DNA of 64,000 bases, taken from the human T2T-CHM13v2.0 reference genome, Homo sapiens. Of the stretch, positions 1 through 64,000 are shown in pieces. Both the position numbers and the translations under genes were made by a program. Location: the NCBI RefSeq assembly GCF_009914755.1, contig NC_060947.1; one strand, written 5' to 3'. The notes below the pieces were generated by a model that was not told the origin of the DNA, did no database searches, and saw nothing but the letters and a program-made list of their open reading frames with translations. The first letter of the stretch is position 1, and each line of letters starts with the position of its first letter.

Positions 1-540
1 CACAGCCTCTGGAAGGGGAGAATCCTGACACAGTGGGTTCGGGGTACAAGTTGAGTCAGAGTCTCACTCAGCCCAGGGCCCAGGAACAATCAATATATGC
101 ACATTAAAACACTCTTAAAGTACTTTCCTTGTGCAATTAAAAATAATAAAAGGAATGGAAAAGATACACATGCCCAGCACTTATAACACAAAATCAGGTC
201 AGGTTCTAAATGGGATGCATCCCTAAACCAACCAAGGGATTTGTGTAGTAGTGTGGACACATGAAAACTAAATTCCAGAAATCACTGCCTTTTTGCACCA
301 AGATTTTCCAGATTAGGTTCCAGATGTACAAGTATAACAATGTAATGAGTAATAGTGTAAATGAAAGATGGAAAACTAAGCATGGACAAATGGAAAGATG
401 TTTCATGTTCATTACTTGGGGCTAGATGGCACCTGGGAAACTCTAAGACTTTGGACACTTTAGATTTAAAAAGTGACAGCAAATATTATCTGCAGATTCT
501 GTTAGTGCTCCCTGCAGCATATAAACTGAGAAAATGGGTA

Positions 541-973
541 TGTGGAGGCTAAAGTTACTCTATCTTGGATGCTAATCTGCCATATTTACTTCTGATTAAC
601 CTCAGTTCCAGGAAAGCCTCTAAAATTTTCCAGTTTATCTATTGTTCCTTGTGTAAGAGTACATATTTACCATAATTCTTGCCCTTAGGTCAAAACAATC
701 TTGATGTTATTGTACTTCAATTTTCCTACACATTTCTTCTTAATCATGTATACCCTTTCCTTATGATATGTAAGCCCTGGATTTGGAGGGTAATTAGGTG
801 GGAATCCACCATCTTGTCTCACCACTGTCTGAGGCACAGACATAGCTTCTGTTTGTTAGTCCCTATTACATGTTTCTTTCTAAGAAACTGGATTTATCAG
901 CCTCTTTCTTTGGCCTCTCAGCTTCCTTGGACTTTGGGGGGTAGGTTTTCCTAGACCTGTCCACCACAGAACA
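541..973 (+). mobile_element. Solo ERV1 LTR, MER83-like
   Basis: Begins TGTGGAGGCTAAAG..TCTTGGATGCTAATC and ends ...CCACCACAGAACA (TG...CA). Confidence 0.6.
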
Positions 974-1194
974 CGGTGTGCCTGTTTGAGCAAGTCTGAA
1001 AGAAGATACACATAACAAGGAGGCATATATGGCAGGTCCCACTGATGAGATGTGAACATGTGTTTGTTCTCATAATTATTTTTTCCTTCTTTTCCATGAA
1101 GTAGGCATCTATAGATAAAATCATGCAACAAAAGAATATCATATTTTACTTTAGGAGGAACTATAAAGAAAAGTCTCAAAAATTTAAAAAAAAA

Positions 1195-5860
<4,666 letters not shown>

Positions 5861-5928
5861 TTTAATAATATTATCACTACTTGGTGTTACATTTCCAGAT
5901 ATTCTCTCTGGTAATCATGCTATTATGC

Positions 5929-6257
<329 letters not shown>

Positions 6258-6624
6258 TACTATGTTAATGTCAGTAGCATTACAATGACAGAATGAAGGC
6301 AAGTGGGAATGGACAACTAAAATTTGTTTAAGGCCTACTAGATGCTACACATGTGGTAGGTTGTAATTTTCAGACTTTCACTCTTCAAATCATCAGAGCA
6401 ATGCTCTGAGGTTGGCATCCTTTTTACCTATGGGGAGATAGGCTCAGAGAGCAAAATACATGCTCCAGGAATTCTAGGAAGGCATCAAATGGACTGAGGT
6501 CAACTTGAGGGGCTTCCACTGGCCAATTCTGGAATAATTTGAGCATCAAATAAATATTTATAATAACAAATGTTATATCTTTGAGCAAAACAGGAATCTA
6601 TGAATCACAGTAATATAAATAAAT

Positions 6625-6948
<324 letters not shown>

Positions 6949-7565
6949 TCAAATGTCAATTAATAAATCTAAACAAAGTGACAGAATTATAAAAGCAACC
7001 CTGACAACTATCACAGTAGTAAATGATTCAAGCAAGAATCGTAAATAGATTTTCATTCTGCACCAAATCCCATAGCAATCACTGAGTCACCATGGTAACC
7101 ATGCTGGCCAGGGAAAGCTGGGAGGAAAAAACAAAACAAAACAAAAAACCAACCACCTCCTCGATCTTATTCCTAACATGTGCTAAGAACTGAATAGGAC
7201 TGACATGATGCACAGTAATTAACCTCAATTTTTTCTCACAATAAACATTCCCGGCAGCTTCAGCAATATACACCTTCATACATACCTAGATACCCACATA
7301 CATACATGCTCTCTCCCTCTTTTTCTCATCACCCAAGTATCCAAGAATTCATCAAGGTAGATTTGTTTGGGAGTATAAAAAGAAAACTCCACAATTAAAA
7401 TCTACCCACACACAAAGTCAAGAGCTACAAAACTATTTTATTTTAGTAATTCATTTTTCTGGAGATGATCTTTAGAAAAATGTCTCAGTGACATTTTCTC
7501 CCTGGTTTCAGTATATTACCAATGACTTATAAAAGCTGATAGTGGAAACACTGGCAAATGTATGC

Positions 7566-8065
7566 TGTGATGACTAATTTTATGTGTCAACTTGGCTGGG
7601 TCATAATGCCCAGATATTTGGTCAAACGTTATTTTGGATGTTTCTGTGAGGGTGTTTTTGGATGAAATTTACATTTAAATTGGCAGACTAAGTAAAGCAG
7701 ATTGCCCTCCCCAGTGTGGGTGGGCCTCATCCAGTCAGCTGGAGTCCTAAATAGAATAAAAAGCTGATATCCTCCAAAGAAGAGGGAATTCTGCCAGCTC
7801 ACTCTTCAGATTTCATCTGTAATATTGGCTCTTCCTGGTTTATCAGTACACCGCCTTTGGACTTTAACTTCAACTCTTTCCTGAGTCTGAAGCCTGCTGG
7901 ACTCCCCCATCAAATTTTGGACTCACCAAGCGTCCAAAATCACATACACCAGTTCCTTAAAATAAATATCTTTATATGTATATATATAAAGATACATATA
8001 TAAAGATATATGGATATATAGATATCTTATTGGTTCTATTTCTCTGGAGAACCTTGACTAATACA
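7566..8065 (+). mobile_element. MLT2 (ERVL) solo LTR
   Basis: TGTGATG..TAATTTTATGTGTCAACTTG start, GAGAACCTTGACTAATACA end, internal (TA)-rich tract. Confidence 0.8.
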
Positions 8066-8213
8066 GACATTAAGTATTAAGCATCTTTTCTATCCTAGAG
8101 TAGCCTGTGCTTTCAACCAAAAAGGTTCCCCAGCAGCTAGTATTAAACACTCAGCTTCTGACAATTCAGTAAAAATATAATACATTGAAATTGCAATTGA
8201 AAATACTACCATT

Positions 8214-8492
8214 AGGCCAGGCATGGTGGCTCATGCCTATAATACCGGCACTTTGGGAGGCCAAGGTGGGAGGATTGCTTGGGACCAGGAGTTTGGGACC
8301 CACCTGGACAACAAAGCAAGACCCTACCTCTATTAAAAAAATTTTTTTTAATTTTTTAATTAGCCAGGCATGGTGGCATGCACTTGTGGTCCCACCTGCT
8401 CGGTAGGCTGAGATGGGTGGATCACTTGAGCCCAGAAGCCCAAAGCTATAGTGAGCTGTGATCATACCACTGCACTCTAGCCTAAAAAAAGA
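8214..8492 (+). mobile_element. AluJ-like
   Basis: Alu with GGAGGATTGCTT J-type features; AATACTACCATT/AATACTGCCATT flanks. Confidence 0.88.
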
Positions 8493-9296
8493 AATACTGC
8501 CATTTATAATAGCATCAAAAAGTGTAAAATACCTGAGGATAATCTGTCCACATGTGTGCAAGGCCTGTACATTGAACACCACAAAACATTGAGGAGAGAA
8601 GTTAAAGAAGACCTAAATAAATGGAGAGAAATGCCATCATCATGAGTCAGAACACTCAGTATTGTTAAGATATCTACTCTCCTCAAACTGATGTATAGAT
8701 TCTATGCAACTCCAATAGAAATGTTAGCATATATTTTTAAGAAGAAATCAATAAACTTATTCCAGAAATCATGTGGAAATGCAAATGACCCTAAACTATG
8801 AAAAACAACATTGTAAAAGAACAAAGTTGGAGGAAAAACACTACCTAATTTAAGCTTCATTATAAACTTACATTAACCAAAACAGTGCACTATTGCCTTC
8901 AAGGAAGAAATGTATATCAAAGGAACAAAGTATAGAGTCCAGAAATAGACCCACAAATATAAGGACAACTGATTTTTGACAACAATGCAAAGACAATTCA
9001 GTGCAGAAAGATCATCCTTTCAACAACTTGTGCTGGAACAGGTAGATAACAAAAATAAGCTTTTATCTATACACCACATCATAAAAAACTCAAAGTGGAT
9101 CATAAAAGAAGATTTAAATTTAAAAGCTAGAACTATAAATTTTCAAGAAGAAAACACAAGAGAAAATTGTTGCAGTCTTGGCTTCAGAGAAGATTTCTTA
9201 GATATGACACAAACAGCAACATCCAAAGCATAACAAATTTGGAACTATTCATATATACAACAATATGGATAAATCTAAAAATAATTAGGTCAAATA

Positions 9297-10017
9297 TGTA
9301 AAATAACATGAAATTTCAGGATTCCCAAATTCATCATGCCAAGGGAAAAGTTAAGCCTGGGAAATGAATTGTGCAACATTACCAACCTTTGTCCCCAGAT
9401 AACTGTAATTTCACAACCCTGTGTCATAGCGTAATACATAATCCAGATTCCCACAACAGTAAAAGGCATTATACCTTCCCAGATGACCTTCCTCAAATAT
9501 TGCTCACAAGGAAATTCCTTGCTAGCCCCTAAATCTTTCAGGATACATATCCCCCTATAAAACCAGCACATGCCAATTGTAACCTTAAGTCTGCAACCTA
9601 AGTTTAACTCCTAAAACTGAGTTTTGTTAAATCTTACACTGACAGTGTCAGTTACAAGCTTATCTTTCCAGAACAAAGACAAGATCAATCACTCTTCCAC
9701 CTACCCTGAAACGAATACATAATTGACTCTTTCCTCTCTCTTTTCAAATCTTATCTTATGTAAAACTCAGATTTACTGACCGCTAATTAGAGCCTCACAA
9801 GAATGTAACCATTTGCCTCACTGCCTACCCTCTCTCCCTTTTTCCCTCTTGCTTGCTCTCTGCCCTTAAATACTGAGTTCCCAAACCCCTCTTTGTAAAG
9901 CACAAGTCAGAGATGCTCCTGTGACTTGCAGTTTTCCCAGGCATGTCCTCAAACTTTGGCTCAATAAACCTCTAGTGATTGAGACACTTGCCTCAGTCAC
10001 TTTTTTTGGGGTTAACA
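9297..10017 (+). mobile_element. MER4-group ERV1 solo LTR
   Basis: TG start, GCCAAGGGAAAAGTTAAGCCTGGGAA motif, AATAAA near 9963, ends GGTTAACA. Confidence 0.65.
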
Positions 10018-11259
10018 AATGAATTAGGTCAGACAAAGGAGAATAAGCATCCTATGATTCCATTTACTTAAAAGGGCAAGAAACAAAAACTAATCTATGG
10101 TAAGAGGAGACCAGTGATTGTCCGGGAATGGGACAGGTTGGCATGGAGAGGGAAGCTAGAGACAGATGGAGAGGATTACAAAGGTGCATAAGGAAGCTTT
10201 TTGAGGTGATGAATATGTTCATTATCTTGACTATAATATTGGATTCACCAGAGAGAGCATACATATGTTAAAACTTATTAAACTATATATTTTAAACATG
10301 TACGGTATATCGTATGTCAACATGGCTCAAAGAAAGTATTTGAAATACATTTGTATAAGTTTTTGATGCAATTAAATCATCCAAAAGATTCCAACTACTA
10401 CACTCTTGTTATATTACCAGATCATTACTATGTCTGATCAAATTGTTCTGCACTACATACAACCATAATAATCACTTGCAGTGTTTAAATATTTTTGGAA
10501 AAGTGGATGTTCATTTCTTTTTGAAGTACAAAAATAAAAATATTACATTCTAAGAAAATAATGATGATGATACTTAAGAGTAACTGTTTACTTTAGGGAA
10601 CATGGCTTAGTATCATTATAATAGAGCGAATTCTAGGGTAATTCTTATTTCTGAAACTATTAAGGTATAGTAACTGACATTTTAACTAACACTTGCAAAA
10701 TTTCTGGCTTAAAAAATCATTATAGGATGGAAAAATACCATGGTCACCAGGAGATAATTTATATAATTTATATTACAATCTCAAAATGCTAGAAAGACCT
10801 AACGACTGCATATTTCCATATCCATTTGAGAGATACATAGGAATCACTGATGATTATTTATATAGGCAGAAAAATATATGTAAATCTATAGCAAATGCAT
10901 GTTAAACATCCAGTTGCTTCCCCAAATGAACTATTCATTGCTTTGTGACAATGAAAGGCATCTTTAACATGGGCCTCAGAAGCTACCACAAAGCACATAG
11001 CTGCTGATGGAAGGAAATTCCACCTGCTAAACCTCTTCTCCAATGATGAGATCAAAGGAATTTCTCTGCTTGTAGGCTATTTTATAAACCTCACAGAGCT
11101 ATTCCACAACATGCTTCTGTCCAGATCTATGAGCTCACTTGAGCCAGGTGTCATATCCCACCAGGGATGGAAGTGTTGGGGGTCTCCTTAGTACTGCTGC
11201 CCTTCAAATCTGGAGTAGAAGCTTCAGCAGCCATCACGACCCTGATCCTCAAAACCTAC

Positions 11260-11950
11260 CTTCTTCAGACACCTGATATGAGCTCAATCACCTGATGAAG
11301 AGCTGCACAGGGACAGAGAGAAGCCAGCAATCACTGTGCTTTCTTGGAGTAACTATGTGCCAGGCATTAAGCTAGGCACTGAGTCAGTGACCAGTGACAA
11401 TAATACAACTGGGTAGTGATCATAACAACCAGAGATACAATGGGATTCTCACCAGGGCCTTTTTCTTCTCCTTTTCCCATCTGTCTCCCAATAACAAATT
11501 TGAAAAGGAATAAGAGGCCTGAATTCATACAGACATTCACCATCCTGCAATAACCACAGGGCTACCTACCGGCTTGCACCTGTATCACTGAAGCTTCCAG
11601 CAATCCTGTGGGTGAGCATTTTTATCCCCATTTCACAGAGGAAGACGCTAGGCTCAGAGAGAGTGTTTACCTGTCTCATTTTTTGGCACCTTGCCTTTAC
11701 TTGGAAAGTAGCTCCGGGACACCCCTGGAGCAGGACACCACATTCACTGGGGCCAAGGGAGTCCTACTTCTCCCTGCCTCATCAGACAGCGAGGGCAACT
11801 TGTCCCAAAGCGGGAACAAGGCAACTTGGATATGGGATCTCTTCCTCTCTCTACATCGCAGAGCACCCGCAGCCACAGTTGAGTCTAAACACCTGAAGAC
11901 GAAACCCTGCTCTCCTCACCAGGCCAAGTCGGTCTCCATTAAAAAGTCGT
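11260..11950 (-). ncRNA. Putative first two exons of a - strand non-coding transcript
   Basis: Donor CAG|GTAAAC (GT at 11670-11669). Acceptor cttctctctgtccctgtgcAG| before 11302 and donor AAG|GTAGGT after 11260 define a 43-nt exon. No long ORF. TSS inferred from the promoter. Confidence 0.4.
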
Positions 11951-12080
11951 CATGGTTGTCACAGTCGCCAAAATGACGTCAGGTTACTATGGTAACCGCG
12001 ATGCGCAGGCTTGTCCTCCACACCGAAAATGCTTCTGCACGACCCTCCCCTTCAAGCCTTCGCCTTTCCCTGGAAGCGAA
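11860..12080. promoter_or_regulatory. Small CpG-retaining promoter/enhancer with CRE and RFX X-box
   Basis: TGACGTCA at 11974-11981 is 1 nt from GTTACTATGGTAAC at 11983-11996, followed by an NRF1-like GCGATGCGCAGGC. Local CpG cluster in otherwise CpG-poor DNA. Confidence 0.65.
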
Positions 12081-12505
12081 ACACCTTCATTCTTCAAGCC
12101 ACCACCTGAGAAAATTTAATAGTAATAATTAGAGGAACTAGGCTGGGACCCAAGCAATTGGAGGAATTTTACAGGTTGTGGAAACAAAGCACGTCTCTGT
12201 TGTCAGGAATTTTACTTGCTTACAAGTGACAGTAGAGGAGTATCATCAGTACACAGAGACCCAGGGAGCCATTCTAAGGCTCTCGGTGATGAGATGGCCC
12301 TCTGAGGGGGAACAGGTACAACTCACAGATCATGCTAAGCAGACATCTGTGGCAGAAAACTAAGAGACTGCCTATAATCATGTGACTGAATGACCTAGAG
12401 ACACCAAAATATGTCATTTAAGAAATCTCAGAGTTATTTCAAGGAATCAGGACAAGAATATTATACTTACTTAGTAGGCAGAAACTTATTCAATTGAATC
12501 ATATA

Positions 12506-12660
12506 CAGATGCTCTTCAACTTAGGATGGGGCTATATCCTGACAATCCTATCTTTAGGTTGAAAATATCATAATTCAAAAATGCATTTAATACATCACTA
12601 AACCTATTATAAAGTGGAAAAACCGTAAGTTGAACCACCATAAGTCAGGGACCGTTGGTA
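12506..12660. mobile_element. MER47-like Tigger MITE
   Basis: TA-CAGATGCTCTTCAACTTAGGATGGGG start with a degenerate complementary end (CATAAGTCAGGGACCGTTG). Confidence 0.6.
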
Positions 12661-12859
12661 TTGAGTTACCCTGGGAGATTCTTACCCTCCATTTCTGATA
12701 TTTTCATCCATGTGGTGGGGCATCCATGACAAAAGCAATTCCATCCTCTCTGCACACTCACTCCTTCTCTATCACAGGAATCAGCTACTTGATTAGCAAG
12801 TTGAGAAGGAGAACCACGGGTTGCACAGCCAAGGCCCTTTCCCTTTAAAACTCTTGGTA

Positions 12860-13105
12860 CGAAAGAAATAAGTTCTAATGTTTTATAGCAGAGAAGGGTG
12901 ACTATAGTTAACAACAATGTATTACATATTTCAAAATAGCTAGAAGAAAGGACTTGAAATGTTCCCAACATATAGATATGATAAATACTCGAGGTGATGG
13001 ATACCCTAAATACCCTGACTTGATCATTACATATTCTATGCATGTAACAAAATATCACATGTACCCCATAAACATGTACAATATTATGTATTAACTTTTT
13101 GAAAA
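12860..13105 (+). mobile_element. L1MA 3' end fragment
   Basis: GAAATAAGTTCTAATGTTT..GGTGACTATAGTTAACAAC..CCCTGACTTGATCATTAC. Confidence 0.8.
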
Positions 13106-14247
13106 TGTGTTCTGCTCTGCCCTCAGGAGTGGGTCTTCCAATAGGCTCAAATCTCTCCTTCCATTTTCTGGGTCTCACTGGCTTCCCAACTGTTTCTATG
13201 ATCTTGCTCCAAAATGCTCGGGTCTTTAAGCGGCCTCCAAAATAACTGCCACTCCAAGTTTGAGCTCTAAACCAACTAAGAGTTATGGCAAAAGCATAAG
13301 GAGAATAGTACATCAACTTTATTCCCTGTAAAGGTGAGATTGGAGAATGTGTCTTAGATGTGCTGGCATGTGGGCTTCCTATTAATGAGCTACAGAATTG
13401 GACAGACTTATCTACCCAGCAGGGCTATGCTGAGACAGCCACAAACGTCAAGAACTAAAATGCATATTCCATCTGCTATCTGCTGAAGGAGTCCTGCCTT
13501 TGTGTGCCCAAGGAAAGTGACTTCCTTGCTAAAGGCTATCTCTATAGGAGGAGAAAATATTCCAGGACACCTTCTTTGAGGAACATTTCTCAAAGTGAAT
13601 AAACACCTCTCTGTTCTGATTGTATACTCACCAAGCAAACTTCTGAGGATATGGTTTTCCATATGGCCTGCAGAGCCATTTATGACAACACTTTCTTACT
13701 CCCTTAACAAGCATGATTACAGTGGAGGCTCACCTTATGGAAAAGGATTGGAATTGATTTCTAAATTCCAAGAGTAGAATGAAAATCATACATCAGAAAA
13801 ATTTATCTTGGAAATCTCTTCAAGAAGGAATTGATGGAATGTTCAGAAGTTTATACTCACACATTAACCCACAGACAGACTATATCTAAAATTATAACAA
13901 AGTCCTACCAAGGCTTCTAGAATAAGGGAATACCTGTATTACCCAATGATAGAAAAAGTACACTCAAATGGCATGTTTTGAATATCCATTTCTGCTTAAC
14001 CAAACACCCCAAAACAATAGCTACTTATCTCTCAGGATTCTGTGTGTTCACTGAGCTCTGCTGGTTGTTTTTTGCTCCATGTGGTGTCTGTCACCTGGGC
14101 TGTGGTCATGGAGGCTACACTTGGCTGGGATATCTGAGAGTGCTGACTCACATGAATGACAACTGGCGCAGGTGTGTGCTGGGAGCTCAGTGGTGGCTGT
14201 TGACTGTAGCCCTTTGGTTCTACTTCACAGAGTCCTCCATGTGTATG

Positions 14248-14405
14248 GTTGCCAGATTCAATTTATTCTAAGCCAGTTAAATTTGAATTTCAGATGAACA
14301 ACAAATAATTTTTAGTCTGATGCAATATTGTTTTGTTTATCTGAAATTCAAATACAATTGGGTGTCCTGGATGTATGCTTATTTGTTAAATCTGGCAGCC
14401 CTAGG
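14248..14405. mobile_element. MER33-like hAT fragment, preceded by an MLT1-like fragment (~13975-14245)
   Basis: GGTTGCCAGAT...ATCTGGCAGCCCT inverted ends. Confidence 0.55.
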
Positions 14406-16519
14406 GGAGGAGAATGTTAATCTATAAGCTTAACGACCCTCTGGGATGACTCATGCAGTGGGGCAGATCTGGAAAAAATGAGCAGATTACATTGGCAATA
14501 AAGAAAATACCTGGTGCTGATGGTATGAAGGGGAAACAATCACATACAGTGTTGGTATCAAATGGGCATATCACTTTTCTGAGGCCCATATTATTATGGA
14601 TTAATAACTTGAATGCCTTTTGATACAGAAGTCCTGTTTCCACCAACAAGTGACATTCAACTGAGGGTTTAGAAAAGGATACCACTCGGATTCTGACCTG
14701 CAATCTAGTTAAGGAGTCCTGGCTGAGGGGGCAGTTCAGGAGCCACATGAGTTCCCTGTTCCAGGGAGGAAAGACAGATACTTATGGAGCAGAGTGTTTA
14801 GAGGATCCAGCTTTAGGTTCTTCATGTTAGTGTCTGGATTTAATCTCATGACAGCCCTGCTAGTGAGGTGTCAGTATCCTCTCTTCATGGATGTCTGTGA
14901 CTCCAAAGCATATGCTCCTAACCACAGAGCTAGATGGCAAAGAGGTTTCTCATCAGGCCTCTGCCAGAGCCAGAGATAGAACCTGGCAGCCTGAACCCCT
15001 TTATTGGCTAATTGCATAGCTTTAGCAAATATATCAGGACACGTATTGTTGAGGTGGTTAATCTCTATTCTCCCTGTGTTTATCCTCCTTGCATCAGGGA
15101 GTGCCCCTTCCCCTTGCCTAAAGAGAAGTTTATGGCAGAGATGGAAGCAGAAGCTATCTGAAATCAGTGTTTCTTCCATCCTTTATGAAAACTTAAATTT
15201 ATAGAAATGATTGGGTTGTTTTTACCTGGTAGGGAAGAGAGGACCTCTGAAGACACAGTGAGGGTAAGGAAGGGAAATTTCTTCCAGACAGGGATGAGGT
15301 TAGAGGTCTACAGTCTCCTCCAGGAGTAGGGACCTGAGCACTGCTCCATATCAACACTTGAGGTAGCTCTGTGGATGGTTTATTGAGGCTGAGCATCTGG
15401 TCATGATATATTTTCTAGTATGGACCAAGAGATGGATGGAGGAGGAATAGGGTTCCAAATTTTGTCCTAATCACAATATACCATGCGTTCTCAATATATG
15501 TGGCATTATGCCCAAGGGGCCAAAAATTAGATTTTTGGGGTAGGGTTTTCATAGATATTACAATAATCTTTGACCCTCCAAAGGACCACAGTACATAAAC
15601 ATATATACACTACATCTGTGGTATTAAAAATCTCACCTTCTGCAGTTGAGAGGGGTTGATTAGGAAAAAAATGTTTGAAAAGCCTCCTGGAGTTAGGGGG
15701 AAGTAAGAATGAAAGAACATTGACAAACACTTCACATACATAACAACCTCTTATGTAGATGATGGGCTACAGGAACTTAGGGACTGATTATTTTATACTT
15801 CCTCATGGATACGCACTCAGCAACCTCTTTTGGGGGTTGATGGTGGTGGTGGTGATGATAATGATGATGACAATATAAATGAAATCCTGCCCCTGGAGCT
15901 AAGAGGCCTGGATATGGTGATTATTTGAATTGACTGGTTGTTAAGGTGGTAGACAGAAAGTGCTCAGTCAGAAAAACTGATATTTCCTCTGAGAAAAATG
16001 ATCTTGATAGTGGAAAATTAATGTTTACAAAAGTAATATAAATAAGTGGTACTCTAAATTTTATAAATTATAAAATTTATATATATTCTTTAATCTTAAC
16101 ACTTATTCAAGTTACCTATTTAATTCTATAATTCAGATCAGGGTATAGAAAGTTAGGGCAGATTAAGTACTTCAGGGAAACTGCTTTAAATGCCTGCTCA
16201 GTAGTGGAACCTTGAATTATTCTAAAGCTTTTCCCATTGTGTCCTGAAATTGCCAGGGCTCTGAATACTCTAATCTTTCTGGGCACTGGCCTTTGATGCT
16301 GCCCAGGATACCGTTTAAATTTCTATTAATGACTTATATTGCTTTTAAATTATAATATTATTGACTATTTTTAAACAGTGAATGGCAAATTTCTCATTCT
16401 TGCTCATTTCTGCCCCAATTTGGGACTCTAAGGAATTCTAACGAGGAAGTAAATATGAAGATATAGCTGAATAGGTTTCCAAAAGCATGAGAAATGTTGG
16501 AAAACCACAGCAAAATATA

Positions 16520-17960
16520 ATATTGACTGATGGGGTTCTAAATAATTTATATATAATAGATATTTATGTATGTTTCAACATAGATATAATTTATAAGGAA
16601 ACTATAGCATAAAGCAGGGAGGGTAAGGGGACTTTTTAAGGTGAGGTTTCCACATATTAATTGAAGTGGTAAAACAATAATTCCAAATAGGCTGTAAAAA
16701 GTTAAGTAGGTAGATTGTAATTTATAGAGTAACCACAAAAATGTTATATTATACAAAGAGATATATTCAAAATCACAATAGAAAAATTAAAATGGGGTAC
16801 TAAAAAGTGTTCAAATCCAAGGAATGCAAGAAAGAGGAAACAAAGTAATGAAAATCAGACGGGGTATAAAGTAGTAGACCTAAATGGAAACATATCAATA
16901 ATTACATTAAATGTTAATGGTAAAACACATATTAGATGAGGTTATCAGAATGGATTTTTTAAAAACAACAAAAATAAAAACAGCCCAACTACACACTGTC
17001 TACAAGAAACTCACTTCAAATATAAATGATATAGATAGTTCAAAAGTAATAGAATGATTGAAGAAATACCATGCAAACATTGATCAAAAAGAAGCTGGTG
17101 CATCTATATTATCAAACAAAGTAGACTTGAAAATAAACAAAATTACTAGGAATAAAAAAGGCCAATTAAGCAAGAAGATATAACAATTCTAAGTGCATAT
17201 ATTTATATAGATATGCATATCTATATAGATATAGATATATATCATCAGAGCCTCAAAATACATGAAGCAAAAGCTGACAGAACTGAAAGAGAAATAGATA
17301 AATTATAATGGGAGGTCTTCAACACTCTTCTCTCAGTAATAGATAGAATTAGTAAACCAAAAATCAGTAAAGTTATAGATGAACTGAACAACACCATCAA
17401 CCAACTGCATCTAATTAACATTTACTGGACACTCCACCCCAAAACAGCAGAACACACACTCTTTCCAAGTGCACACGAAACACTCAGCAAGACAGACTAC
17501 ATCCTAGATCATAAAACCAACTTTAACAAATTGAAACTGAATAGAATGTGTTATCTCACAATAGTGAATAAAACTAGAAATCAACAACAAAAGACAACAG
17601 AAAAGTCTCCAAGAACTTGGAAATTAAACACATATCTAGTTAATTTATGAGTCAATGAGGAAGCCTCAAGGGAAATAAAAAATACATAGAACAGAATTAA
17701 AATGAAAATGCAAAATGAAAACCTACAGCTATCAAAATTGGAGGGTCAGAAAACAAATAGTTCATTGCCAGGGTTGGGGTGTGGAGAACAGGCTGATTGC
17801 AAAGGGGCACAGGATGCCCCTTTTTGGAGTGATGCAACTGTTGTATGGCTTGATTTTGGTAATACTTACACAACTGTATGCACTTTTCAAGACTTGAAGA
17901 ACTGTACATTAGAGTGAATTTTACTTTACCTAAATAATAGCTTAATGAAAATGATTTTTT
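16520..17960 (+). mobile_element. Old L1MC/MD fragment (endonuclease region plus 3' end)
   Basis: CTGTCTACAAGAAACTCACTTCAAATATAA.. and AAAACAGCAGAACACACACTCTTT match the L1 EN region. Confidence 0.75.
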
Positions 17961-18578
17961 AAAGTGTGCACCTTGTTATGTGAAGAACACAACTAGCACA
18001 TCAGTGTTATTCTGTGATTGCAGTTTGGTATCTTAAAAATAAATAAATCAGTGTAGCAGTGGTTACCTTTAGAGAGTAAGATGGGGGAATGTTGGTCAGG
18101 AAACAGAATTTCACTTTGTCTAGCTATGGGGACATTTTCAGCCACATGTAAATTATTTATAATCTATTACAAACCAGTATCTATGGAAGATATTCTGATA
18201 AGCAGTAAGGGTACAGAGGAGAATAAAAGTGATTTTCATATACACTTAAAACACCCTTGTCTCTTTGTTCCATTAAAATTAATTTAGGAATGATAAGTAG
18301 TTCCATATGATTTATGATGTAAAAACACAAAAATTATGTTCAGTAGGATACAGCTAAAAGTTTAAATAAATGTGATCTATGCTCCTTCTGAATTATAATT
18401 CATTAAGGGAAATGGTTATGCTCTGGTGAATAATAATATCTTTTAAACAATATCAGAATGATCAAGAATTGTGGCTGGATATGATTATAATAGGGAAAAT
18501 ATAATGGAAGAATATGGGCCTTTTGTCACAAACAGAAGAATTTCTAGGTGTTTCAGCTTTTTAAAATCCTATACGAGG

Positions 18579-18855
18579 GGCCAGGTGTGGTGGCTTCAAG
18601 CCTGTAATCCCAGCACTTGGGGAGGCCAGGGTGGGAGAATGACTTTAGCCCAGGAGTTCAAGACCAGCCAGGGCAACATAGTAAGACCTTGTCTCTACAA
18701 AAAATAAAAAGGAAATTAGCTGGGCATGGTGGCATGCACTTGTGGTCCCAGCTACACAGGAGGCTGAGGTGGGAGGATTGCTCAAGTCTAGGAGCTGGAG
18801 CTTTGATCGTCGCTGCATTCCAGCCTGGGGGACAGAGTGAGACCCTGTCTCAAAA
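18579..18855 (+). mobile_element. AluJ-like
   Basis: Diverged Alu dimer. Confidence 0.88.
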
Positions 18856-19068
18856 TATATATATAATATATGTTTATATATGTATAATATATATATTTTA
18901 TATATTATATAAAATAATTATATATTTTATATATTATATAAAATAATTATATATTTTATATATTATATAAAATAATTATATATTTATATATAATTTATAT
19001 ATAAAATATTTATATATTATATTATATATTTATAGATAATATATTTTATATGTATATATATATATAAA
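18856..19068. repeat. AT-rich low-complexity / ~31-bp tandem repeat from the Alu tail
   Basis: About three copies of ATATATTATATAAAATAATTATATATTTT within (TA)n. Confidence 0.9.
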
Positions 19069-19369
19069 CATTTTAAAAGACCTATATGAAGGAAGTGGGA
19101 CCATGTATCTCAGTGACCTTTGTCCTCTCTTAATATGGTTAGAGCCAGACCTAAATTCTGTGAGGGATCAACTGCCCTCCAAGCCTCTTCACCTCGGGCA
19201 ACACACTCACTGGAGTAGAGGAATGAGGAGAGTCCCACCGGCCAGCCCCACGTCCTGTCACATGTCCTCATTACCACTGTCACCAGCCCAATGTTAGGTT
19301 TCCACAGTAAACAGGACAGACTTCTGTCACTTCAGCAGCAGAGGCTCCATCCACAGGGTTACTCCTCAT

Positions 19370-19920
19370 GGCTGCTCTGCTTCATTCAACTCTGAGAGCA
19401 GTATTTTTACCCTCAGCGTCCAACACCTTCCAGGCTGCCAAAAGCAAATGGGATCACATGTGTTTACAACTCTCCATGCCTTGCCAGAACTCAGCAGGTA
19501 AAATGCAGACTCTGTATTATATAGCCTGCAGAGACCTGTTCACTCTGCCCAGTGTTCCTTACTACCCTCATCTAAGGCCACTCCTCTCTCACTCACTCTG
19601 CTACACAGGCCTCCCCCCAGCCCAGATGGGCCAAGCTACTTCCCACCTCAGGGCCTTTGCACATGCTGCTCCCACTGCCTGGGAATCTCTCCCACCCTAG
19701 CTTTCTCCTATTCACACTTCAGGCTGCCATTTAAAGGTAATTTCTCACAAGGGATTTCTGTGCCCCCTCGCATCTAAATTAGATTCCCAATGTTGTTCTC
19801 TGGGATGCTGGACTTTGCTTCATGAAGGCCACTTGAGTAAAAGTACTTGACTAAAAGAGAGAAACGCAAATAATGCAAATGGTACAGTGCTTGGAACATA
19901 GCAAATCCTCAGTCTAGGTA
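19370..19920 (-). mobile_element. L2 fragments
   Basis: CCTCAGGGCCTTTGCACATGCTGCTCCCACTGCCTGGGAAT is a typical L2 motif. Confidence 0.65.
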
Positions 19921-20844
19921 CCAGACTCCCATTGACTTGGCTCCCTGGTGTTATCCTCTTTGGTAGCTGAGGAGAGGAGAGAGGAAATGACTCACCTGAT
20001 GTCCTGTCAACAGTGAAGGCTCGGGCACTGAAATTCAGGCAGAGCTCCTGATTCTTGTTCCAGTGTCCCTCCCTGCAGATCCACAGTCACCAAATGCCTA
20101 GTGTTTCTGGAACTCCAAGAAGATCCCAGACTCTTAAATCATGGGAACACCTGAATTGAAACTATTGGACCCACAAAGCCACAAAGACCACAGGGAAGGT
20201 ACAACCATTCAATAGGAAAGTGTGCACTTTTTTCCTACCTGTTTTTATCAGACAACTCATTCTATAACATTCTGTCTCACAGAAATGGCCTTGAATCTGT
20301 TACATAAGTACATGAGCGTGTTTATTTTTTCTTCTCCTTTTAACATTCCCAAAATGCTAAGACATAGCGATGATCTTGAGGTTAAAAATAAAATCTCTCT
20401 TTAAAAAAGATAGAATGGGAAGGAAACAGACAAATGCTGTCTTTCTATATGTTCTAGATATTCTATTTGGTATCAGGATTTCCTTTTACAGATTATAAGA
20501 CTGAGTTTCAGAGAGGTTAAGTACAGGTTCCAGGGTAACACAGCTTCTAAGAGAAAGAGCTGCTATCTCAATCCCCATGTGCTTGACTAAAAGGCCTGTG
20601 TTTGGAATCAGGCACTCAACCTCCTCTTTAGATGAACAAGGTAGACCAATGAGACCTTCCATACACAATTGGTTAGATTGTGACCTGGCATACATATAGA
20701 CTTTGCAGAACATTTTGGTCATATCTAGCAGACTGTACCTATTTGATAACACCTCAAATGGACTCACAGATATATATATATATATGGTAGATGTATACAA
20801 GGAGATTTGTACAAAATGACCTCTGTACCACTCTTTTTTAAAAA

Positions 20845-21610
20845 CCTTTTTATTAGGGAAAATTTCAAATATATACAAAAGTAGAGAAAATAGTCTATTA
20901 AACACCCATTTCTCATCACCTAATTCCAAGAATTATCAATTCACAGCCATATACTCCACATTTTCCCACCTCCACCATTTTGAAGCAAATAATATATTTT
21001 CATCCATAAGTATTTCAGTATGAATCTCTAAAAGATGAGAGCTCTTTTAAACATAAGCACAATACCATTGTCACACCTAGAAAAAATTTGATAGTAACTC
21101 ATTAATATCAAATATCAATATCAATTGTTGCACAAATGCTTTTTGTACAGTTGGTTTGTTCCAATTATGGTCCAAACAAGGGCCCCATATTGCACTTGGT
21201 TGATATGTTTCTTAAGTGTCACAGACATGTTGAGCAAAAGAAAGTTGAACTCATGGAAATAGAGAGTAGAAGGATGGTTACCAGAGGCTGGAGAAGGTAG
21301 TGGAAGGATGAAGGGGAAGGAGGGATGGTTAACGGGCACAAAAAGTAGTCAGAATGAATAAGACCTAGTATTTGGTAGCACAACAGGGAGATTATAGTCA
21401 ATAGTAATTTTAGTATACATTTTAAAATAACTAAAAGAGTATAATTGGATTGTTTGTAACACAGGGGATAAATGCTTGAGGGAATGGATACTTCATGTTC
21501 TGTGATGTGATTATTTCACATTGTATAACTGTACCAAAACATCTCATGTATCCCATAAATATATACATCTACTAGGCACCCGCAGAAATTAAAAATTTTA
21601 AATTTAAAAA
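20845..21610. mobile_element. L1MC 3' fragment (-, ~20845-21215) abutting an L1MA 3' end (+, ~21236-21610)
   Basis: Characteristic 3'UTR motifs on opposite strands. Confidence 0.7.
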
Positions 21611-22667
21611 AACACAAAAGAAGCCAAGCAAAAACAGGGAATACTGTATAATCCCACTGGTATGTTTAAAAAACAGGTAAAATTAATATTTGTGCACCAC
21701 TGTTTTTAACAGCACAAATCCGAAAACAATTGAAATGTCCATCAACAGATTATTCTGGATAAATCATACTACAATCATACAATGGAATACAATATACCAG
21801 TAAAAATGAATGTACTAAAGCTACAGCAATTAGAATGTAGATAAATTTCAGAAACAATATTTGGTGAAAATTGCAAGTTACACAGTGATACCTAGTTAAA
21901 CCTGTGTACATACATCTGTAAAATATTTCCTATGAGGCTTTACTAAATTATAGATGTTTAGGATCTACTCTGGACTTACTGAATCTCAACTTGATATTCT
22001 ATTGGTATATATTACTACTGAATTCTTAATATACTCATGGTATATTATGTACATTGTGTGTTCTTGAATTATTAAATCCAAATATTTTTCCTTTATAAAA
22101 ATTATGTTCATCTTTTTTGTAAATCAGATGTAATATTCACTGTCTTCACTGAAAATCTGTATAATGACTATCTTTAAATACATTGTGTTTAAAACTTTGT
22201 GGATTAACTTTATTACCTTTGTGTCACAGAAATAACCAAATTTTCTGTCGATTGCATTATTCCTGTTATAGACACATCAGTTCTTTCACTTCCGAAAATT
22301 ACCATCAAAAAATTAACCACAGTCCCATTTTAAGCCTTTGTCATCCACAAATAGTTTTTGTTTTACTCTGAAGCTTGCCAGAAGACTCTGCAATCAGTCA
22401 CAGGCTGGAGTTTGTCTCCTCAAGAAAGGAGGACTGTCTCAGAGCCCTGCGGAAATGGATGTCAACACTGAGCAGGGTGGTAGATTTGGTCAGTAAAGAA
22501 ACAATTAGCCCTTATCCGATTCAGAGAGTTTATTACTTACATACATATTTTTTAATGAGTAGCAAATTGTCCCCTGCATTGGGCAAAATAAAAGGGGCCA
22601 AATGACTGCAACATGCGTGAGAGGACATCCTGTTCCTAAGAAGTCAGTGCTGTACTACAGCCACAGT

Positions 22668-22926
22668 TTTTTAAAATTAATTTTTATTTATAATTGGCAC
22701 ATGATAATTGTATATATTTATGGGCTACAATGTGATGTTTTGGTGCACGTATAAATAGTATAATGATCAAATTGGGGTAGTCAGTTACAGTTAGGCAGGA
22801 AGAATAAGCTGGGTGTTCTATTAGACAGTAGGGTGACTTATAGCAAATACCAATGTATTGTATAGTTCAAGATTACTAACAGAGTAGGTTGTGAATGTTG
22901 CCACCACAAAAAAAAAATGATAAATG
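22668..22926 (-). mobile_element. Short L1MA with 5' inversion
   Basis: The 3' terminal ~110 nt is on the - strand, and the immediately upstream consensus segment is on the + strand (22783-22926). Confidence 0.7.
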
Positions 22927-23285
22927 CAGCTAAAAAGTTTTACAGCCTGCAGCTGTAATCCAAAGGAGTAGGGCAGAATGACTCACACCTCATCAGAATC
23001 CAAGAGGCAATAAGAAACTCTCATGATAGTCTCCTGCTAGATAGGGAGGCAAGTGAGAAATGGTGTGGTTAACAGCTGCTCAGAGACTTGCCATGCTTTC
23101 ATGCTCAAGCAAGACCAAAAAGGTATTATTCCAAGATTTAGATGAGCAGGGGTTCAAACTTTGCCTACATGGCCTATGTCAATACATGTAAAGATGTTAG
23201 GGTGCTGGAAAGGAGCTGTATCCCTCCCCCCAAAACTATGCTATGTATTTTAGTCTTTTGACACATGAAAGGTACTGGCTGCTGC

Positions 23286-23289
<4 letters not shown>

Positions 23290-23316
<27 letters not shown>

Positions 23317-23635
23317 TGAGATGGGGGTCTCGCTCTGTCACCAAGGCTGGAGTGCATTGTTGTGATCATAGCTCACTGCAGCCTCTAATTCCTGGGCTCA
23401 AGCAATCCTCCTGCCTCAGGCTCACAAGTAGCTGGAATGGCAGGTGTGCACCACAATGCCGGGCTGAGGTGTTTTTGTTGTTGTTGTTGTCGTTGTTGGT
23501 TGGTTGGTTGGTTGTTTTTTGCAGAGATGGAGGTCTATTTTGGCCAGGCTGGTCTCTAATTCCTGGCCTCAAGCAATCCTCTCACCTGAGCCTCCCTAAC
23601 TGCTGGGATTACAGGCATGAGCCACTGCGCCTGGC
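23290..23635 (-). mobile_element. AluJ-like
   Basis: Poly-T, GGGCTCAAGCAATCCTC, (TTG)n linker. Confidence 0.9.
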
Positions 23636-23699
23636 TAACTTCTGAAGTCACTGCTTCAGCAACTTAAAAACCATACCAATAGACTGAGGATTTCCAGAA

Positions 23700-24400
23700 T
23701 TTTTTTAAATTGAGAAGCAGATGGATTCATGAGACTGCTAACCCCAAATCCATCAGAACAAGAGTTAATCATATATGACTGAATTATCTGATGAGGGATT
23801 ATTGTAGTTTTTTTTAAATATTGCTGATGTTGTTCTATGTTCTGGATATATAATGCAGACTTGTCTTTCTTACATATCTTTAACCCATAACAATTTAGTA
23901 GACTTGGCATTTGTAAACTGAAACAAAATATTTGCAAATTATCTTTTTCTCTCTGATACCCCCACCATCTGTAGAATTCACAAATTCAAATTAGGTATTC
24001 TACTTTTCATGGTAATATAGTGATCTATACAGGTTCAATAAGAACTTGTCCTCCTTTTAACCAGGATATATTAATAATTGGCAAATTTGGTTATGCAAAT
24101 AAGGCCTTGTCTGAAATATCATATTTGAGAATGATGCTCACTTAATCAAGTATAACCAGCTACAGTTAGAGAATTAAAATTTAAACTAGAAAGCCCACTG
24201 AGGAAAACTGACTTAGTACCTGGCTTTCAGGGTCCCAGCCTTATAGGTGAGAAACGAAGGCCAGGACCTCTGAGATAGTTTGATAACCTCAAGAAGAAAG
24301 AATTGGCCCAAATTATATATAGTGCAGGTGAAATCCAGTGAGAAAAGTTTCTTGAGTTTCCTTCATAGCCTCAGGATGAGCAAATAATAAGAGGCTTTTA
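23700..24400. mobile_element. ERV1 (MER4-group) internal-like fragments, resuming at ~26530-26750
   Basis: GATGGATTCATGAGACTGCTAACCC and TACCTGGCTTTCAGGGTCCCAGCCTTATAGGTGAG resemble MER4-group internal sequence. Confidence 0.4.
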
Positions 24401-24404
24401 AAAA

Positions 24405-26535
24405 TCCAATGTGAAAAACCCACAGCTAACATCAAATTCAATGGTGAAAGCCTGAAAGCCTTTCCTTTAAGATCAGGAACAAGACACCTGCATTCAAAAT
24501 AATTTTGGAAGTTCTAGACAAAGCAATTACATGAAGAAAAAGAAGCATTCAAATTATAAAGAAAGTAAAATTATTTCTGTTCACAGGTGACATTACCTAG
24601 TTTGTAGAAAAATTTAAGGATTCCACAAAAGAACTGTTCGAACTAATAAATTCCGCAATGTTGTAGGATACAAAACCAACACATAAAAATCAGTTGCATT
24701 TTTATACATTGACAGTGAACAACCCAAAAAGAAAATTAAGAAAACAATTCCATTTTCAATAGCATCAAAAAGAATATAATAATTAGGAATAAACTTAACT
24801 AAGGAGGCAAAAGACATCTGCACTGAGAACTACAAAATGTTGATGAAAGAAAATTTAAAAGACAGAAATAAATGGAAATGCATTCTGTGTTCATGGATTG
24901 AAAGACTTAATATTGTTAAGATGTCAGTACTAACAAAAGTGATCTATAGATTCAATCCCTATCAAAATCTCAATGATGCAATGATGTTTTTTGCAGGAAT
25001 AGAAAAATGCATCCTAAAATTCATATGGAATCTCAAGGGATACTGAATAACTAAAACAATCTTGAGAAAGAAGAACAAAGTTGGAGGTCTCACACTACCA
25101 GATTTTAAAACTTACCAAAAATCTACAGTAATCAAAATAGTATGGTACTGGCATTAAAGACAGACAAATAAACTAATGAGATAGAATAGAGAGCCTAGAA
25201 ATAAACTCTCACTTATATGATAATTGATTTTTGACAAGGGTGCCAAGACCATTCCATGAGGGAAAGGACAGTCTCTTTAATGAATATGTGAGGAAAACTG
25301 AATATCCACATGCCAAAGAATGAATTTAGATACTTCCCTTACACCATATACAAAAATAAACTCAAAATAGATCAAAGCCCTAAATGTAAATCTAAAACTA
25401 TCAAACTCTTAGAAGAAAACATGGGGGGGAACCTTCATGACATTAGTTTTGGCAATGATTTCTTGGATAACAAAAGCACAGGCAACAAAAAATAGATAAA
25501 TTGGATTTATCAAAATAAACTTATGTGCATCAAAGGACACTAACAACATGGTGAAAATGCAATCCATGCAATGGGAGAAAATATTTGCAAATCATATATC
25601 TCATAAGGGACTAATATTTAGAATATATAAATAACTCCTACAACTCAACAATAAAAAAAATAATCGAATTAAAAACTCGGCAAAGGACCTGAATGACTAT
25701 TACTCCAAAGGAGATATACAGATTGCCAATAAGTACACGAAAAGATGCTCAACATCACTAATTAGTAAGGAAATGCAAATCAAACCACACAATGAGATAC
25801 CACTTCACATTCATTAGGATGGCTATTATACGAGAAAAAAAAAATAACAAGTATTGGCAAGGATGCAGAGAAACTGGAACCCTTGTGCATTGTTGATGGA
25901 AATGTAAAATGGTACAGCCACTGTGGAAAACAGCATGGCAATTCCTCAAAAAATTAAACATACAATTAATATATGATCCATCAATTCCACTTTGAGTACA
26001 TATCCAAAAGAATTGAAAGCAGGAGCTTGAATAGATATTGTATGCCAATGGTCAATAACAGCATTATTCACAATAGCCAAAAGATGGAAACAACCCAAGT
26101 GTCCACCAAGGGATGAATAAATAAATAAAATGTGATATAGACATACAATGGAATATTATTCAACCTTAGAAAGGAATAAAATTCTGATACATGCTATAAC
26201 ATGGATGAACCTTGAAGACATTATGCTAAGTGATATAAGCCAGACACAAAAGACAAATATTGTATGATTCCATTTATATGGGGTACCTAGAGTAGTCAAA
26301 TTCATAGAGACAGAAAGTAGAATGGTGGTTACCAGGGACTGGGTTTTGGGGGGAATGGGAGGTTGTTGTTTAATGGGTACAGCTTCAGTTTGGGAAGATG
26401 AAAAAGTCTGGAGACAGATGGTGATAATGGTTGCACAACAATGTGAATATATTTCATGTCACTAAACTGTACACCAAAAATGATCTATATGGTAAATTTT
26501 GTTTTTTATATATATATATATATAAATACAGTAAA
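24405..26535 (+). mobile_element. 5'-truncated L1MB
   Basis: ORF2 fragments (KWKCILCSWIERLNIVKMS.., KTIKLLEENMG..) and L1MB 3'UTR. Confidence 0.88.
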
Positions 26536-27536
26536 AAAGTCCAATGTCATCATTATGAAAACTCTTAGCAATGCATACTAAAGAAGGACTATATAGTAAA
26601 TTAGGATTTCTGCTGTACCTGTGTAAATAAACAAGCCAAATCTAATGAGTTCAGCCTCATTTTGTGGTCAAGAATAACCATACTTTGAAATTAATGTTTA
26701 TCAAAAATAGAAAAACTATAGGAAAAATGTTCTTCAAAGGAAAATTGTGTGTTATTTATAGTACACCCTTCTGGGTTGTTTGATTCTGATTCTATGGGAG
26801 CAATATTATAGCTCTGTACACTTTTAGTTACTTAAAGAAATGGAAATAATTCCAGTCTATAAATATGCAAATGAATTTTGTACAGTGAGGGTGTGGAAAA
26901 GAATGGCCTTCCTCTCTTGCGGCAAAGCCTGAGAAAGAGGTTATTTTCAGTTTAAAAATAATGAAGCTTTAAAATTTCATGCAGTCATATCTGTTAATAT
27001 TTATTATATTAAATAGTAAAACAGAAATTTTTAATATATTTATATTAATTCATGTTAAACTTACAATAAAATATCCATTACATTCTGTAAACCTACATTG
27101 TAAATTTATATGAAAAATATGTTTTCTAAAACAAGTCATAAGGAGATGGACTTTTTATTTGAAAATCTCTTTAATATTTATTCTAACAGAAGTCTGTTGA
27201 ATTCTTATATATGTTCCTGCAATTAATCTGTTGAATATAATATATAAGGTATCTCTGGAAAATTTCAGCATATATTTGTGAGGGAATGAGAATGAAAAAT
27301 ATAGATAACATCTTACAGGTCCCGTGAATGGCTTACCTACAAAAATAACTAAAAGAACTGATTCGTTAGTAAAGTGGTATAATGCAACATTATTAAGTAT
27401 AACCCACTATTTTATTTTTTAAACAAATTGGACCATAGATACATTAAACTAAAATTGATAATATCTAGTTTGTTGTAAAAAAAATGTTTTAAAATTAGCA
27501 GGACATCACACTTCAAGAACTAAAGTAGATTCAATG

Positions 27537-27914
27537 TTACTGGAACATGGTTCTTACCTTTGGTTTTCAATACAGCGTGTTTGTGGATATCCCCAGACAG
27601 CATCAGGCTCGGGTGGTCTGGATCTCTCTGGAGGTGATAGTGGAGCACTCAGTGTAGCAACCTGGCAGCCAGCCTTGGTGGTGATGTGCTCAAAGATGTC
27701 GATAAGAAAATCATTCATGATGCCCAAGAAATTTAATGTAGTGCTGATATCAGGATGAAATTGCTTCAGAACCCTGTAAACATAGATGTAAATATAGACA
27801 GTTACTCAACTGTCTCCATAGCATCTCTTTTCACATCTTCCCCTTCTGTGTTTTGGAAATGACTTTCTTAAAGCCCTTTTTATTAAAGTCAGATTTAGAA
27901 GAATGCTCAGCCAT
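27537..27914 (-). pseudogene. Degraded histone H2B pseudogene (canonical/TH2B-like tail, H2B.W-like core motifs)
   Basis: Minus-strand translation across frameshifts: MAEHSSKSDFNKKGFKKVISKTQKGKM* ... RCYGDS*VTVYIYIYVYRVLKQFHPDISTTLNFLGIMNDFLIDIFEHITTKAG ... [14 protein letters not shown] ... LMLSGDIHKHAV. This aligns to H2B [62 protein letters not shown]. In-frame stops and indels are present. Confidence 0.9.
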
Positions 27915-27974
27915 GACGGACATTGTTTTCAATACCTTGAAATGAAAAAGATAGTGGTTGGTGACAGGGTGGTG

Positions 27975-28120
27975 CCCATGTATAGGCCCTGTATTCAAAT
28001 GAAGTACTGGGTACACACACAATTTCTAATTAGATGAAATGTAATTCGAGGAAACCCTGCCAATAAACCACACAATGGCAAATGTGATTGGATAGTTCTA
28101 TGTGGCACAGTCCAATGAGA
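27975..28120. promoter_or_regulatory. Decayed H2A/H2B-type bidirectional histone promoter
   Basis: On the H2B strand, ATTTGAAT (27993-28000; octamer ATTTGCAT 7/8) is followed by TATA-like CTATACAT (27978-27985). Three CCAAT boxes occur in mixed orientation (28060-64 +, 28087-91 -, 28112-16 +). Confidence 0.6.
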
Positions 28121-28499
28121 AGGCATGAAACGGTCAGGCTGACTGAAAGCTTCCTGTAGGCTCCACCAAGAGCACTTTGAAGATACCATCTACAGCAGCT
28201 AAATTGGAGCAATTTCAGCTTCAACTTGTTGAGTGATTCTGATCTCCATAACCCGGTCCGTAATGCCAGAGGAATGATGCTGGCCACGTTCGGGCCATTT
28301 GTCCAGTAACCCAGAATCTAATGTCACCCTGGGCTAAGCCACTGTGGCTTGAGCAGGAATCCTCCCACATGGGAGAGGAGCTCGTGGAAAACAAGAGACC
28401 TGGCTAACAAACCACTGCCTCCCATTCTTATCAAAAACCTCAATGACTCAAGGAAAGATGACAAAACTATGGTCTCCAAACAACACACACAAAAAACAG

Positions 28500-29350
28500 G
28501 AATATTTATTAAAATGTAAAATATTCATGAGCAATAAACAATTTAAAAATAGTTTTCTTGACAATACTTAGGTCCTAGAAACATACTTTAAACTGTATAA
28601 TTTGTGGATAAATATCAGGGCTCTTGGCTGAAAAAAGTTACTAAACTAAACATCTAACTAAACTCCTTAGGGAGAAAAGGGAAATAATGTAGGAAATATT
28701 ATTCAATGGAAAGGATATCTCTTTTAAATATCTATGATAATACAACTGAAAATATTGAATGAATGTATAAATTTGTGGAAAATATAAATGACAGAAACTA
28801 AACCCACTCTCCTCCCCACAAAAGAGATTTAAGGACTAAGAAGAATAGAAGAAATCGAGGTCACCAGTGAGCTACCATCCCAAAAGGCCAGGCTTCCAAA
28901 AGTATTTCATGTCAAACCACTAAGGAACAGGTGTTCTTTTCTCTTAATGGAACGGTGTCAGATTACGAAGGGAAAAAATATCATTTTGATGTAAGGAAAA
29001 TATGCCAAAAAGAGTTCTGACCAGTGACATTTATAAGCGAGAATATAAAATCCTACATAAAATATTAGCAATTACATCTGGCATCATAGTTAATGATGAA
29101 CAAAAAGGGACAAAGCAGGATTCATCCAAAAATACAAAGATGTTCCAGTAAAATACAAGTATGATTCACCTTATGATGTTAAAGGAAAAAAGGGTAATCT
29201 TCAGTTAATCTCAGTACATGATTTAACTTCCTTTGCTAATATAATGAGTTATACAATGTTTGTTTCATGGTAAAATACTAGCATTACCATCATTAGAGTC
29301 AGGATTCAGAAAAATTGAGCCCTCTCATCAAGACTATTATTTATCAAGAT
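28500..29350 (+). mobile_element. Highly diverged ancient L1 ORF2 fragment
   Basis: GAATGAATGTATAAATTTGTGGAAAATATAAA, AAAATCCTACATAAAATATTAGCAA and GCAGGATTCATCC match degraded L1 RT-region sequence. Confidence 0.55.
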
Positions 29351-29395
29351 CTGGTGTATTTTTAAAAATCTTATAAAAGGACTTGAAAAAGGATT

Positions 29396-29444
29396 TTACT
29401 GCAGAGGAGACCTGGAAAACTACAACAAAATAATCTGCAAGTAA
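29396..29444 (+). pseudogene. Histone H2A C-terminal remnant
   Basis: TTA CTG CAG AGG AGA CCT [G] GAA AAC TAC AAC AAA ATA ATC TGC AAG TAA reads LLQRRP-ENYNKIICK*, versus H2A LLPKKT-ESHHKAKGK*. Same length, stop in register, most differences one nucleotide per codon, and a histone stem-loop follows. Confidence 0.6.
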
Positions 29445-29506
29445 ACTGCCCAAAGAGGTACCACATGATTGACTTACACATTTGGGACAACATTTTGGGA
29501 AACCAA

Positions 29507-29568
29507 GGCTTTTTTCAGAGCCATGTGTGGCTTGAAAAAAAGGCTTTCTCTTTCAGAGAAAGAGCTGT
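29507..29568 (+). terminator. Replication-dependent histone 3' stem-loop plus histone downstream element
   Basis: CCAA-GGCTTT-TTTC-AGAGCC-A (stem-loop 29507-29522; 15/16 to GGCTCTTTTCAGAGCC, 6-bp stem with one G-U, TTTC loop). AAAGAGCTGT at 29559-29568. Confidence 0.8.
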
Positions 29569-30605
29569 GGACATATTTGTAAAAAAACATTTCATTAAGT
29601 CACTTAATTTATATCATGCTGCTTCAAAATGCCAATGTCTGTCAGTGTGCCATACAAATGTTTTACCAAAATTATTCTAGCATATTGGTCTCATACACAT
29701 TGTATTATGGAAAAAGGCATTTTTAATATATCAAATCCATGAGGACAGTTATAGCGCTTTTGCCATTTTCCTCTTGTAAATTCAGAAAGTAAATAGAAAC
29801 ATTAGTGAAAGAACATTAAAAATGCGTTATAATTTGGCTGAGAGTGCAGGGGTGATTGAGATAGATGAATCTGGTAAGTAAAGAAAAAAAACAAGGCTTG
29901 ATGCTGAAAGGCTAGATGGGGCAATGAGTACATCTGATTATTAACCTGGTGGGTGCATGACGAACAAGGAGACTGGGCAAGAGTGCTCTAATTCTGTGTT
30001 AAAAAAAAAAAGACTAAGGGAAACAGCTTTAACTGCTGTAAATAACGTACTATAAGCAGGACTCCTGGGGAAACAGTGTTACTGGAATAAAAATATCACA
30101 AGCTTTTTTTGAATTCATGTTAATACATGATGAAAACAAAAAGCACAGAAATATATATCATAAATTTCAAGAAACAGTCCAATCCCCTTACCAAGCTCTC
30201 TGGACTCTGAAATTTGTATTCTATTTCATTGAGGCTTATTCAGTTCTGTTCTTTCCCAGTCAAAAGTCTTTTTAAAAATCATAAATCTTAATGAGCTGCA
30301 ATTATGCCTGACTCAGATGATGTGAGCATTCAATGAGTGCAGCTCATACCCCACTCTCTGCTGGGTCAGCCAATGTAGGACCCGCAGCCCCTGAGCTATT
30401 GGCCCAGAGTGTGGGGAGGTGACCCTGCTGAACCAATAAGAGCCTTCCTGGGATGTTCAGCCTTGGATGTTGAAGAGGAAACTGGTGTGGCTCTTTGCTT
30501 AGGTTTGGTAGCTTTATTGTCTAATCTTTTGCTCCCAATCATGGAGATTTAAGGATATAAATTCAGGGCTAGTAGTTGTGGACATAATTCCTGCCTCATA
30601 CATCA

Positions 30606-30956
30606 TGTTAGTCCATTTGTGCTGCTAAATACCTGAGACTGGGTAATTTATAAGGAACAGAAAGTTATTTCTCACAATTCAGGAGGCACCAGCAAGTTTG
30701 ATATCTGGTTGAAGGATCAGGTTCTGCTTCCAAGAAAGCATCTTGTTGCTGCATCCTCATTTGGAGGAAAGTGTAGGGACAAAAGGGGCCTACGCAGTTC
30801 CCTCCAGCCCTTTTATAAAGTCGTTTATCCTGTTCATGAGGGCAGAGCCCTCATAGCCTAATCACCTGCTAGGGCCCCCACCTCTGAATACCATTACATT
30901 GGATATTAAGTTTCAACATGAATTTTGGAGTAGACACAAACATTCAAACCATAGCA
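30606..30956 (-). mobile_element. MST (MaLR) solo LTR
   Basis: TTAGTCCATTTGTGCTGCT..TACCTGAGACTGGGTAATTTATAA...ACATTCAAACCATAGCA. Confidence 0.8.
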
Positions 30957-30984
30957 CATGGCAACTGATTAAGAAAAATAATGT

Positions 30985-30986
<2 letters not shown>

Positions 30987-31020
<34 letters not shown>
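30987..31020. repeat. (CA)n microsatellite
   Basis: About 17 perfect units. Confidence 0.95.
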
Positions 31021-31021
<1 letters not shown>

Positions 31022-32772
31022 GCTAAATGAATGTTATCTTATTTTTTTCACTTCCAAGCACATATGCCTGAAAATAAAACCCACCACCTCAACTTGGAAG
31101 GATGAAATCCCAGCTCCCAGTGCAGTCACCAGTACAATGGGTTTGGTCCTTATTCCTGGCCCCTTACTGCCCATCTCCTCTTTGATCCTGGCCTGTTACT
31201 ACTGGATAAGAGGAGAATAAGGATGGTGTGAGGAGGAGAAAGTTTGAAAAAGTAGCCACTCTTTCCCCTTATCTTGAGGGACTTTAAAAACAAATCTAGG
31301 GTCATCGGCAGGTTTTGCCCAGTCCCTGAGGAGGACATTAGGGGAACATGAGAGCACCCAGACTTCTCTTTAGTGGGTCATCAGTCCAGTCCTTGCATGC
31401 TGACCCGTGGTCCATCTGAGAGATGTGATAGGCCAGCCCTGCCCCTCATGGCTTCTACTATTACTAAGTAATACCAAAACCCATCCATAATTTAACTACC
31501 TCTGCTTCCAAGATCTTTCCACACAGAGGTAAGTGTGAACAACATCAGCCTTTGGAGGTTGAAACTAGGCAGGGACCATATGGCTTTGGGTGGACCTGAT
31601 GCTTGATCAGATATTTTGTCATGCACTATAAGGAATCTTGTTTTAAGAATAAATAATATGCATAGTCATTACACTTGTTAAAATAATTGTGAATAGTGAA
31701 TTCTGTCCCTTCTAGTAACTGAGAGTCCTTTCCCAGATGGAATCTTCTCACAGAACTGAAGGACCTTACCCATGGCCGGGTAGGTTTTGGGTTAGGTCTG
31801 ACACCAGAACCCAGGACGATCTCTTGAATTTCACTCCAGCGTCTGCTCTATCAGACATGGCATTAGACTGAGTGTTTGAGCCTATCAGAGACTCATAGAA
31901 ACTGTGCCTCTCTGCATTAACCTGCTTGCCAAGAAATACGTTAAAATAAAATCTAAATGCTATGTTGATTTGCTTGATCTCCCTCAATATTCACTTGGTT
32001 AATTAATTCAAATTAAAATGTGTAAGCACATTTTTCTCTTAACAAACTCCAACAACTGGGGATATCAGCAATCATGCTGAATTCCAGGGGCTGCTTCTCC
32101 TTTTCACTGTCTTTGAATTTCTTCTTGTGGCCTCAAACCTGAACCCATTTTCAACTCCATAGGTATGTGGTTTTGTAGACAGGAGGGTGACAGAGGGATT
32201 ACAATGGAAGTAGCAGTGCTATATTTGTGTTTTTATCCCATGTTGTTTGAAGCTGTAATTTGTTCATTTTCATTTCTGTGTTGTAATGCATTATAGGACT
32301 ATAACACTATTCTTCTGTTGATGAACATTTGCATTGCTTTATGTTTTGTACTTAATGATCAATCTTGTTCACATCTTTTGGTGGACATAAAAACTCATTT
32401 CTGTTGCATATATACCAGGAGTGCAACTACTGAGTCAGAGCATACATGAATGTTTAACCTTAGTAAATACTGACAGCTTTCCAAAGTGCTTTTTCAATTT
32501 GTAGTTCCAGCCAGAATGTATATGTGGGTTCTAGTTACTCTGTATCCTTACCAACTCTCCACATTATTTGTATTTCAACTATTATATGCCCATTTCACAG
32601 ATGGGCTAACCCCTGGGCCTAGAAGAGGTTACTTTTCTAAAGTAAATACCAAGTCTGAATTCTAGATTCTTTCCACTATGCCAGGTTTTCAACTTTTAGA
32701 TTATGAGTTTCCAGTACTCAAGTATTGGTTGTTCCAATTACACAGGATAACACTTTTGTAACTTTAAAATTA

Positions 32773-33082
<310 letters not shown>

Positions 33083-33344
33083 TTACATGCATTTTGAGTT
33101 ACCCCCACAAATGAATAGAATGATACCTGTACCCTGATATGCATCTATATTAGTAGTCACTCAACATCACATCTCAATGATGACGATTGTTGTGGTGGTT
33201 GAGGTTAAATTGTTTCCTTTGGTCTAAGACATGGGCTGACAAACTTTTTCCATAAAGGGCCAGAAAGTAAATATTTTAGGCTTTGTGGGATATCTATTTA
33301 TGATTTATTTTACTCCTAGTATTATTTCATCTTTTATACAGGTT

Positions 33345-34200
<856 letters not shown>

Positions 34201-34797
34201 GGTAAATAAATGGATGCAATATGCATATAGATATTCAATAGATCAATGTTGTTAATAGTAAAAGTATGGAACATTTCTAATGCTAATCAATGGAGAATTG
34301 ATTAAATAAACTTTGGTAACTCTAAAGAGTAGAATATTATGCAACCATTAAAATGTATAAGGTAGTCCTATGTAGACTGACATGGGAATGTTCTGAAGAT
34401 ATAGTTTTAAGTGAAAGAATCAAGTAGCAGAACAGTATATACAGTACAATTTCATTAAATATACAAATTGTATATGAAATAAGCATAGAAAAATTTAGTA
34501 AAATATAGCATACAACCCCACCCTCTACATTATATGTATGTTTGATTTTCTGTAGTTTTTATAATTAACAACATAGTAAACATTTAGCTACATATATCAA
34601 TAAATCTTAAAATTCTCATAACTTTTGATCCATTAATTCAAGTTCTTAGAATAAATCCAAATAAAATAATCAAGGAAATGTACTAACATATAAATATTAA
34701 AACATGCATAATAGAGAAAAATTATGTGACTTTAATTCAATCCATTATAGTGAAAATCTGCATATATAATACTTTGAAATAATCAATATTATGACAG

Positions 34798-36770
34798 ATT
34801 TTTATCACAGCTTTATTGAGATATAATTCTCATGCCATATAATTCGCCTATTTAGGGTGCATAATCCAATGGTTTTTTAATATACTCACAGAGTTGTGCA
34901 ACCATCATCACAATCAACCTTAGAACATTTTCATCACCTCAAAAAGAAATCTCATGCCCATTAGCAGTCACTAACATTTTCCCTTCAATTTCCCACCCCT
35001 AGCCCTATGCTACTACTAATTTACCTTCTGTCTCTATGGATATACCAATTCTAAATGTTGCATATTAATGGACTAATACAATATGTAATAATTTGTGACT
35101 GGATTATTTCACTTGGCACAAGGTTTTCAAGGTTCATTCATGTTTTAGCATGTATCAGCACTTTGTTCCATTTTTTTGCCAAATAATATTCCATTGTACA
35201 GACATACCATATTTTATATATCTATTCATTGAGTGATAGGTATTTAAGATATTTCTACTTTCTAACTATAATGAATAATGCTGCCAGGAACATACACATT
35301 CAAGTTTTGTGTAGGCATATTGTTTCATTTGCCTTGGGGATATACTTAGGAGTGGATTGTTGCGTCATAAGGTAATGCCATGTTTAACATTTTGAGGAAC
35401 TGCCCAACTGTTTTCCACAGTAGTGTGCCATTTGATGTTCCCACCTATAGTATGTGATGTTTCCAATTTCTCTACATTTTTGCAAACACCTGTCATTATA
35501 TTTCTTGTTTATTATATCCATCCTAGTGGGTATAAAGTGGTATCTCATTATGGCTTTGATTTGCATTTTCCTGATGGCTAATGATGTTGGGCACATTTTC
35601 ATGTATTTATTGGCCATTTGTATATTTTCTTTGGAGAAATACCTATTCAGATCCTTTGCCCATTTTAAAATTGGGTTTTTAAAATTATTTAGTTGTAAGT
35701 ATTCTCTATGTATTATAGATACAAGTCCCTTATCAGATACATTACTCGCAAAAATTTTTCCTATTCTGTTAGTTGTCTTCTCACTTTCCTGATGATGTCC
35801 TTTGAATCATAAAAATTGTGCATTTTGATGGAGCCTCATTTATCTATATTTCTTTTGTTTCTTGAGCTTTTGTTGTCATATCTAAAAAACCATTGCCTAA
35901 TCCAAGGTCATAAAGAATTACACCTAAGTTTTCTTCTAAGAATTTGATAGTTTTAGCTCTTACAATTAGGACTTTAATCTATTTTGAATTGTTTTGTAGA
36001 TGGTGTGAAAAAGAGGCCCAAATTCATTTTTTCTGCAGGTAGATATCCATTTGTCTCAGCACCATTTGTTAAAAAGACTATTCTTTCATAGTTGAATTTT
36101 CTTGGCACAACTGTAGGTATGAGGGCTTATTTCTGGACTCTCAATTATATTCCATTGATCTATATGTCCTTATGCCAGTACCACACTGCCTTGATAGAAA
36201 TCTGGAAGTGTGAGACCTCCAATGTTTTCCTTTTTTTTAAATATTGTTTTGTATATTCTGGGTTTCCTGCATTTTCATGTGGATTTTGGGATCAGCTTAC
36301 CAATTTCTGCAAAGAAGCCAGATAAGATTTTGATAGAGATTACACTGATTCTATGGATCAATTTTGGAAATACTAAGTCTTCAGATCTATGAATATAGAA
36401 TGGTTTTCCATTTATTTAGGTATTCTTTTATTTCTTTCAACAATTTTTTTTAGTTTTTGGTGTACAAGTCTTGGACCTTTTATTGAATTTATTTCTAAGT
36501 GTTTTATTATCTTTATGCTATTTTAAGTGGAATTGTTTTCTTACTTTCCTCTTTGAATAGTTCATTGCTAGCACATAAAATACAATTAATTTTTGTATAT
36601 CAATCATATATTCAGCCACATTGCTGAACTCATTTGTTAGTTCCTACAGTTCTTTAGTGAATTATTTGGGATGTTCTATATGCAAGATCACATCACCTGC
36701 AAATAGATAGTTTTACTTCTTTCCTTTCAACCCGGATGCCTTTTATTTCATGTCTCTTGCCCACCCTGAA
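34798..36770 (-). mobile_element. L1MB fragment
   Basis: CAGCTTTATTGAGATATAATT 3' end; ORF2 C-terminal fragment KMQIKAIMRYHF (track 35384..35617). Confidence 0.85.
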
Positions 36771-37452
36771 GATATCTGAATGTATGTCAGAAAATAAAGC
36801 TCTTCATTTTCCCTCAAATATTTAACTAATTATACAAATATAGTTTCTATAATAGCCTATTTTTTACTACTGATCAGAAATGTTTCCCTATCACACACTA
36901 AAAACTTGTATATTTGGGTGTGTTAGTGGGCTTTCTTGTTTTATTTCTCTTATTGTGCTTATTTCAGTACTATATTGGTTAAAATTGTAGCCTTATAAGT
37001 CATTCTGCTTCCTTGAAGTGTGAATTGTCCCACCAGGGATAAATGAAATAGCACGCCAGATAAGACAATGTAGCTAGCACAGTGCTGCTAACGTAAGTGG
37101 CATCTCTAGAGGGCAATATCACTTACTTGTGGCTGTCCTTTGTGTCCCGCCACACATAATAGTGTCACTATCAATTGGGTTGATGAACAGTTAATAAAGA
37201 ATTATTTTTACTGTGTATTAAGTGCCCAATATATAAGGATTAATTATTTTTATAAACCAAACACCCAAAGATAACCAGATTAAACGGGTATACTAAGAAG
37301 ATTATGTAACTAAACCTGTAATGATGGACATTTGTGCTGTTCCATTTTTTTTAAATTATAAACTAAGCCAATGGAATCACTATTGTAGTTATAATACAAA
37401 CAAAGAATAAGTGTTCAATAAATAATTGCTATGGGAATCTTTTTAACATAAA

Positions 37453-37709
37453 TTTTTTGAGACAGGGTCTGGCTCTTTCACCGAGGCTGGAGTGCAATGG
37501 CACAGTCACAGCTCACTGCAGCCTCTACCTCCCGAGAGCAATCAATCAATTCTCCCACCTCAGCCTCCCAAGTAGCTGGGACTACCGGTGTGCGCCACCA
37601 CACTGGGCTAAATTTTGTAATTTTTGCGGAAACAGGGTTTTGCCATGTTGCCCAGGCTGGTCTCAAACTCCTGGGCTCAAGCAATCCACCCACCTTGGCT
37701 TCTCAAAGT
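37453..37709 (-). mobile_element. AluJ-like
   Basis: Reverse Alu, CCTGGGCTCAAGCAATCC. Confidence 0.88.
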
Positions 37710-37763
37710 GAAAATTTGAAATATAAGACTACTTTAGCACTGTATTAATTATCTCTGTGGGTA

Positions 37764-41245
<3,482 letters not shown>

Positions 41246-41375
41246 TGATCTTCAGAAAAATTTCACCAACATATTCAATAAGAGCAGGGGAGAGTGCATG
41301 TGTCCCCAGTCCTTCAACAAATCTGTTAAAAATTTTCATGTAATCTAATCTATCAGCATTTGTCTCTTTGTTGTA

Positions 41376-41572
41376 CAGTCACACTGCGTATCGATTGGTC
41401 AACGACAACGGACAGCATAGAATACGATAGGCTATAGTATGTAGCCTAGGAGTGTAGTAGGCTATACCATATAGATTTGTATAACTACACTCTACGATGT
41501 TCGCACCACCACGAAATTGCCTGATGCATTTCTCAGAACATATCCCCGTTATTAAGTGGCACGTGACTATAA
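41376..41572. mobile_element. Tigger3-like DNA transposon fragment
   Basis: TA-CAGTCA...TGACTA-TA ends and GTAGCCTAGGAGTGTAGTAGGCTATACCAT motif. Confidence 0.6.
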
Positions 41573-41574
41573 AG

Positions 41575-42040
41575 GCCTTCCACACCAAAAGCTTATGTGG
41601 AGATAAACGGAGTCTACCCATAAGAGAACAAACAAGTGCTACTTATTCACAGCTTTTTTATAGCAAGGAAGTCAAGCCACCATCATTTGAGTCTGGCAGA
41701 GATTCAAAGACAGGCAGGGGAGTGGGAAAGCTTTATAGTGGAAAACAAAAACACAAAGACTTCAGCTACGCTCTGATTGGATGTTGTTGACGTGAGGAAG
41801 CTAGAGGCAGGCCAACTAGAGGCAAGCATCCTATGTGATTGAATATGGGTTCATATTTGGGTTTTTCTTGTTTGTCATCAGGTCAAAAAAATTAAAAAGG
41901 CCAGAAAGGCTAGCAAATTGATTAAAGTCCTGAACATTTCTGCAGATGCTATACTTTGGCTTTTTGAGCTGCTTGCAGCAAAGGTTGTGGGTCACAGTTC
42001 TATTTTCGTATGTGGTCTGGTCATTGTATATTCAGTTTCT
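41575..42040. mobile_element. Old LTR fragment (MER68/MER77-like) directly upstream of the TCEAL4 promoter
   Basis: GGAGTGGGAAAGCTTTATAGTGG..CTCTGATTGG motifs; family assignment uncertain. Confidence 0.4.
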
Positions 42041-42499
42041 CACTTAAGATAAATTAATCGTTGTTTTATTTTGCTTCAAATATAACTTTATTTTTTATTC
42101 ATTTGAAAATTTATGTTTGTACATGTCAGGAAAAAGGGACAATTTCATTTATTTTGGAAAATTTTTCTTAAGTTTTTTCTAAAGGGCAATATTCTATTCT
42201 TTATACAGTACTTAAGTTCACATTCATACGATTTTATCGGGTGGGTCTACGTTATTTCAGTGGAATTTAAGAGCAACATTATCAAGACTCCTCTTCTGGA
42301 CCGCCCAACTCATTAAAAAAAAAACTGTGATTTTCATTAAGATTCTTTCTTTGATTAATTTCTTAACAAGAAAAAAAGGACAAAAGGGCCCAGGGAGGTA
42401 AGAGGGTACCTGCTGGAGAGGTGGTGGGTGGCTGGAAGCGGCTGGCTAGGAGGCGGGGCGTGGGGCGGTGGAACTCCTGGGCTGCGGCATTCACGTGAT

Positions 42500-42611
42500 C
42501 TGCACGGGCGCAGATGTAGGCACCGGTCCGAGTGCCTGCCCTCTGTCCCCGCGGCTGGGTCTCGTCTGCTCCGGTTCCTGGGCTCCTAATTCTTGGTCCA
42601 GCTTCTTCCAG
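42500..42611 (+). other. TCEAL4: TCEAL4 non-coding exon 1 (start approximate)
   Basis: Donor CAG|GTCAGT at 42611/42612 just downstream of the E-box and GC boxes. Matches the BEX/TCEAL layout of two non-coding exons plus one coding exon. Confidence 0.72.
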
Positions 42612-43205
42612 GTCAGTGTGCGGGCCTTCCACGCTGCCAGCGGAACACTGGAATGGCGGAAGGGGAACGGGTACGGCAGGGGGAAAGGCTGGGGGTGGGG
42701 TCGGGTCGAGTCGAGGGAAGCTGGCCCGAGTGTGGACAGAGATGGCGGTGGGAAAACGGCTAGGGGTGGCTGAGGGGGAGCACGTAGGCAGTGGGCAGAG
42801 GGTGAGGAAGGCGAGCACCCCCAAGTATCCATGCTCGCTTTCCAGGCACATCCTCTTCTCTGCCCTCCGTCCATTTTGGAGCCGGAGATGGTGGGCTGGG
42901 GCCGCCCCAGTAGTGAGACAGTGGAAGTAAACCCCATCTGCCGTTCCCGTGCGTAGAGAAAAACGTTGACCGCGAGGCTGGGGAGGAGAGTTGCCTCTGA
43001 GGAAGAAGGGCACAGAGACCCAAAATTAGTTTGGAAAGCATCCTGATTTGGTGCCCGAGGCCTGGAAAGAAATGGCGGCTGGGGTGCGGCGGAGGTAGGG
43101 GAGGAAAACGTTGGATGAGAAGGGCCTGGACTCAGGAAAGGGAACCGCGTCCGTGTGAGCCCGCTGAGCGCGCAGACCCTGCCCCTGTCTCCTGTCTGTC
43201 TGCAG

Positions 43206-44310
<1,105 letters not shown>

Positions 44311-44692
44311 TGTCCCTGGCAGGCATTTACCAGGCCATGTGCTTTAACGTTACGGTAATACTTTACTTTAGGCATCCCTCCTGTTGCTAGCAGCCTTTTG
44401 ACCTATCTGCAATGCAGTGTTCTCAGTAGGAAATGTTCATCTGTTACATGGAAAAAATGTTGATGGTGCATTGTAAAATTAAAAAACACAACTTGCAGAA
44501 CCAAATATATGGCATCAGTACATTTTTGTAAAACTACAAAGATACTTACCTAGTAATATAGTATAGAAAACAATTCTGAAAGCTGTGTCCACTAAAAGAT
44601 TAACAGTGGTTATCTCTGGGTGATTTTTTCTGTTCTTTTTTGTTCATCTGTCCATTTTTCTCCTAAAAACAGATTTCTTTAGTCATAAAAAT

Positions 44693-44698
44693 AATAAA
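44693..44698 (+). terminator. TCEAL4: Polyadenylation signal AATAAA (possible proximal ATTAAA at 44478-44483)
   Basis: AATAAA lies ~380 nt after the stop codon, with T-rich sequence further downstream. Confidence 0.7.
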
Positions 44699-47489
44699 AT
44701 ATAAAGTATTGGAAAACAGTGAATATTTGAATTTCATTCATTTGAATAAGCATTCAAATGAACTGCCCAGTGAACTTATAAAGACAGTGGATATACTTAA
44801 AATTCTTGTGAGGACATAAAATGATAGGTAAAAGTTGCATTACCTCTGGGACTGGAAGCTGGAGGAGTCAACTCGATGGTTATTACAGAGCCATTGCTGT
44901 AAGGGACAGCCTTGACATCTGTGAAATGGGGATAAAATTAGCCTAGACATGTGGAGAAGATCAAATGAGGTATTGAGTGTGTGAGCTGTGTTAGGCTGGC
45001 TCCTACTCTCTCCCCTTGCACTAGCAGAACCAGTGCCCAGTCAGATACTTGGGAAGGGCTGAAGGAGGGTCTCACCTGTGCCCAGAAATAAGTCCAGACA
45101 GCTGAGAGATGGGTGCCACTCTTCCTGGGTAATGCCATACTTGAAAGGTAGTGTGCCCCTTCTCATGGATCCTGCACCCTCCTAAGGCCCCAGCTGCTGC
45201 TGGTGGGCTGAAGACCATGATGGACTAAGCAACACTGTCCCAACAGAAAAGTGGAGAATTCCCTCTCTACCTACAATAGAATTATCCTAACTCAGGTTGT
45301 TAGTACCCAATTGTCACTTGGGCCTTGATGTTTTATGAAGTTTTTACAAAACACTGCTTTCCATGTTTTTTGTTGATTTGTGTATATTTTTGCATATAGC
45401 CGTTTCCACCGGATTTAGATAGTGGAGATTGAGCCAGGAGGAAAAGCTGAGTGACGAGATGGTGTGCTATTCTCATTTGTTAATCTCTAGTCTGCTAACA
45501 CTTTTTTCTTAGGAATTGTCTCCCAGGAAATTTCTGTTAAGCCCTGCTTTACTATTTCAACAGACCCATCTACCTATGTGATTTTTTCCCCCTGGCTCTT
45601 GAGTAGCTTTTTATTTCCTTACAGTATTTTTTTTTAATAAACTTTTAGGATGGTTTTAGATCTACACAATTATTGCAAAGATAGTACAGAGTATCCCATA
45701 TGCACTGTCCCCTATTATTAACATCTTACATTAGTATGGTACATTTGTCACTGTTAACCAATATTGATACATTATTATTAACTAAAGTACGTACTTTATT
45801 TGGATTTCCCTTAATGTCCTTTTTCTGTTCCAGGATCCCATTCAGGTTACATTTAGTCGTCATGTCTCCATAGGCTCCACTTAGCTGTGAGAGTTTTTCA
45901 GACTTTGCCTGTTTTTGATGACCTTGACACTTCTACGAAGTATTGGTCAGGTATTTTGTATAATGTCCCAAAACTTGGGTTTGCTTGTCTTGTGATTACA
46001 CAGGCATTATGTGTTTTGGGAAGAAGACCAGAGGTAAAATGCCATTCTCATCATATAAAGGGGACATACCATCAATATATTTACCACTGTTCTTATCCTT
46101 GGTAACCTGACTGAAGTAGTGTTTGTCAGGTTTCTCCAAGGTTAAGTTTTATTTTTCCCTTTCCATACTGTATTCTTTGGAATAAAGTCACTATTGGCAG
46201 CCCACACTTAAGGAGTAGGGCATTATTACCTCCTTGAAGGCAGAGTATTGACAAAAATTATTTGGAATCCTTCTGCAGAGGATATTTGACTCTTATTCCC
46301 CACTTATTTATATATTCAGTTTATTTGTATCAATGTAGACTCATGACTATTTTATACTTTGGATTAACGCAATACTACTTTACATGTTTTTGCTCAAATT
46401 GTTCCAGCTTTGGTCATTGGGAGCTTTCAGTTGGCTCCTGTATTCATTTGACACGCTTCCATTGTTATGTTGTAGAGGGTTTTTTTTTTTTTTTAGTATT
46501 TACTTACATTCTGGCACTACAAGATGCTATAGCTTTATCTTTCATATTGCCCAAGTCCTAGAATTAGCCATTTCTCCAAGTAGCCCTGGTATCTTATGTT
46601 GGAGAATGGTGTTAGAAAAACAAGATCTGGGTGCTAGACATACTGATTGCTGCTGAAATATAATTGCTTCTAGGCCCTCTCAGTTGACATAGCAAAAAGA
46701 TATATGTGTATATAATACCCATACATATATAAAGTATTTATGGAAATATAAATATTTCTGTATATAACCATCTGTATTTATATAAGGCTAAACATAAATT
46801 TATACTAGTGTCTCCAACTACAGTCTATTACTGCATGGATCATTCTAGCCTCCCCTTGCTTATTTGTAACCTTCTACTCCAACTGTGAGAAACCTGTCTC
46901 CTACTATCTGCCATCCATTTTACTAATTGTTTATTAATTATATAAATATATAGTGGCTTCAAAATTGTAAACCTGTGCCCCTGTGGAAAACAACTTTATC
47001 AACTGGAGTAGAGTGCTATGTACAGTTCCTTTTGCCTTTGGTCTTACAGACTCCACTCATTTCCAAATTTACCTATGTCAGTACCTTATTCCCCCATCCC
47101 TTTCAGTGAGATTGTTTCATACATTTGTGATACATTAAAATTCTTTTCTCACATTCTGCATTTGGGGACTGCTATTGTAAATGGTACTTTTACATTTCAA
47201 GTTCTAATTGTTCATTACTAGTATATAGGAAAGCAACTGACTTTTGTATATTAATCTTGTATGCTGGGACTTTGCACCAGGCATTTGTCAGTTCTTTGGC
47301 AGCCATGTCAACTGCAGATAAAGACAGTTTATTTCTTCCTTTCCCATCTGTATATGTTTTATTTCCCTTAAAAAAATTTATTTTGTAGAATTGGTACATT
47401 TCATCTATATTAACAAATTTGTAGGCATAGAGTTGTTCATATTAACTTCTTAATGTCCATGGGATCAATAATGATAACTCCACCTTCAT

Positions 47490-47616
47490 TTCTTTTTTTA
47501 AATTTTTTGTAGAGCTATGTTGCCCAGGCTGGTCTCAAACACCTGAGCCAAAGCGATCCTCCAGCCTCAGCCTCCCAAAGTGCTGAGATTAGAGGTATGA
47601 GCCACAACGCTTGGCC
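47490..47616 (-). mobile_element. Alu monomer (FLAM/AluJ left arm)
   Basis: Single arm with CCTTCATTTC / CCTCATTTC flanks. Confidence 0.75.
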
Positions 47617-48032
47617 TCATTTCTGATATTGTTAATTTGTCGTCTGTCTTTGTTCTTGGTTAGCTTGGTAAGTAATCTGTCAATTTTATTTACGCTTTTT
47701 GAAGAACCAGCTTGTGGTTTCATTGATTTCCTCTGTTGTTTTCCTGTTTTCAGGTTCATTTATTTCTTCTCTAATTTTTACTATATCTTTTGTTTGCTCT
47801 AGGCTTAAATTACTTCTCTTTCTCTAGTTTCCTAATTTGAAAGCTTAGATTATTGATTGTAGATTTTTCCTTTCTCATATATGCGTTTAAGCTAGAAATT
47901 TTCCCCTAAGCACTGCTTTAGGGAATCCCACAAATTTGGTATGTTGTATTTTCATTTACTTCAAAATACTTTTACATTTCTCTTGAGGATTCTTCTTTGA
48001 ATTGTGTTATTTAGAAGTATGTTTAACTTCCA

Positions 48033-48466
<434 letters not shown>

Positions 48467-48984
48467 TCATTTAGTTCAAAATATTTTGCAAAGTAATTAA
48501 ATGTTTATTAATAACAACTAGGTACAGATGAACCTATACTGAATCATAGCTTCCCTGTGGATTTTTTTTTATGATTCTACAAAAAGAACATTTATATACT
48601 ACAGCAAATTCTCCATTTCTCTCCTTTACACCTTTCTTGCACATTGTGAGTGCTTTTTCACTTCTCTAATTCTAAATTCTTGAAAAATTCCTTCTCTAAT
48701 CTCCTGCTCTCATGGTTTTAACTCGTTCTATGTTTTCCTCCTCAGTATTAATAAACAGATTGGCAAATTATTTTGCTAAGTCACCCCCTTTCTCTATTAC
48801 CAATCTGCTCCTGTTTTCCACCCATAACCATCAATTTTTCATTAGCCCAAAAGAACAAATCTGTCCAGAAAGGACCATCTTCAAAGAATGGGTAAGGGGA
48901 AGAAAATAAAGTAGCAAAGTAACAAGTTTCTTTAATGTTGGAGGGTAAGGTAAAAATTGGCAAAAATCCATACATTAACCATAC

Positions 48985-49158
48985 CAGTCTGTTCGGGTTG
49001 CTATAATAAAATACCATAGTCTGGGTGGCTTATAAACAACAGCAATATTTTTTTCCTCACAGTTCTGGAAGTCTGGAAGTCCAAGATCAGGTACCAGCAT
49101 GGTTGGGTTCTTGTGAGGGTCCTCTTTCAAGTTGCAGACTGTGAACTTCTTGCTGTGT
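48985..49158 (-). mobile_element. Truncated MaLR LTR (MLT1A/MST-like)
   Basis: AGTCTGTTCGGGTTGCTATAATAAAATACCATAGTCTGGGTGGCTTATAAACAACAG; stops abruptly at the L1 poly-T. Confidence 0.75.
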
Positions 49159-49578
49159 CTTTTTTTTTTTTTACTACTTTAAGTTCTGGGGTACATAAGC
49201 AGAACGTGCAGGTTTGTTACATAGGTATACATGTTCCATGGTGGTTTGCCACACCCATCAACCCGTTACCTATATTAGGTATTTCTCCTAATGCTATCCC
49301 TCCCTTACCCCCCACCTCCTGACAGGCCCTGGTGTGTGATGCTGCCCTCCCTGTGTCCATGTGTTCTCATTGATCAACTCCCACTTATAAGTGAGAACAT
49401 GCAGTATTTGGTTTTCTGTTCTTGTGTTAGTTTGCTGAGAATGATGGTTTCAGGCATCATCCATGTCCCTGCAAAGGACATGAACTCATCCTTTTTTATG
49501 GGTGCATAGTATTCTATGGTGTATATGTGTCACATTTTCTTAATCCAGTCTATCATTGATGGGCATTTGGGTTGGTTC
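49159..49578 (-). mobile_element. L1PA 3' end (L1PA7/8-like)
   Basis: Poly-T then ATACTTTAAGTTCTGGG..GCAGGTTTGTTACATAGG..GCAAAGGACATGAACTCATCC. Confidence 0.9.
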
Positions 49579-50264
49579 ATTTCTTTTGAGAGCTCTTTTT
49601 GAGCTGTATTATTTAGACGTATCTTTAATTTCCAGATATTTGTTTTCCATCTATCTTTCTGTTACTGATTTTTAGTTTAATTTTATTGAGAGCATACTTG
49701 TGATTTCTCTTATTTTTAGTTTGTCATGGTATCTTTTATGGACCAGAATATGTTCTCTCTTGGTGAATTTTCTATGTGAGCTTGAAAAAAATGGTGTTCT
49801 GCTGTTGGGGTGTTCTGTAAATTAGATGAAGTGTCATTTAGCTAAAGTTGATTAGTATGCCTTTCAGATCAACTATATCCATATTGATTTTCTGCCTGCT
49901 TAATCTATCAATTACTGAGTGGCAGGAGGGGTTATTGAAGTCTGCAACTCTAATAATGGATTTTTGTCTATTTCTCCTTTCATTTCTATTAGTGTTTGCC
50001 TCACATATGTTGACACTCTATTGTTAGGTACATAACTAATTATAATTATTATGTGTTGGAGAATTGTTCCCTTTATCATTATGTAATGCCCCTTTTTATC
50101 TCTGATAATTGTCTTTGTTCTGAAGTCAGTTCTGTCTAAAATTATATAGCTACTCCAGCTTTCTTTTCATTAGTGTAGTAGGATATATCTTTCTCTATTG
50201 CTTTATGTTTAACCTCTCAGTCTTATGTTTAAAGTGGGCTTCTTGTAGACAACAGGTAGTTGGG

Positions 50265-50561
50265 TTTTTTCTTTTTTTTGAGATAGGGTCTCATTCTGTC
50301 ACCTAGGCTGGAGTGCAGTAGCATGATCATGGCTCACTGCAGCTTTGGCCTCCTGGGCTCAATCGAGCCTCCTACCCCAGCCTCCTGAGTAGCTGTGACC
50401 ATAGACACATGCCACCACACCTGGCAAATTTTTGTATTTTTTGTAGAGATGGGGTTTCACCATGTTTCCTAGGCTGGTCTCAAACTCCTGGGCTCAAGTG
50501 ATCTGCTCACCTCGGCCTCCCAAAGTGCTAGGATTACTGGCGTGAGCCACTGTGCTTGGCC
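50265..50561 (-). mobile_element. AluJ-like
   Basis: Reverse Alu with TAGTTGG(G)TTTTT flanks. Confidence 0.9.
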
Positions 50562-50678
50562 TAGTTGGTTTTTTTTAAAATTCACTCTGACAAATTTTGT
50601 CTTCAATTGGTGTATTTTGACTACTCACATTTAGAGTGTTTCTTGATATATTTGGATTAATATCAACCATGTTCGTAA

Positions 50679-51313
<635 letters not shown>

Positions 51314-51692
51314 AAGTCCACTTTCAGATAACACTCTTATGCTTAACTTGTATGTAGTGCACATACCTTAATGCAGAGCATTTGTCATTCATTTCAATTA
51401 CTCATACACTATAATCACTCAGTATATTGTTGCTATTATTTCTTCAGACAGTTATCTTTTAGATCAATTAAGAATAAGAAAAATAAATATTTTTCTTTAC
51501 TTTCATTTATTTCATTTCTAATCCTCTTTCATTCTTTATGTAGATCTCAGTTGCCTGAAGAAAATCTTTTAACATTTCTTAAAGTGCAGGTTTGCTGGTG
51601 CTGAATTCCATCAGTTTTTATTTGTCTGAGAAAGTACTTATTTCATTTCTCCTTCACTTTTGAAGGATAATTTTGCTGGATATAGAATTTTA

Positions 51693-51995
51693 GGCTGGAC
51701 ACAGTGGTGCACAACTGTAATCCCAGCACTGTGGGAGGCCAAGGCAGGTGGATCACTTAGCTCAGCAGTTTGAGACCAGCCTAGGCAAAATGTAGAAACT
51801 CTGTCTTTACAAAAAGATACAAAAATTAGCCTGGCATGGTGACATGTGCCTGTAGTCCCAGCTACTCAGGAGGCCGAGGTGGGAGGATAGCTTGAGCCCA
51901 GGAGGTCTAGGCTGCAGGGGGCCATGATTGCACCACTGCTCTCTAGCCCGAGCCAGGGTGAGACCCTGTCTCAAAAAAAAAAAAAAAAAAAAAAA
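51693..51995 (+). mobile_element. Alu (J-like)
   Basis: Alu dimer; TSD AGAATTTTAGG. Confidence 0.9.
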
Positions 51996-52154
51996 GAATT
52001 TTAGGTTGGTTGTTTTTTCTTTGAACAGTTTAAATATTTCACTTCACTGTCTTCTTGCTTGCATGGTTTCTGGTGACAATTCCACTGCAGTTCTTATCCT
52101 TGTTCTTCCACAGGTAAGGTGTTTTTTTCCCCTCTGGTTTCTTTCATTATTTCC

Positions 52155-52651
52155 TGCTGGGGATAGGCCCCCAAATCTGGCCATAAACTGGCCATAAACA
52201 AAATCTCTGCAAGACTGTGACATGTTCATGATGGCCATGATGCCCACGCTGAAGGTTGTGGGTTTACCGGAATGAGGGCAAGGAACACCTAGCCCACCCA
52301 GGGCGGAAAACCGCTTAAAGGCGTTCCTAAGCCACAAACAATAGCATGAGCAATCTGTGCCTTAAGGATATGTTCCTGCTGCAGAGAACTAGCCAGAGCC
52401 CATCCCTTTGTTTCTGCCCATCCCTTTGTTTCCCGTAAGGAATACTTTTAGTAAATCTATAATCTATAGAACAATGCTTATCACTGGCTTGCTGTCAGTA
52501 AATATGTGGGTAAATCTCTGTTTGGAGCTCTCAGCTCTGAAGGCTGTGAGAACCCTGATTTCCCACTCCACATGCCATATTTCTGTGTGTGTGTCTTTAA
52601 TTCCTCTAGCGCCACTGGGCTAGGGTCTCCATGACTGAGCTGGTCTCGGCA
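52155..52651 (+). mobile_element. MER9-like (HERV-K HML-3) solo LTR
   Basis: TG..GGCCCCCAAATCTGGCCATAAACTGGCC...GAGCTGGTCTCGGCA with a perfect 6-bp TSD ATTTCC (52149-54 / 52652-57). Confidence 0.85.
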
Positions 52652-53187
52652 ATTTCCTCTTTGTTTTTGGTTTTATGCAGTTTGAATATTATATGCCTAG
52701 GTGTAGTGGTGTTTTCTTTTGGTATTTATTCTGCCCATTGTCCACTGAACTTCTTGGATGTATTGTTTGGTGTCTATTAATTTTGGAAAGTTATCTGCCA
52801 TTATTACTTCAAATATTTCTTCTGCTTCATTCTCTATTCCTTCTTCTGGTATTCCAATTTAGCACATGTTACTTGTGTTGAAATTGTCCCATAGTTCTTG
52901 GATATTCTCTTCTGTTTTATTTTTTAGTCTTTTTTTTCTATTTGCATTTCAGTTTGAGAGGTTTCTACTGACATATCTTTAGCTCATTGATCTTTTTCCT
53001 CAGCTGTGTCCAGTCCATTGATGAACCTATCAAAGGCATTCCTTGTTTCTGTTAGTTTTCTTTTTAATTTCTAGTATTTTCTTTTGAGTCTTTATTGGCA
53101 TTTCCTTCTCTCTAGCTTCATTATCCATCTATTCTGGCATGTTGTCTACTTTTTCCATTAGTGCCCTTAATGTATTGATCATAGTTA

Positions 53188-53490
53188 TTTTATTATTATT
53201 TTTATTTTTTTAGAGACAAGATATTGCTCTGCTGCCCAGACTGGCATGTGGTGGCATGATCACAGCTCACTGTAGCCTCAAACTCCTGGGCTCAAGCAAT
53301 CCTTCTGCCTCAGCGTCCCAAGTAGCTAGGACTACAGGCAGGCACCACCATGCCCAGCTAATTTTTTTTTTTTTTTAAGAGACGAAGTCTTGCTCTGTTG
53401 CCCAGACTGGTCTTGAACTCCTGGCCTCAACAATCCTCCTACCTTGGCCTTCCAAAGTGCTAGAATTACAGGCATGAGCCACCACACCCA
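53188..53490 (-). mobile_element. AluJ-like
   Basis: Reverse Alu; TSD TGATCATAGTTATTTT. Confidence 0.9.
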
Positions 53491-55304
53491 TTCTGATCAT
53501 AGTTATTTTAAATTCCTTGTCTTACAATTTCAAAAACTGTATCATATCTGAGTCTGGTTCTGAAGCTTGCTTTGTTTCTTCAGAACTTTTTTTCCCCTTG
53601 CTTTTGCTGTCTTGTAATTTTTTGTTAAAAACTAGACATGCTATATCAGGTATATAGGAACTGAGGTAAATAAGGTAAATAAGCCTCTAGTGTAAGGAGC
53701 TATGTTAATCTGGCTAGGAGTTGTGATTTGATTAATGTTTGCTATTGCTATAGGTGCTAGAGGCATCAAATTTCTCAGTGTTCCTGTTTTTGTCTCCCCT
53801 CTTGACTTTGGGCTTCCCAAACAGAAACACTCTGGTTTTTGCAGCTCTTTCCATTGTAATTTACTATTATACTAGAGCCCTGATGGTGTAGTGATAAGAC
53901 ATTGGGGATAGGGAGTATTCTATAATCTTCCAATTAAATCTCCATCTTTTAGTGGACCTATGTCTCTGGCCTGTGACCTTCGCAAGTGTTTCTTTTTGTA
54001 TAGCGTCGATCCTCCCCTTAGATGACACAAGAAGTGTAGAGGGTGATGGAGCTAGGTAATCACTGTTACCCCACAGCTCTGAGACAGAGCTCTGGTAAAA
54101 TCTTTCCCCCTAGAGAGTAGACATTTGTTATGAAAAAAGCTCTGAGATGTAGAGAGCAGGGCCTTCTTAAATTACACAGGCCAGTCATTGAGTTTACTGA
54201 GAATAGAGTCCACAGACTTAGGGTCCAGGACCAGCTGTCTTTTTATCTTCAAAATGGAGCACAAAGTAGCTGACTCCTGCCCATCACCACACATACAACT
54301 CACAGGATATGAGAGATGCAGTCTAGCAGAGTATCTTAAGATCATGGACTATTGGGGTCATGAGTTCCAGTTACTACTGGAACTTACTATCAGCTCTTTG
54401 ATCTTGGAAACATTTTTTGACCACTCCAAATATCAATTATCCCATATTTACAGTAGATTTGATGACTCTCCTTTCACTTGTGACCCCCACTAGTTATATT
54501 GGGCCAAAAAGTATGCCCCTCATAGAGCCTGAATTCTCTAACACCAAATCAAATTCTCTTAGTACAAAATGCCAGGAGGAATGATGTGAGAAAAGGGCAA
54601 AAATATTCCCAAATATGGAAGTTTTCTAGTTTTCTTTTTGTTATTAATTATTGATTTCTGTATAGGTGTATTGAGGGTCAGAGAACATGTGTATAACTGC
54701 AATCCTTTTGTATTTATTGTGACATCTTTATGACCTAATAATTAATTTTTGTAAAAATGTTTCATGCCTACATTTACTGGGTTCAGAGTTCTGTATACGT
54801 CCTTTAGAAAAGTTTGTCAAATTGTTCCAAGCTTCTTTATCATTTCTGAATTTTTATCTGCTTGCTCTATCAGTTACTGATAACAATTTAAACTTAACAT
54901 ATTAAGTTTCTCATTATGGTTGTGAATTTGTTTCTCCTGTGGTTCTGCCATTTTAACATTTGATCATGAAAGATAGCACACATATAGAGTCACACACATT
55001 CACAAGATGTAGAGCTAAATTATTTATTACAAAATGAAAAACTGGGTAATCACCACTCATGTCAAGAAGTAGAATACTGTTAGCAGTCCAGAAATGCCAT
55101 TGATGTCCCCTTCAGTCATCCCCCTTCCTTACCACTAGAGCTAATAATAATCCTGAAATTTATGGTAACCCTTTCCTTGTTTTTCTTTATATTTTATATC
55201 CTAAGCAGTACAGTTTAGGATATTGCCTGTTTTGTGAACTGTATATAAATGGAACTATACAGCATGTATTTTTTATGGCTGGCATATTTTATTCAATACT
55301 ATAT

Positions 55305-55618
55305 ACAATGAAACTGAATGTTTATGTCCCTCCCCCAAAAAATTATATGTTGAAATCCAAACTTCCAAGGTGATAGTATTAGGAGTTGGGGCCACTGGGA
55401 GGGATTAGTGCCCTTATGAAAGAGACCCCAGAGAGCTCCCTCACTCTTCTACCATGTGAGGTTACAGTGAAAAACAGCCATCTGTGAGGAAGAGGGCCCT
55501 CACCAGACACTGAATCTATCACCTTGATCCTGTACTTCCCAGCCTCCAGAACTATGAGAAATAAATTTGCTTTTTATAAGCCATAGTATTTTGTTATAGC
55601 AGCCTGAGCTAAAATGTT
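55305..55618 (+). mobile_element. MLT1A/B LTR
   Basis: ACTGAATGTTTATGTCCC..CCAGCCTCCAGAACTATGAGAAATAAATTT..TTATAGCAGCC. Confidence 0.8.
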
Positions 55619-56376
55619 ATGTTTATGGTATGAATCCATGTTTCTATGTTTAGATTTAATTAATTTATTTGCATTGATGTGTAGTATACAATTATTGAAC
55701 ATATCACAGTTTATGCTATTGTTTTGTTCTTTATATAAATTTAGGTTATTTCCAGCTTTTCAATATTATATATAATGCGGCTATGAAAATTCTTATATAT
55801 ACCTCTCAGTATACACGTACACAAATTTCTGTTGGGTAGCTATCTATGAGGAGAATTGCATGTTCAACTGTAATATATGATGCCAAACTTCCAAATTGGT
55901 TGTATCAGTTTACACTTCCATCAGTAGTGATAACAGTTCTTGGTGCTGTACATCACCACCATTGCTTGTTATTATCTGCCTTTTTCATTTCACTGATAAC
56001 TAATGAAGCTGAGCACACTTTCATTTTTTTGGACAATTTAGATATCCTCTTTTACGAAGTGGTTGTATTATTCCCATTCTACTATTGGCTTATGTGTCTT
56101 TTTCACATTAATTTGTAGGATTTTAAAAATATATTCTGCATCTGAGCTCTTTGTCAGTGAAATGTATTGCAAATAGCTCACCAACTTTGTGGCATGTCTT
56201 TTTACTCTCTTTGTGGTGTCATTTGACTAATGGAATGTCTTAATTTCAATGGAATGATAGTTATGATAAGTACTCTGTGTCCAGTTTAAAAAGTCTGTGC
56301 CTACATCATAGTTATAAAGATATTCTATATTATTTTCTAGAAGGCAGATGTATAATTGACCACAAATTAGTTTTTG

Positions 56377-56494
56377 TGTATTGCATTAGGGTTTTTCAGA
56401 GAAACAGAACCAATCTATAGCAAATATATATAGCACATATATATATATATATATACACACACACATATATATATATATACATATACGCACACAC

Positions 56495-56540
<46 letters not shown>

Positions 56541-56900
56541 CAAGGAATTGGCTCATGTGATTATGGAGGCTAAGAAGTCCCAAGATCTATAGTCAGCAAG
56601 TTCGAGACAGGCTCAAGACCCAAGGACAGTTGATTTTTCTGTTCAAGTTTGAAGTCAAGAAAAGACCAATGTCCCAGTTCAAACAATCAGACAGAAGTTC
56701 CCTCTTACTCAGCCTTTGTATTCTATTGAGGTCTTCAATTGGTTGGATGAGGCCCACCTATGTTAGGAAGGGCAATTTGTTTTATTCTGTCTACCAATTT
56801 AAATGTTAATCTCATCCAGAAATACCCCAGGATAACATTTGAACAAATGTCTGGGCATTCTGTGGCCCAGTTAAGTTAACACAAAAAATTAACCATCACA
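56377..56900 (-). mobile_element. MLT2B-like LTR with a compound (TA)(CA)(GA) microsatellite
   Basis: TTAGGGTTTTTCAGAGAAACAGAACCAAT...AAAATTAACCATCACA. Confidence 0.8.
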
Positions 56901-58576
56901 TGTTTAATGTGAGGTAGGGGTCAAGATTTACATTTTCCATATTATATATTGCAGTTCATTCAGTGTCATTTGATAAAAGTTATCCTTTCCTCCAGTGCTT
57001 AACAATGCACGTTTATTGTAAATCAGCAATCCATAATGCATGGGTCTGTTTCTGGGATCTCTCTTTGATTCCATTGGTCTCTTTGGCTATCCTTGGATTA
57101 GTATCACACTAAACTACTATGACTTTATAACGTGTCAATATTTAGATTTTATAATAAGTTTTGGTATTTAGTAGACAGAGCAAAGTCCTCCAGATTGGGA
57201 TTTTTTCAATAATGTGTAAGTTATTCTTGACTTTTTGTGTTTGTATATAATCTTTAGAATCAGCTTGTCAAGTGCCATGAAAGGAAGGAAGAAGGGAAGG
57301 AGAGAATGAAGGAGGAGTTTTGTTTAGGATTGCATTGTAATTATAGGTCAGTTAGAAGAGAATTGACATCTTCCTAACACTGAGTCTTCCAACCCATGAC
57401 CATGGTATATATTCCATTTATTTATTTAAAGATCTCAGTAACATTCATCATGTATTGGATTTAAAACTTCCATTTTGTAACTGTTTTTTTGCTGATTAAG
57501 AAATGCAACTGAATTTTGTATATTGTCATATCCAGAACACTTGATGAATTCATTTATTCATTCCAAAATTTTTATATATGGACTCTTTTAGATTTCCTAA
57601 ATTACAGTCATGTTGTCTGTGCATGACAGTTTCATTTCTTCCTTTCCAATTCTCTACCTTTTCTTTCTTCTTCCCTTCCTTCCTTCCTTTTGCCTTCCTG
57701 CCTTCATCTTTTTATTTTCACTGGCCTGGGACCTACAGTCAAATTTTAAAAAGATCTGGGGCTTCCTAATCTCAGCTTCAGCTTCAAAGAGAAAGCTTTC
57801 TATACTCATCATTATATTTTATGTTTGCTATATGTTTTTTATAAACATATTCTAACAAATCAAGGAAGTCCCTTTCTGTCTCTTCCCATTTAATAAGGGC
57901 TTCTATTATAAATACTTTTTTCTTCATCTATTAAAATAATCATATGATTGTTAGACTTTATTCTCTTAATGTGGTAAATTACATTAATTGATTTTCAAAT
58001 ATTATACCAATCTTTCATTTCTGGAATACCTTAACTTGTATGTAGTATATTATTATTCTCATATATGGTCAGGTTCTTTCTTCTTTAAATTTTTTTTCAG
58101 TTATGTCAATGAGTTACATTGACCTATATTTTTCTTTTCCCATAATGACCTTGTCGGGTTTTGATATTAAGGTTATACCAAATCTTAAAATGACTTGCAG
58201 AGTATTCTCTCTTTTTTAATTATCTGGAAGACTGTGTTGGATGGATATTATTTTCTTCACTAGTGAAGTTATCTGGGCCTAAAATTTTCCTGGTCGGAAA
58301 CATTTTGGAAGATTTTAAATATGAATTTTATTTATTTATTTCTTATTTATTTATATTGAAATCTTCAAGATGAGGTTTTATCTGAATACAGTAAGTATTG
58401 TGGTTTAATAATCTGTACCTGATAAATCAAATAATTCAAATCATATTGATCTATTTGTGTTGCCTGTTGTTTCTATTTGTTACTCATAACGTATTTTTTT
58501 CGTGCACCTGGTTATCTTTGTGTGTGGATATTGTATTTCAGCAATTGTTGTAATAATCTAAGGCCTAAGATGATAA

Positions 58577-58960
<384 letters not shown>

Positions 58961-59428
58961 TTACCACCATAATATTTGTTCAGAACTTACAGTTCACTAG
59001 TCCACCCAGATGATGCAAAGCCAAGCTACAAGACTTTGTAAGGGCTAGTATATTTTTTGATTACAATTACCCTGAAGGTATAAACATTTGCGGTTCCCAG
59101 CATACTATGGGTGATGGTTTGTCAGGAAACACTCCACCCCTTTTGATGGGCCTTGGGCTCTGACTTCTGTTACTATAGTGCCTTGAATGTGCCATAAGTT
59201 CCACGCAGTTTAGCACAGGCTTATTACTCAACCACAGATACCTTCAATAAAAATATAGTTTTAAGTCCTAGGCTTACCTCTCTGGATGCTTCTGTTCTCT
59301 TGTAGTATAACCTAGCAATTCCTCACAATTGTATTAATTTTGTAGCCTTTTAGAGATCTGACGTTTTGTAGTTCTTTTCAATGGGTGGGTTGCTCTAAAT
59401 CATCTAGTCCGCCATTACCAGAAGCAGA

Positions 59429-59451
59429 TACACACACACACACACATATAT

Positions 59452-59506
<55 letters not shown>
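59429..59506. repeat. (CA)n/(TA)n microsatellite; a second (CA)n at ~59975-60004
   Basis: Directly visible. Confidence 0.95.
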
Positions 59507-59973
59507 CCTGTTTTCATCAATGGGATATTTGAATAATCATGCAAGAGGATGCAAAGATGAATATGGCACAGTCTCCATCTTTAGGGGGCTTATAGGGGGA
59601 TACAGAAATGGAAAGAGCCAATTACAAAACCTAATGAGTGTTAACAATGGGGAAATAAAGGTGCTAAAAGAACAGATAAGGGATCTAGACTTGAGAGTTC
59701 AGGGATGGCTCTTCTTTCAGAATGTGATTAATTTCTTTTTATATCAAAAGCCCATTAAACAGAAGAGGAGTTAAACCTCTACTCCAACCTTTGTGAACAC
59801 AGAAAGCAGGTTCAGCTATGAGCCAATTGGAAAACAGCTTCTTCGGAGACTGAGATTTTCTGAGCAAATCACCATGTATCAGCATAGGGACCATAGAAGA
59901 CAAGATCATATCTGATGTCCCACATCTGACCACCTCCCTGATGAGCTACCACTATTTCTCCCAGTGCACACGT

Positions 59974-60008
<35 letters not shown>

Positions 60009-61774
60009 TGGAAAGGTACAAGGATATATGGTACAAAAACCTTTGTTAAGGGCAACATGAAAGGTAGAGACCCTGTGCAACAGGGGAAGGAAAGATCACT
60101 TCCAGCTAGGGTGGCTTCAGAGGCTGAGTGATGAGGGTTGGCCTCTAAGAATGGGCAGGACTAGGACCTCTAGGGGGAATAAGAAGGCAGTTGGCAGGAA
60201 GTAAATGACACATAAGGACAATGAGAGGGAAGAATAAGGCATACTTGGGGCACATTGAGTGAGGGCAGAGAAGTGCATGACTAGGTTGAGAATGTGTGTC
60301 CTGGGGCTCAATTCTGATGGATGCTGAATGTCAGGATGAAGAGTGCAGAATTTACTCTGTGGGTGGTAGGTTTACCGTCAGCGCCTTCAAGCAGGAGAAT
60401 GGCAGTTAAAAGCAGGGAAGAGTAAAGTTTAATTTGATGGTAATGTACAAGATTTATCTTAAGGAAGGGGCAGGGCTGGAAGCAGGAAAACTAGAGAAGA
60501 GATTATTCTAAGAGTTCAAATGAGAAATGGTGAAGCTCTAAGGTAGTGACAGATTCAGGAGATACAGCGAAGCAGGAAGGAGAGCTTTGTCTGTGGGAGA
60601 GGGACAAATCAGATGAGACCTTGATTTCAAGTTGGGGCAACCTGACCATTTAATAAAGATAGGCCAGTATAATTAATGTAAGACCAGGAACTATAGTCAA
60701 ACAGCTGAGTTTTCCCTCCCTACCTCCTTGTAGGTCCCGCCTATCATCTGAGGCCCAAGTCAAGGTCCTTTTCCTCCTTGAAGCTTTCTCTGTCTATTTC
60801 CAGCAAACCTGGCCATTGCCTTCTCTGAGCTCCTATTGGCCCATTGACAGTGGCCCAAAGTCACTGGCCTAGTGACTTTTCCTTTAGCTCTTTCTTCAAG
60901 TGGCCTCATGTGAAGAGGCTCTCTGCCTACCCAGAGAGCATATCATTCACCAAGGTGAAAGATCTTCCTCCTCTGATACCTAGCCCTTTTCTCTTAAAGA
61001 ACACAGTAAAGTGTTAGACATCGGTAGGTCCCTGAGAAATAATTATTGACTCATCAGTGATCACAGGGAAGGAAGTTGAGTAGAGAAAATGGGAGATAAC
61101 ATAGGGACACATTGAGATAGTAGTCCTCATTCTAAGACCTAGGTTGGTTCTCAGGCTTGGCAGTAACCAGCTTGTGTAACCTTGAACAGTTTACTTAAAT
61201 CTCTCTGAGCCTTGGGTTTCTCATTCATCTAATGGGGCAAAGACTCTTTACTCACAGGCTGTTGAGAGGGTACTTGGGATATCCCACTGTCCCACATAAA
61301 GCAGCTATCCCCGTGTAGGGCACATCCAGGCACTCAGTTAATAGTGAGGTTCCCAAAGGTCTCTAGAGGAAAGTATTGTTTCCTTGTGGTTGGCCTTTGT
61401 CTCCCTCATCCTGACATACCCCAGTAGATATACAAGAAATAATTATGATTGCCTTTTGTTGAGTGCCCAAGATGTGAAGATCTTGGTGTGTTACAGAGGT
61501 GATGTCAGCACATTAGGAGTGACTTACCCAAGGACACACAGTAGTGATGATTCTGTCTCTGGGGACTCAGAGAGGTCTCCTGACTCCAGTTTTCTGTCCA
61601 GACAGAAGAGGCATCCACAGTGCCTTGTGTTTCTGTGCCTCATATACCTGTGCTTCCCAGATGTTTATCTAGAAGTTAAAATAATGGGGCAGAAGAGCAG
61701 CTGATAGTGCAGTGTTTTTTTCCATCTCATAATCTATTGATCTGATATCACTGAAGCTCATATAGTATATATAG

Positions 61775-62115
<341 letters not shown>

Positions 62116-63149
62116 AGCTATGCAAATTTTTATTGCAAAATCATGTCTTTTATGGGAGGTTGAAGGAACTATTTATTGAAGGTCTACTATGTGTTAAACA
62201 CTTTATATAGCAATTGTTATTTATAATTCACAATAATCCTGATACAGAAAATCTTACTCCCATTTTCTAGAAGAGAAAACTAAAGTTCACAGAATTTTAG
62301 TAACTTTTCTAGGTTGACACAACTAAGAAGTGACAAAGCTGGTATTTTAGCTCTTGATCTCCACAGTAAGTAATTAGACTGGTTGCTATAGTATATGTTA
62401 TATGGTGACCATGTGATGTCATGCACATAAAGGAATTCAACAACACCTGTTGATGAGGATGATAATAAACATGAAATAATCTCTCTTGGGTTTAGACACC
62501 TGGGTTGTGGTGTTCATATGAATTTAGTTAGAGCAAAAATTCAATGTATTGTACTCACTAAAGCCTAGCCCAGCTTTTGCACTAGGTTGAAATGCCATCT
62601 AATCTGTATATTAAAAGCTCATTAAAACCTAGGTGTGTAGAAGAGCATTCTTGTCTTTTCTTTGCTAAATTTCTATTTTTGGACCTGTGCCATACTGCTT
62701 GGATTATTACGAGCTCTCATATGTTAAACAACTAGAACCCCTTTATTGTGACTTTTATTAATTTCTTGCCTATCCTTTTCCATTTGATTTTTTTCAAGAG
62801 ACCTTTGAAGGAAAATCTACCAAACTTCCAAATGCCGGCAGGGTTGGGGGCAGGAGTGATAAAATTCACAGCTTTACAAGACTGAATCATCCCATCCAGG
62901 AATCTGGCATCCTAACTGTCTAATTATCCAACAGGCACATTTCTTTTCAATTATTTCAAAATTCAGAATTTACTTTAGATCTTCAATAACTGCTAAAAGT
63001 TGATCTGAAAATAATCAGGCTAAAGACCAAGGCCCTTTTTAACCTGGCCTGTGGAGTGGTTTCTATATAAGAGGTAATTAGTGACCTACCTACTTCAAGT
63101 ACTGTAATGAAGATGAAACAGAAAAAGGCAGTGGGACAATATGATATAT

Positions 63150-64000
63150 ATTAAGGAGAGCAAGACTTGAGGTAGCAAAACCAGAAAGGGATCTTCCACC
63201 ATAGACCAGGAGTGGGGAGTTGTTTGCCTAAAAAAATGTAGCAAGAGTGGAGATGGAAGAAAAGTGGGAAAATCCAGATATTTAGAAGAGAAGGTCAAGA
63301 TTACTTGGTGGGAGGGAGGAAGAGGGAATGAGGGATGATTCCCAGATTTCTTGCTTGGGCAACAGTGTGGGTTCTGGAGCCATCTATTAAGATAAGAGAA
63401 ATGAAGAGGAGGGAGTTTTGTGTGTGGAAAAGATCAAGGAAGGATGGTAAAATCACTTGGGACATATTGCATTTGAGGTCCTTCAGGGACATTCAGGTGG
63501 ATATATCTAATCGTTAATTAAAACGGATCTGAATCAAATTTATGCTGAAGTTCATGTAGAAAAACAAACATACAAGAATGTGTTGGAAAAAAGAGAATCT
63601 ACTGAGGGGACCTAGCTCTACCAGATATATGAAATTATATATCCTCTATAATTCAACTGGTATATGGATAGCAAACAGACCAATGAAATAGAATAAAAAG
63701 CCCAGAAGGTTTTCCAAGTACATATGGATATTTGATATGTAATAAAGGTGGTATCTCAAATCCCTAAAGCAAAGATGGACTTTCTGATGCCAGAACAACT
63801 GAGAAACCGATTGGAAAAAGAAAACAAAAGATCCATCAATACTTTATGCCATACACAAATATAAACTCTAAATGTAAAGAAAACCATATGAATACTAGAA
63901 GAAAACATGGGTGAATGCTTCTTGGACCTTATGTAGGAAAAGATTTCTTAACTATGAATCGAAATCTAGAGGCAATAAAAGTTAAATAAATTTGACTACT
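63150..64000 (+). mobile_element. L2 fragment (~63150-63515) followed by an old L1M ORF2 fragment running off the window end
   Basis: GATGATTCCCAGATTTCTTGCTTGGGCAAC (L2); ACAGACCAATGAAATAGAATA..TACTAGAAGAAAACATGGG (L1). Confidence 0.6.

What the first reader, a model, noticed from the sequence alone, without database searches (positions are those of the whole stretch)
27537..29568. Fossil divergent H2A-H2B histone gene pair, with promoter and 3' processing signals, split by an ancient L1
Seen: four parts in the order and orientation of a replication-dependent H2A/H2B unit. (1) H2B on the - strand (27914->27537). (2) Octamer-like ATTTGAAT, TATA-like element and three CCAAT boxes upstream of it. 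(3) An H2A-like C-terminus LLQRRP-ENYNKIICK* on the + strand (29396-29444). (4) A histone stem-loop 62 nt after that stop, plus AAAGAGCTGT. About 850 bp of degraded L1 lies where the H2A body should be. Established: canonical H2A/H2B genes, including TH2A/TH2B, are head-to-head pairs sharing an Oct-1/CCAAT promoter and ending in stem-loop/HDE, and they sit in autosomal clusters. Inference: this is a DNA-level copy of a whole histone pair, not a processed pseudogene, stranded in the X-linked BEX/TCEAL cluster. The H2A half is too short for ordinary pseudogene pipelines and may be unannotated.
Basis: partly seen in the sequence, partly recalled or inferred. Interest (0 to 1): 0.85.

Follow-up and report, generated by a model that had tools for sequence, protein, structure and literature searches.

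The report
Fossil H2B–H2A histone pair, X-linked
Upstream of TCEAL4 lies the dead remnant of a head-to-head H2B/H2A histone gene pair that was copied as DNA, and it belongs to the same old family of copies that gave rise to the X-linked testis histone H2B.W genes.

Summary
The H2B pseudogene (27537-27914, minus strand) is certain. The octamer/TATA module and three CCAAT boxes lie upstream in the usual H2B order. A histone stem-loop (29507-29522) and an HDE-like element (29559-29568) lie on the plus strand, and this is the only significant stem-loop match in the 64 kb. The H2A tail is too short to stand alone in the window. Four paralogous copies support it: two more on chrX and one on chr6, 6.8 kb from TH2B. 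Their consensus aligns to the last 50 bases of TH2A, with the stop codons coinciding. Part of the DNA in between is L1 ORF2 (profile E about 2e-6). The same L1 piece and the same L1/H2A-tail junction occur in the chr6 copy and another chrX copy, so the L1 predates the duplication and did not hit this copy in place. No H2A body could be shown. The unit is a DNA-level copy with flanks and promoter kept and no poly-A. It shares flanks with four tested H2B.W-type loci and groups with H2B.W in a coding-sequence tree (UFBoot 91), while keeping a TH2B-like N-tail. This is an ordinary pseudogene with a useful evolutionary reading.

The parts
27077..27536 (-). Flank downstream of the H2B stop, shared with paralogs. 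27155-27314 inside it is a dispersed repeat.
   Evidence: blastn: window 27077-27542 matches chrX 100.43 Mb (E 2e-44). Window 27202-27511 matches four H2B.W-type loci (E about 1e-16 to 1e-18). The repeat part is shown by many genome-wide hits.
27537..27914 (-). H2B pseudogene with at least three frame changes and premature stops. The N-tail is TH2B-like and the fold region shares states with H2B.W.
   Evidence: translations; solved H2B chains, E 1.4e-8 and better; tblastn with chr6 TH2B, E 1.6e-10; nucleotide alignment; tree.
27979..28000 (-). TATA-like CTATACA (27979-27985) and octamer-like ATTTGAAT (27993-28000), about 65-85 nt upstream of the H2B ATG.
   Evidence: Conserved in the chrX 100.43 Mb paralog and aligned with the octamer-TATA module of a canonical H2B gene.
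28060..28116 (.). Three CCAAT boxes: 28060 (+), 28087 (as ATTGG) and 28112 (+).
   Evidence: this is the only place in the 64-kb window with three boxes within 60 bp; same order as in the TH2B promoter.
28160..28545 (+). Conserved block of unknown identity, lying where the H2A 5' part should be.
   Evidence: Shared with chrX 100.43 Mb, four H2B.W-type loci and chr6:25.75 Mb. No significant match to H2A or to the available L1 parts.
28620..29290 (+). Old L1 ORF2 fragment. The limits are approximate. The supported stretches are 28731-28773 and about 29040-29245 (reverse-transcriptase part).
   Evidence: A profile of five paralogs hits L1 reverse-transcriptase DNA in L068 (E 2.2e-6) and at window 38465-38673 and 3443-3660 (E 2.6e-6 to 2.2e-5). 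Window 38399-38991 is Pfam RVT_1. blastn 28731-28773 against the L1 in L011 gives E 0.004. The chr6 copy against the same L1 gives E 3.8e-6.
29301..29444 (+). H2A-derived tail. The recognisable last codons are 29396-29444 (LLQRRP / ENYNKIICK, then stop TAA at 29442-29444).
   Evidence: The chrX 100.43 Mb copy matches 22 of 24 nt of H2A CDS 344-367 (E 0.42). The four-copy consensus aligns to TH2A CDS 346-396 with coinciding stops, score 15 against shuffles with mean 9.6 and max 14, 0 of 500 reaching it, but a reverse-complement control scores 14. The fourth copy starts its homology at 29301.
29507..29522 (+). Histone 3' stem-loop (GGCTTT TTTC AGAGCC, one G-U pair), preceded by ACCAA.
   Evidence: Rfam 20.9 bits; H2A 3'-end profile, E 1.2e-4 and 6.6e-4; the only hit below E 1 in the window; paralog scores 31.2 bits; paralog profile hits the TH2A 3' end at E 1.7e-8; fold.
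29559..29568 (+). HDE-like AAAGAGCTGT, 36 nt after the stem-loop. About 21 extra bases lie in between compared with the paralogs, which show 15-16 nt.
   Evidence: The chr6 and chrX 100.43 Mb copies carry the same element at normal spacing.
29570..30570 (+). Shared flank downstream of the H2A 3' end.
   Evidence: Window 28545-30041 matches chr6 in one alignment (E 2e-74). Window 29301-30488 matches chrX 102.454 Mb (E 1e-71). Window 30017-30570 matches H2B.W-type loci (E 1e-48).

Best explanation
The stretch is a dead, DNA-level copy of a replication-dependent-type, head-to-head H2B/H2A gene unit of the TH2B/TH2A (H2B.1/H2A.1) kind.

In the living ancestor, one bidirectional promoter (octamer, TATA and CCAAT boxes) drove both genes. 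The H2A message ended at a stem-loop plus a downstream purine-rich element. That these bind SLBP and U7 is established knowledge and was not tested here.

Before the unit was copied, a piece of L1 ORF2 already lay between the promoter and the last ~17 codons of H2A. A unit carrying that L1 now lies on chr6, 6.8 kb from TH2B, and in several places in Xq22. Two chrX copies (this one and one at 100.43 Mb) kept the H2B, the L1, the H2A tail and the stem-loop. Others lost the H2A end, and their H2B evolved into the H2B.W genes.

Shown: the H2B pseudogene, the promoter motifs, the stem-loop and HDE, the L1 piece, the shared junctions and the shared flanks. Inferred: the TH2-type ancestry, the chr6-to-X direction, the age (around the eutherian stem) and the kinship with H2B.W. 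The copy has no sign of present function.
For: - H2B.
- Promoter motifs.
- Stem-loop: it is the only hit below E 1 in the 64 kb on both strands (E 6.6e-4). The homologous positions also hit in the chrX 100.43 Mb copy (E 3.6e-7; Rfam 31.2 bits) and in the chr6 copy (E 4.9e-5).
- Kinship to H2A 3' ends: a profile of the paralogs hits 16 of 19 human H2A 3' ends at E<0.01. The best is TH2A, at E 1.7e-8 against 6.6e-6 for the next.
- H2A tail: the four-copy consensus aligns to the last 50 nt of TH2A with the stops coinciding.
- Shared L1 and junction: window 28545-30041 aligns to chr6:25599884-25601248 in one piece (E 2e-74). The chrX 100.43 Mb copy is collinear from 27077 to 30203.
- Not a dispersed repeat: a genome search with 28450-29750 gave only 6 candidate places, all paralogs.
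- H2B.W loci share 27202-27511, the H2B, 28164-28995 and 30017-30600.
- Tree: the chrX clade has aLRT 89.5 / UFBoot 91.
- Nucleotide alignment: the Phe codon of 'KKGFKK' is shared by the window, TH2B and the TH2B pseudogene only (0 of 6 canonical H2B genes). The 'TKAG'-type states of the fold are shared with H2B.W.
- Divergence: K2P 0.42-0.44 to chrX 100.43 Mb and 0.51 to chr6.
Against: - No H2A body was found. The H2A CDS and protein profiles, and a permutation test with a reverse-complement control, give nothing in 28100-28560 or 29290-29497.
- The tail test has a weak control: the reverse complement scores 14 against 15.
- Rfam scores for the window and for the paralog are both under the gathering score.
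- No stem-loop was found behind the H2B on the minus strand.
- The H2B remnant beside the chr6 copy is weak (tblastn E 0.025; DNA E 0.72).
- The tree does not resolve the link to H2B.1 (0/30), and the window-plus-H2B.W node has only 34/63 support.
- The conserved 28160-28545 block was not found at the chr6 25.599 Mb copy.
- An L1 fragment ending inside ORF2, without its 3' end or an A-tail, is not what a simple insertion leaves, so at least one later deletion must be assumed.
Confidence: 0.8

Rival explanations
1. The H2A tail, stem-loop and HDE are chance look-alikes inside the old L1 or another repeat, and only the H2B is real. This was my own first reading, from recalled L1 sequence.
For: By eye, the tail and what follows can be laid along L1 ORF2. 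In the window alone the tail is not significant, and Rfam is under threshold.
Against: The paralog profile hits L1 only at about 29040-29245. Beyond that point no L1 hit is better than E 2. The same profile hits 16 of 19 H2A 3' ends, best TH2A at E 1.7e-8. Of the four copies, the three on chrX (window included) keep the stem-loop at the homologous place and the chr6 copy keeps only its 3' half plus the HDE. The paralog tail reads LLPKGTE. The genome search finds no dispersed copies.
Confidence: 0.04
2. The H2B is a processed (retro-copied) pseudogene of TH2B, and the rest is coincidence.
For: Germline-expressed genes do give retrocopies. The N-tail is TH2B-like.
Against: The promoter module and CCAAT boxes lie upstream. 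No A-run follows the stop on the H2B strand. Homology to paralogs runs through both flanks.
Confidence: 0.02
3. The L1 inserted into the H2A of this particular chrX copy after its arrival. This is the plain reading of 'split by an ancient L1'.
For: An L1 piece does lie between the promoter and the H2A tail.
Against: The same fragment, in the same orientation and with the same right-hand junction, is present in chr6, chrX 100.43 Mb and partly in chrX 100.95 Mb. Its left part is present in the H2B.W loci.
Confidence: 0.03
4. The unit holds two separate H2A remains. One is a heavily deleted H2A body in the conserved block 28160-28545, next to the promoter. The other is an unrelated H2A 3' end further on, as in the chr6 locus where an H2A pseudogene with its own stem-loop precedes the L1-plus-tail piece. 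On this reading the L1 does not split one gene.
For: There is a weak H2A 96-110-like reading in the block (tblastn E 1.9; consensus E 0.43). The block starts about 250 bp from the H2B ATG, where an H2A should start. On chr6, two plus-strand H2A 3' ends lie 2 kb apart.
Against: None of the tests on the block is significant, and the reverse-complement controls score as high. No stem-loop follows the block.
Confidence: 0.15

Closest known systems
H2AC1/H2BC1 (TH2A/TH2B, H2A.1/H2B.1) pair at the end of histone cluster 1 on chr6
   Same: Head-to-head layout. CCAAT boxes plus octamer/TATA upstream of the H2B. An H2A 3' end with stem-loop and HDE, whose best match among 19 human H2A genes is TH2A. 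A TH2B-like N-tail (SSK, KKGFKK, KTQK). A related fossil lies 6.8 kb from TH2B.
   Different: Both halves are dead, the H2A body is missing or unrecognisable, an L1 piece lies inside, the location is X-linked, and no stem-loop is found behind the H2B.
H2B.W genes and pseudogenes (H2BW1, H2BW2, H2BW3P, H2BW4P) in Xq22
   Same: Collinear non-coding flanks on both sides of the H2B, including the left part of the same L1 piece. A common clade in the coding tree (UFBoot 91). Shared derived states in the fold region.
   Different: The N-tail has canonical length and is not the long H2B.W tail. This copy keeps the H2A tail and stem-loop, which the H2B.W loci lack next to the gene. It lies upstream of TCEAL4 and not between RAB9B and SLC25A53, where the HGNC paper places all four (PMC9526256, passages read).
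In-situ decayed pair next to TH2A/TH2B on chr6 (probably H2BC2P/H2AC2P; the name is inferred and comes from no call)
   Same: A DNA-level duplicate of an H2B/H2A pair that became a pseudogene pair. Raman et al. 2022 report that H2B.1 duplications often carry H2A.1 along and that humans lost one paralog (PMC8857922, section 8 read).
   Different: That pair is young and nearly intact (91% amino-acid identity to TH2B), lies inside the cluster, and has no L1 in its H2A.

Membership tests
Divergent replication-dependent H2A/H2B gene unit | H2B coding sequence | tested here: met
   It is decayed, with frame changes and stops.
Divergent replication-dependent H2A/H2B gene unit | H2A coding sequence on the opposite strand | tested here: inconclusive
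   Only the last ~17 codons are supported, and only through paralogs. No body was found.
Divergent replication-dependent H2A/H2B gene unit | Shared promoter with octamer, TATA and CCAAT boxes | tested here: met
   The motifs are present in canonical order and spacing, and the CCAAT triple is unique in the window. The sequence alignment to the TH2 promoter is not above chance.
Divergent replication-dependent H2A/H2B gene unit | 3' stem-loop and HDE behind the H2A | tested here: met
   Rfam is under its gathering score (20.9 of 34 bits). The profile E is 6.6e-4 for the whole window.
Divergent replication-dependent H2A/H2B gene unit | 3' stem-loop behind the H2B | tested here: not met
   No Histone3 match on the minus strand at E up to 10 in 26500-31500, and none in the profile scan.
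H2B.W lineage | Groups with H2B.W in phylogeny and shares flanks | tested here: met
   ChrX clade aLRT 89.5 / UFBoot 91, but sister position to H2B.W only 34/63. Flanks.
H2B.W lineage | Extended, divergent N-terminal tail | tested here: not met
   The window has a canonical-length, TH2B-like tail.
H2B.W lineage | Syntenic place between RAB9B and SLC25A53 | tested here: not met
   The window lies upstream of TCEAL4 (hub table). The H2B.W-type loci lie 330-490 kb further along. Definition taken from PMC9526256.
Processed pseudogene | Poly-A tail, target-site duplications, no promoter, no flank homology | tested here: not met
L1 (LINE-1) fragment | Similarity to ORF2 reverse transcriptase | tested here: met
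   The paralog profile hits three L1 copies at E 2e-6 to 2e-5. The single window sequence alone is not significant.
L1 (LINE-1) fragment | 3' end with A-tail and target-site duplications of a simple insertion | tested here: not met
   The L1 signal stops inside ORF2 near 29290, and no L1 3' part is detected after it.

The most novel reading that the evidence does not exclude
The TCEAL4-upstream fossil and its twin at chrX 100.43 Mb are surviving intermediates of the birth of H2B.W. An H2B.1/H2A.1-type pair from the end of histone cluster 1, already carrying an L1 piece in its H2A, was copied as DNA into Xq22 near the eutherian stem. It was then amplified with the BEX/TCEAL region, and one branch lengthened its N-tail and became H2B.W. 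That would settle by non-coding synteny a branching question that Raman et al. 2022 say protein trees could not resolve (PMC8857922, passage at character 21171).
Probability: 0.45. Interest if true: 0.6.

Novelty: new member of a known kind. Interest (0 to 1): 0.42.

Why it matters
By itself this is one more histone pseudogene, absent from the RefSeq table given for the window.

Its value is as a record. It keeps, in one 3.5-kb piece, three things: a TH2B-like H2B tail, H2B.W-like fold changes, and an H2A 3' end with processing signals. It also shares non-coding flanks both with the H2B.W loci and with a fossil beside TH2A/TH2B. That makes the origin of the X-linked testis H2B.W family directly testable with multi-species alignments. 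The question is whether the family arose by DNA copy of a clustered gene pair rather than by retroposition or an independent duplication of a canonical H2B.

It also shows that stem-loop-type histone pairs have moved off the clusters as DNA.

Tried and rejected
1. My own idea that 29396-29570 is L1 ORF2 came from recalled sequence. I rejected it.
2. Single-sequence tests for L1 all found nothing significant:
   - blastn of 28100-30500 against the rest of the window;
   - tblastn with frames of the window's L1 at 37800-41400 (best collinear hit KILHKILA at E 8.3);
   - nhmmer with a single sequence;
   - phmmer against solved structures with two open frames;
   - Pfam on 17 frames.
3. The match of window 25897-26445 to chr6 looked at first like flank homology. 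I dropped it because 25800-26515 is a high-copy repeat (19,765 first-look candidates). 27155-27314 and 30608-30687 are repeats too.
4. A search for an H2A body found nothing.
5. The profile of the tail region (three and four copies) against H2A coding sequences alone gave no hits at E up to 10. Only the consensus alignment gave a signal.
6. The whole-genome H2A protein search at E 0.001 listed 52 matches, none in this window or its chrX paralogs.
7. The short-H2A loci of Molaro et al. 2018 were considered as partners. The paper has no mention of TCEAL or of a stem-loop, and the chrX H2A hits lie elsewhere.
8. The earlier-findings tool was not open.
9. Literature searches for a prior description and passages of PMC8857922, PMC9526256, PMC5880237, PMC7586669 and PMC3380720 found none. 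The supplementary figures of Raman et al. (S8 synteny) were not visible and may show remnants. Their held supplement text has no 'TCEAL' or 'remnant'.
Full report
**What is in the window**

The minus strand from 27914 to 27537 reads as histone H2B. The reading switches among three frames and contains premature stops.
- It starts with MAEHSSKSDFNKKGFKKVISKTQKGK.
- It continues with VYRVLKQFHPD...GIMNDFLIDIFEHITTKAG, then [10 protein letters not shown], then LMLSGDIHKHAV.
- It ends at a TAA (27539-27537).

An 83-residue open piece matches solved H2B chains at E 1.4e-8 and better (188 distinct chains at E up to 1). TH2B read from chr6 of the same assembly finds it at E 1.6e-10. Pfam alone is weak (E 0.074).

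Upstream on the H2B strand lie several promoter motifs.
- CTATACA (27979-27985) and ATTTGAAT (27993-28000) have the spacing of the octamer-TATA module of a canonical H2B gene. Both are conserved in a paralog.
- CCAAT boxes lie at 28060, 28087 and 28112. This is the only triple within 60 bp among 121 boxes in the 64 kb.
- A plain alignment of this promoter to the TH2A/TH2B intergenic DNA is not above shuffles.

**The plus-strand 3' end**

- The stop TAA is at 29442-29444.
- 62 nt later comes GGCTTT-TTTC-AGAGCC (29507-29522).
- AAAGAGCTGT is at 29559-29568.

Rfam Histone3 gives 20.9 bits, E 0.029, under the gathering score of 34. For comparison, TH2A scores 42.1 and TH2B 35.7. A profile built from the 3' ends of 17 human H2A genes gives E 6.6e-4 over the whole window on both strands, and the next hit is at E 2.5. 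The RNA folds into the 6-bp stem and 4-nt loop.

**Relatives change the picture**

The window's own assembly could be searched. The stretch 28450-29750 has only six candidate places in the genome:
- itself;
- chrX 100.4368-100.4383 Mb (68-72% identity);
- chrX 100.953 Mb;
- two inverted places near 102.416 and 102.505 Mb;
- chr6:25,600,059-25,600,559.

The chr6 place is 6.8 kb from TH2B (H2A.1 at 25,591,913-25,592,305 and H2B.1 at 25,592,687-25,593,067). It sits just past a second, younger TH2-type pseudogene pair. Window 28545-30041 aligns to chr6 in one piece (60.5%, E 2e-74). The chrX 100.43 Mb locus is collinear from 27077 to 30203 and has its own H2B pseudogene in the same orientation. 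A fourth copy of 29301-30488 lies at chrX 102,454,251-102,455,484 (E 1e-71).

At the homologous position:
- the 100.43 Mb copy reads CCAAAGACTCTTTTCAGAGCCA (Rfam 31.2 bits, E 8.5e-6; profile E 3.6e-7);
- the chr6 copy keeps the 3' half plus AAAGGAGCTGT at normal spacing (E 4.9e-5);
- the 102.454 Mb copy keeps AAGCCTCTTTTCAGAGC (E 0.013).

A profile of the paralogs hits 16 of 19 human H2A 3' ends at E<0.01, best TH2A (E 1.7e-8, next 6.6e-6). The stem-loop and HDE are therefore ancestral to the copies, and they are H2A-type.

**The H2A tail**

In the window alone, LLQRRP/ENYNKIICK* is not significant.
- The 100.43 Mb copy reads ILLPKGTEKNGLKIICK.
- It matches H2A coding positions 344-367 in 22 of 24 bases (E 0.42 for about 13 kb on both strands). 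The match lies 67 nt before the stem-loop on the right strand.
- The majority consensus of the four copies aligns to TH2A positions 346-396, stop on stop. The score is 15 against shuffles with mean 9.6 and max 14 (0 of 500 reach it).
- The reverse-complement control scores 14, and profile searches of the same region against H2A coding sequences find nothing.

I count the tail as moderately supported.

**The L1**

I first thought, from recalled L1 sequence, that the tail and stem-loop were themselves L1. That was wrong. All single-sequence tests for L1 failed.

A profile of five paralogs does hit L1 reverse-transcriptase DNA:
- in a young L1 of L068 (E 2.2e-6);
- in two L1 copies of the window, at 38465-38673 and 3443-3660 (E 2.6e-6 to 2.2e-5);
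- the profile columns correspond to about window 29040-29245;
- window 38399-38991 is RVT_1 by Pfam.

Window 28731-28773 matches the same young L1 further upstream and in collinear order (E 0.004). The chr6 copy does so at E 3.8e-6. Past about 29290 there is no L1 signal.

The L1 piece and its junction with the H2A tail are shared by chr6 and by chrX copies. The L1 was therefore inherited and not acquired here. It ends inside ORF2 without an L1 3' end, so later deletion must be assumed.

**What could not be shown**

The block 28160-28545 lies where the H2A start and body should be. It is conserved in the 100.43 Mb copy, in four H2B.W-type loci and beside an H2B pseudogene at chr6:25.75 Mb. It gives no significant match to H2A or to the L1 parts at hand, and the reverse-complement controls score as high. 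It was not found at the chr6 25.599 Mb copy. The H2B remnant beside that chr6 copy is weak.

One apparent flank match to chr6 (25897-26445) is only a high-copy repeat and was dropped.

**Link to H2B.W**

Five H2B.W-type loci lie at chrX 102.346-102.504 Mb. The four I aligned share with the window the flank 27202-27511, the H2B, 28164-28995 (including the left part of the L1 piece) and 30017-30600.

In a nucleotide tree of 14 H2B sequences (375 columns), the window, the 100.43 Mb pseudogene and three H2B.W loci form a clade (aLRT 89.5 / UFBoot 91). The position of the window next to H2B.W (34/63) and the link to H2B.1 (0/30) are unresolved.

The alignment shows two patterns.
- TH2B-type states in the window's N-tail: the Phe codon of KKGFKK is found in TH2B, its pseudogene and the window, and in 0 of 6 canonical genes.
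- H2B.W-type states in the fold.

K2P distances are 0.42-0.44 to the 100.43 Mb copy, 0.51 to chr6, and 0.18-0.22 among H2B.W loci. On a commonly used mammalian rate (recalled, about 2e-9 per site per year) this puts the old splits near or before 100 million years. That is a rough inference.

**Literature**

- Raman et al. 2022 (PMC8857922; sections 7 and 8 and passages read) date H2B.1 and H2B.W to the eutherian ancestor. They report that H2B.1 duplications often carry H2A.1, and they say the branching order of the H2B variant clades could not be inferred.
- The HGNC paper (PMC9526256; passages and two supplement files searched) lists only H2BW1, H2BW2, H2BW3P and H2BW4P on the X, between RAB9B and SLC25A53.
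- Five searches found no description of a histone fossil near TCEAL4.
- Supplementary figures were not visible.

**Verdict**

This is an ordinary dead pseudogene pair. Its added value is that it looks like an intermediate between the TH2A/TH2B-type pair and the H2B.W family.

Noticed in passing
G000 chrX 102,417,005-102,503,978: Two identical H2B.W-type pseudogenes, each with one TGA, lie in inverted orientation about 87 kb apart and bracket the H2B.W.1 and H2B.W.2 loci. In this assembly W.1 is on the plus strand and W.2 on the minus strand, the opposite of the hg38 strands listed in Raman et al.'s supplement. The bracketed segment therefore looks inverted between the two assemblies.
   Followed up: partly
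L011 6120-6416, minus strand (chrX 100,436,120-100,436,416): An open 99-codon frame ending in ...DVEVTDSDIDDPDPV lies inside the extra 1.7 kb that the 100.43 Mb paralog carries between the conserved block and the L1 piece. It has no Pfam family at E 0.01.
   Followed up: partly
chr6:25,597,011-25,598,924 (L010 7011-8924): Beside TH2A/TH2B lie a 31-codon H2B fragment, an H2B.1-type pseudogene (91% amino-acid identity to TH2B), an H2A.1-type pseudogene with its own stem-loop (profile E 7.9e-11), and a third, very weak H2B remnant.
   Followed up: partly
chr6:25,744,001-25,754,000 (L065): A further nest of histone fossils: an H2A pseudogene (75% to TH2A), H2B fragments, and an H2B pseudogene whose upstream 560 bp is homologous to window 27915-28472 (E 8e-30).
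   Followed up: partly
window 29523-29568: About 21 extra bases lie between the stem-loop and the HDE compared with the paralogs. Together with the HDE they form a second hairpin (GCTTTCTCT..AGAGAAAGAGC), and the 73-nt fold is at z -2.0. It looks like a local duplication.
   Followed up: no
window 25800-26515; 27155-27314; 30608-30687: Dispersed repeats. The first has 19,765 first-look candidates at 75-79% identity. Their families were not named.
   Followed up: no
window 3443-3660; 37800-41400; 51641-51865: Other L1 pieces: reverse-transcriptase DNA at 3443-3660 and 38399-38991 (plus strand), and an ORF1 dsRBD-like piece on the minus strand.
   Followed up: no
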